DNA of 64,000 nucleotides from Fimbriosthenelais zetlandica (lineage: Eukaryota): contig OZ365114.1 of assembly GCA_977030845.1 (NCBI GenBank), forward strand, positions 21,514,001 through 21,578,000, written 5' to 3'. The position numbers and the translations under genes are program-made. The notes under the pieces were generated by a model that saw only the letters and a list, made by a program, of their open reading frames with translations, ran no database searches and was not told the DNA's origin. Shown here one piece after another: positions 1-64,000 of this stretch (within the stretch, counting starts at the first letter, position 1; the number at the start of each line of letters is the position of its first letter).

Positions 1-684
1 CTCCTTCTCTTTGGCCAAATCGCCGCAGTATTTGTCTTTGGGTGTCAGCGAGTTTGTCAACAGACCTCAAGCCATCGGAGAGCCCGCCGGTCGCAGGGAT
101 TTGGCTGGTGACCCATATAATATCACTCTACCAGCCGCCGAAATTCACACCGAAATACGACTTTACTCTGGAGGCTAAAGCCTTAGATCTTATACCAAGT
201 AGGATCAAGTGGGGATAGCATGATTGGGGTCCCCAAGAACAGGAGTCCTACATAGATGTAGAACAGGTGTACACACACCCACTCTACACTGATGGCCAGG
301 TGGATGGATGCTCGTCACCTAGCCCGTGATTTACACCATTATATAGTGGACAACAATTAAAATGCTTTAACCATAGGATTTAGAGGGAACAGAATGGGTA
401 TATTGATATATAACGAGTTAGACAATTGGTGGGTGGAATATGGGTGAATGCAGAAGTAAAGTGAGGATGAGGAAGAATGGGAGAGGTAGAAAGGGTAGGG
501 GTTAGAAGAAAAGAAACATTTAGTAATAAAACATAATGGTATGTATGAAGGAGACAAGATATATGAGGTATATACATGCATTATGAAGAGACTTATAGGA
601 AAGGGCAATGAATGATGGAATGACGATATTAATGATTTACCACATCTCCTGAATATAAAATATATACATGTATAAGTCACCATA

Positions 685-900
685 GCTTTAGTATACGACG
701 CGCAGCTTTTGGACGCGTAGCTTTAATATACGACGCACAGATTTATGACGCGCAGTTTTAATGTACAACGCGCAGTTTTAACAGTGCAGCATTAATAGAC
801 AGCACAGCTTTAGGTTATTATACAGCGCAGCCTCAATATACATGTAAAGCACAGTCTCAATATGAACAGCACAGTCTCAACATACACAGCACAGCTACAC
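685..900. repeat. Degenerate ~15-24 bp minisatellite (about 11-12 units, core GC(G/A)CAG)
   Basis: Units such as gctttagtatacgacgcgca, gctttaatatacgacgcaca, gttttaatgtacaacgcgca, gtctcaatatgaacagcaca and gtctcaacatacacagcaca. Confidence 0.85.
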
Positions 901-1125
901 CCACAGCCGACATGTAACAGAGAAGACAAAATGAGAATGACGGGTCAGCGCGATCCAAACAGCCAGAAATAGGCTAAAAGAGGCTTAGCCACGGGCGATG
1001 ACAACTTTGTGAGAGGGAGGAGCCAGGGAGTTAGTAGGATCACCACAGACGGGCTGAAAACAATTAATCTAATCAGGAATTAAACGTCCAGTGATGAGTG
1101 TGAGGGGTGGAGGGGAACATGTGAA

Positions 1126-1140
1126 GGGGGGGGGGGGGGG
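1126..1140 (+). repeat. Poly-G run (G15)
   Basis: Directly visible homopolymer. Confidence 0.95.
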
Positions 1141-1869
1141 CTTCAACTCATCCTCGTCATCGCCCAAACACACGAGTGTCTGTCAGCGATTATTCACTAC
1201 TCAGATTACTCACCCCAACCAACAGCTCATCTACTTTTTGCTTCCTAGACTTGCCAGGGTCTTGGGTTTTTGAAACAAAAATGCCCCACATAGGTCCCTT
1301 CCCCCAACCCACTGCGCCATGGAGGAGTCGAGGGTTAACAGGTTTGATGCTCCCAGAGTAGAATTTCATATGGTAATGGAGGAGTGAGGTACATGCGAAA
1401 TGTCTGAAATATTCACAGCACTTTGAGACAACGTGAGAAAAAATTGCAAAATTCTATCCAAACATGCATGTATATTTTAACCACTTAATCTATAATATCT
1501 AGGGAATGAGAGCTCGTCTCCATGCATGCCACCCCAACCCCCAAACCCTTTCCTGCCCCCCACCCCCTTACTCACTCACACACACATGGCACCCCATCAC
1601 AGAAGACAATAATTGCTACGTCGATAATGCAGAGCAATCAGAAAATACCACACACACTGACTGAGTGACTGTGCTAGTGCTTCTCCAGCCTGGCCATGCT
1701 TAACCCTTCTCCCCACCACCACCACCCTGCCTGTAACGCTCACGTGTCATTCTCTATCATAGTTATCCTATTTGGCTCAAATCAAAGTTACCAAGCCATA
1801 ATAATGCTGCAATCACACGGCCCTGTGTTTTGGGGGCGTTCAACTGATGATTATTTGGAAACACATAAC

Positions 1870-2010
1870 AAGATGCACATGGATCCAAGCAAAGTCATCT
1901 GTGGCAATTGTTTTTTATCAATATGTAATAAATTCCAAAGGATTTTCCCCCAGTTTTGTGACCATGCATGATAAGTCTAATATTGTATTCTCAGAAGGAA
2001 TTGAATATCT
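1870..2010 (-). mobile_element. Possible decayed LINE endonuclease C-terminal remnant
   Basis: Manual translation PSENTILDLSCMVT...**KTIATDDFAWIHVHL resembles the APE-type EN motifs LDL..T and SDH..I; it contains stop codons. Confidence 0.3.
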
Positions 2011-3078
2011 AAAAAAAGATATTTCAAATCGTGGATCAGTTCAATTCCTGATAGCTTTTTTAATTCTGTTAGCATTTATATTTCAGATTGTCCTCACCAA
2101 TTCTGCTGACCAGGAAAGCGTTTGAACCAGTAGCACGGTGGACATATCAATGCTAAATGATCTATTGACAAAACGGGTGCAAATCGAATTAGGCCTAAAA
2201 TGAGAGTGGAGTGGCGGTATGAGTTGTGTAATCCCCGAGGAGTTGGCTACTGGATGGATGTGGGGGTTATGTTTACACTGTAATAGTGGGAGAAATCATT
2301 AGCAGGCCCGTCAGGCCACATCGGACACATGAGAGCATGTGTGGCCACTTAGCACATGATTGCCACTCCCACACATTAAAATCAGGGGGCTGTTGCAGCA
2401 AAATCGCTTTTTCAGAGAAGTATTGCCACTGCAAGTTACCCGATCGGGGAATGCGAGCTACAAGGCAATCAAATATACCCTGAAAACTGATCTAAAAGTA
2501 ATGCATATAATGTGCAAGAGTGGTAAGACTGCAGAAATATACTTCGTCAGTCTTGCGTCACAGCATATTTTGCTGTGAGGGAATAGGAGTGTCAAAAATG
2601 AACCAGTAATAAAATGAATTGATTCTTCCTCAAAACAGAGGAACGACACCTTTAACTATTCCTACAGACTTTTCCTTCCAGAGAAGCATTAACTTGGATG
2701 GTAACCTTCATACTTTCCAATATTTCAGAGTGATGGTTGAAATATAACTTGCATTACAATAGCTTAGCTATGATCATGGTCCGAAATGTGAAAGGAAAAG
2801 GTAATTTTGCCTAGTATAAAAGTAAAGTATATGGAATATATTTACCATCTCTAATGAAGTTCTACTATCCATGAATCCAGTGACAGTTATAATATAACTG
2901 TATATCATTCCCAGATCTGAGATGTTTCCATTGATAAATCCTGTGGATTTCATGCAGATTCAGATGGCTCCTTCGATATGTTCCATGAGGTATGATATTA
3001 ATAAATAATACATGGATAATGTCCATCCATAGAGCCAATATTTCAGTTTATCCATTTCTGCTGAAAGTGAAAACGTGA

Positions 3079-3330
3079 TTAGAGAGGGGATAGTGACGGA
3101 GGGTGGGGGTTTCTATTAGAAGATGGGAAGGAACATGCATGGTGGAGAATTAAAATGGTCTTGTTCTCTACGTGATTGAAGCGATTAAATCGGACATGTT
3201 TCGTGTATAAACTGCCAACATGGGGCGAGGGGAGGAAATTCACATAAAGGTCGTTGTCATGACAAGGAGGCCGAGCAAAGAACACACGCACTGCGGCGTT
3301 CTGATTGAGATTGTCTCTACCAGACGACAA
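3079..3330 (-). mobile_element. Possible decayed LINE endonuclease remnant
   Basis: ORF-track peptide VRVFFARPP...NKTILILHH has the spacing of the EN motifs VYRPP...ILxGDFN, but key residues are lost. Confidence 0.25.
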
Positions 3331-3959
3331 TTTCTCGTGTCAAATTCGCGGCGCGGCTAACACCTGCCGCGCTATGGGGGCAGCAGGCGGGACCGCGCGA
3401 GGAGAGGGGCGGCAAGTAGGGGAAGAGCGTACCCGGGGGCAGGAGACAGGGGGAAGATGAGGAAGAAAGGGGGAAAATATAGTAGGAATGAGAGAAAGTG
3501 AAGATAGATAGATTGCCGCGTTTAAATAAGTTGAACGTGAAGCCTTCTAATCTCTCTTGAAAGAAATACAGTTGTTAATGAATTAAAAGTATCTATGGAC
3601 GTTAAATAAATTTTCTACAAAAACCAAGGAAAATCATTTAAAAAGACGCGTGAAATCAACTATGTCAGGATGCACATAAAAACATTCAAGGTGCGAGAAA
3701 AATATTTCGGCAATTACTTGTTCATTTTTCTACCAAGGTGTGTAAAGAAAGTTGTCCAGAGTGGCATGCACTCTCTACATGTGTAGGGGAGGGTAGGGGC
3801 CAAGAGGCTAAGCTATGCACCCAACTCAGGCGGACCATTTGCGTGTAAGCCGTCACCTTCTAACCAGAAATTACACCCATTCACGACAGGGGCTTAAAAA
3901 TACCCACCAAAACAACCTACTTATAGAGAAAATATATTAACAAAACAGCAAGCTCTTTC

Positions 3960-6906
3960 CTTTTCAATTGTTTTCCATTTTATTACATTTGTTCTCAGTT
4001 TCCATACTTAATTGAATTGAAATGCGTCGAATAATTAAAGTATATCCATTCTCCATTTCTCTCTTCTGGTATTTTAGTAATAATCTGGGTGCACATTATA
4101 TACAAATGTTTGTTGACATTAAAAGCCAAAAAATATGCAAACAAAAGAACTCTCGCATAGCCAGAGTTCCATTCTCACTAGCTCAAAAATGTGTGGCATA
4201 GCCATACAGAAGAGAAAACACTCATCTCTCACAATATTAGAACATGATAGTATATGAACCGATTACAGACATTCTTTTTTTCCACAGGCAACAATCGCAC
4301 ATTTCACTATACTCCCTCTGACTATCGTGTAATAATAATTAACTAAAATATGAATCAGTCAGTTTTGCTTCGCTTTCCCCCCATTCTCTCAAAAAGAATT
4401 CCTATAAATAAATTTGTCACAATATAGATTCTACAACCACTGCTGTCCTCTCTGACGCAGTCCGAGGAAGGGGAGAAATGCAAAATATTGCAATAGAAAA
4501 AAATGAGGCCATGACTGCCATGTCTATACATATATAATAATAATGTTGAGAACAATTTCACTATAATAGTTTTCGTTTCACCATTGGTTGCTTTATGAAG
4601 AAGAGAACCCTTTCAAACTACATGTACTTCGTCTATCTCCCCCAGGGTATGGGAGTGACGGCGTATTTAAATAATGTAATATACAGGAGACATGAAGAAA
4701 AGTGATAGCTATATAATAACATGACTTCAAAAATAGGAGATTCAACCGTTTACCTTCATTCACCTGTCTTCGAACCGAATCGACTTAGTCACAAGCCAAG
4801 TTGACTATGGTAGGATTTGGCATTAGTTGAAAAAAAACAAGGAACCTTCAATTGTTTAAATGACCTATGTATTAATAGGAAAAAATAGTATTGGACTTGT
4901 CAACGCAATGGACATAACCATTGCACAAGTCCCAGCGTTACACATATATTCATTCAAGAAGAAATTCATTTAAACCTTTCTTACTTAATAACTAGGCAGA
5001 AATAATGTCCATTTCTAATGCTTTTAGCCCTTAGACCTGTAAGTTGTAATTCCCAATTTTTGACTGTCCGTGGCTTTTGCAGCAAGGAACCGTCAGATAG
5101 TTTATAATACAAAATATCATAATAGATTTCTTCTCCGTTAAAGATTTGACTGCTTTTATGGTATTTGACCCGTGGAGGCAGCACGTCGTGGTAATAAAGT
5201 ATCTATACAGTTCATACTCCTCATTTCCATTCTATCCCTGCATGCAAACTCTCACAGCAATGTCCAAAGAAGGTTTCCATTTAAATATAGGCTTGAAAAA
5301 AGACCCTGATCGGCCACTGTAGTAATGATTACAATAATTACTATAATCATTATTTTCCTAAAGTCTGTCGTAAGCATTTTCCTGGGGGTCAAATTGACAT
5401 AACATAATAAGCAGCACCCACACGAAGAATTTCAATATATCTTATGAACCACACTCAGTCTCTTTTACATTTACAAAGATAATCATTATTATCGTCAATA
5501 TTAGATATAGCTGATATTTTTTTTCAATTAAATATCATCTTTCTCCACTCCTCCCCACTTGTTTTTCACAGACATACAAATAAAATCATACTCACTCGAA
5601 CACACTAAAAGTTGCCACCACTGTGCGCTGCCCTTCACTTATAAACCGACCATCTGAGTCACAGATGATGTTAAATGAATATTTGGTTGGACACTTAGAC
5701 ACACACAGATAGAGCAATTTATACAAGCACTCCATATAATACACATTTCATAAAGAGATTCTTCGCTGCGATTCTTCCCTCCTCAGTCCATTTTATATAG
5801 GTAACAATTATTGCAACTGACGTCTTTTCTGCTTCCCTTCAGATGGTTTATCAACCACCGAGGATGGAGATCGTGAGACCAACTTTGTGGAGTCCTCTCC
5901 TTGTGCACCCGCGGGAAAGTTTCTCTTTGATGACCAATCCTTGTTTCACTGGGCATGGGAGTGCTACTTCCAACAGTCATAGATGTTGAGATTTGACTTG
6001 TTCCTTATCAATGTTATCAGTTGTTAGGCTCATGGCGAACCAGGAGAAGGTCCAGTGTCTTGAACATAGTGAAAAAGCCATTTAAGCATGGAGGAAATGG
6101 CCATAGACATACAGGTATACCGGTAGTATATGGCTGTCCATCTACACTTGTTAACTTTTCTACACATAGTGTCACAGTCAGAGGGTATGGAGTTGGAAAC
6201 CAGTAGAAATGGTCTCAAAGAGATGAAATTTGAAGAATTCCTATCTTTCCTCAGATGGGCACTCACTCGGGAGCGTTCCCCACTCACGAATCACACAGCT
6301 TGGTTGTGGAGGGGGTAGGTACCCCTTCTTCCAACAGAGAGACCGTCCAGTGAATCTCGGCAGGCCGGCGCCTGGAGTCCCCGGGCCCGGTCCCACCTTT
6401 TCCGCCGCGCGGCCCCAAATTAAGCCGGGAGACTTTGACGTCGCGGCTACTTCTTCTTTCTCCTCTTTTACCCCAACTTTACAGCAACTTAGAACAGAAC
6501 CAGAAAGCAGCTTTTTGGGGAGCCGTTTTCTACATTACAGACTTGATGTTTTTTGTCCATGACAGTACATTACTTGCTCTGGCTTGATGTTGAAATTTCC
6601 CCCACAGATTTCACCAGGGTCGCGTTTGAGGGTGCAATTTTACACACATGCACGACCTAGGGGTCGGTAGACAAGGGGAAATTGTGGACGCCATAAGAAA
6701 CAAGCTACTTACAAGTCTGTGACACTGCAGGGGCGGCGATGGTGGTGATGTTGGGGACTGTTGCTGTGTAGTTGTGCGATGGTAATATAGTTGGTAAAGA
6801 GGGAGAGAGAGAGCTGTGGCAGTTTTCATCTACAACATTCTATATGATGAGAAATTATACATATACAAACTGTTGCTTAATAAAGGTGTCCCGTGTTCCT
6901 TTACCC
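3960..6906 (-). other. Predicted long (~2.9 kb) SoxB1 3'UTR
   Basis: Interval between the stop codon and the first AATAAA. The distal part is AU-rich with PUF, CPE and miR-92 elements. Inferred; there is no transcript evidence. Confidence 0.5.
3979..3984 (-). terminator. Putative SoxB1 polyadenylation signal (AATAAA)
   Basis: First canonical AATAAA I find on the minus strand downstream of the stop codon (TTTATT on plus). It is followed about 30 nt later by a U/GU-rich tract (gcttgctgttttgtt). Confidence 0.55.
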
Positions 6907-7899
6907 TCACATATGGGAGAGGGGAATTGTGTTGCTAGCATTATGATCCACACTGGATGAGGAATGGCTGGAATGGCTGGAGGAGCCATATTGTCCTTGC
7001 ATGGCAGCCATTCGGCTTTGCGCCTGGGCATTGGCAGGATCGCCAGGTAGATACATACTGATCATGTCACGGAGATCTCCTTGGCCGCACGCCTGGCCAC
7101 GACTGTCCGTTCTGGTATTACCTTGACTTTCCTGCTTGATGTTGCTCTGAAGATGTGATGGATGCTGCATGGAATAGGGCGCCATGGAGTAGGAATAACT
7201 TGACGTACCGTTCATGTAGCTTGCTGCTGTGGTGCTCATTTGATTCATAGAGACACCCATTTGGGCGGCTGTGGGCAGGTTATAGCCGTATTGTGAACTT
7301 AGGCCCATCTGACCACTCATGGCGTGTTGTTGGTAAGCGTGAGGATCGTGCATCATAGGGTAACCATTGGGCATGTAACCGTTCATATTCATAGGGTACA
7401 TGTCTCGGCCTACCTGCTGAACCTGGGCACCCGGCGGCATGCCTGGAAGGGCATACTTGTCCTTTTTCATCAAGGTCTTGGTCTTGCGCCGGGGACGATA
7501 CTTATAATCGGGGTGTTCCTTCATATGAATGGCTCGTAACCGCTTAGCTTCATCGATGAATGGTCGCTTTTCAGCTTCCGTCAATAGTTTCCACTCGGCG
7601 CCAAGCCTCTTGGAGATTTCCGAGTTGTGCATTTTAGGGTTTTCCTGGGCCATTTTCCTCCTCTGTCCTCGCGACCAGACCATGAAGGCGTTCATGGGGC
7701 GCTTGACTCGCTCCATGTTGGCTTTCTGGGCGGCCGTTTGGCCCGCTGAGGAGTTCTGCATATTGCCGGACTGGGAATTAGGCTGGCCCGGCTGGTGAGG
7801 GACTTGAGAATGCGTCATATGGCCGGTCGGCGATGTGTTGGTCTGCGGCGGCATGCTGGATTTAAGATCCGTGTCCATTCTATCCTCTGTCGAATACAT
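6907..7899 (-). CDS. SoxB1: SoxB1 (Sox1/2/3 group) HMG-box transcription factor, single exon, 330 aa from first ATG (323 aa from second ATG at 7878)
   Basis: Uninterrupted ORF. HMG box [76 protein letters not shown] (about 7486-7710) is followed by the group-B motif [11 protein letters not shown], the SoxB1-specific C-terminal motif [12 protein letters not shown] and the terminus TIPLSHM. The N-terminus MYSxxxxMDTDLK resembles vertebrate Sox1/2/3. The ORF-track start at 7959 is a TTG; the first ATG is at 7899. Confidence 0.97.
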
Positions 7900-7979
7900 G
7901 GAAGAACTCCCAGTGTTGTCCACCCGGCTTCGGCACGTAGGCTCTCTATGACAGTCCAAACACTACCGTCCACAGTCAA

Positions 7980-8200
7980 TGGAAGGGCTGGCTGAATGGC
8001 CCTAGTTTATAAAGGTAAACTTTTGTAGGAGCACACTGAACTGCTAGAGGCGTCTTGTTCACAGGAGCGCTCCTTATTCTTTTGCCTAATATGCTTGAAT
8101 TGTGCACATGTTATTGATTGAGCCAGCCGCCCGGCACACCAGCCTCGACCAATCACAGCGCGAGATGTCAGATGGCGCCTCGTATATGCTAATGAGTCTG
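7980..8200 (-). promoter_or_regulatory. SoxB1 core/proximal promoter
   Basis: Minus-strand TATAAA begins at 8011, exactly 31 nt before a C|A dinucleotide at 7981/7980 (predicted TSS). Inverted CCAAT box (CCAATCAC, 8149-8156), ATTGATT (8113-8119), octamer variant ATGCTAAT (8186-8193), local CpG enrichment. Confidence 0.7.
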
Positions 8201-11200
8201 TTACAGGCGTCGTTGAGTGACAGGCGCTCACTGGGGTGTGACTAGCGGTAGGCGTGGCTTGTGACTAAGCTCACAGAAGCTGTGTATGCCTATACTGGGG
8301 CGGGGGGTGGGGAGGTGCATGCGGCTACTGGGTGTGTGTACCCTACCTACACACAGCAATCCAGGTGTGCTAACAGCATTATATCAAAACTCCGAATTTC
8401 AGATGCAATAAAATGCATTGATGCTATCAAGAAACATTCAATAAATCTTTAAAAATGGTTACATTTCATGTTAAGATACAGTATAGAGTCCTGCCAATAT
8501 CGAGATTTTGGGAGGGGTACGTGTCAGAATAATCGCGTCAGCCAGGTGAGTGATTTAGCCCTGTCACCCGTCTATAAGGTACAGCGAGCATGTCAAGTAT
8601 TCAAGCTGGTAATAATACTCAATAATATACTCACTAAATATGACACAAAATGCTACAAGTTATAATTTGTTCCCTAAGTCTTTACTACTATAAGCTCCAT
8701 GTAATGTACATGGAGCTATCATAGTGAATCTCTTTCATATAACCCATTGATCATGATGAGGTGATTTTTGTATGGGCGACCACAAGGTTATGTTTAGTTT
8801 GCCTTTTCATTCACTGCATGTATTCAATGTCCTCTATTTTGCTTCCTTTACTCACAACACAACACACAACATAGTATTTCTCTCCTAATGCTCATTCACT
8901 TTGCTCTAGTGGTGGGGAGTAAACTTACTATTGTTACCTAAGAATGGCACATAATTCTCCCACAAAGGCTCTTCACCAGTTCCAAAAGAGGAAGCCGGCC
9001 TCAATATAGACACGGCGCGAGCGGCCATAATTAGCATTCATTTCGCTATAAATGATAACAAAGATTGAATGGGCACGATCCATTTTCCAAAAGCATAAAC
9101 CCACGGTGAAGTGGGAGAGAATAAAGTAAGTCACCGGCAGCCCACCTAGCTCTCTCCATACACACTCACTCACACATTATAGAGAGCTCAATGGTAGTTG
9201 ACTGCAAAGCGGGCAGGGATTGCCAAAATGGAATGAATGAAGGTTTATTGGATTTTCTCAGAGAAAAGAACCGTGTGGTGTTTTGATACGAAGGTTTGAT
9301 CAAGGAAAAGGTGGGGAAATGCACATTGAAAAGACCTCGTGTGTGATCGGTGGGAGAGAAGCATATAACTACTTGATAGTCTGGCCTGCTTTCAAAAAGC
9401 TGAGACTTATAACGTATAAATAGAAAGGGAATCAGCTAATTTGGGTCAAATGATCAGTCAATTGTTTGGGTTGGATATAGATTTCATGTCTGGTTTTAAA
9501 ATATCCAGTGTTTGGACGCAGACATTGGCATTATTTTGTGGCAAACTTGGATTTGCAGGGGCAAAAATGGTATACAAAGTTGAATGAGTGGGACCCCAAG
9601 ATTGGGTTCATTATAGATATTTTTAAATAATGATATAACTTTAAATGGTTACATACATATTTTTGGATATTTTGAATGTCATTTTATTGAATAGTCTGAA
9701 AGCTTCTAATTGTTGGCATGAAGTTAGAAGCATTAGGAGTGGCTGGAGTTAGCGAGTAGGGCGCGTCTAGTACAGACAGCATTACACGGCTTCACGTCGG
9801 ACCAGTAACGCCGCCCTAGTGTGAAACGCGGGAACTAACTTACAAGCGCCACTCACACACATGTCAACTCACCCCCGTGTCAACACCTAAATCCCTAGCA
9901 TTTCTTAAGCTTGATAATTCTCCAAATCCGGACGTTAAAGCTTTATATAACTTAACCACAGAACCATAAATTCATTTGCTGTCGAAGGAGACTTTCATTT
10001 AGGCGATCTGTTAATTGATAATCAGCAATGAACCTCATATTATTTTATGAGGGTGTGGATAGTTGATATCATCGAGACTCCCTTAAAACAAGCGTCCCTT
10101 TCATGTTATCATTATCACTTTATATGGATGAATCATTCCTGCTTCATTTAGAACAGACCTACACTTGTTAGCGGGGTCTAACTAGAAGGAACTGGCCGCC
10201 TGGAGTGGAACTATAACCCAGGAGGGAGACGGGCAGGCTTTCCTCAATTGCCCCCCGAGTCCCAAGCATGGAAGTGGAGAATACAGTGGCGGTACACACC
10301 CCTTCAAAGCTATCAGCAAATTGTCCCAATTAAACCAGCCTGCAAGATGAGTAGTTTAATTGGAGACACAGGGGCTAGGGTGGTGGTATAAAAAAGATAA
10401 AAGTTCCGCCATGGCCGGGGGTGGTTATCACGTGGTTATCAGTTAATCTAGCCGTGTTATATCTCACAGAGAGTTAGAGTTATGACCGGACCCCCGCACC
10501 TCTAATATTGCATCCACCTATAACCCAGTTACAACATCACAAGTTAGATTCAACCACAACTTTCTATGAAGTTTGATCCCGGGGACCAGTTTTCTGACCA
10601 GATTTATTTGGTGATAATGTGAACCACAAATTCATCAAAGTCACAAAGTAACATGATCATAACACGCGGCCTGTTTTTATGATTCTCTTTATGGGTTTAT
10701 GACCTTGCAGGTGACTACATGTAACCGAAGTGAGTCAAAAATATTTTGAATTGGTACTCACCAAAAATTTGATCTTAGTTTCCTTATCTCAACTGATAAT
10801 TGAGACATGTATTAACCACGCCTTCTATTTTTCCTTATTATCAAGGTTTATCCAGCATACAGTAACCCTTCTGTATCGGGAGTCCCATTAATCAAGTCAA
10901 TTCAAGTGACGGCCATGACAAAGTGATTAATCAGTGACTTTGAGGAGGTGTGAAGATTATCAAGGTATAAATTCCAGTCTCTGTGATGACATTACTACAT
11001 GTTCTCCTCTCCTCGGCCTCCATGCTCGAAAACCAACTACCAACTGAGGAGGCGAGCCCGAGTCCAAGCCCACAAATATTGCTCACTGCTTTTGTACTTT
11101 TATTCACTGTTTCAAGAAAGGATGGCTCTCTTAGGCAATATAATATGTAACGCGACGAGAAAAGTCTCTTTGAAATGGCGAACAATATATTTTGTTAGGG

Positions 11201-14200
11201 CGTATAGAGAGAGGAAAATGCCATTGAGCGCCGTGCATTGAGACCGGCTATAGATTTTTCGCTGCGCACACAAAGCCCCATTGGCCACGCAGAGCGGTGA
11301 GGAAGAATGCTCATTTCGGACATTTTCTGTCAACTTACAACAGGCTCCTCATTGCTGTTTTCAATGATAACATGGGATAAATATGGAATTGAATGAATGG
11401 GGGGTGAAGTGGAGAAAGAGGAGGTGGAAAAAATAGGAAAGGTGTGGAAAGTATGATATAAATCTATTATACAAGACAAGGTTTATATGGTGGAAATGGC
11501 TTGTATGGGCCTGGGAGGGACAGGGAGGGCGCATGTAATGATTTCCCAGCAAAGAAAAGAGGGAAGGCGGTTGTTTTTGCTTAATGAGTCCTAATGAAAA
11601 TGGAGACTTGAGGAACTGACAATGCCTCATTGGGATAAGAAAAAGGGGAGAGAGGAGTAGCCTTTCTCGCGCGCCTATCTCCCGGGCGTTTTGCCTCTGA
11701 GCAATGTTCGCCTTCTGAAACACTCCCACCAGCCAGAGGCGACGACGTCGACGGTCGCACGAGTCGCTAGAGCGAGAAAAATAACCTGAGGAGCAAATCT
11801 AGAACACAAACCCTCAAGCCATGAATGTGCTAGACTCAACTATTTTAATTGCTGTGTATATATGTATGTAACAAGCGTCAGATATGTATGTAGGTACCGA
11901 CAGACGCTATTTAATGTCAACTGAAAATTCAATCCCATCTATAAGGTATTTACATTTCTGAAGACATTCTACTTTTTGGAGAGCATTAATTGGAATATAT
12001 AGGTATACGCCGGTTTATCAATTTCAAAATGACTTATATATGAATCACCATGTATACCATATAATGAGATGAATAGGTTATAGTATATAACGGTAGAAAA
12101 GTATATGTAGATATTACCTTAGAGTAAAATGCATTATAGTCTAAGTTATTACTGTAAATCTACAGTTTCCCTGCTAGGATTAATCGGGAACACACATAAC
12201 TAGTTTTATGCGGGAAGCAGCTTTAAGAACAATCGGAATACCCAGGGAAAATGACATGTCAGTTAAAGCCAGCATTTTACTAATTAAGCGGCCAGCTACA
12301 CACACAGTCCCACACCGGCCCAGGTGTACACACACATGCTGCCCTGCTAGCATTGGTATGTAAAAAGAGATCCCACTGCCATTTACGTAACACCTGACAT
12401 TTTCTCCCCATATACCGTGACATGACCATTTTAGCATGCTGTGTGCAAGTGGGCTGTCCCCCAGCAGTGGCCATTATTAAAGCAATCCCATACCTATACA
12501 ATGTACACAGGGAAGCCATGGGAGAGAAATGAGGGAATGTATAGGGGTTCAATAATAACATTGGTAGGACGGCAGCCGAGGAAGCCAAAGCCGACAGCAA
12601 GTAAACTCGAGTGAACAAAACACTCCCTGCCCCAGCATCGTGGCTTTTATAACAGCATCTTTCAGCATGGCGAAAACAGCCAGATGAAAAACAGGTGTAA
12701 TTTAAGATACCTTAGATAAGCTCTCTTCCTATACATTGGGGGCGGCATATATCAAAGTCCTCCCCAATACATTCAAAGTTAATCAACTGAATGCCTCCAA
12801 TGCATGTTTTTATAGAGCCTTTGCATAAGGAGCTGCAAAATAGGGGGTTATTTGTGTTTATATTAAAGTTGTGAATACGGGAATCTCTGATCACTTCATA
12901 GGCAATTAAACCTTTATAATTGTTCCCTTTGTTGGCTGCCCTTGAAGAACTAGGCTCTGCCAAGTGAACGCATCAAAAGATCACGGCGTTAGACCCTGTG
13001 CCTATTTTCCGGCAATTTTGACCACAAAAGACTCAATGACTTGTTGGATGGCTGCAATAAAAGAGAGAAAGTAAAACCTTTTATTCTAGACGTGAGATTG
13101 GGTTTTGTTGAGGTGGTATTAACCTGCGTGTTTCTTACAGTGGGAGAGGTAGGAGGGAAACCATTGACATATAGTGTGATGTATATTGTGTTGTTCTTGC
13201 TATTGGGTTTGGTATAGGATTTTGGGGAGCAGGCATTGTTCTAACCTGTTGGCTATATTATAATACCTTAATCCGGCCATGTCTGACAGGTGGTTCTCAG
13301 GGGACCCAAATCTACAGTGGCTTTTGTTACGTAACATACCTGCAGAAATCCTCTTACATGACCAGCATGGTGAGGGAGCAGGTACACGACCTGGAACCTC
13401 TAACCCATGCAATTTGTATTGCCCATGATATTTTAAAAATAATTTTCTCAATTTCCCAAATGCAATACATTAAATCTAAAATTATCTGTCTTAATGTCAG
13501 AAGGATGTTATATTATTTTGCTCTGTTACTAAGTACTAAGTAACATACTTTTCACAACATAAAGAGAAGTGTGTAATTCCAGGAAAATGTGTCATATTTA
13601 CATGGAAGCATGCACACATTATAAACTTAGACTTGGACCCGGGCTAACTTGGACCCCTGCATGCAAAGTTAGACCATAAATCTCCAATCTCATTCTCTGG
13701 CTGCGCTAACAGGTACATGTTGTGTCAAAAAGTCTCAAGATAAACATTTTTATACTTTCTTTATGCGTACGAATGGCAGCCTAGATTTCCAAGTGAATTA
13801 AATTTACGAGGCATGTTCAAAGAAAGAATCTGTGGATTAAAGGTAATTGCTTGTTGAACAGATTAAATTCTTATTCTAATGAGAGAACAAGTCAAAATAT
13901 TAGATATTTATTTTGATCCAGAGTGTAGAGGATCAGGACTTATTATGGAGTGTAATCTTGTTGTAGTTAAAGAAGCAAAGCTCAATAAACCTAACCAAGT
14001 ATAGAAAATCCATCTGAAAGTGTGCTATGGACAAAGGCAGTTGATTCCACCCAATCAAGAGTGACAGTTTTTGTATAAAAGTCAGTTTTGCTGATCTGCG
14101 AACATAGGACCATGCCAACAAAATGTTCAAGCATTGATCAATGATTTAGTACGGTCATAGAATGTAAAAGGAAATGAATTAATACTTGGCTGGGATCTGG

Positions 14201-15399
14201 CATTTCACATTGATATGACCAAATGTATTCATAAATGCCAGTGCATAATGGTATTATATAATATATAGAGGATGATGGACTAGTGTCCATTCAGTGACAC
14301 TTTGCTGAGAGCTTTCTCTATATTACATAAACTTTAGAAACTAAAATCTATACGTATATGAAATGGACATGCAATCCCCAGAAAAATAAATATTTTTTCT
14401 ATTAACCATGTTATGTTTTTGCATCATAATTCTTATGGTTATATAGCAAAAATCTCTTATTAATTTAGTTACAATTATTATATTTGGACAGGAAGGTACT
14501 CCAGGTTTGATTGATAGTTTATTAGATCTGATATATCAAATCCAGTCATCTGTAACAATCATTCACAACCCGGATATATGAGTATATTTGATTAGTTTAT
14601 GTTGACATAGCGACCTCAGTTACCACTTCATAACATGTACACATACACAACATGGCATAAACAAACACTTCTCCAGGTACCTTGACTTCAGATCCTGAGT
14701 TTCTTCAGTAATAGACGACAGCATTTTAACTGATCAGATGCAAGTTTAGAAAATGTCTTATCTTTCCGGGATGTCTCATTTTCCCATACCTTTAGTCAGT
14801 TACAGCTTCAATACTTATAAAACATGAATATTTTATGATCTATCTTTAATATTTTCTGTATTTTCAGCTAGGACCGTGCATGTAGTTGTGTATAGACATG
14901 TCCTACCCATCTGCCCATGGTTTGGAGTAACAATCATAATAACAACCATAGCACACAGCTGACCCAACAACCAGCCCACCATTCCTCCTCCTTATACTCT
15001 GGGGGGAGGGCAACATTTGCCGGGGTCTTCTCATTTGCCAGCATTGTTCTACGGAGCTCAAGTATGTACTCACCCAGCCCTGCACCCCTTCCTCTAATCC
15101 CCCTACTCCCCTCCGCGATTCATTATGTCCCTATTCAAGTCAACAGCGTCCGTTTCAAACAAATCCCTCAAATGAGTCCAACTAATACCCCCACCAACTT
15201 AATTCATGTTTTGTAGTCATGTAATTGGCCGCGGCCGTACCGCAGCAGATTCGCCTCGCTTTTTGACACCAATTTCTCGCGTACAATTAGTTAAATATGG
15301 ACATTGTTGAAAGGCCGGAAGGCACTGGTCACAGGGGGGAGATGGGGATGGGAAGAGTAGCAGTTGGTGAGAGACATGGGGGACTGTATGGAGAAAGGA

Positions 15400-15580
15400 T
15401 GTATGGGGGAAGAGTACATGGTCATAGAGCATAGTGTTCACCTCCAGGGTGAAGGTATAAGGAGCCTTGGCCCAGGGGTGACACGCTCCATCCCTCCAGG
15501 GAATGATAATCAGCAATATTGTTCTGGAGCTTCTGGGCCATGGTACTTGGCTCCACCATCCATTTGTCCATAGCTTTTAA
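15400..15580 (-). mobile_element. Possible L2-like RT C-terminal remnant
   Basis: Manual translation MAQKLQNNIA...SVSPLGQGSLYLHP resembles KLQxxQNxAA...HVTPxLxxLHWLP. Confidence 0.3.
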
Positions 15581-15849
15581 TAAGTATGGTTTACAACCAT
15601 TTACTCTAGAATCACCGGTAAATGGAAGTCAAAAATCCACACACATCAAACACTAAAAGAATGAAAAATAGAAAAAAATCAAAGTTTGAAATGTTAGGTA
15701 TCCAAGGAATTTCTTCCACAGATTTGTGTAGGCCTAATTAGCTTAGGATCAGACTTGGGGAAAAAGTTCCCAGATCTTCTCACTGCATTGAATGCCTCCC
15801 TACCCCTGACATATCCCCCCTCCCCCGATGCTCTCCCTCGAGCTTCGAT

Positions 15850-15864
15850 CCCCCCCCCCCCCCC
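15850..15864 (+). repeat. Poly-C run (C15) within a C-rich tract
   Basis: Directly visible homopolymer, flanked by several C4-C6 runs (15815-15900). Confidence 0.95.
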
Positions 15865-16149
15865 TTTCACCCCCGCCCCAATCTGACCCCCTCCCCTTGT
15901 AGGTACCCCTCCTCCTGTCACCCCTTCACTGGATCAAGATCAGCCCTATAAGAAGGGGGTTTTAGAAGAGGCACCCTGTGGCTTATCATACAAGGGCCTT
16001 GCTCGCTGGGTCGGCCAAGCGTTTCCACTCCAATGAGCCGAGCCCCCTGTCTCCTATTGAAAAGATGCTTGGACTTGACACCAACTGACAGGGCTGGGAG
16101 AGCTTGAAGGAATGCTCAGGACCTGTTTGGTCGGCGACAGGAAACCCCC

Positions 16150-16270
16150 TCTGCCTCACCAAGCGACTTAAAATGCGTGTAGTGGGGCATTTGGATCTTG
16201 TGTTTCCGACCGGGCCTATGTCCTCTTTCATTGTAAGCCAAGAAAGCATTACAATGGAAGGCTTTTCACT
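16150..16270 (+). mobile_element. Decayed CR1/L2-like endonuclease remnant
   Basis: ORF-track peptide VVGHLDLVFPTG resembles the L2/CR1 EN motif GHTLDLVFT. Confidence 0.35.
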
Positions 16271-18415
16271 TCCATTCAAGGGGATTTTGGGGGTATTTTT
16301 TCCACTTTTGAAGGAGGGAATTTAAAGAGCTCTAGGGTTGCATCATTTTCTACTTGCCCAACTTCACTTCCTACCAATGTATTAACCGAAACTCGGTATT
16401 TCCACATCAAATAAAAGTTCTGAACTATATTTTTATATTATTTTCACAGAACATTCTTTGGAAGAGAAAAACTTGATATAAAACTATTCCATCTCACATT
16501 ACTTTGTCCCACAGAAGTAATTCTACCGCGCATATACGCGGTGTATTAAAGAGTTGCATAAAATTTATTCTGACCATTGAAATGGCTGTAAATTTTATTT
16601 TATATGATAATGGCAAGTGGTGTCAGATGGTCCATGGTATTATAAAGGAGGTTTTATAACCCCAAGCATCTCCTCAAGCCAGCTTTAAATCCACGCTCCA
16701 ATGAACAGAGCATGGGTATGTAGGGGACGGAAGGGGAGGACGGATTGGGAGGCATCCAGGCAGAAGCGGGTCAGATAGGCATGCCACACTATGTCATATA
16801 TTTAGCCCTGTGATGCTTCATTGGAAGATCCAGGGGGTAATCTCACCATAGGGGATGATGGGGGTGGGTTAACTAAGGGGATAACCCTGACACGTTATAT
16901 ATGATGTAAGAAATAAGAGATCAGACACTCTATACCCGCCCTTGTCTTGACCTCTGTGATTTAAGCCAGGTTTATAACATAAAACTCATGCCCTCTACAT
17001 CTTCCCCTATTCTTTTTATCCTGAAGGGACTGCCTCTGTTTTATATTACCTTATCACTTTGCTATAAAGTCACCATCAATTAGGAAGTAAAATCAGAGGC
17101 TATAGGGGAATGGTGAAAATATTGTTATATTTTTTATATATCACCCATATTTGAGGCATGCATGAAAGCATTACACGTCTAAATCTATGTGTTTAATTTA
17201 AAATTGGAAATGGTAGGCAGAGACTTATTCTTCCGCCCACTATTAATAGGTAACCACCTGTGGGATGTTATATATAAGCAATGCTGATGACAGTGGTATA
17301 TATTATGGTGTTCAGTGGAGTGGGACGGATCCCTGGCCAGGTGAGATGTTCATCCTATGACTCATTCCCCCCAGGTGGCCAACGCGCCGCCATTTTAACT
17401 ACCAGCATATTTATACGGTGTGAGAAAGAGCTGGAATTACACATAGAAGGCATAGTGATGTGCTATAATAATTACATTGGTATGAATAGGATTCACGGTG
17501 AATCTTGGTTTTGTAACGCTTAGAAAACTGATGGGAAATTGAATATATGAAAGAATCTGCTGATAGCCATGCGTATAACACACATTTGATTCATATATTC
17601 TAGAGAATAATTGTATGCAGGTATATACAATCAATGCATCGGATTTATAGAAATTATTTTTCTTTACTTGTATTCATTCTCAGAACTATGTAATGTTCGA
17701 ATGGGATTTGTCTATGTATGCTTTATGAAAGTCACCATTTACTATGTTAAAATCATATTAATATATCCACCTATAGATCATTGTCCCAAAGTCATTCAGC
17801 GGTTGCATATATATGGATAATTAAATCACAATACGGCCTGTCATATATATGGGTTGAGAAGATGACACATTAGTTCTCAAGCATTAATGTGTGTATATTA
17901 CAAGCTTGTAAACTAAGGTAACCATGGGCCAGCATTAGAGTTAAGGTGCAGCAAATATGTATACTTGTATGTTGTGTAATCATTGAAGCGTGTCCATGAT
18001 TAATAGCTTCTGTATATTACAGGTAACATTGATGGCCGTGAGGAGCCAGCGATTCAGTCATACTACGTGGGTCCCGGTGTTCATTTCACATAACAGTAAA
18101 TCCTTCATAATGATAGCCTGTTTTCCTGTCAAAAAATAGATGATAGATTAACTTTGCCCTCGAAGAACGTTTTGCAACCAAGGGGGCAAGAGATGTATAA
18201 AAGGACGTGGCAGGAACTGGGGCAACCGCCTATAGATTATTATTAATGACGGATTAATTTTTTTATATCAAAATGAACATGAATTATAAATCTTTCAAGG
18301 TGGATTGTATTTCACCCGCTCAGTAGCATGTATTTGTGAATGGTTCCTTTTCAAAGCAATATTAACTTAGGAAGATTTAATCATAATATAAGGGTTTCTT
18401 TTATGATTCCTATTC

Positions 18416-18501
18416 TATATTGGATAGTAAATGAAAAGGAAAAATATTGGATATTAAAATTGGATGTTATATTGGATAGTAAATGAGAAGGAAAAATATT
18501 G
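18416..18501. repeat. 34-bp direct repeat (18416-18449 and 18468-18501), one mismatch
   Basis: tatattggatagtaaatga(a/g)aaggaaaaatattg occurs twice, with period 52. Confidence 0.95.
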
Positions 18502-18869
18502 CCCTATATATGTCTCTTTTAGAAATGAACAATCACGCAAGCTTTCCAATTATCAAGGAGTTAGAATTATTCAAAGTGGTGGAAAACACTCTTCTGTGTA
18601 AGGAAGAAAGGTAAATCAGTTGAATAAATGAATTTATCTGTATAATTTGTGGAAAATGGGATAATGAGGGAAAATAATCAAAGTCCTACATCATAGGCTT
18701 AATCCCGGGATGGCTTTGGCCTAGTAACCACTTCACTTGCAGTGACAAAAGCGTTCAAAGAGTTTTGCATATTGGCGCCCCATGAGCAAAATATTGACAC
18801 GAGAGATCACTAATTAGTGGATGCCATTTATAAAGCGAGTTTTAATTAGAGATAAACTTGGGCCGAGAT

Positions 18870-19260
18870 TAAAGTTTGCATTCCTCAGTTAAATCGGTAC
18901 TTGAGATTATATTCCGCTGTATAGTTTGGTGGGCAATATATATAGTTGGGCAGCAAATACCACAGTAACGAGTACTGATGGTAAAGCTGATACTGCGGGA
19001 TTGGGATTTAGAGTAAAAGGCCCCCGAGGTGAGGCTTGAGAACATAGTGAGGGATATAGGGATGAAGGTGTCATATATAGACAGACTGCTTAGTGAGGGC
19101 AATGGGGCAGACTTTGGTAGGCTGATTAGGTTGGATCTTGATCGCCAATTCTATTGTCCATCCTAGAGTTACATCATCCCCATCCCAGGTAATGGTCAGT
19201 ATTATGGTCACGGTAGGTTGACCAGTGAAAGGAGGGTATATTAATAGGTGGACGCGGGGG
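18870..19260 (-). mobile_element. Possible decayed LINE RT thumb region
   Basis: ORF-track peptides GDDVTLGWTIELAIKIQPNQPTK (cf. DD...WxxxNxLKINPxKT) and TRYCGIC (cf. KYLGI). Confidence 0.3.
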
Positions 19261-20749
19261 GGGGGGTGTATCAGAGGAATGCTTATTAATGAGGCTAGCA
19301 TTGGAGACTAGGTGAAGGTGGCAGTGCCACTGCCACATCATGTCACCGCCCCCTATAACGCCTATACTCAGTAATGATCCCATTTTTAGGTAAGACGGGG
19401 GGAGGGCTAGCCCTGCGGGAATCTCAAACAACCTCAAATATTCCCATGCCTTCTATCCTCCCCCAAGGGGGTATAGGTGGGTGCCTGGAGAGAGCCCGAG
19501 AGACCGCCCCTTCTCTACACCTAGAGTCGGGAGGACGGGCCTGCCAACCCCGTACACCCTCACCTGCCTCCCCGCTCTCAGCCACAGGTGTGGACAACTC
19601 CGCGGGGGGTACAATTAGAGTGTCTTTAATTGGAGGCCCAAGGCTTTTCTTGCACCGGCCAGGTTTTTAGTTTAAAGGGAGGGGAAGAATTCACATGGGA
19701 GGGAATGAGAGTGAGAGAGAGGCAGGCCAGGTCGAGGTACCTGCACAATTCAATAGAGGAAAGTAATATTAAACCCACTCCCCGGGACATGCAATTAATG
19801 TCTCCATATTACATGTTACCTGCTACCCCCAATGAACCGTCATTCAAATACAGGCCATTATTTTAATGAAGACTCTATTAAATATGGTCAATAAGAGAAT
19901 CACTTCAAATAAAAGTTTGAATTAAGGCAAGCATGAATAGTAAATTAAAGACCTGGTTATTATGTTGCTAAGTGAAGGGTGCTATTGGATCATTGGTTCT
20001 GGATCCTCACGCGAGGCGCCGCCAGCAGCCGGGATCCCAGAACAAGCACACTCTTAAAAGCAATGCAGTTCATAGGCATTTAGTTAGATTTCATTCAACC
20101 GTATATAAATAAATTATATATAATGGAAGTCGAAAATGATCTGTATAATGTATACGGAAGACAAAAACATTTTCTGGCCCAGTTTATTAAGGCAAATTTC
20201 ACGAGACACGGTCCAAGGAAAAAAATTGGAGATAATCCGCGTTCAATTGCATTATTTCAGCGTCCAGGTTTTTGGGTAATTTGATCCTGTAATCACAGAG
20301 GACAAAATGAAAACCTGCGTCCACTTGGAATGCAGAATTTCATGACCCAGAAAGTCATGAAATCTTAGAATATTGCACAATATTCCAGTTATAATGAACC
20401 AGGTTGAGAGGGATGTCCATAAGGTATATTAGTGAAGGGCATCTGGGCTTTATTAATAACAATTTTCTGATATAGATGTGAAGCACATTAGCCAGTGTTA
20501 AACGACTCATTGATGTTAATTACTACATGAATATTTATGGTATTTTGGGGCATTCTTCCCCTGAGGCTTGTATACTAGCCCCTGTCACCACAGTGGACAC
20601 TGGCAGACAATTAACAAGCTGATCTATGTGAAAATGTCTCTTGTTCGTGTCCATAATGATTGAACTAAAAGCATGAATGGTTGAAATGATCAGAGGTCAT
20701 TATTATGCTCATTGAATAATGCACTCCGTGTGATGCCATTAAGCTACAT

Positions 20750-20840
20750 TGGAGCTCGGACAATGGTCGCCAATAGCGTGAGAACAATGCGTGGCTGACC
20801 GCTGGTCATTGTTTCCTTGACCACCGATGGCTTCATGTAT
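20750..20840. promoter_or_regulatory. Candidate Sox-bound enhancer (three high-affinity Sox sites)
   Basis: ACAATGG at 20760-20766, AACAATG at 20783-20789 and CATTGTT at 20807-20813, in a CpG-rich island. Confidence 0.45.
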
Positions 20841-23800
20841 ATTGGTGCCATGATCAGGAAAGCGTTCCAGACAGACTGCCCGGCAATGATATTGGTCAGA
20901 ACTGACCGCTAGTGAATAATTGATGAAGAGGCGGGAAGGGGGAGAGCGAAGGTATAGAGCTTTAGATGGGCCATGCATTATGGATGGACCTTTTACACAG
21001 TCTCTCTATATGTGCAGCGGAGATGGGGGAACCAGGACAGCGCACAGTTATATAAATCTATTTCATACGTATTGTCGTCATGAAAAGGCATTTGTTTTCA
21101 GTATGAATTGAGAGAGTAATGAAACAGGGGTTAATATCTTGTCATGGTAATATTACATATCACCTGTCTGCAATGAATCTTCAAGCGAAGGTCATTATAA
21201 GGGCAATTTAAGTGGTATGCTTGCAGCATGCAGGGGGAAAATGACACTCCTGTAAATTTATGTATAATATATTTATCATACTTTTGCTATGGAATTTAAG
21301 CAATGGCTTGGTATCAGATGTAATAATTCTGTTGATTTTATATGGAGAGTTATAACTTTGATATACAGTTACTTATCAATGCACAGAGGCAGATCTAGCA
21401 TACAGTGTCTGTGATTGCGGCTATATTTACCTGTAAAACAAACGCATTGACAGTAAAACGTTTCTTGCACTTTGGCCACCATAATCAGAAGCAGCAATCC
21501 AATTACAAGGATGACATGGATGTCTGCAGGCCTGTAAACAATGCTATCACTCCTCTTAATTGCTGTCATACGGACAGCAATTACAGTGTCCAGGCGACTT
21601 GCTAAATGTCAGGCTTGATTATGACGGGGATAACATGTCATCGGGGCGTTAAACGGTAGCCAGGCTGAAAGGTGCTACACCCCTCTCACTCTCTACTGGT
21701 GCTATTACAAGAATCCACAAGTGTGAAGCATTTTAGCAACATTTATAATGACAATAGAATGCTAAATTGCATTGTATTTGTGGAAAATATCCCTATTGTA
21801 TATATGCAGGTATTAGATTTTAATACTGACAACTTTGGGCAAGGGAATATTTTAGATTCCGCATGAGAGACAGTTATGTTAAATTCCAGTGAAATTCCAT
21901 GTTAAATGCAGACAAAACTTTCCCAGGCCAGTGAGAAATATGGGAAATAACCAAAATGTCTGAGACTTTAAGAGAAAGGAAACCCGAATAATACTTGGAG
22001 TACACTCATCAAATCATTGCTATTTCTTCTCCACCTCCTCTTCCTTAGCAGATGATTGACTTTTGTAGTGTTATACATCATTGGGCATTCTTTTTAGTGG
22101 ACGCAGCCTTCGCTGGGAAGGAGGACTGAATTGGAATCACCATTTCCTTGAAATACAATTATCAAATCAGAAACTTTCTCGGCGGTAAACTAATAAACCG
22201 CGCTTTAAAGAGTCCTCCAATTCATGTCATTTTATTACATTGCATCACGAGTGGTTTCTTGCGTGTCACAAAATGTCATTTGGGGAAACAGGGACTTGTT
22301 TTTGGGAGAGGGGAGTAAAGGCAAAAGCAGGTTCGGTTTTGGCAGCCTCAAGAAGTCGGACGACATTTGTAATTTGGGCGCGAAAAGAGGGGGAATGTTT
22401 TAAGTTCGATCGTCTGCTAAAAGGCGCCGGGCAGCGTTTGCCTTGTTATTGCGCTCTGAATCCGTAATGAAAATATTGGGATGTCTGCGACTCTCACACT
22501 ATAGAAGTTTCCCCAGTGGGCGCGCTATATCCCAACATCCCAACAAAACACTGTCCAACTTTACCCTGGTCTACCCCACACTGACATGGTGACACCGCCG
22601 CCCAGTCCAATCTATATACCAATGGCCATTATGAAAACAGAATAACAATGGTCTGGATGATTGCGTCAGGTATAGCTTCTCTACCTTGTAGTTTTACCAT
22701 TTCTACCATCAAGCAGACCTGTCACAGGGGGGCATGATGGGGTATAAACAGAGTGACGCTTCACTGATTTTCGTGAGAAGAATTCACGGTATCATATATG
22801 CCCATATAATGGACGCGTCCTATACATTGTACTTGTAAGTTGATAATTTAACGTGGTGCCATACTCACTAATGCATAACATAGCCTATAATGCTTATGAA
22901 TGGGTGGTATACTTCTCACTAAATATATCATTTAATTCATTGAAAAATAATTAGTGAAAATTCTGATCACAATCCACGCAAGTATGATATTTTACTCAGG
23001 CGAGCATCTATTTCTGGTAACAATAAATGGCAAAGGGAAAGAAAACTCATGTTCTCTACTCATATTGAAGCAGAAAGCTAGGCGGATCATAAAACAAGAA
23101 AAGCATCGACATCTTTAGAAATCATGATATCGTGCGGCTCTGGTAGTGGAGTCACAAGGCCTGGTTATGACATAATAACCATGCTTCCTCCAGTCCTTCC
23201 TCCAGCCCCTTTGGCTTGCTCGGCAGTGTGCCTCGTGTAATGAGCGCCCTGCCAGGTCCAGGGTCTTCCCCAAACTACCTATTAACTAATGCAGCGACTC
23301 TTACGTAAAATATGACGGAGGCGGGAAATGAAAAGGTGCCATGTTAGAGGGACATCTATTACAGTAAGCCTGGAGGCTGGGCGACCAGCAAGCCGGGCTG
23401 GGTGGACGACATCTATAAACAGACGCAACAAATGTCTCAATGACATGCGCAACACTCACGCAACTTCTTCTACTTTGCTCTCTCCTTAGACTCTCAAAAT
23501 TATTTAGACTGGCCCACATTATTATTTTGTTATATAACATATACCATATAATTATTTTATCATATTATTTTTTTTGAATAATATTTTTATAATAAATAAT
23601 GTTGATATTATATTTAAAATTAATGTAATGGAAAATAACAAATTATATTGAAGTCTTAAACTAGTCTACTCTTGAGACCAGCTCGAACCAATCCAACTCC
23701 ATTCCGACCATGGTTCCCTTTGCAAAAATACTTCAGTTGGACGCGGCACATAACCTACATGTTCATGTGATATGGTTATTGATGCTTATCACCTAAAGTA

Positions 23801-24599
23801 TGCTGTATGATAGTCACAATAAAAACACCCAGCACCATAATGATATTGTCATGAATTAGATATTATCTCTCGGTGATTAAGCCAACGTTTGGCAGAGACC
23901 AATGACAAGCATTTCTACATGTATCATATACATTACCCCGCCTCTTCATGTCGCCCGTCCATTTCTGCAGGCAGCACAACATGCAATTTAATTGCACATG
24001 TTCAATTATGATTATTCATATTAATTACAGTGAATGGGATGCAGGGTTTTAGGCAATGGCGATCAGAGAACAACGCCCTTGCCTGCATGATCGTGTCTCA
24101 GTTTTGTCTCTTTAGGTTTTTTCAAAAAAATGAAAATGATGGATGGATTTTAAAATGCATCTGTCTAGTCAGAAAATTGGTTTAACAAAGGATTTTGGAT
24201 GCGATTAAGGGTCCTGATTGTTCGGTTCATATTAAAAGTTGGATAAAGAAAAGACTGGTATTATACCATATAAATTAGGCAGAAATTTTATCATTATGTG
24301 TTTAACCTAATTGGTACATCTGGATTGTTCTATTCTTTTTTATGTGTGAAGGAAGTCTCTTTACTTTCAATAAACCATGCAAATCAAGTCCAACCTCTGC
24401 ATCTCAGAATCTATACTGCTGACTCCCTGTGTCAATAGATAACAGTGGAAGAAATCAGGCAGTAATCTATACCTCCAAAACATATGCTTTTTACATTGTA
24501 GTTCCAACAAAAAGTTAACACCCTTATAATACAGGCCCATATTAATCAAACGAGATAAGTTTTCGCCTTTCTCTAAAAGGTGCAGATAGTGAATGGAGG

Positions 24600-24900
24600 T
24601 AGAGAATGGGTTTAGAGACTGGTTGTTGTGTGGATGGTGGGCCGGGGTAAGGCATTGTAACGATCAGAGGTCGGCAGTGTGGTCAATTATCAACACACCA
24701 CTTATCTATGCCTTTCAGAGCAACCAGCGGAAAAATGGTCTTAGAAAATGTTTTGTCATTATACGAGAAATAAACACATCTCGGTCGCGTGGCTTTCTCA
24801 TTTGCATACAGTTGGGGTCGCAAGGCTCAGTGGTCGCATCTTGCATGGCTGGAGAATTTGATACTTTTGGTGGCATAGGACGGGCGTAATTTTTGGGTGT
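24600..24900 (-). mobile_element. Decayed CR1/L2-like reverse transcriptase N-terminal remnant
   Basis: MRPLSLATPTVCK*ESHATEMCLFL...FSAGCSERHR resembles YRPISLxxxxxKxxExxxxxxLxxFL...QxGFRxxHS; multiple stop codons. Confidence 0.45.
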
Positions 24901-27900
24901 TCAAGGGTAATTTGGTGACATAAATACGCGGCAGTGGGGCATTTTGGTTGCCCGCCGAGGCTTGGACTCATTCTGGTATTGTGAGAAGTAGGGGGGGCAG
25001 TAGTGGGCCCTAACAATGGCCAGGTAAACGATATAGATGCAACATGTCTGGACCCGGCCTCCCCTCACCAAGCTAATAATATGTTTTAATATGCACTAAT
25101 AACTCACATGGCCTCAGGCCCTGCAGGGAGCAGTGGGGCTAGGGGTCGGACGCCAGTCATTATTTACTCTAGCCCCCGGGGTCTGGGGTTGACGGGCCCC
25201 TACCCGACCAGGTAGGGGGTATTTTTAAAGAAGAAGTCGGGGAGGGTGTATGGACCATACATTTTTCGATTCATATATGTAGCGTAAGCGCTATTCTCTC
25301 CCTTGGGGCATTTTTCGGGTAAATATATATTGGAAAGGTATGGGTAGTGGTTAAAGCATTGTGGCTTTTATAAGTTTGCCGTCGAAATGTTTATAGAGTG
25401 GGAATGGGGTATGGATTCTTTGTCCAATATACCTATTATGAAGATATCAATTATTACGTCACTCCTGTATACAACTGGGAGGCATAAAATATGATAGAAA
25501 CAGTGCGGATCAGAGTGCATATATGTAACTGTCAGAACTGTAACTGCGCTATGAAAACCGCAAAGCTAAAAAAATATGATCCTATTTCTCAGTTCTGACT
25601 GGTTGAAGTTTAACATAACCGTGGGAAAGAAGAACCTTTATGATATTGAAAAAAAAAGTACAACATAAAAATTATATCTACGTATATATCTCATATATTG
25701 AGAAAGAATGAAAAAATCGTCGAATGATCTATTATTGTAAAAGAAAATAAATGAATAAAAGCCAGGTGTTTTGTGTTGTTAGCCAGGGAGCACCAGATAA
25801 CCCCTTGTAACCCCCTCTCCTTCCCTTTTCCAAGCTCAACTAATTTCTAACCGCTCTATTTCTCATTTGGTGGTAGAAAAAATAAAAATAAATAAAATAG
25901 ATCATAGAGTATAGAAACTTATAAGGCATAGTCCATAAACTCTATTTAGAGTACAATAATAAAAATCTATGTAGGGGGGTATTTCATAAAGCAAATTATT
26001 GGCCATGAGGGCCTGAGTAGGCCTATTGTGAAACCAAATAGATCACCTAACAGTATCTCATACAAATCCAGGTGATGCACAAATGTCAACATTTCTATCT
26101 GATTACATCATTCTTCCTCCCTCTGGTTTCATATTCATTTCGATGTCATCCTAATACATTGATATTCATATACTACTATGTCCGTTAGTTCCAGGCTCTC
26201 ATCATGCAGCAATGAGATACATTAATCAAATATTGGATGAAGTAACTATTCGGTAAACTAATGCTTTGGACGTTCATAATGCAATATTTGATTCCATATC
26301 AATTTTTTAATATTTCTGCATATGATTTTGCAGACTTGTATAAACTACATCAGGTTACCATTCCTTTCATATGAAATATGCATTTTAATACTGAATGCAT
26401 ATCCATGGAAGTGAAATGTATTTTTACCAAATGTCAATCCAATGCGTCCCCTTCACACATGCAAGCTTGTCAAATTGTTGCCAAATTTAGTGCACCTTTG
26501 GTTGTTTCATGTCCTACATAAGCCAGCTCATTGCTTGTTTTTAAATGAGAGTTCATAGGATGGATTCACCCTCTCCACTTCTTCCCCATCTCTGTCCATT
26601 CAGTGAGAGCGGCCCCGGGAATGAGAAGTACCATTCAGCGGATATTCATCCACCAACTAAAACAAGTCCCGGCCCCGTCCATTCTAACCACATGCAAAAT
26701 TCATACCATTTCACTTGGGCGAGAAGAGAACGCAAATTCAGGCTTTATGCTCTAATTTTCTCGAGCACTGCTGTGTATTGTGGTCTCGAAGGCAGGGGGC
26801 CCGGCGGTGCACCACTGGCAATTACTGGCACCTAATAGGCAAAGAAAGGAGTTGTCGTGCTGAGTTGAGGGGGGCTTGGAGTCTGCGCTTCACCATTTAA
26901 TACAGTGAGTAACAGGGGAGGCGAGTGGTTATACCACAAAACTGTAGAACGTCTCTAAATTCCCTCCCCATACCTGGAAAATTAAGCCCTGATCCACAAG
27001 TTCCGTGTGAGAGTGAGGAAGGGTGAAGAGAAAGAGATGACACCATTCACATTAAGTCCCCCATCCACCCCCGTCACCCTCCCACATATAGACCATTCTA
27101 TACCCTGCACTGGGGTTATTGACATGCGTTTGCGTGGATCCATTCCACCCTTATCATGAATAGTACTTGGGCAGCTAAAGCTTTTTGGCACTGATTTGCT
27201 GCAGTGGTTAGTGGGTCGGACTCAATGATTTAAAAGCATTATCAGTGTGAAAATGGTGGCTCCTTGCCTCGATAATGCACCGCTCACACTCTTCACTTGG
27301 CAGAAATAAATAAAGTGAAAGGTTTGGCTATTGACATTTTTTTTATCCTCCCTGTCATGGAATGAGAGTGATTTTTTAAAACGTGGGAAGAGTGATTTTT
27401 AATAGAACAGTCTGACCCCACTCCTCCTGTCAGGCCGACCAGTCCATTATTAATGGTGAAGGATGACCTTTCCCATTAAAAACTGCTTATAGTTTTGTAA
27501 TCGCACTTGACTCAGTTTTAGTTCAAATCATGTTAGGCTTAATCTCTCTTTTCCACAGGAAAACTATCCTATGGTCTCAGGAGGTATGAAATGTCCATCA
27601 TGTCACATGAGCCTGTGCTCAAGTGGACTGAGGTCAAAGGTCAAGTATATATTACTGTACAACTTCCATTCAAATTCGATTTTTTTAAAGTAGGAACTTC
27701 AAGAATATCCAAGAAAATTAATTAAAGTAAACATAATTACATAAGCAAACCATTGGACATGATAGTTACTTTCATTGACAGATATCTGTATAAACAGAGT
27801 CCCAGACAATGGGGTTTTGCTTTGTTCAAAATTCAACATCAGTGACTGGAACGCCCAGTATAGGGAAGGGGTCCTACCTCGTCCCACCCTCCAACCAGAT

Positions 27901-29797
27901 TCCAACACAGATGCTTATCAGCGCAGTGAAACCAGTGGGACAGTTCTAGGGTTTGATTAAAATGATAAGGTCACCTGAGACTTAGGTGAGGTAACTCAAG
28001 CTATACAGGTAGGATATCAAAGGTTTCATCACACGGCCGGTCATCACTGTGACCATCAGTAGCCTTAGTGGTCACTGCTGGGCTTACATACTGAGATAAA
28101 TGCCACTCACCACATATCAAAGCATATAGCCCCAAATGTGGGATGGATGCACCTTTGTAGATAACTATTTGTGGAGGAAGAATTGCTAATCCCCGAATAA
28201 TGTCCCTTTAAGCTCCTGATTGATACTAAACACCTGATTGTATCACCCGTGTAAAACCTAATGAATCTAACAATATAAATTCACTGTGAGTATTCACAGG
28301 TACATCACAACATCAATGAAATAAGTTTGTCCATTCAAACTGTTTAAAGCTGTCACAGGAAAATGAGGCAAGAAAATAATGGCATAATATTAGACCTGTA
28401 ACAGAATACATCTTATATTACGGAAGTTCTGAAACTAAAAATATATAGTGAATATCTAAGTTTTCACATACCTTATAGAATAAGTAAGTCGGTTGGATGT
28501 CTTCCTATACAAGGAATCTGGAGCCTCAGTAATATTAATCCTCCAAGTGTGCACAATCAAACTTCAATAAACACGCACTATGTAGTTCACATTCAAACTC
28601 TTCCATTAACCACATCATTTAAAGGCGAATATTTAATCCAATGAAGAACACACTTGTATCTTTTGTTGCCACTTGGTCTTGAACAGCTGGTAGATTTAGA
28701 CGACACAATACTCCCACAGCATGGTCGGGTTGGGTTGTGTATTAGCAGGTTCAATGTTGTCCATTCCTCCCATCCTCTCAAGTAATCGCGATGATAAGAT
28801 TTAACGTCGCAGCACCAGGTCTGGAAAATATAAATTAAGAATGCACTATAGTATTTTTTATATTTTTAAGATAATTATTTATTTAAATGCCCTGGTGCAT
28901 ATAGGCTAGGCCTAGGCCTACTATAATATTCAGTCATGGCTCTGAAAGGCCTAACCATTTCAACCACTACAATGAACTTTATTTTCAACAAGGAATCTTT
29001 CCTATCCGTCATGAATACAACACATTTTTATCGATGAGAAGTGATAAGAAGCAGTGGGAGATAGGAGGCATCTAATTAGTGACTGTAATCAGGTATCTCG
29101 GGTTATCAGTGCCACCCTGGCCAGGCGAGACGTTAGCATGGTATTGGTATCGACAGGCGGATAATAGGCGGCCATTCTATACGCCTGCCCCGCCATGGCC
29201 CCGAGTCACCCCCTATACCTCTCACGTCTCCATATAGGTATACATGAGGCGGGAGGGGGAGACAGTTTCACTAACACACATCACTCTACCTACACCTATC
29301 ATGTAATTCGAATTACAGGAAACCAAAATGGCACCTGGTAGATTTGTTCATTTTTAATATTGTAAAATACACGATTTAAACTTAATGACACACAAACCTT
29401 TTAAACCACATGAGAATAGTTCATAAAATAAAGCCTAAGGTAAATTCTGTAGAAAATGCTTCGGAAATTATGACACCTATCATCGTATTTCAATTGTATG
29501 TAAACACGGGATATACCCATTCGACCCAAATCGAATTACCATGATACCATACAACAAAACAGTCAGATTCGGCGGAAAATAGATGTGCTTGGTATTCATC
29601 TTTATCATTAAAAGAAAAGAATCATGTTTACCACTAAAAGAGAAGACTCCTCTAATCTGCTAGTTCATTCTGTCACAATTCAATGATGTTTATAGGAGTC
29701 TATGACTAGCCTATATAGATCTACTGTAACGCTACGTTACCGGTGAGGCAGCGTGCGTGCTAAGCACGCCTCCAAATCTCAACAATTGTCGACCGAA

Positions 29798-30291
29798 TTT
29801 AGCCATGAAAAACTGGCAAAGATGCCTCCATACTTATATTTACTTGGTCTTAACTACTTTATACTTACTCTGTGATAGGTTCATTCTTTAGCAATGCATC
29901 TAAACTTATTATATTGGACGATTGTTTGGCTCCGGACCACGCTTGATCCCCCATCTTCTTTTACCTTTTTCGCCATCGAACAACTTCCGGTTTACTTCTC
30001 GGATCCTTCGCGAGGCGTGGTGACTCCACCGTTTAGCCATGAATAACTGGCAAAGATGTTCCCATTGCGCTAAACTTATATTTATTTGGTTTTAACTACT
30101 TTATACTCACTCTATGGTAAGTTTATCCCTTAGCAATGCATCTGAATTGATTATATTGGACGATTTGTTTGGTTCAGTACCATGGTTTGATCCGCCTGCT
30201 TCTTTTACCTTTTTCGCCTTCGAACAACTTCCGGTTCAAACAACTTCCGCTTTAATACCTGGATCCGTCGTGAGGCGTGGTGGCGCCATCG
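29798..30291. repeat. Tandem duplication: 234 bp (29798-30031) plus 260 bp (30032-30291)
   Basis: Both copies start tttagccatgaa(a/t)aactggcaaagatg and end ggatcc(t/g)tcg(c/t)gaggcgtggtg..cca.cg; about 80% identity by eye. Confidence 0.92.
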
Positions 30292-30931
30292 TTGGAGCTT
30301 TAAAACATCATTTATGGGGTGAGTTTTTGTTTCATATATTAGATATACTTTGTTTAATATTATGTGGAACAGGGCCACCCCAGGGAACCCACATTTACGT
30401 GATTATTTCTTATCTTAGGCCTACTGGTTCCTCTAAACATCTAAGTTAGGCCACTGAGGACATAAAGCAGTTGCGGTATAAGGTGGATGATAGAGCATGT
30501 CATATCCGGGATATAGAGATATCCTGATGGAGGAACTGTGTATAATTTGGCATCTCTTTTGCCAGGCTTTTTCCAAGCGCGATGTTGTTAGTTAGACAGA
30601 GTTCAGAGGTGGAGACTCGCTGACAGGGTCACTACAAATGGCTGTCAGTTGTCAGACACACAACTGGACACGCGATCATATCAACCCCTCTATATGCTGT
30701 ATACATGTGTGTGAGGTTTATGCTTTGAAGCAAAATGAAGCAAAATGAAGCTTTGCATTAATTTTTAAAACATAAAGCATTTTGTTCCAATAAAAGGAAG
30801 AGAGTTGAAATTGCATGGAGTCTAGCACATGCAATTTACCCCAGATTGGGGTTGTCAGAACCACCCAGAAATATTACGCAATAAATTCATAAGCATTATC
30901 ATTTCATTATTTCGTAATAATTTTTTTTTCA

Positions 30932-30990
30932 GATGGAGTGAACTAGGCGTAACCTGATCAGAGGGTCGGCGGTTCAATCCCCAAGCTGTC
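30932..30990 (+). mobile_element. tRNA-derived SINE head (degenerate)
   Basis: Pol III B-box GGTTCAATCCC (30971-30981) preceded by gagggtcggc, and a weak A-box-like gatggagtgaactagg about 40 nt upstream. No intact cloverleaf. Confidence 0.55.
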
Positions 30991-31250
30991 CATGGTATTT
31001 TCAGTGCGTTCCTCCTCAGGATGTTGGTGTGCTGTGTGGACGTTATATCGCCTTACCAGAGAAAAACTACACTTCGCCTGGCCCCACCTTCACAACTATT
31101 CACACCTGTTCACACCCGCCTCTACCTTCACACCTGAGCTTGGTCATTGGCTTGACGTACACCTCCAGTCCACCTAGCCCACCTGAGATACCAACGACTC
31201 CCCTCACCCTCCTAAGATCTCACATTAGGACTAATACTCATGACAAAGTC

Positions 31251-31459
31251 TTGGTCATGAATAAACTAGTTACTGCTCATCAGTAGCTCATGAATGACTC
31301 ATGGTGTGGATGGCTCATCGCTGGATGAAGAGCAGAGGACGTGAGAAAGTGTTGGTCATGAACTATACTAGTTACTGCTCATTAGTAGCTCATGAATGAC
31401 TCATGGTGTGGATGGCTCATCGCTGGATGAAGAGCGGAGGAGACAGACGTAAGAAAGTG
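31251..31459. repeat. Recent tandem duplication: 101 bp (31251-31351) plus 108 bp (31352-31459)
   Basis: Near-identical core ttggtcatgaa..actagttactgctcat(c/t)agtagctcatgaatgactcatggtgtggatggctcatcgctggatgaagagc(a/g)gagg. Confidence 0.96.
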
Positions 31460-31789
31460 GAGAGGGGCATCTAATGCATGCAACCTCTCTATTTCTATCT
31501 ATTATTTATTTTTATAAGATTATTCTGAGGGCCTGCCTTTTGTTCTATTGTATTGTATTTCAACCTCTAGAATTAATTTTTTTACAGGACTTCTGTATTA
31601 TTTAGTTTTAAGAATTCAGTCTGAGGCCATGACCTCCTCGCATCTTTTCTCGTCTCTGATATGTGGCAGGCTCTTGTTGATTAACAGTGTTGTATATCAT
31701 TGAACTTCAGAAGTTCGATGGATTTCACAATTTCAATTGGACGCGCACTTTTTACTACAAACAAGTCCAAGATGGTGTCTACCAAATCG

Positions 31790-31846
31790 GCTTGGGGTGG
31801 GGGTGGGGGTCCAGGATACTTGGAAACCCCCCTGGATACGCCACTG
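31790..31846. mobile_element. Probable terminus of a non-autonomous DNA transposon (MITE-like)
   Basis: G-rich tract followed by ggaaacccccctggatacgccactg, matching the CAG(T/G)GGCG(T/G)ATCCAG-type terminal inverted repeats common in invertebrate genomes. The partner end was not found. Confidence 0.4.
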
Positions 31847-34800
31847 AAAACTGAAAAATCCTAGCGTCTATCAGGTTGGAGTAAGCGTCGATTCAATGTT
31901 CTTTGTTGGGTTCAAAGATTTGCCTCAAGTCACTTGTTCACAGACACGTTATATGCAGCACCTCAATAAAACATGTGGAAGTTGATTTAGGCTTAACACA
32001 CTAGGTGTTTAGTGTAAACCCAACATGCGATATGTTGAACCACTCAAGGCATGCTTTCTGACAGCTATACCTTTTCATCACGTGATGCCTTTAGCGTTTG
32101 TACTTACTGAAAAATCTTTGAACAGTACAGAAGCAAAATATGACTTTAACGTACATGTAAACCCTGTTGGGAAATCATTTATACGGGTTTGAAATAATAA
32201 TTCAGATACATGTACTTTTTGGTCTGTATAATAGGATTGGTAAAGAATCTGATTAAATCAAATTCTCTCCTCATAATTAGTGGGATAGATTCTTTTCTAA
32301 TTATTTTAGTGTCTTTTACTGGGTAATGTCGGCTGGAGGAATACTTGTACAAATACATGGGCAATGCTTGAGGTTTTGATGTTTAGTTCATGTCTTATTT
32401 GAAGTGTCAATCAGGGTCCTCTCTTCTATGGGTCACTGAGCTTGATTGGTAGTGGTGTAGAAGTGTATAGATGAGAGAAGAATGCACAGCAGATGTTCTG
32501 TTCAAACATGAAATGTGACAAATGCATCTACTGTATATATCAATATCTCCCTGTGCACTGACATGGCATTGTTTGAACTGCATAGATTTTCCTCATGAAG
32601 GGACAGTTTATGAACCAATTCATGTACAACTTATGCATCTTCATACGCCAGTTCTGGAAAAGAAAATGGTGAGAGTATGATGGAGTAATAATTCAACTGC
32701 AGTTTTCTGTTTGATTGGCCTCTATACTCAACTAACTAAAGTATAAACTGACATTATTTCTTTTAAAGGGTAAATTTAAACTCAGAAGCATCTGACCCCC
32801 ACATCCCCTGACGAAATAGACTCCAAGCGTCATATTGGAGAGGGGATGATCATTTCTAAATGGAACAAAACCCTAGCAGAATCTGCAATAGAGGAAGGTC
32901 AAGTTTTCAAAAGGCCCTAAAAAGGGAAAAAATAAAAGGGCCAAAAACAAGGGTCAGTCGCCAGTAGCATTGTAGGTAGTGTGTCGGAGTCAGGTTGACC
33001 AATTCAAAGCCAGCCTGATCCGGTACAAGGGGATAGAGAATGGCGTCTCAGAATTAACCAGTCCAGATCAGGAAACAGGCCACTGGAGAATGATGTCGTC
33101 CCGTCTCCTCTAAACGTCGGTGTAGCATTTCCCTACAACCGACTGGGATTAGGGAAAGCAGAGGCTGGAGCATTCCGCCATGGCACTGGGGTATCTAGGC
33201 GGGACTTATAAGGGGCTTTAGAAGGGATTGAGGCAGTGAGAGGGAGAGACAATGACGGGATTAGTACACACGCATCCTTGTTCCCGGCGGAACACGGAAG
33301 CTCAGGCCAGCGTTTGATCTGTCATGACTACCGTAGCATATCCGGTGGAGCAACTTCCGGCGCAGTTCTCAGCGACGCCAGTTGGGTAGAAAAGTAGCAG
33401 GGATGGGATGGATTATGGTGGGCCTGCCTCTCATGTAGTGGAGGGAATGTGGTATGAGTATGGACTTTAGTTTTCAGGAAGGGGTAAAGGTCAGCAGTAT
33501 AGGCGGATGGCTGCTGTGGAATTCCCTATCTATCATTGCAGCCTTAGATATTGAGATTTAATACCAACATTAAAAGAGTAAAGTTCATTTTTAATTTTCA
33601 AAATTGCGCAAGGACAACCCTCAGATAAACGTATAATTTGCCACTTAACAACCACATCTGGTTAAATTAACGATAAACCAGAGATACATGTAGGAATATC
33701 CACATGAAAACGACATGAGGATTCAAACTTTTAAAACTCAGGGTTGTCTCTCTCGCCAATCTCCTTTTTTCACAACGGAAATCACCCATGCTCATACATA
33801 CAGACAAGAGCGTTTTTAATTCCTTCTTTTTTTCATTTCATCTTTTCCACTCCTGGTATAGTTTTTAGTTGTAAATTTGAATTCTTACCGAGCCCCCCGC
33901 CTCTTCCAGTCCCCACTCGGCCCAGTCATTCATCATTAGAGAGACACAGATCCAACATGTGATCCATCTTCACCACCAAGTCCCCTACATGCTTACAAGA
34001 TGGATGGGGTCTCCTCACAAATAACACGTGCTCTAAACATGGCGCGAATCATTCCAGCGAGGTGACAAATAAAAGGACATTATACTACAGAAGCCGATAC
34101 GTCAAAAGCTTCCAGTGCTCGAGAGCTTGGGTGGTAGGGTAAGAAAACACAAGTAGGAGGAGGGCTAAGAGGGGCGGGCTCATTTGAATAACCCCATTGT
34201 GGATTTGAGGAGGGCTGTAGAAACGGGAGCTTTTCCAAAGGAGAGGAGGAGTATTGTCAAGTGTAATGTGAAATTGCATCATGGCTCTGCTCCCAATGAG
34301 GCACAATGTGAAATGACATTGGTAGAAGGTGTGCCAAAGATGGATGTCCCCACACAGCAGGAAATGACCTGAGTAATTATAAAAGTATTAATTTCCCTTG
34401 GAAAGAAATCTAAGCAGCTTTTAAAGCCTTAACGTGGGACCTCTCCATCTCTGAGGGCATTCTTATACATGCAGACGAGAGAAACAAACCTCAGACCCAC
34501 TAAGTTTACAAAGAGTTATCTGAAAAAGATTTTACTCCATAATCTGCTGTCGTGGTCCCATTCGACCGTGACGTCATCTTCCCTGTGATCAACGTGAAAA
34601 CTCACGTGACCTCTGCTCCTCCCGAGATAACCTATAATCACGCGAGATCTACGTCTGACGAGAGCGGGCCTCATTGTGGCGGTATAGAGTTACGCCATCT
34701 ACCGAGCCGCCCCATCAACCCGTCACACAGAAATGGCGCCTGGCTTTTTGGCAAATTACAGGTAGGGACTGTATATGACACAAGGGGGAAATAACCATTA

Positions 34801-37800
34801 TATATCATCAATTATACATCATAATGTTCTCTCCTACCAAAGGGGGGAGTACAGCCAGACATTTCCGCCTTTAACGACAAAAATGGACAATTAAAATCCA
34901 CGACATAAAACATGGCCCTCATAGTAATTACATACATAACGCAGAAAAGACTGCAGTCCCCCACACCGCCGTTCTAAAGCCCTCAGTATATAATCATTGC
35001 TCCCATGAAAAATTATCCCCATGACAGAAACAGAACCTGAGAAGGAAATGGCGTCGAGATATGAAAGAAAAAAGTGAGGTATCTCAGTGCTAATATTTCC
35101 AATGGGAGATCAATGCCTTTCTCATATCTCAAACGATCTACTGAATCGATACTAAATCTTATATGGGAAAGTTACATGAAGCTTATATTTCAACGCAAAG
35201 CCGAAGAAGCCCCTACCAGGGCGAAAATTTATCTGTATAAGGATGAAAAGGATTCATATTTAAGTTACTAAATTTTATAAAATTATTTTAAAACTTTTGG
35301 GGATGTATATTATAGATTCCAAATAGTGATATAGATTCAAGTACCAAACTACTGATATTGGCAAAATACTGAAATGTATCGAGCTAAAGTATTGTGGCTC
35401 GATTCTTAAGAATTTCCTCTCGAATAAAAGCAACATATTTCTGTGGAGCTTTAGCTGAGGGAGGAGAGTCCCACTGTATATATAAAGTAGAGAGGGAGAG
35501 TTTTATATCCTGAAGGGCCTTGTTTTGTTTTTGGGCGGCCACACAAAAGCCTTGGCTTACAGGGGCCAAGTCTGGGGGTGAATACCAAATGAAGTTCTGT
35601 AGAACTCGATACGTGAAAATCAAACAGGACTGTGAGCCAGCAGGGCCAGTCTCTGGCGGCAGTGGGGGGACATCAGCAGTCAGCAGGTTGTTGGTCTGAC
35701 ATCTACTCCCAACCAACCCAAAGCATACAAACCCTTTTAAAATATACACCTCACATTCGTCTACTGGCACGACCCTCTACATGGTTCCAACAGCAAAGGC
35801 CAAAGGAAACATCCACCAGGCCCTAAGACAACCAGCCCTTCCTGCCCCAAAATGTTGTCTGTCAAGTATTTCCAAACACGAGCGCAGTGAAACTCAACCA
35901 AAGTTTATACAGAAATTCTATAGCATGTAACATATCGACTGTATGTGGAGTGTATTTGTAGGGTTTTACGTGCGCTACTTTGGGAATATATTATAAACAA
36001 ACGGGCAGGCCATTTGATATGTTTGGGCAGACGTGCAGCTACTGAACTTATCATATTGTCCCCTCTCCTCATGAATATCCAACATATAACTTGTCCAGGT
36101 ATATGGTTTTCGCCAGTCAAAACATTGATGTGGGATCCATGACACTAACCCTCCCCCACGCCCCTACCATGGCCTTCAGGCGGCCTGAGGCAGACTCCCA
36201 TAGATGTCAGGAGAAATGGATGATAGGGAGGAGAGCATTATTAAATTTTGTCATATCGATGTATGTTGATCTCATGGAGGCGGGTGTAGTCTGAGACAGG
36301 AAATGCACATATATTTCAAGTGACCGTGTTTCATTCCACTTTAGCTAAAGCAGAGAAATGATGGCTCTATAAATATGCTTAAGGCGCATGGCTCCTTATG
36401 ATTTATTGTAGCATTGCATTATTACGTAACTGAGTGTTGGTACAATAGGTATATTGCCATTGAATTGCACATATGGCACTCTAATGCAAACATATATGTA
36501 TACAATTCACCCAACGGTTTGGCAGATTATTATGCCCATTGATGTCATATAGAACGAATATTGCATAATATTTTATATATTACGGCATTATTCAACCAAT
36601 AATTGCGATAAATACATATATTATAATGAAAAGTTAGAGAAATAATGATCTCTAAGTAGAGCTAAGGGGTGATTAAGGTAGTGAAAAAAATTCCTGTGCA
36701 CTCTAACTAAAATGCATTTGTCCTTCTTTTGCACGTTCATGTATTGACATAAAAGTGGCCCTTCCCATAGTAATGTCTGGTACACATACAACCACACACA
36801 CACACCTGACTTGGTCCTATAACGGGTTTTTTACCAGTCATGCATCTCGCTACAGAAAAAAAGTCGATATGGCACGAAATTGATGGTGAACAAAGGCAGG
36901 CCCAGCGGTAGCTAGAAGGATGCAACAATCGTCATACCTGGAAGCTGGCCAGGAAATTTGCCACTGACTGTGGAACTTGTTAAATACATTCCCTACAGGG
37001 TCTGGTGGTACTTCAGTGCAATATTTTCTTACATTTACATCTATATAAAAATGTGAAATATTAGCAGTATCTTTTCATAATGACATCAGGATATATTATT
37101 GCTACGATTTTTAACCTAGTATCAGCCTTAGGAAAAAGGAGTTGCACAGTAAATATTTGTTTGTATTTACAGTGTCAACAAATTAAGAAATTTAGATTTA
37201 TGACAGCACATTCAGAAACTGAAGAGTTAAATTAAGAATGCATGACATGGAGGTCCAGTAGGCTTTGCTAGGCTTGTAGGTCCTCTAACACCCTCTACTC
37301 AAGCTATATAGAGCCCCATCAAGTCGCCATATTAGCCGTCATCCTGGGGGCACATAATAACCCCCAGGGGCGGGGTAAAGCCCCTGGAAGGCCCTTGAAG
37401 CCCCCGCTGCTGTGACAGGTGCATGGGACGGTCGGGTACATCAAAGGGCCCTTCACCTGACAGCTTGGGCTCATAGTGCACGGCATTCAGTGGAGCGTGG
37501 AAGGGTTTGGGACAGGACGGGGGCTGTATAACGGTAAGTGGGCGTGGTCCTTCTTCCTCTAGCCAAGCCATATTTCCATGCCAAAGCTAAACACCCCACC
37601 CTCCTAGAACACTGAGTGGACCACTCACCCCTCTTATACCTATAGTTTCTAACGTTCCCTCCATATAGCCATAGAGGTGAACTCTCAGCCCAGAGGCCTT
37701 ATTACTCTCACATATACACTTATATGTCCCTCAATGACCGATTGTTGGCCACCTCAAATGAAGATATCAGAGCGGGCAAGGCTCTTTAATCGCCGTAAAT

Positions 37801-38299
37801 TAATCACAAACCAACGGTGAATGAGAGATGCGGAAGTGAAAGTTTCCCTTAGCTCGTTAAGGGTAATTTATAACTGTATATGGCTTGGTGTTTGTGATAA
37901 AAGCAATAAGTTCAAATTATTTCCCTTTCATATTACAGAAGCATCAGAAATAATTTAATAAAATATAATAAGATTAAATGAAGGCCAATCTAGTTGGCTG
38001 TGATTTTGGAACTACAGTAAGCATATATAGGCATATTATAGAAGTATAAGAGATATTCCAGGTAGAGACCCATGCACGTATACATGTACAGAATTGTGTG
38101 ATGTACAGTCAGGTAGAGCCTAAACCCCACACACCAACTAAACCCCCACCCCTACCACCTGTATTAAAGCCCCATCATACGATACACCCCTGGGATCAGG
38201 CTTGATCCCTACCCGGATGGGCGGCCTAGGATCAGGCCCCTTTCATCCTCCTTTTGATCTCCTTGAGACCGACACTGGGGACAATGGAAGAATACTCCT

Positions 38300-39350
38300 C
38301 AACCTAAACAGACGCATGGCCCTACAGACCCTTCTGTGGATGCTGACTGTCAGTCTATATCACCTTGTATGCATGCTGAATAGTCTAAGAGGGAAAGTTG
38401 TACAACTAGATAAAGATCGAAATGGACTGAAATACAATATACTATAGCTCTGGCATTGTGCTTTCTGCATCATCCTCTTTGCCTTAGGCAATTGCCATGC
38501 TCAGGAAAAAAAGTGTCATTTCCAGGTGTCGTATCCTTGACATGCTTCTATTCAGTCTATTTTGTCCAGGACTTTGGGCATAATGGGATTTTCGGACTTG
38601 AATTAACAAATTTAAATACGTTAAAACTTCTTCTTTTAGGGGAAGGGCAACTGCTGAAATGTCTAATACTTATATGTATGAACCACCAACATAACAGTTT
38701 TGAATCCTACCGCCTGGCTGGTGGTAAACATATGTGCGATGTCCTGCATTTACTCTAGCCTTTGATGTCTCTAGTTAATTCCTCCATTATCTTGTAATTA
38801 GGACGAGGAACATTTTACCTTTGATTAATCATTGTGAAGATGAGGCGGAACTGGATTATCCAACAAGAGAATGGGCATTACAGCAGTCAATACCCTGATC
38901 AGAGCGCCCCCTTTGGGCTGGAATTAAGGGGTATAACATCATATAAGGACTAGCACTCGTTACATTTCTACCCTCAAGTATTTGATTGGAGGTAGCAACT
39001 CACTTAGATCAAAGCCCGATTTGTCGGTCAGCCATTCTAAAGCAAACACCTTAATGAGTTCTCTACCGTCGGTCAGAGGTACTGTCCATCAATTTATGTT
39101 TGTGGTCAGCTTGGTCAAATCCACTCCAACTGACCACCAGAGGGGCGAGTTGATCATGAGCAAATATCCAGTGATTGACCAGGGGGTTTGCTACAGACAC
39201 TAGGTCAACATTAGAGGAAATGACCAGTATAGGGTAGGAGTTAAACTGACCAGAGGAAATCACTCTGCTTCTATGTACCCAGGTAGTTACTGGCTGTTGA
39301 CTATATAAAGGCTGGGATATATTGGTGGAAGAAGGGATTAATGTCTGCAC
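38300..39350 (-). mobile_element. Decayed L2-like reverse transcriptase (about 1 kb)
   Basis: Collinear remnants: PVTTWVHRSRVISSGQFNSY (cf. VTSGVPQGSVLGPLLFxxY), WIFAHDQL (cf. LFADDTxL), and near 38450-38560 AWQLPKAKRMMQK (cf. LHWLPxxxRIxxK). Confidence 0.5.
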
Positions 39351-40479
39351 ACAAAAGTTGTATCGATTTCAACCGATCAGGTATTGACAGGGATGCGAGG
39401 AGAGTGGGTTAGTCCAAACACGGAGTGAAAATTAAGGGCTGGGGGTAAGAAAACCCGACAGTGAAATCTTTAAACATTATATACCTTAACCCACAGACAT
39501 TTTTACAAAACTACAAGAGGAAAAATACTACTTTGACCCATACCCATGGGAGAATCTCATTTCATGCGCATGTCGTTTTTGAGGGTATGAAACATTCCTA
39601 TGGCTTAGGGCCTCACCAGACTCTGCTCCAGAGGTAAATATTCACTTCACACAGAAAGTAATTCAAAGTAAAGCCTGTGTTTATTTGTACTCAGGACCTA
39701 AGCAGAACGATCCTACCCCCACACTCATCTCCACAAAGCTAGCCGAGAGAGCTGGAAAATCTCAAGTTGCTATGGAAATAAAACAGATCAAGAAATCTGG
39801 GAATTATTCCCCATGTTATCTTTTATCTTGAGCAAATTCCCTACATTGGATTGCAAAGATAATAAAATCTGATTCGGAAGAAATATGACTTTGCATTGTC
39901 AAATGAGGGCTGGAGTACATTAATCAAATATCAATATACAACATGGATTATGCGAGCATTTCTAGGATCGCTGGGTATGCGGGGTGTAATATTTATGATA
40001 TTCGTGGAGGGTGGGACCAGTAATCTGTGAAGGCCATATTTCATGGTCAGCTCTCTTACAGCTAATCAATGATTCCAAACATTGAAGGGTAGGAGGGACT
40101 GCTGGAGGAGGAAGGAAGAGAAGCAGGAGGGAGGGGCATGACAAGTCTTGGGGAGAAATATTTAGTCCGCACGCCTGGTTTGTGGGACCTTTGGATCTGC
40201 ATTCGATCGGGCAAACGTTTTAATTATTCTCTTGTATTTGCGCCAACGATATGGGTCCGCGCGCCATTTACACGCCGAAAAGAGACGGAAAATGAGAAAG
40301 AAGCTGGTTGAAAGGGATTTCAGGATGCAATGTTTATGCACAATAGTGAGCTAAATGGGGCCTTTGTGGAAGGCGAATGAGAAAGCCAGTGACGGTAAAC
40401 ATGCCATAAATTGGCTTCCAAGATTTGGCGCTCCTGTTTTCTTTTCGCGCCGCGCCTCAACAAAGGGAGCCTCTGGGGC

Positions 40480-41050
40480 TGGCTGGTTGTTCGGCATTTG
40501 GGACTTTGTCGATAGGGGGATTTGAGTTACGTCCACCGGATTGACTTGGGTCGCTGTGTGGTTAGGATCCGGACCAGATTGGGGGAACAATATCCCTACC
40601 ATTCTGGTGGGAAAATGATACAGATTAGATTTCTTCATGGTCAACTGTATTCAAATTTGACCAGAACACCACAAAGCCAAATTTATCGATAAGTAATGGT
40701 TGGTTGAAGGTTTTGATTGTGGTGACATTAGGTTCCATGGATGAGCCAAACTGTGCACGCAGTGATTTTTGCTGAGCTATGGCATTATGGGATCTGCTAC
40801 CATAAATGTACACCAAAACTCAAAACTCAAGTCCAATTTACGATTTAGAAAAAGATCAAATGCATTATTCGCAACCCACAACTGTAAGAGAAATGAATTA
40901 AAGGAATCAAAAAACACAAAAGTTGCAAATGGTGAGCAAGCAATTCGCACTCCATGCACCCCACAATCATGATCCTGGTGTAGAGGCTTGATATGTTCTG
41001 AGGGATCGTATAGTACATAATTTAACAACAATGAGTTGATATATGTTATA
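40480..41050 (-). mobile_element. Decayed LINE endonuclease remnant
   Basis: ORF-track peptides in the correct order: YVLYDP..FFDSFNSFLLQL..TFMVADPIMP, then LLIDKFGF, then NLYHFPTRMVGIL (cf. VYRPP..F..LL..L..GDFNxP, LLDxFGL, QxVxxPTR...LD). Confidence 0.4.
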
Positions 41051-41769
41051 TCATACTTCAGTCATCGGTGCTCCCCTTACTGCAGATTGTGTATTAGGAT
41101 CATCTTCATAATACAAAGTAGTCTACAATATTATATAGGAATGAATATAATGAGTGAATCACCACTGTGGCTACACAATATGATATAATGTCTTCAGCAT
41201 TGGCAGTGAAAACACTAAGCATAACTGACCCCCTTGAATGCCATTCACGTAAGTCACTTATAACCCCAGTAAATGGAAGACACACTGAGGTGGAATGGAG
41301 GATGGAATTCTCTCCTCCAAACCGGCGGCCAGGCCCTCTAGCGCCCAGTGAAAGGCCTTCTTTCCGGCTGCCCCCACGAGGAGAGACGCCCTTCTAAGTA
41401 TAATGGATTAACGCCCAAGCCCTTCCGGCGACGACGCGATGCCAACCATATGGAGGCTCTCGTTGGTGACGTCACAAGGGGCACGCAGGCGCACTGGCAT
41501 CGCGGGTCGATGGAGGATCCAACCCAATAAAATCGCCGCAAATAACGGAGCAAATTTGATTATGTAAATCCGGCTCACACATATAATAGAATGAAGGTGG
41601 GGGAGGGGGTAGGGGAGGGGTGGGGTGGCTGCCTGGAGACTGGGATTGTGGGAGGGAAGGGGGGAAAGGAAGGACAGAAGTGAAGGAACATGTACTAACT
41701 TGTCAAGTGTCCAGCCCCGGGGAACAGGAGAAGGAAGAGCATGCAGAAGCAACAGGAACAGTGTGAGAG

Positions 41770-42330
41770 AGGATCAGGAAGAGGGAATAAGGATTCTAAA
41801 GTTCAAGTACGTGGACCAGAAGGAAGGAAGAGAAGTTTGGAGGTAGTGGCCAATGAAGAGAAGAGAGGGAAAAGTAGTAGGCCTAAGGTGGGGAGATGCA
41901 AGGAGTATGGGGAGGGGTTATATAGGTTCAAGTCGAGCAAGAGGAGCCTGATTGAGTTAAGATTAGGTGGAGAGCACTTGGTACTGCTCCATGAGTCGCT
42001 CACAGTAATGGAGACCAGTGATTTTTTCACCATCAACCTCGCAATAAAGGTATATTCATGTCGGCCGCCGTGGGTGGATCAGGGTCTGTAGAGAGGTCGT
42101 ACCAGGAGGGGGTGTTGGTGAGTAAAGGGGAGGGGGGATTGAGCGGAGTAAATCAGGAAAATCTGCTTCAAAAATCCATACACACATAGATTCATAGCAT
42201 CCTGGATGGGGACGTAGGCCTACTGGAGTGTCCAACTAGGCCTACCTCTCCTCTAGACCTGCATCTAGGCCAGTCTACTCCAGTACTTCCTCGCCAAATA
42301 GTCCTATCGCGAATTATTCAGGAGGTTTCA
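41770..42330 (-). mobile_element. Decayed CR1/L2-like endonuclease domain
   Basis: Across frameshifts: RGEVGLV, YESMCVWI, LYRP*, then RLLLLDLNLYN (cf. RGGGVxL, FExLxVxL, IYRPP, LLLGDFNI). Confidence 0.55.
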
Positions 42331-42469
42331 TTTCATCAGTTTGAACATTGACAAAGCATTCATTGAGTCTCATTCACTTGTATGGGCCTGGGTCCTTCTA
42401 TGACATTAGCCGGCTCTCAGGACCTCCGCCTTCCATTCCCCGCGCAACTCAAACCAGCTATTACATTAG

Positions 42470-42570
42470 CGCCAGCGCGCATGCGTCAGACAGCGCAGTC
42501 GCGACTTTGCCCTCTGTGACATCATGACTTCCGGTCGCTTGGGGGCGACATCGTTTCATGACGTAAGAAC
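42470..42570. promoter_or_regulatory. Promoter-like NRF1/ETS/ATF cluster
   Basis: GCGCATGCG at 42477-42485, ACTTCCGGT at 42527-42535, TGACATCA and TGACGTAA nearby; CpG-rich. Confidence 0.45.
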
Positions 42571-43199
42571 TTGAAATTTACTTCAAACTGATTATTTTCA
42601 CATTAAGTGCTAAGTCATAACTTCCATTTAAACCAACATACTAGTCCAAGTTGTGAGGCAGATATTTTTTTCACAATATCACGACAGTATCCTAATAATG
42701 CCATGCATATTTTTCTTCGTGATTCTGGCGCGTGAATTTGATAGTTTTCTGTCGGCTTTGGTGAAGAAAAGCGGGGCAAGCCTCTTGTTCTAGGCTGTTT
42801 TCCTATTTTCTTTTCATCGTCCATTGTTTGTTTTCGCCAGCTCTCGGCCATGTTTTGCCGCTGGTCGGTAGGGGGCGTCAATCCCTGCTCACCATCAAAC
42901 GCAGCCCGTCAATTCCACCCCTAACCACCAGGTAATACCTGGACGGCTTTCATCTCAGCCGACACACTCCACCACAGGTTTATTCTCCCCACCTCACTCT
43001 CCACCATTGACAGATCAAACGCAAGATGGGGGTAGGAGGAATGCGCAGCCGCAGAAGCGTCATCCCCACGTCGGTGCCCCTATAAACACACCACGGGTTT
43101 CGGGGGCTTGTTAAGCTTACGATTGTGGGATGAGGAGGGGCTGGGGTTCTAGGGGTAAGTTCCTCCAGATTTAGTTAGATGCCGTGATGGTAGGGGGGT

Positions 43200-43400
43200 C
43201 GGACGTGAGGAACCGCAGCGCCCGCATCTACTGCGCAAGCGACAGATGGACGTCAAACGTCGTGATCAAAAACGTTTGGTCGCGGTGCATTATGGGGGTC
43301 CGGTCTTCTGGTCTTCTGAGCACTAAGGTCTTCTGCAATCAGAACTTGTTCTTCGGGAATAAAAGAGGAACTGACCACCGATAGCACCCCGTGGTCTTCT
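43200..43400 (-). mobile_element. Decayed LINE endonuclease remnant
   Basis: Manual translation EEQVLIAEDLSAQ resembles VLIAGDLNA. Confidence 0.35.
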
Positions 43401-43819
43401 TCATATAGCCCCTAGTAGGGGTCATTTAGAAATATCAATTATTACATACTTTGCCACCCGCACTGTCAGTTTTCTAGGTACAATGTAATTTAATATAGTG
43501 AGCTTCATAGACTAGGATACCTGTATGCCTACTCCAGAAGCATAGACAAAGAAAGATAACAGTAGACTTCTATTATATACTAAAGAAAATAAAAATATAT
43601 TTATTTCTTGTATGGTAAGATCGAAACTGAAATAAACCTGAGGATCTGGGAATACTATTTCTTTGAGCATAAATTTACATTTTTATAGGCCTATGCACTG
43701 ATAAAATCACACTAGTGAGATGCAATAAGAAGAATACCAGTATGGGAGGGGATATGAAAAGACGTTAAAGCAGTGTGATGGATAGCATTTTTAAATCCAG
43801 TGTGCATGACCGCCTCCAT

Positions 43820-43990
43820 TATAACCTCCCAATGGGCACCTCGTCCCTGGACCTGACCCTTCAGTCTGGAGACTTGCTCCGAGTAACTCCAAGTTATGTT
43901 ACCATGCCAACAATAGGTCCTGGTAGAGCAGTGGCAATAATGCCTGCGCTCTACCACTCCCAACACTGTCTTTTACTAGCCCAATCACTC
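43820..43990 (+). mobile_element. Possible LINE endonuclease C-terminal remnant
   Basis: ORF-track PMGTSSLDLTLQS...YHSQHCLLL resembles PT....LDLxL...SDHxxL. Confidence 0.3.
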
Positions 43991-44712
43991 CCAGCACCGA
44001 CTTTAGCCGTTCCGGCAAGTCACATCACAAATCCGTGCTTTACATCTCCCCAGAGAGTGAAAACACTAACTCGATAGCCAGTAGCCATGCAATCGGACTA
44101 TTTAGCACAAAAGATCCCCTAAAGTGTTATTAATTTGTCAGCCATTTTCCTTGGGCTAGGGATATGCCAGGGCCATAATTTCAGAGCAGAGGCGGTCCTG
44201 TCCTAAAACCATCGGCAGTACGGTCGCGGATGGTTTATGTGAAATATGTTGTTCAAATAAGGCTGGGGTACTAACAAGTACACGTCATGACCAAGGACAC
44301 TAGTCATGAAGACCCTGGGCATCCTAATGGGACAAAATGCTATTGTAATCAGCACACCCACTCATCCGAACTACATAGCTATCTATCAAGAGAAATCATG
44401 TAACTACAATGTTCAGGGCATTAATCCTATCAGATATAATTTTATAAGCACTTTTGCTTCAAGTGAGATGTCAGTTATAGTACGTAGATACAAAGCTCTC
44501 ATGAAGGGACCAAAGCATCCTTTTTGAAATAGTAAACCGTTCATGTAATAAGAAGTGCCGGGTTTGACTATAGGATGTGGTAGAATGCAGGCATGTATTT
44601 TGGGGACCCTGAGGGCAGCAGGCGCCGACGACTGAGTGTAAAACTCCGGGCATGCGACCTGCAGACGTCGAAGGGCACGTGTGTCGGTATGACCTTCCTC
44701 TAGCTCAAGGAA

Positions 44713-44750
44713 TGGCCGCCAGGGGGCTCTCAGATACGCCACCTAGGGGG
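44713..44750. promoter_or_regulatory. CTCF motif pair
   Basis: TGGCCGCCAGGGGGCTCT (44713-44730, +) closely matches the CTCF core; CGCCACCTAGGGGG (44737-44750) matches it in reverse orientation. Confidence 0.55.
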
Positions 44751-45452
44751 AAGTTTCATACAACAATGCCCTCGTCGTATATATGTCATATCAAAGGGCA
44801 GCAAAGCACAGAGAAAGAATGTGCCACGGGTCCTAGCGAAAAGGCCACGCTCCGCTTTGTGGGATTGTTCCGGCAAAAATAACAATAATGCCCTTTGGGG
44901 ATCATGTATGTATGGGACATCCAGAGGACAAATCTGTCTTGAAGGCCATCTTCAACTTTCAAACGATGTGACCTTATTTTGCTATTAGTCTATGATTATC
45001 CGGGGCAACCGCTTATTCATTTTGGGCTTATATATGTCCCATTCTCCCCACTTATAAATGAAGTTTTATCATGCAGGCTCCTCTTTCAAAGAGTACATTT
45101 CATGCTTCCATTGGATCTCATACCACGTGCCATGTATGTATGCAGATGCATGGTATGTACCTTATATACATTCAATCCCGACATTTATTCCTCCAGTCCA
45201 AAGCCACTTTCCACTGACTATTCTAGCCTCCTATGCTTGCTCATCCATTCACTTTCTAACAGATTAGAGTCTTGCCATCCTGCCCGCTTTCCTCCTAATT
45301 CCCATCCCTGTCCTTCATCCCCATATCCTCCATCCATACCCCACAGACGAGAGTAGAAATGCCTTGACGCGCGCTGTCTTCCTCTGAGTATTTCTCACAC
45401 CTGAAAGCATCGCGCCCTTCGCTCCCTCACTGCCTTACCATCAGGAGCCAGA

Positions 45453-45574
45453 ACTTCCGCCCGGACGCTGACGTCATTTCCGCTCGCTGAGAGGAAGCGA
45501 GGGGCAAGCTGCTTCCGGAAATAACGTCCCCGGAAGTGGGTCAAACAGGACTTCCGCCGGGGGTGTTGGAAGTG
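45453..45574. promoter_or_regulatory. Dense ETS (GABP-like) plus CRE cluster, bidirectional-promoter-like
   Basis: ACTTCCGC at 45453 and 45550, TGACGTCA at 45469, ATTTCCG at 45476, CTTCCGGAA at 45512, CCGGAAGTG at 45530 and GGAAGTG at 45568. Confidence 0.55.
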
Positions 45575-48500
45575 CTGTCCCGTCCTCTGGAGGACTTGAG
45601 GAGGAGCATGATCAATTTGACACCTTTTTAATTAATGGAGTTTTAATCATTGATGACAAAAATTGAAGACTCAAAGGCTTTTGGAGGACATCATGATAAA
45701 ACAAGTTAACAATAAATGTTAACAAGCATGCAAATGATTTGCTATATAAGTCCAGGAATGCAATACTGGCTTGGCAGTAGTCGGAGGGCAACATGCAGTT
45801 TGCCTAATCTCAAAACGGACGCTTTAAGTGGGAAGAAACCAGCAGAAAATTCATCATTTTGATGCAGTTAACTACTTCACTTGTAGCACCATCGAATAAA
45901 ACGAAGAAATTTGTATAAAACCAGCCGTTTCCATTCACATCACAGGCCACAGCGCGATCTGCAGACAAACGCCTTGCTGCGCTGCTTACAGGCACAGTGC
46001 CAAACACTAGTGCCGCGGTGTGGAATTTTGCTGAACTAAAGTGGCCAACCAAAGTAAGCGACGCCAAGTATGGGGACTGAAAGGAGTAATACTTTGGATC
46101 AAGAGAAATAAGTTGGCCTCATAGGTTCCATTTCAAAAGCTTTATTAATGATAATGGCAAAATTCCATTTGTTTACCTGTTAATTAATCAAATAGCATGC
46201 ACAATGGCACTGGATGAGTAGCCTAGTATGCTTCATACAGTTCTGGAGGCTCCAATCAATGATCAAGACATTGAGATATTTGTACATTTTGTCACCGTTT
46301 TGGGAAATGATTTTCTGGTTCTATTTGGTCCAAAATACCAAGCGATCCTATAGTTTATTCTCATACTCTCCACCCAACCTTATCTCCATCTCTATCCCAC
46401 GCCATTGACGATTATGTGTATGTATCAGGTATGTATGAGAGATAAGCTATAAAGTAGAATGAAACCAAATCATGGACGGGAGCCAGAGATGGGAGGAAGA
46501 GCTGTCAGATAAGGGGGAGAGCGTGTGTGACAGAATCTTTTATCTCCTGACACCCAGCATCATTTGCATTGGAAATGAGTGTCATATCAGGAGGTAGAGG
46601 GAGGCAGACCAGGTGAAGGACAGGTAAGATGGATTGAGGGATCTCTGACGCCAGCCGTGTTAACCATTTATCCCACGTCCTGTGACGTAGACAGAGATAG
46701 GATGAGCCGGCGAGCTGATTGATAAATCCTCACTACAAGAAATATTCACAGACTCACTGAATAAATCATCGAGGTATCAATAGACTAATTGGTCTCTCAC
46801 CATGGGGTAAATTAATGCACAACAATTCAGAAGAAACTGCAACTCTACATAAAACTTTCAATTAGGAATACATAGAAGTCGCACTACTGATTCTAGACTT
46901 ACGCTAATGGCCTTATTAAAAGCTAAAAACACTTTAGCTTAACATAATTTGTCTTGATGGCCTGGAGCGTAGTGTAGCTGGAGGGGTGTCCTCCAGGGAG
47001 CAGGGGGAGCAGAGAGCGGTCATCACCAGGCGGGCCCGGCACGGCCAGCCCCCGGGCAGCAGGCGCCCTGGAGGCGGCCTCAAAGCCGCCGGTCAACCAG
47101 CACTTCCCTCTCTTCTCTCAATTCCTAAGGGACCGTCTAATACTTCATATGGCTACACCAGTCACCTGCATGGGTCATTGTTAAAAGCCTGAGCTGAGAG
47201 CTAGATTACTAATTCCTGTTGGATATAAATAATTCTTATGGGTATTAGAAATAATGCTGCAATGATGTAAGTTAGATGGTAGGCCCATTTCTTATAGGGT
47301 GAAAAGCATGCAGGCGAGCAAAAAGATAGCGCCTGATTTGATGTATATTTCATCTTTATTCCTATATATCTACCTTGTATATAAAATGTACATGAGCAAT
47401 GATTCATCGAATATATATGATCAAGAATAAAGACAAAATATACACTGAAAAAGACAAACGTCACCCTCGTATGTCCATATAAAAGGAGTCCTCAAAATAC
47501 CTATTAATAAATTTATATATTTTAGAGGGAAATATATATAAATTATATGTTTATGACACTAAATTCTCCAGAAGAATACACATCCGATCTTCTAACAACA
47601 CATAAATAAGAATGTTTTGAATAAAACGTTCAAACACCTGTGAATAGCTGGAACATTAAAGCTTAACATTTTCCTGACAGCTGTTCAAAATAGATTTATT
47701 AAAATTGAAGAAGAAACTCTTCTTCATTTTACCACATTTGTTATTTCAAGCTAAAAAGAAGTGCGGATCCACTCTCAATTTGAGAGAGGGGAAAAGGAGA
47801 TAGAGGGAGAGAGAGGGAGGGTCTCTGCTTTCCAACGAGAGGGTCGTCCCTCGCTGGAGCTAACCTGTTCATTTCCTATTAATTTGTGTAGATTTCCTCT
47901 GTGACTAATGTAATCAATTCCAGCACTGGAAGGACAGACGTCTCTCAACAGTAGCTCGGCCAGAATGGTGGAGGCAAGTTCTCACCCAGTTCACCAACCC
48001 ATTCTTGCTTTCATTTCTTTAAAAATTTCACTCGCTTATATAGGTCTACCACTATCAGGACACAACAGGACTTTATTTTCTCTCCTTACTTAAAACATAA
48101 TATAGAATTCTATTAAGTAGCATTGGTCGGGATTTATATGCAAAAAAAATTGAATTTAATACAAAATTTTAGTAATAAGAGCTTGAAGCTTGGATGGCTA
48201 TGGATGGGTTAGAGGACTAGGCCGACTAACTGCCGGGTTGGGGGATGGTGCACTCCCTGGTGCACATGCGGTGCATTCACTGCATTCATTCTCCTCCCGA
48301 TTGTCAGGCCTTCATAATAGGTCTTTTATAACACCCAGCCCGACTCCCTGATCGAGAGTCTGTCTCACTAAAACCACCTCACCTCCCACCCACACCGCGC
48401 ACCAACCAGTTCATCAATCCACGAACATTATACCACAGAATGGCCCGACAAAAGTCGCTTCAAAAACATTAAAATATTCACAAATCCTATATAAGATATA

Positions 48501-49739
48501 ATTCCATTAATATCTAACACACAAGGGAAAACTGTGAATAATTTGTGTAGGTCTACGGACATTTTGGAAACGGGAGGAATGGTGGAGGCCATTGCTGATA
48601 CATGCCATTAGTGCAATGGTCCGAGAGGAACAAAAGTCTTTCCTCACAATACTGTCTAGATAGGGGACACTGTGAAAGGTAGGGGAAACTGTGTCACCTA
48701 GACCAACTGACGACACAACATGGAACGAGAGAAAAATACACCACAAAATAAAATCCAATAAAAACCATGATAAAAGCCTGCAGTAAATCATAGCAGGAAT
48801 GAATGAAAGAACGAAAGTCGCCATAAACAATTTCTATATATTTCCACAGAATTTCTCTTCTCCGCTCATGCAATTCAAAGCCATGATTTATGCTGTGGGT
48901 AGATAGAAAATGATTTTATGATGGGAGATCTATGGGAATGATCATTGAGATGAATCATAAACGTCATCCCGCATGCATACTTAATAATCAAATGATGTTT
49001 TATCGGATTTACCGAGAAGTCTTTGTATTTCATTTTTGAATTATATTGCTCTATTCAACCGCGACCTCATACCTATACAAAAGCGTATCTATTTTATTTG
49101 ACATTTTGACTCCGGTACAAAATGGCCACCATCTCTATTTTGTTGGCATTCGGTCTCAATTTGTCCCGTGAATTAAAATAAAATATTTAAATAACTCACG
49201 TTATTCTAAAGCTCGGTGTATATAAAATTAATCCCACTGAATGGGAGAATATCTGAATGCAAACCAAACCGTGAGAAATACGGTCATATTCCGCTTTCCT
49301 AATACGATAAATCAGCAGTTCTGGTACCAGAAATAACCCTTTAATGTTCTCTGTCATAGCACCTGATAGCCCCGGGGATCTACCCCTCACCCCTTCCGGA
49401 TAAAGTCAGTACTGGTGTCTTTGATTTGTGATCTGGATCTTTGAAGTCAGGTGACCACTCCCAGGTGTGTCTCACGTCTCATTTACAGGCAGATAATCTG
49501 TCTGTGACACCTGATCTCCTGTCCATGGCCCTCTAGTAGCGGGTACATGTACTAACCCGTCACCCTGTGGCTCAAGGGGTCATGCAGGTCATAGTGATAG
49601 TCATTAATAGATCTAGCAAAACCCAGCTGACCAATGATTCCAGTGATAAAAAAAATAATACAACTAAAGCCTACTAAATTCATTACTATGGCTGAAATTT
49701 AAAATCCACAAAGCATATATACAATCATAACCAAATTCT

Positions 49740-50680
49740 AATTCATAATATAGGAAATTCGGATGCCATTCATGAGCATTGGGTTCGCCAAACACCAATC
49801 TTCAGTCATGGGTCTGATGGCTATGATTCCTGTATATTCCACTAGATGGCGTGGCAGGCGACCACCTCCTCCACAGTCATATCCTCCTGCAGGGCTATCC
49901 CCTGGAGGCAGGCAGGAGTACCTGACACACAATCTAAATGATTGCCTTCTAACCACATAGTATATCTGGAGGCTTTTATTGTTTCATCCAAAGAACAAAG
50001 AGAAAGTGAATTTTCGGCGGCCCCATAGGCCTACCGATCATATATGCCAGAACATTGCTAGAACGTAATGCATCACGGCAGACCTCCAATATTAAATCTG
50101 TGAGTAGTATAGTAAAATGGGACATTGCCATTGTATAACTATAGGTTAAAACATTGTGCAATTATTATAGATAAAAACTACATACAGTAGGATATATAAC
50201 ACATCGGGCCAAACCATGGATCATTTCGAATCACACTTTTTTCACAGTAGTGAACCCTTTTGGAGAGCCCATCTCCTGTCCCTTCTGTCCCAGCATCTGT
50301 CCCTTCCCCTTTGAGTTATCAATGATATACATACTTGTGCCTAGGAATAATTTATTTCTAAACTTGTTTCTAAAAGTCTTCTCTATTAAAAATGCCCGAT
50401 TCGACCATTAGCGATTAGTTCCTCAATGTGCCACTAGTGGCCTTCAGCACCCTGAGATTGGCCAGCCACAATGATGTCGCTATCTCTCACGCTCCAGCGA
50501 TCAGGGGATTGAAATAAACAAGCCCAGCTTCACGCCTGATTGCTTCTCCCCTGATCACCAGCAGTCCCCAGGAGGCAGGGATGAAAGAGTCTGTCACAGA
50601 CAGGGTGAGAAGGGTAAACACCCTGCATGTGTCATGCCGGGAGGGGGCTGCCTCCCTTCTCAACTCATCCCATGCCAACC
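49740..50680 (-). mobile_element. Fragmented CR1/L2-like RT remnants
   Basis: RVFTLLTLSVTDSFIPASWG (50490-50680; cf. LFNxSLxxGxxPxxWK) and MTEDWCLANPMLMN (49740-49830; cf. WCxxNxMxLN). Confidence 0.45.
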
Positions 50681-52635
50681 CTTAACCCTTCATATAACCC
50701 TCAACCTTGAACAGGGACTTAAATCTTGACATTTAATTACCTTCAGCATCTTTAATTTTAAACAAGTGTCAGGAAGATATATATTTAGTAACATATTTTG
50801 TTTTACATAAATTCTGTTCAAACTCTGCATACCACGATTTTGCATGTGGTTAGTTTGTTGGTTTTAACGCGTCAGGTGATGATTTCGTGTAATGAGCTTG
50901 GGGAATTTGGTGTGAAGAGACACAGATTGAAGTCTGACAACTACTAATTACTAAACAGCGGGGATCCACGGTGGATCAGCCGGTCCCTCCACATCTCCAC
51001 ACCCCACCTCCCTCCCATCATTACCCTGGTTACAAGCCCTCTGTTCCATCTCATTCATCCCAATTATCAGAATCAAATTATGAGATAGGTCCGATACCCC
51101 CCACATAGAGCCACTGAGATTTTAAATTATTTCTTACCAAGAGTTACTGAACTTAAAAGAATATTAGTTTGATAGCCTACATCAAATGACACATACACAA
51201 TATAGGACATTGCAAGTCTCTGTAAAGGTTCCTTAATTAGGAACGTTCAAATTTGCTAAGGTCGAGAAAAGTTCCAGCATTTAATTGAGAAAAGGGTTTA
51301 GAATTGACATCAAGATACAATGTCATGTATCTTGAAAACACTTCATGTGTATTGAAAACAATTCAGCAGCATGACACAAGATGGCAGAAAGGTATCCCTA
51401 TGCCTGTGCTTCCACCTAGTGCCTGATTCTTGAAGCAATTTCCAGCAACTACTTGCAAGCAAGTGAGAAGCTCAAATGCTTAGCTGCATGATTTAACAGA
51501 AAATTTTACTAATTTCGTAGACAATACAGCTTCTGTTAGTCTCTGACACAAGAAATCCGATACAAGCTTAAGTGAATTAAAGGATAAATAGAGTAATCTC
51601 TAATGTAAGTCAGGTAACGGAGTGACTGGGAACTTAAGATGCTCAGTTCACCCGCTCGACACTAGAGAGCACCACATTCACGTTTCAGTTCAATTATTTG
51701 ACACAGGTGGCGCCACCATCGCACCAGCAAGCCATAAGGACAGCCTGAGGGAAAAATGAAACGCATGAGTTGCATTTATGAAGTCGCTGGTTTAAAGGGA
51801 GAATCAATACGAATATAATCTTTCGAATGGATGGGTAAGCTTAACAAGTAGGGACGTAGAGAGCAAAGGGTATAGCAAAATGGTCAGAAATGCCCAATAA
51901 AGCAATGTGAAGATGGCCAAGTAAAATCAGACTTACGATAAAGTGAACATTGCACCAGATTATTCCCATTTTATCCACACTAGATCCCAAGGTAGACATC
52001 AGGCCTTAATTTGGGGTATAATTAATAATCCATTTAGAGTCGATGTATTTGTGAAAATAGCCAATTTTCTAATCCCCACAAGTTGGTTCCATCGTGGATC
52101 CACTCACACTGTTGATGGAATTACAACATGATTCTTTGCTGTCGAAGCAAAAACATGGTACCGACCCTACTTATGGTACAACTCAGACATGAGTCCAATT
52201 GTAAAATATAGGAAATATCGTCAACAGATAATTCCTGTGCTCTACATTTTTTCAAGGACATGTACGAGTATTTCACAAACTGGAAATGCATGTAAATGCG
52301 CCTTCCACCAATAGAACCAACAGTACAGTGGGAGGTATGCCACTAGAGAGACAAGAGACGAGAGAACAGAGCAGAACATTGAATAGCATAATACCATGTT
52401 TTCTGGTTTGTTTGCAGCGCTCTCAGCGTTTGTTTTGTGAGTGAAACTATCTTATTACGCCAGCTTTTATTCCGACTAGAAAGGCTACTATGGACGGCAT
52501 TGTGTCGAGGCTGGAGGGCCGAGCCACGAGCCTGGCAATGAGTGAATGAGCTCGCACCGTGAAGCTATAGGGACATGGACAAAAGGGGAGGAGGTACCGA
52601 TTGTTGTAGTCTCTGCGGCCAAGTGATCTCCAGAA

Positions 52636-53060
52636 TTGGAGCCCACTGAGTCCCCAATGCCAGCACTTGGAGCCGCTATTGTTGGCGCTAAGATCCGTAC
52701 GCCTCTTTGCCAAGCCGTCTTTTTAGCCTTGGTCAATGGCTACAGAATGGGCTTTCATTTAGGGGCCAATGGTTTCTGCTTGTGGCCCATAAGTCGGGTA
52801 TATCCCTATAGAGCACGGGCATTCAGAGCTTGCCAGCGATTGGAATAAAAGCCCAGCTGACTGGATATATATATGCAGTAGCCAGGCTATAGACTCATGC
52901 AAGAGTCTGCCATAAAATCCACTACAAATATTAATACCTTGGTGAAGGTCGGAACCATTCTTTGACTTCAAAGTTGGCGGAATCTAATGGGTATTAAGTT
53001 GGATCAAGACGGGTGGGCCTTTAACACAGGAATAACAAAAGCATTTCAGTCAAAGGGAAT
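52636..53060 (+). mobile_element. Possible DIRS/Ngaro (tyrosine-recombinase retrotransposon) pol remnant
   Basis: QAVFLALVNGYRMGFHLG resembles the pre-RT motif FLxxGFxxGFxIG; a GGPL..HF..SP-like stretch follows in another frame. Confidence 0.3.
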
Positions 53061-53869
53061 AATCTCCAAGGATAATATCTTCGGGTCAAAAAGCTTTAAG
53101 TTCCTACTCATATTCTTCCTCAAAATTTGCTGGGGTTGACCCACACATTGCGACATCGTTGAGTCACGGAAATAGCACATTTCATTGCGTATGTACTCTA
53201 TTTAAATTGAAACGCCCCAAAATCCTCCCTCTCTATGGCCATACCAGCATAATTCCATCCAGAAACACCAGGCGGCAGCAGGCTCGCGGATTTCAACAGG
53301 GTGCTTCACTCTGCCCCAATCTACCCAGTAAATGGTAGCTATACCATCCACACCAGTCAATCTCTCTCTTTTTCACTTGGACATGGTGTTGTGTTTTGCT
53401 AGACTCCAGTAAAGTATTAATAGTTAAGGGCATCTCCCATCTTTTTCAAATTCTATCGTAGTTAGATACTGTACTTTCTTCACAGATTTGGACATTTATT
53501 TTATATAAATTCTCTCTGATATACAGATCAAGGTTGAATCAAGATGATAGTTTGTAACAGTGACATTTTGTTACCAAAAGGTCCTTGACAATAAGCTATA
53601 GTCAGAGCATTGTACGAAATGTCACATTGTCTATTTGTGTTATATACTGTTAGGAAGTTATCTATAGGAAGCAATAGAGTATTTCCCGCTTGCACCTGTA
53701 GCGCTCTATAGTCCATGCCTATAAGAGAGAGGATCTATAGACATGGATTTGTATTCTAGAAGCGTCCCTGCGCCATAATTTGTCTCCATGTCCCCCATTG
53801 TCACCATGAAAAGGTATAGATTGATTCCGTCCGAAACAGACAGACGTCATTTCTACAGATGATAATGGG

Positions 53870-54400
53870 CCTGCCAGCAGGGCTTGATTCCCGCCTAAGG
53901 AAAGAAGTGAAAAGCGGGAGAGATGGCTGCCTCAGAGCTACTCAATGTAGGCTGCCCGTGACCGCTCCACAGAGCCACTCGCCCCCAAATGAATGAAATT
54001 GCAGCGACAAATCCGAAGTAAAACCTGCCGTATTTTGAGCTAAATGGGCGAACACAAAGCCCCGATTGAGTCCTCACAGAATTTCGTAATAGACTCGCCT
54101 AGCCACCTCGTGACTGAGTGAATGAAAGTATGGATGTGCTGTTACATTGTCTAGAGCGGAAGGATCAGACGAGAGGCGTGCTGAAAAGCGCTGGCTTTTG
54201 TTCGCGCCAAACAATGGTCGCGGACACTGTCGTCTGCTCGCTGCAACTCACCAAGTAAACGTGTTGGCCGCGCATTTTGCTATTTTCCAACAAACACACG
54301 AAACAATTACACCCATATCATATGACAATGCGGGAGAGAAGGGAACCCAAACAATCGGAAAGTGTCTCGGTGACAATCGGAAATGTCTCGGACCACGGTA
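53870..54400. promoter_or_regulatory. Candidate Sox-rich distal enhancer
   Basis: Five same-strand ACAAT cores (54211, 54303, 54325, 54351, 54373), CTTTTGTT at 54195 and ACAAAG at 54054, in a CpG-rich island. Confidence 0.5.
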
Positions 54401-57400
54401 CATCTAAATGAGAGCTGGTGGTAGCTATTCACTGGCGTCATGCAGAAGTAGGGATGACAAACAGGCGCTTCTCTATAGACCGGATATATGGACCGCTCAT
54501 GTCTCTCACAAATAATTTGTCATTCATTGTGTGGGACTATCAAGTTATAAACATTTGCTGCATAAACAAACACGCAAAGAGCGGGAGAAAGTGATAAAAT
54601 ATCACGAATCAATGGTATTAGCTTTCCATTTGGGACTTGTGAAAGCTTCCTTCCCCTTTACACATAAAATGACCCATTGATTGCTTTCTGAGGAAGCCAT
54701 GGGACCTGAATAAAATATTGTGTTTTTCCCAAGATATTAGTGTTGGATGTCCAGGATCCTTAGGTTCAGCAATCTTAATAATAGACATTAGACCATGTCT
54801 TACTATAACTTGAGGAAAAATTAACAGCTTTTAGAATTCGGCACATGTAATCAAATGGCGTAAATATTCGAAATGAAAAGGGGAAGTCATATACATGCAG
54901 AATGTCAAAGGTGAAAAGCTTTAGGAAAAGCTGGGAAACCCTCATAAAAGCCCAATACACTTCGAATAAACAAACAAGAAAAACAAACAATCAGTCAGGG
55001 TATCAGGTCGTGCAGAAGGGAACACATCTCGCCTATTCATGAGCTGGATGAAAGAAGGTGCTAAAGAGGAAGACTAGCAAGGTGGGCAATGACCCCAGAT
55101 GCCCACACAGTGGTCTCCACGGCAATGTATGTCAGAAATGAACTCGATGAGGGCTGAACTCATATAGGCTGAAGTACACATCTTCGAATGCAGACACACT
55201 TTTCCCATGCAGAGGTGCAGAGGAATAAGCAATTGCAACTGATAACACCGAGGGTCATTTATAAGCTATCCGCAGGATTAACAGAGCAGTAAATATTAAC
55301 ACAATGCCAAGGACTAATTGCATTCCAATTTAGGAATAGACAACATACCCATTGCCCATTTGGTGTTGAGGCCTGTACCATGTTCTTGGGCTTATATCTT
55401 CCTCTTCAAGGGCCATTTGGCGCCAGATGAGGCTTGTGTTCATTCTCAACCAAATTTAGCGTCAGGTCCCGATTTAAAGGGACTTCAAATTGATTCTTCT
55501 CCAATGATGACTGACTCTAAGCATTAGCCAACATAGTAGGGGGTCTTAGTGTCGAGAATATGATTTTTATATTCATCTGTCAAAGATGAAAATAGTAGAC
55601 AAACTTGCAATGCACAGGTCGAATTGAAGGCTTCTGCAAGCATTTGGGCATTACGGTGTTATATATACATGTATTCTCTTAAACCATGTACAAAATGAGT
55701 CACATGTACTTGGGAGTAGGTCATAGAGTAAAATTTGACATCAACATAATGATGCCATTGATGCCTTTCTATTTTCACCCCACGTATGGAGCAGCCCTAT
55801 TTCTCACCATGAAGGGCGACTTTTTCTCCGTCACATTGGGCACTGGCCTCACTCCATTAGCTCGGTTATTGTGCTCTTTTGAAAGGAAACTGTTCATGCC
55901 TACTGCTACGACTGCTGGTCGGTGGTGTTGAGCTGAAGGTCTGACCAATGGTCAAGACATGGGAGTATATGGGAGGTCACCACTGACTGAGAAAGTGCAT
56001 GGTGGGGTTGGTATTTCCGATTGGAGTGATTTCGAATGTCTGAAGATTTCGAGAAGGAAAACACAGGAAATACACTATAATATATTATTATATATACAAA
56101 TACATTATAATACGAGAATACATGACAACTAAAAAGAAACTGCAATGCATAAGAATGGTAATGAGCGGTGCTGTTCAGGAGGGGTGGAGGGTAGAAGAGG
56201 AGGGAAGGAGACATCCATGCAAGGAAGAGGAGATGGGAGTATGGAAGAGTCGAAGAAAGAGACTGAGGCGCCTCTGGTGGGCAGTGGAGAAGTTAGAGAA
56301 GCAGCAGCTCCTCCTCGTGGTGAGAGAGGTTGTGATTAGGCCTGCTGGGCCGGCCTAGCTCTCCATTGGTGAGTGCGATGATTTACGAGTGGTAATTACC
56401 CTACCAACAAAGGATGAACCTTAAAGCCAGATGATTTGGACATGGGAATGAACGTCCCTGGCTTTTCTTGCCGTCTCAGTCAAATAGGGCCTTCCCCTAT
56501 CCCCAGTCCCAGCAATATTCAGCCCATGAAAGGCGACTGCTGAATGGACTTCCTCCCCACGTGAAAAACTGGCGAAAATCTATAAGTCAATAAGCGTGTA
56601 CGAGGCCGGTCGCTGGCGACTGGGCTTTACAAAAACCTTCGCCCCTCAAATGACAGTTTATTGCTAAGGGTGACGGGCGAGTGAAAAGCAAAAGTTTGCG
56701 GTCAGTCAGCACGAGCACAGCCTTCCCCTCTGGTCATATTGGTTACTGACCGCTCCCTCCATTCAACGCTCTGGCCAATTCGAGGAGGCGAATTCCAGGA
56801 ACGCGGAAGAAAAGACTCCCCCCTGGAAGCGCGCTCAACCCTGCGTTACTAAGCGCCACTCAGTGGAAGGTATTCAATAGGAGGTCTTTACCACCAATTC
56901 ATCGGGGCCTCCTCTCTCTCCCCCTCTCTCCAGGCTCACTGCCCAAGGCTCCGATTTCTCTCTTCTCGAGACCTAATGGTCAGCCTAAGCGTGGAACGGT
57001 CATTGTTTGGCTGGAACCCATCAGTGGACAGAGAGATGACTAGAAGATGGGTGTTTGCAAGGCTATGTGAAGAAGTGCTCAGCTGACATTTGTTGTTAGG
57101 GAGTGACAGTTGGGGCCAGGGTGAATAGACATGGAGTATACATCACTCTGTGGATGTCGGTGGTCGTATAGATCGTATATGGCCCTACTTCTGTACTAGC
57201 TGTTAAAGAAATATTCCTATGTTTATAGGGAAGATAATTCATGAAATGGAAAGACCGAAAACTAGGCCGTGAAGAGTTCATTGAACTAGACTCGTTCAAA
57301 TCCCCCTTATGAGTATAAGATTATGATGTCCAGTTCATTCCATGTATGATAAAAGGCAATGGGATATGTTAACTGCAAGAGATTACTCAAACCCTCCCCA

Positions 57401-57435
57401 ACCGACCCAAGTTTCTGTTGAGGGAAGAGTAGGCC

Positions 57436-57650
57436 TATCTGCCAGCTACAAGTGGCTACTCCCCTGAAGATACGCACAGGTATCTGCCAGCTACAAGTCA
57501 GGTGTCCCAACAAGATTCCCTGTATGATGCAGTATCAACAAGCTACAAGTGGTAAGCCCCCAAGATCCCATGACATACCCTTCAGCTACAAGTTGTGGGC
57601 CCCCAAAAAGATCCCATGTCGGGCGCAGTATCCGCCATGCTACAAGTGAC
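57436..57650. repeat. Degenerate minisatellite, 5 cores GCTACAAGT, with alternating spacing
   Basis: Cores at 57445, 57490, 57542, 57585 and 57639 (spacings 45, 52, 43, 54), with shared tatc.gcca and cccc.aagat.cc segments. Confidence 0.9.
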
Positions 57651-59739
57651 TATGTCCCTTCACTGTTTCCCTGGTACTAAGCCACATATCCCTAAACTAC
57701 TCAGACATCCATGCCTGCACACCATGAATGTAGCACCTCAACAGGCTTGTTATCACAGCTCTCTCATACACTGATCAGGGCTTCATTAATCAGTGATCCT
57801 GCCTATTACCACTGTTACATACCACAGTAAGAACCAAATACTTAAGTGGCAGTAATTCTACCAGGATTCTCTAAGGATCTTGGTAGAAGCCTTGAACCCA
57901 TCCGAGTCATAAGACTATCAACCACTAAATGATGATCTTTGAATTATATATTTATTTAGCTCATGTGAAGAAGCTATGGTTAAACTAACTTTATGCCACA
58001 TGATCTGTCCCCTTGGGGAGCCTATAATTGAAGGTGTAACCCCAAGGAAGCCCACGCTTTTGTTGGTCTTGCATGATAGTGAGTTCATGATGTCATGTAG
58101 ATTTATTGGCCCTTCATTCATACAAGATATAAAAGCTTTCTTGTGAATGAAGACATGCTAAGTGATTTCATAATCTAAGTACACGTATACATGTATAATA
58201 ACCTTATATAGAGAAGATTCGGCTAAGATTAATGGTTTGGGGAATCCAAGTCCTCACCTACACAATCAGTCAATTTTATAGATCTATTCAATAAAATGAT
58301 TTGTTTTAAGATGAAAAAACGAATGTCTCATGTAATGAAAAGCGAAAGTAATATATGGGGACATTTGTAGGCAGTTTGCCATTTCAAAAGGGCCATTCAA
58401 AACTTGATTTGCAGAAACTACTCAGGTATCTCCTAAACTTTTTATCCTTATAATCTCCGCATGGCAAATGTGTATGAAATTTCTCAAGAAGAAAAGCCTA
58501 AAAAATTGGTATCTTTAAAAGGGCCCCCTTATCCATGAATAACCATTTATAACTACCGACCCATCGCCGGCTAGTGTTACATTCAGGGGTCACAACACTG
58601 TCTCCCGTGTCATCTTCTTATGAGCCATAATCGGGGGGCTGTGGGGAGTGTAGGGAGGTGGTTTGTTGTATTGCTACCTGGCGGTTGGGCGTCTATATAC
58701 CTGATACTTTGCCTTTGATGGGAGTTTGACGAGGGGGCCATTCTCCAGGGCTGACCCCGCCTTTTGTACCTTGGAGGACCCGGCAATAAGGTACACTTCA
58801 CATTTCACAAAACACACAATAAGATGCCCTCCTCATACGCACGCACCACCTCCACAGTCACGCACATTGAGCTCCTAGAGAAACAGGCTTAACACAAACC
58901 ATGGACAGTTTCTCTAACAATATAGAGATCAATCCCATAATACAAGATTACCATCTCTCATGTCATGTATATGACAACAGGCATTTTAACATTGATCATA
59001 TCTCCAATAAATACCGATACTATTCCGATAAATACCAGTAGTGATTCCAGATGGGACTTAAATCGACCAGTATAATCTGATTGAAAGTTTTGACCTTTCT
59101 TCTTCTCCATTACTGGTTGTAGAAAATGAAATATGTTTCAGTCAAAGAGCTTGATTTAACAAAAGCATCCCCAGAGGGCATATATATGTGCCTTTGAATT
59201 GAAGGGACCATGCACATCTCTAGACTTAAGTGGATCATTTGGCAGAAATTCTGTGATATACACTCGGGGCATTTAGAGGGGTGTCAAATAGTCGTGAGGC
59301 TTTTGTGCAGGTGTCATTTCTTTGACTGGGTGTGTGCACACGCATCGCTTGGCCCCATACCTTTTATTTTCTCACTCTCCAAGTTTGCATACCCTTTCCT
59401 GAAATGTACCCTGCCTATCAGTTCTCCTTCATGAATTGCTAAAAAGATCCGCACATATCTATCCTGTGATGTACCTGAGTACTTTGTCAAATAAACTGTT
59501 TAAAATATTCCCTTGGGAACAAATTGAATGAAAGATGAAATCTTTCAGTAGGGTTATTTTTCTCCCAATGATAATGTTCCTAGAGGAAGATAGAATCCAC
59601 AGCATCCTGCTGTAATATTTTCTTGAATATTTAATTCAATATTTTTCACACTGGAAAGCAAACCTTCGATCCAGTGATTGAACTAATTCACATAAAGGAT
59701 GAACTATCAATTAAACATCAGACATGGACAGATTCCTCC

Positions 59740-59930
59740 CACCCAAACCAACCAGACCCATCGCTCTCCTCGCCCCACACCCACCCTCGTATAGTAAACA
59801 TGTCAGTATAATGGCGAGCAGAGAATTAATGTTTGATTTTGGCCGCCTCCCACCACCGGCGAACAATGGGAGTTTTTCACTGGTACAACGGATCACCGAC
59901 CACCATAGATCGTCACCATGTCTGTCCCAT
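59740..59930 (+). mobile_element. Decayed LINE RT N-terminal remnant
   Basis: ORF-track TRPIALLAPHPPSYSKH...LPPPANNGSF resembles YRPIALL..xSK...LLxxxQxGF. Confidence 0.4.
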
Positions 59931-60949
59931 TATCTTCTCTCTCTCATTCTCTATCTCCTTCACCATTAGCCTGGAAGGCATGCTTCGTCTATACACATGG
60001 CCCTTTTGAAACAGCAGATTAGACCTTCTCCCTTTCTATGTACCCACTTTACACTTCCTTCCCCTAATTTCTCCATCGGTTTCTTCTCATAATAATTGCC
60101 AATCCAGAAATTTTAGGACTCTGCGTTCTAGGTAAACCAGTAAAGAAATGAATTTTCTTAAATTCTGACAGTATAAGGTCAATGGATAAGATATAATTAT
60201 TTGACATATTGCCGGTTTGAATTTCTCAGCAGTTGTCGATATTTCATTTGCTAACATTGGGTATTTAATTGCATCTCACTGTTATATACCTCTCTAAAGA
60301 TATCCTAGAACACACGAAGGTACAGATTATGAGAATTTCCTTCATGAAATCATCAATTTGTATTATTTCTCTATTCATATTAACAGAGATTGCTATAATA
60401 AGACACGTCAATGAGGGTGTTCTGGTGCCAACCTCCAGAGAGGGATAGGTTGCTAGGGACAGACCATGCATTCATTACTCTTCTCAGAAGCCTTTCTACT
60501 GAGATCAATGCCTTCTTGTCTGTATTGATGGTGAATGAGATATCTCCTTATCTATAAGGCGAGGAAGGCTGGCTGAAGGTCACAAAAAGCCTTGAGATCT
60601 CTATAGGTGAATGGGACGAAAAAAATCACATATAGACATGGAAATAGCAAATCCCAGTAATGGGGAGTATGGTATATTAATATCATACTGTGATATGTCA
60701 TGGTATATCCAGAAAAATAGATCAGTGGCAGTGCATTTAGGCTTGTTTTTTAAAGTCAATAATTTTAAAATGCTTGTCAAATATTGTCACCTCATTTCAC
60801 TGCGTGTTTTTGGATGAATCATGGAGGCCATCATTATATTAATCATTGAAAAGCATGCACTGGAGCCTGTATCATGATTTATCTCCAAAATATTTTAATG
60901 TACATGCATTATTAGTATGCCAATACCTCCCCCACCTTCTAAGAAGTCC

Positions 60950-61700
60950 ACCCCTCCCCCATTATAGACTTCCTAATTATAAGGATCCATCTGAGGCATG
61001 GGGGTGTATACCTTGTATAGTAGCAGGGCATCATCATCATCAAGGCCTGGCTGGGAGGGGTGAGACTCTGACTAGAGAATGGGTAGTTGTATATATACAT
61101 GTACATAGGAGCTGGAGCCAGCTGGAGGAGGACTTTGTCCGTGTCAACATTGTAACGCTCCAGCGCTTGGCTATAGAAACTAGTCACAATACAACACAAA
61201 GGCGGGCTCACAGGCTCCATTCAACACCACGGGCAATAAACGCCGACCGCTCTCAAAAGATTCCCATTGACACTATACAATCCATTATCATTTGGGTGAA
61301 TCCATCCTCTCTCTCTTCTCTCTTTTCTCTCTCCCCACAGACTTCAGAACATAGCTCAACTGGATCAGGGCCACCGTCTTGCACACCCTGTCCATAAATA
61401 TATAACACCAAAGAAACTGGAGAAGAATCAGGAGAAAAGAAAAGGGAGAAGAGAAAGATGCTTGGAAGGCAGTGGAGAGAAGACACCTTCTTCTTTTTCT
61501 TCTTTCGCCCGGACCAAAGCGCCTGGTATTTTTAGAAGGCATAGACAAGGTGCCAAGGTTTCCCCCTTGCACCATCTCAATGGAAGGCATGGAGTGCAAT
61601 CATTATTTATGGCAGCTGTGTATGACAGAAACATATGCCTGACTTTGTGAAACGCAAAGGGGGGAGGGGTGGTGTTTTCTTCTCTAAGCCTTGCTTTTAA
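60950..61700 (-). mobile_element. Decayed L2-like RT remnant
   Basis: Collinear ORF-track peptides: WCKGETLAPCLCLLKIPG (cf. WKxAxVxPLLKKPG), QMIMDCIVSMGIF (cf. QLxxxLxxNxLF) and SQALERYNVDTDKVLLQL (cf. SKAFDxVDHxxLLxKL). Confidence 0.5.
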
Positions 61701-64000
61701 CAAGGGAATCCTCCAACATGAGGAATCGGTAGGTGGACGACAGAAGGCATTGTGTATTCCACGAGGCCTCCTCCTATATACATGGCACCGAGATATGTGT
61801 GTGTGCCGCCTCCTTCAAAGAATACCCATTCCTTTTCATATCTCACACAATGCCTCTGTCTGCATACATTTCTATGGCTATAGATGCAGAGGCATATTCT
61901 GGCAAAACACTGGTGGAGTCCCTTTACAATGCAGTTATTTCATATCCGAGGGAATAGACTCTCTTGCTGCATAGAGAGCGCCTGAATAGGCTACCTAGAT
62001 ATTTTTTCAATGGTGACAATGTCTAACGATTCTTATTAAACATTATTGAAGATCAAGCAGCCTACTCACCTAAAAAGAACACTTGTGGTCGAGCTTTGTA
62101 CATGGGTGAAGAGCGATGGGTACATCGGCCTGCAAGATCAAAACTATTAACGTATGGTATCATTATATAGTTGAATATTCGGCAACAAACAATCTAAATT
62201 ATTATGAAAGATGGGATATGAGAAGGCATTGGAAGGTTATGTTTGAATAGAAAACTTGTTTTGTTATTGAAATAACAAATAGTATGAAAAGTACTTCTAT
62301 GGTAGACATATAGGTAAATTATTGGTCATGCTTTCATCCACAAAAGGAATGATTGTTCGCGGAACAACGAAACAAGAAAAATTGCCATGTCTGGAAATGT
62401 GATGGAGATATCCCCAAGAGTTCGCCTACTCTCTTATCTCTGTCATAGCTATTGTTGTGTGAATACCCCCATGAACAGGAGTTCAATTAGATGTATACAT
62501 TACTGGCGAATGATTGACACTTTTGTTTGCCTTGGAATTCCAACGTCACGCACATTACCAATGGACTATATTGTGGGGCAAAATATATACACACATGACA
62601 TCACGAAGTATAAGTGGTGGTAAGGGGTCTTTTTTATTACTGCTTGTTATCCAATCAACCCATGACCCCAAGGCCCTCCTCCTAGCGCCACTGAATACAT
62701 GTAACAATAGTAAATAGTCCCTCTTTTGTGCCGGTATCAAACGCTGCCATATAGAGAGCATGCCAAGCTCTAGATACTCCATTGTATCATGTCCCCCACC
62801 TTCCATCCCCTCTTTTTTCCCAGCTTCAAATCGTTCTGAGCTCCCATAGCGAATGCCTCTGGGGTAGTTTAGAAGCAGGAATTGTGGAGAATAATACAAT
62901 CTCCCGTCATCCCTCCATCTGGCACCTGTCACGTGAATGTGCAGTGCGCATGCGCCTACTACTGAGCGATAATAGGGGTAGCATATGGAAAGGTTGGGAA
63001 GACATTTTAGGGGCGGTTCAGGATTTATGGCCAAAAAATGGACTAGAATGATAATACCGTTTCCGTGGTCTTATAATAAGCTCTCTTATATTGCCTATAA
63101 GCTTAAATCTGACCTATATCTAGCAGACTGTCATATCTGTCAGACTGTCAAGTGTAAGCAAAGGTATCATAACTGCACGTAGTCCAATGTCTTCAAAATT
63201 CACGATAAGAGAAAAATAAACTTTCAGTAGGGTTCAACAAAAAATAGGTTAAACAGAAATTGGCCTATCTCAACCTCTTCCCTTCTATCCCATCCATTCG
63301 GCTAAGTAATAAGGGAGGAATGTACAAGCTGGCATTAAAGATAGATAAACGGTTGAAAGCATTATGTGTAAACGATATAGACCGCCAAATTAGAGGGTAG
63401 AGGCAGGTAGAGTGTGGATAAAGGTCTTGATCACATCCCGCCCCTCCAATTCATGCCCGGAAAAACAGAGGCACGTGGCATGACGTATGGCCACCCATTT
63501 CTGATTGTTTTTCACCAGGTAACACACCGACTGGCAAATCAGGTGTATATTTAGCATGCCTTGTCAAGTCTACCTTCTTTCACCTTAGACTAGCCTTCGT
63601 CCAAAAATCTTATATAAGAATGCATTGCGATTTTGCAAGCATTTGTAGCAGAGGTATGCTCTTCAATTCTCTCAAACAGATCTGAACATGGTATTAAGAA
63701 TGGTACGTATACTTGAGTAATTTAAAGAAATACTGAATCTAAATGTGTTTTCTATGAGTGAAATCTCCTTTAAAATCGAAGAAATAATATAACCTTATAG
63801 GGAAAAAATTGTGTGTATGGTGCCCAAAACATACATGTGTACATGTATGCCTATATGTGTTAGAACTACTTTCTATCGGCTTCATAATTATATGTGGTTC
63901 ACTTTTAAACTGAAGTATAATTATATTATCGGATTTTTTCATCGCCTTTATTGGCAACAACAAAGCAGAATGTAATATTCACTTTTCTGCCTTGTTTCAA

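What the first reader, a model, noticed from the sequence alone, without database searches (positions are those of the whole stretch)
4486..5815. miR-92 target sites in the SoxB1 3'UTR, one with unusually extensive pairing
Plus-strand 4920-4936 reads ATTGCAC-AA-GTCCC-a-GC, nearly the sequence of canonical miR-92 (UAUUGCACUUGUCCCGGCC...). The minus-strand mRNA would therefore pair with miR nt 2-8, mismatch at 9-10, pair at 11-15, wobble at 16 and pair at 17-18. Two further 7mer-A1 sites (TATTGCA on plus) lie at 4486-4492 and 5809-5815. A rough estimate for the 12 fixed matches arising by chance in 2.9 kb is about 1e-4 per miRNA family, before multiple testing. A seed plus central mismatch plus long 3' pairing is the geometry of strong supplementary sites and of target-directed miRNA degradation triggers. 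The SoxB1 mRNA may be cleared by miR-92, or may itself regulate miR-92 levels.
Basis: partly seen in the sequence, partly recalled or inferred. Interest (0 to 1): 0.78.

Follow-up and report, generated by a model that had tools for sequence, protein, structure and literature searches.

The report
Unconserved miR-92 match after SoxB1
A 17-base stretch about 2 kb after the SoxB1 gene really would pair well with this animal's miR-92, but it is missing from the closest relative, locked in a hairpin and no rarer than chance allows, so it is most likely a fortuitous or at best ordinary microRNA site.

Summary
ATTGCACAAGTCCCAGC is at 4920-4936(+). This annelid-like genome encodes four miR-92 hairpins.

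No RNA run was listed, so the 3'UTR extent is only inferred. A conserved AATAAA with a GU-rich element at 3935-3984, and a sense-strand lack of poly(A) hexamers, fit a UTR of about 2.95 kb that includes the site.

The functional reading is weak:
- In the only close relative available (SoxB1 93% identical) the extended site is absent. It lies in the one ~190-nt patch of the distal UTR that does not align.
- The 4486 seed is disrupted in that relative. Only the 5809 7mer-A1 is kept, which is the background rate for 7-mers.
- The site forms one arm of a species-specific 15-bp hairpin and is the costliest 17-nt stretch of the UTR to open.
- Five more distant SoxB1 genes show no seed enrichment.
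- Chance is about 1e-4 to 7e-4 per miRNA family. Genome-wide there is one non-self hit against one for the reversed control.

Verdict: probably an unselected, lineage-specific match. At best it is an ordinary miRNA site. A TDMD trigger is geometrically possible but unlikely. The same reader noted other miR-92 and miR-10 target ideas elsewhere in this genome.

The parts
6907..7899 (-). SoxB1 coding sequence (330 aa from the likely ATG at 7897-7899; stop 6907-6909)
   Evidence: ORF list. The best hits all carry the HMG box and SOXp Pfam domains, and named hits are SoxB1/Sox2 of annelids, molluscs and brachiopods.
3960..6906 (-). Presumed SoxB1 3'UTR of about 2.95 kb (inferred, not shown by RNA)
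   Evidence: The sense strand has no AATAAA or ATTAAA before the terminal signal, against 4.5-4.9 in dinucleotide shuffles (P about 0.01) and 7 on the antisense strand. The relative shows the same bias: 1 sense, 8 antisense. No RNA run was listed.
3935..3984 (-). Conserved poly(A) signal AATAAA (3979-3984) followed by a conserved GU/U-rich downstream element (3935-3953)
   Evidence: Aligned and conserved between the window and L007.
4920..4936 (-). Extended miR-92-complementary site: 7mer-m8 seed match, 2x2 mismatch at nt 9-10, 8 contiguous pairs at nt 11-18 including one G:U
   Evidence: duplex -27.9 kcal/mol; 3' block -14.0 kcal/mol. Absent from the relative.
4893..4932 (-). Species-specific hairpin (7 + 8 bp, 4-nt bulge, 6-nt loop) that sequesters the seed match and most of the 3' block
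   Evidence: Folds on both strands. Opening the 17-nt site costs 15.6-17.5 kcal/mol, the highest of 108 sampled UTR positions. There is no equivalent hairpin in L007. Single copy in the genome.
4820..5012 (-). Non-alignable patch (36-40% identity in a forced alignment) inside an otherwise 57-91% conserved distal UTR; it contains the extended site
   Evidence: No inversion or relocation was found. Only 1% of its 7-mers are conserved.
5809..5815 (-). miR-92 7mer-A1 seed match, conserved in the relative inside a 14-nt identical block and predicted to be accessible
   Evidence: Opening energy is about 2 kcal/mol. Conservation is no better than background.
4486..4492 (-). miR-92 7mer-A1 seed match within the palindrome TATTGCAATA; disrupted in the relative although its flanks are conserved

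Best explanation
The 17-nt string is a lineage-specific stretch of the long SoxB1 3'UTR that happens to be complementary to miR-92, and it shows no sign of being kept by selection. It arose (or was lost in the sister lineage) within a fast-evolving ~190-nt patch, together with a short inverted repeat that folds the site into a 15-bp hairpin. If miR-92 and SoxB1 mRNA meet in the same cells, the three seed matches could give the modest repression typical of 7mer sites. The accessible, conserved 7mer-A1 at 5809-5815 is the most credible of the three. There is no evidence that the extended site is a dedicated clearance element or a regulator of miR-92 levels. Shown: the sequence, the pairing, the presence of miR-92 genes, the non-conservation, the hairpin and the chance rates. 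Inferred: the UTR extent and the absence of selection.
For: The site is absent from the only close relative (SoxB1 93% aa identity), while flanking UTR blocks align at 57-91%. It lies in the least conserved patch, where 1% of 7-mers are conserved against 26% across the distal UTR. One of three seeds is conserved, which equals the background expectation of 0.6-0.8. The seed and 3' block are sequestered: opening the 17-nt site costs 15.6-17.5 kcal/mol, the maximum of 108 sampled positions, and the seed alone costs 8.2-8.6, the 93rd percentile. The hairpin is also absent from the relative. In the first 3 kb after the stop of five more distant SoxB1 genes, seed counts are 0, 0, 0, 1 and 0. The chance rate is 1e-4 to 7e-4 per miRNA family for this UTR. 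Genome-wide, the full seed-NN-3' block pattern has one occurrence outside the miR-92 genes themselves, against one for the reversed control. The same reader raised several other miRNA-target ideas in this genome, so many hypotheses were tried.
Against: The only genome-wide occurrence of the pattern falls in the sense strand of the 3' flank of a key developmental regulator. Sense-strand 3'UTR is only a few percent of the genome by my rough estimate, which was not computed here. The UTR has three miR-92 seeds against 0.53 expected (P = 0.03). The net predicted energy (duplex -27.9 against about +16 to open) is still favourable by about 11 kcal/mol. Only one relative could be compared, so loss in that lineage cannot be told from gain in this one. 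Non-conserved sites can still work in the species that carries them.
Confidence: 0.6

Rival explanations
1. Genuine, species-specific (or genus-level) repression of SoxB1 by miR-92. The conserved accessible 7mer-A1 at 5809-5815 and the extended 7mer-m8 site with 3' supplementary pairing at 4920-4936 would together recruit miR-92-Argonaute, promoting deadenylation and decay of SoxB1 mRNA where the two are co-expressed.
For: Four miR-92 hairpins are present in the genome. Seeds are nominally enriched in the UTR (P = 0.03). Eight contiguous 3' pairs cover nt 13-16, the favoured supplementary register. The 5809 site is conserved inside a 14-nt identical block and costs about 2 kcal/mol to open. 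The UTR probably reaches the site.
Against: The extended site and the 4486 site are not conserved. Conservation of 5809 is at background. The extended site is the least accessible point of the UTR. Distant orthologues show no enrichment. No expression or co-expression data are available. The papers that mention both miR-92 and SoxB1 do not report such a pair.
Confidence: 0.28
2. The SoxB1 3'UTR is a target-directed miRNA degradation (TDMD) trigger. Seed pairing plus the 8-bp 3' block would pull the miR-92 3' end out of the Argonaute PAZ pocket and mark the complex for ZSWIM8-type ubiquitylation, lowering miR-92 in SoxB1-expressing cells.
For: The architecture falls within the empirical range a review lists for validated triggers: seed match, unpaired nt 9-10, at least 6 contiguous 3' pairs, and 3' hybridisation energy of -14.0 kcal/mol against a quoted range of -9.6 to -17.1. 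The fly lncRNA Marge triggers decay of the miR-310 family, which Rfam places in the same clan as mir-92 (CL00137).
Against: The site is not conserved in the nearest relative. It is a 7mer-m8 without A1, whereas most validated triggers are 8mers. The internal loop is minimal (2x2). The last four miRNA nucleotides are essentially unpaired. The site is locked in a hairpin. Nothing is known about abundance, and a transcription-factor mRNA is unlikely to be abundant enough to titrate four miR-92 genes (inference).
Confidence: 0.04
3. The hairpin at 4893-4932 is the functional unit, a structured element of the UTR bound by some protein, and its likeness to miR-92 is incidental. A variant of this idea is that the hairpin gates access to the miR-92 site until a helicase or RNA-binding protein opens it.
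For: The local fold is unusually stable (z = -3.9 on the + strand and -2.0 on the mRNA strand). The 60-nt tile holding it is in the top 2.3% for the window.
Against: The relative has no hairpin at the homologous place. 58 loci in 64 kb fold at least as well. The loop and stem match no Rfam family.
Confidence: 0.06
4. The + strand carries a diverged or decaying mir-92 paralogue. The miR-92-like string sits on the 3' arm of a hairpin, as the mature miRNA does in genuine mir-92 precursors.
For: 15 of 17 bases match miR-92 nt 2-18. The string is on the 3' arm of a hairpin whose 5' arm pairs with it.
Against: The stem has only 15 bp and the loop 6 nt, far short of a Drosha/Dicer substrate. No mir-92-type Rfam family matches at E up to 10 with lax filters, while the genuine hairpins on C10 match mir-92, mir-92_2 and mir-310 at E 3e-5 to 1e-3. 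The hairpin is absent from the relative.
Confidence: 0.02

Closest known systems
Canonical animal miRNA 3'UTR site with 3' supplementary pairing (7mer-m8 plus pairing centred on nt 13-16)
   Same: Perfect match to miR-92 nt 2-8, mismatch at nt 9-10, and contiguous pairing at nt 11-18. The site is in the probable 3'UTR and the cognate miRNA is encoded in the genome.
   Different: No A opposite nt 1. Not conserved in the nearest relative, buried in a hairpin, and about 2 kb from the stop codon in the middle of a long UTR.
TDMD trigger sites (Cyrano/miR-7, NREP/miR-29b, HSUR1/miR-27, Drosophila Marge/miR-310 family), as reviewed in PMC10899785
   Same: Seed match, central mismatch and at least 6 contiguous 3' pairs, with a 3' hybridisation energy (-14.0 kcal/mol) inside the quoted range.
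   Different: A 7mer rather than an 8mer, a minimal 2x2 loop, four unpaired 3'-terminal miRNA nucleotides, no conservation and low accessibility. ZSWIM8 dependence is untested.
mir-92 / mir-310 precursor hairpins (Rfam RF00464, RF03554, RF04249)
   Same: A miR-92-like string lies on the 3' arm of a hairpin on the + strand.
   Different: The stem is 15 bp and the loop 6 nt. No covariance-model match, whereas the four real hairpins on contig C10 do match.

Membership tests
Canonical miRNA target site | Watson-Crick match to miRNA nt 2-8 (or nt 2-7 plus A1) | tested here: met
   GTGCAAT in mRNA sense at 4920-4926 (7mer-m8). TGCAATA at 5809-5815 and 4486-4492 (7mer-A1).
Canonical miRNA target site | The cognate miRNA is encoded by the same genome | tested here: met
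   Four hairpins on C10 at 39.944-39.950 Mb carry [A/U]AUUGCACU[U/C]GUCCCGGCC on the 3' arm. They match Rfam mir-92 families below gathering score, at E 3e-5 to 1e-3.
Canonical miRNA target site | The site lies within the transcribed 3'UTR | tested here: inconclusive
   No sequencing run was listed. Indirect support comes from the conserved AATAAA and downstream element at 3935-3984 and from sense-strand depletion of poly(A) hexamers in two species.
Canonical miRNA target site | Preferential conservation of the seed match in related species | tested here: not met
   The 4920 and 4486 seeds are absent from L007/L008 and 5809 is kept. One of three equals the 19-26% background for 7-mers. Five more distant orthologues show no enrichment.
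Canonical miRNA target site | Local accessibility of the seed match | tested here: not met
   For the extended site the seed costs 8.2-8.6 kcal/mol to open (93rd percentile) and the 17-nt site 15.6-17.5 (maximum of 108 positions). The 5809 site is accessible at about 2 kcal/mol.
Canonical miRNA target site | Co-expression with the miRNA and measurable repression | not testable with these tools
   This needs small-RNA and mRNA expression data plus reporter or CLIP experiments.
TDMD trigger | Seed pairing plus at least 6 contiguous 3' pairs, with 3' hybridisation energy of about -9.6 to -17.1 kcal/mol | tested here: met
   nt 2-8 are paired. nt 11-18 are paired with one G:U, -14.0 kcal/mol. Criteria are taken from PMC10899785.
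TDMD trigger | An unpaired central region separates seed and 3' pairing (3-11 nt in validated triggers) | tested here: inconclusive
   The loop is a symmetric 2x2 mismatch at nt 9-10, at or below the short end of the quoted range.
TDMD trigger | Conservation of the site, as seen for the best-known validated triggers such as Cyrano (from my own knowledge) | tested here: not met
   Absent from the nearest relative.
TDMD trigger | ZSWIM8/Dora-dependent loss of the miRNA when the site is present | not tested
   No small-RNA data are available, and the ZSWIM8 orthologue was not searched for in G000.
mir-92 precursor | Match to mir-92-type covariance models | tested here: not met
   No mir-92-type hit at E up to 10 in 4800-5020. 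The positive control on the C10 hairpins succeeded.
mir-92 precursor | A stem of about 30 bp or more with a terminal loop of roughly 10 nt or more | tested here: not met
   The stem is 15 bp with a 4-nt bulge, the loop is 6 nt, and there is no basal extension.

The most novel reading that the evidence does not exclude
The SoxB1 3'UTR of this annelid-like species carries a young, species-specific high-affinity miR-92 site that is held closed by a hairpin. When the hairpin is opened by a helicase, an RNA-binding protein or ribosome-independent remodelling, the site would act either as a strong repressive site or as a TDMD trigger that lowers miR-92 in SoxB1-positive neural precursors.
Probability: 0.04. 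Interest if true: 0.6.

Novelty: not a real feature. Interest (0 to 1): 0.15.

Why it matters
If real, a miR-92/SoxB1 link, or a TDMD trigger inside a core neural-progenitor transcription-factor mRNA, would be a noteworthy regulatory circuit in a lophotrochozoan. The evidence here points the other way. If it does work, it is an ordinary new member of a very well-known class, a 7mer site with 3' supplementary pairing. The useful by-products are an inferred ~2.95-kb SoxB1 3'UTR with strongly conserved distal blocks, and the location of the species' miR-92 cluster.

Tried and rejected
1. RNA evidence for the UTR: the look-up of sequencing runs was tried on 3000-6900 (kind rna) and 5900-6900 (kind any).
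2. More relatives:
- The 78%-identical SoxB1 (P0002) sits on a contig whose DNA could not be served.
- Two exact-pattern scans of metagenome contigs with conserved UTR blocks gave nothing or one unrelated 24%-GC contig.
- The 3' flanks of more distant orthologues (L009-L013) do not align with the window at all. They were used only for seed counting.
3. mir-92 paralogue on the + strand: rejected.
4. Repeat or transposon origin of the hairpin: rejected, because 4850-4990 is single copy in the genome.
5. Inversion or relocation of the non-alignable patch relative to L007: no support.
6. Rfam at gathering thresholds over the whole window: no hits.
7. Literature: papers holding both miR-92 and SoxB1 were searched for. 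The one paper opened mentions the two separately, and none of the seven titles indicates such a pair.
It was replaced by a tiled MFE scan.
Full report
**Observation**

The + strand reads ATTGCACAAGTCCCAGC at 4920-4936, and this is the only such string in the window. TATTGCA occurs on the + strand at 4486-4492 and 5809-5815. The first of these is part of the palindrome TATTGCAATA.

The only sizeable ORF nearby is a 350-codon minus-strand ORF at 6907-7959. From its likely ATG (7897-7899) it encodes a 330-aa SoxB1 protein. The best database hits all carry the HMG box and SOXp domains. The named ones are SoxB1/Sox2 of annelids, molluscs, brachiopods and nemerteans. An earlier follow-up note of this scan calls the genome annelid-like.

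In mRNA sense the extended site starts 1981 nt after the stop codon. The two 7mer-A1 matches lie at 1092 and 2415 nt.

**Does the species have the miRNA?**

Yes. A pattern search of the window's own genome (447 Mb) finds four copies of the miR-92 core on contig C10 at 39.944-39.950 Mb. Each sits on the 3' arm of a hairpin of about 60-70 nt with a long stem (-29 to -41 kcal/mol). Each matches the Rfam mir-92, mir-92_2 or mir-310 models at E 3e-5 to 1e-3, below gathering score but specific.

The mature sequences would be AAUUGCACUUGUCCCGGCCUGC and three close variants. Laid against the site they pair as follows:
- nt 2-8 are paired.
- nt 9-10 are U:U mismatches.
- nt 11-15 are paired.
- nt 16 is a G:U wobble.
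- nt 17-18 are paired.
- nt 19-22 are essentially unpaired.
- G lies opposite nt 1.

The site is therefore a 7mer-m8 with an 8-pair 3' block. The duplex energy is -27.9 kcal/mol, and the 3' block alone gives -14.0.

**Is it in the 3'UTR?**

This could not be shown directly. No sequencing run was listed for either query, so no reads could be laid.
- The only AATAAA on the sense strand after the stop is at 3979-3984. It is followed by a GU/U-rich stretch at 3935-3953, and both are conserved and aligned in the relative.
- The 2.9 kb before it contain no AATAAA or ATTAAA on the sense strand. Dinucleotide shuffles give 4.5-4.9 (P about 0.01), and the antisense strand has 7.
- The relative shows the same asymmetry: 1 sense, 8 antisense, 4.2 expected.

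I read this as a single long 3'UTR of about 2.95 kb. It is an inference, not an observation.

**Chance**

Over the whole window both heptamers occur at shuffled frequency: 10 against 10.9, and 14 against 15.3. Within the presumed UTR there are three seeds against 0.53 expected, nominal P = 0.03.

A run of at least 8 contiguous pairs (at most one G:U) with miR-92 nt 9-22 occurs at 2.7e-4 of all positions in the window in fixed register. With offsets of up to 2 nt the rate is 1.3e-3.

Genome-wide, the pattern GCYGGGACNNGTGCAAT occurs five times. Four are the antisense strands of the miR-92 genes themselves and the fifth is this site. The reversed control pattern occurs once. So the genome holds about as many such strings as chance predicts.

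What remains is that the one string lies on the sense strand of a 3' flank.

**Conservation**

A Logan contig from a close relative was available (L007, with L008 from a second run; SoxB1 93% identical in protein). It covers 4.3 kb after the stop.
- The proximal ~1 kb of the UTR is poorly conserved.
- From 5830 to about 3750 the two species align at 57-91% per 100 nt, with perfect blocks of up to 71 nt.
- The exception is a patch at about 4820-5012, where a forced alignment gives 36-40% identity. The extended site lies in this patch.
- The relative has no GTGCAAT anywhere in its 3' flank. The patch is not inverted or moved.
- The 4486 seed is disrupted in the relative although its flanks are 79% identical.
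- The 5809 seed is kept inside a 14-nt identical block.

In the distal UTR, 26% of all 7-mers are perfectly conserved, and 19% over the whole UTR. One conserved seed out of three is therefore the background expectation.

Five more distant SoxB1 loci (L009-L013) have 0, 0, 0, 1 and 0 seven-mer seeds in the first 3 kb after the stop. About 0.5 each would be expected. SoxB1 is thus not a recognisably conserved miR-92 target.

**Structure**

The site is the 3' arm (on the + strand) of a hairpin at 4893-4932, with 7 + 8 bp, a 4-nt bulge and a 6-nt loop.
- The same hairpin forms in the mRNA strand.
- Opening the 17 nt costs 15.6-17.5 kcal/mol, the highest of 108 positions sampled along the UTR.
- The seed alone costs 8.2-8.6 kcal/mol, the 93rd percentile. 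The 5809 seed costs about 2.
- The net predicted gain of about 11 kcal/mol is borderline.
- The hairpin has no counterpart in the relative and is single copy in the genome.
- Hairpins this stable are not rare: 58 loci in 64 kb fold at least as well.

**Could it be a mir-92 paralogue?**

The miR-92-like string lies on the 3' arm of a + strand hairpin, so I tested whether this is a diverged mir-92 gene. It is not. The stem is far too short. No mir-92-type Rfam model matches at E up to 10 even with lax filters, whereas the real hairpins do match.

**TDMD**

A review of TDMD (PMC10899785) lists seed pairing, an unpaired centre, at least 6 contiguous 3' pairs and a 3' energy of -9.6 to -17.1 kcal/mol as the empirical features of validated triggers. 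This site meets them loosely.

Several things count against it. It is a 7mer rather than the usual 8mer. Its 2x2 loop is minimal. It leaves the last four miRNA nucleotides unpaired. It is not conserved, and it is occluded by the hairpin. I rate TDMD at a few percent.

**Conclusion**

The sequence observation is confirmed and the geometry is as described. Every test that could separate a selected regulatory site from a fortuitous match came out on the side of chance: conservation in the nearest relative, conservation relative to background, accessibility, recurrence in orthologues, and genome-wide frequency against a control.

The most likely reading (about 0.6) is an unselected, lineage-specific match. 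A working but ordinary repressive miR-92 input to SoxB1, carried mainly by the accessible conserved 7mer-A1 at 5809-5815, remains possible (about 0.3). Exotic readings are unlikely. Interest is low.

Noticed in passing
G000:C10:39944003-39950512 (loci L001-L004): The species' miR-92 cluster. Three hairpins lie within about 540 bp and a fourth about 6 kb away, all on the minus strand, with mature 3p sequences that differ at nt 1, nt 10 and the 3' tail.
   Followed up: partly
L004:1958-2627 and 2963-3018 (G000:C10, next to the fourth mir-92 hairpin): A tandem series of sub-threshold C/D-box snoRNA matches (SNORD61/snoU61/SNORD103-like). Three lie at a regular 140-nt spacing (starts 2277, 2417, 2557), suggesting a snoRNA array that shares a host locus with mir-92.
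   Followed up: no
window 3168-3367: A 200-nt block 91-92% identical to the relative and single copy in the genome. It lies about 600 nt beyond the inferred SoxB1 poly(A) site, separated from the UTR by unconserved sequence. It is likely a conserved non-coding element (enhancer or unannotated RNA).
   Followed up: partly
window 4088-4158 and 4658-4695: Blocks of 71 nt and 38 nt perfectly identical to the relative in the distal 3'UTR. The 71-nt block holds the UTR's only Pumilio-type UGUAUAUA motif (4097-4104, sense strand only, also present in the relative). These are better candidates for post-transcriptional control elements than the miR-92 match.
   Followed up: partly
window 5830-6810 versus 3750-5830: An unusual conservation profile. 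The first ~1 kb after the stop codon is almost unalignable with the relative (33-50%), while the distal ~2 kb is well conserved.
   Followed up: partly
G000:C27:16172662-16172679 (L005): A miR-92-like string with one mismatch to the search pattern (CATTGCACTGGTGCCGGCC) in a foldable region (-35.5 kcal/mol). It gave no Rfam match at gathering score, and its status as a miRNA gene is unclear.
   Followed up: no
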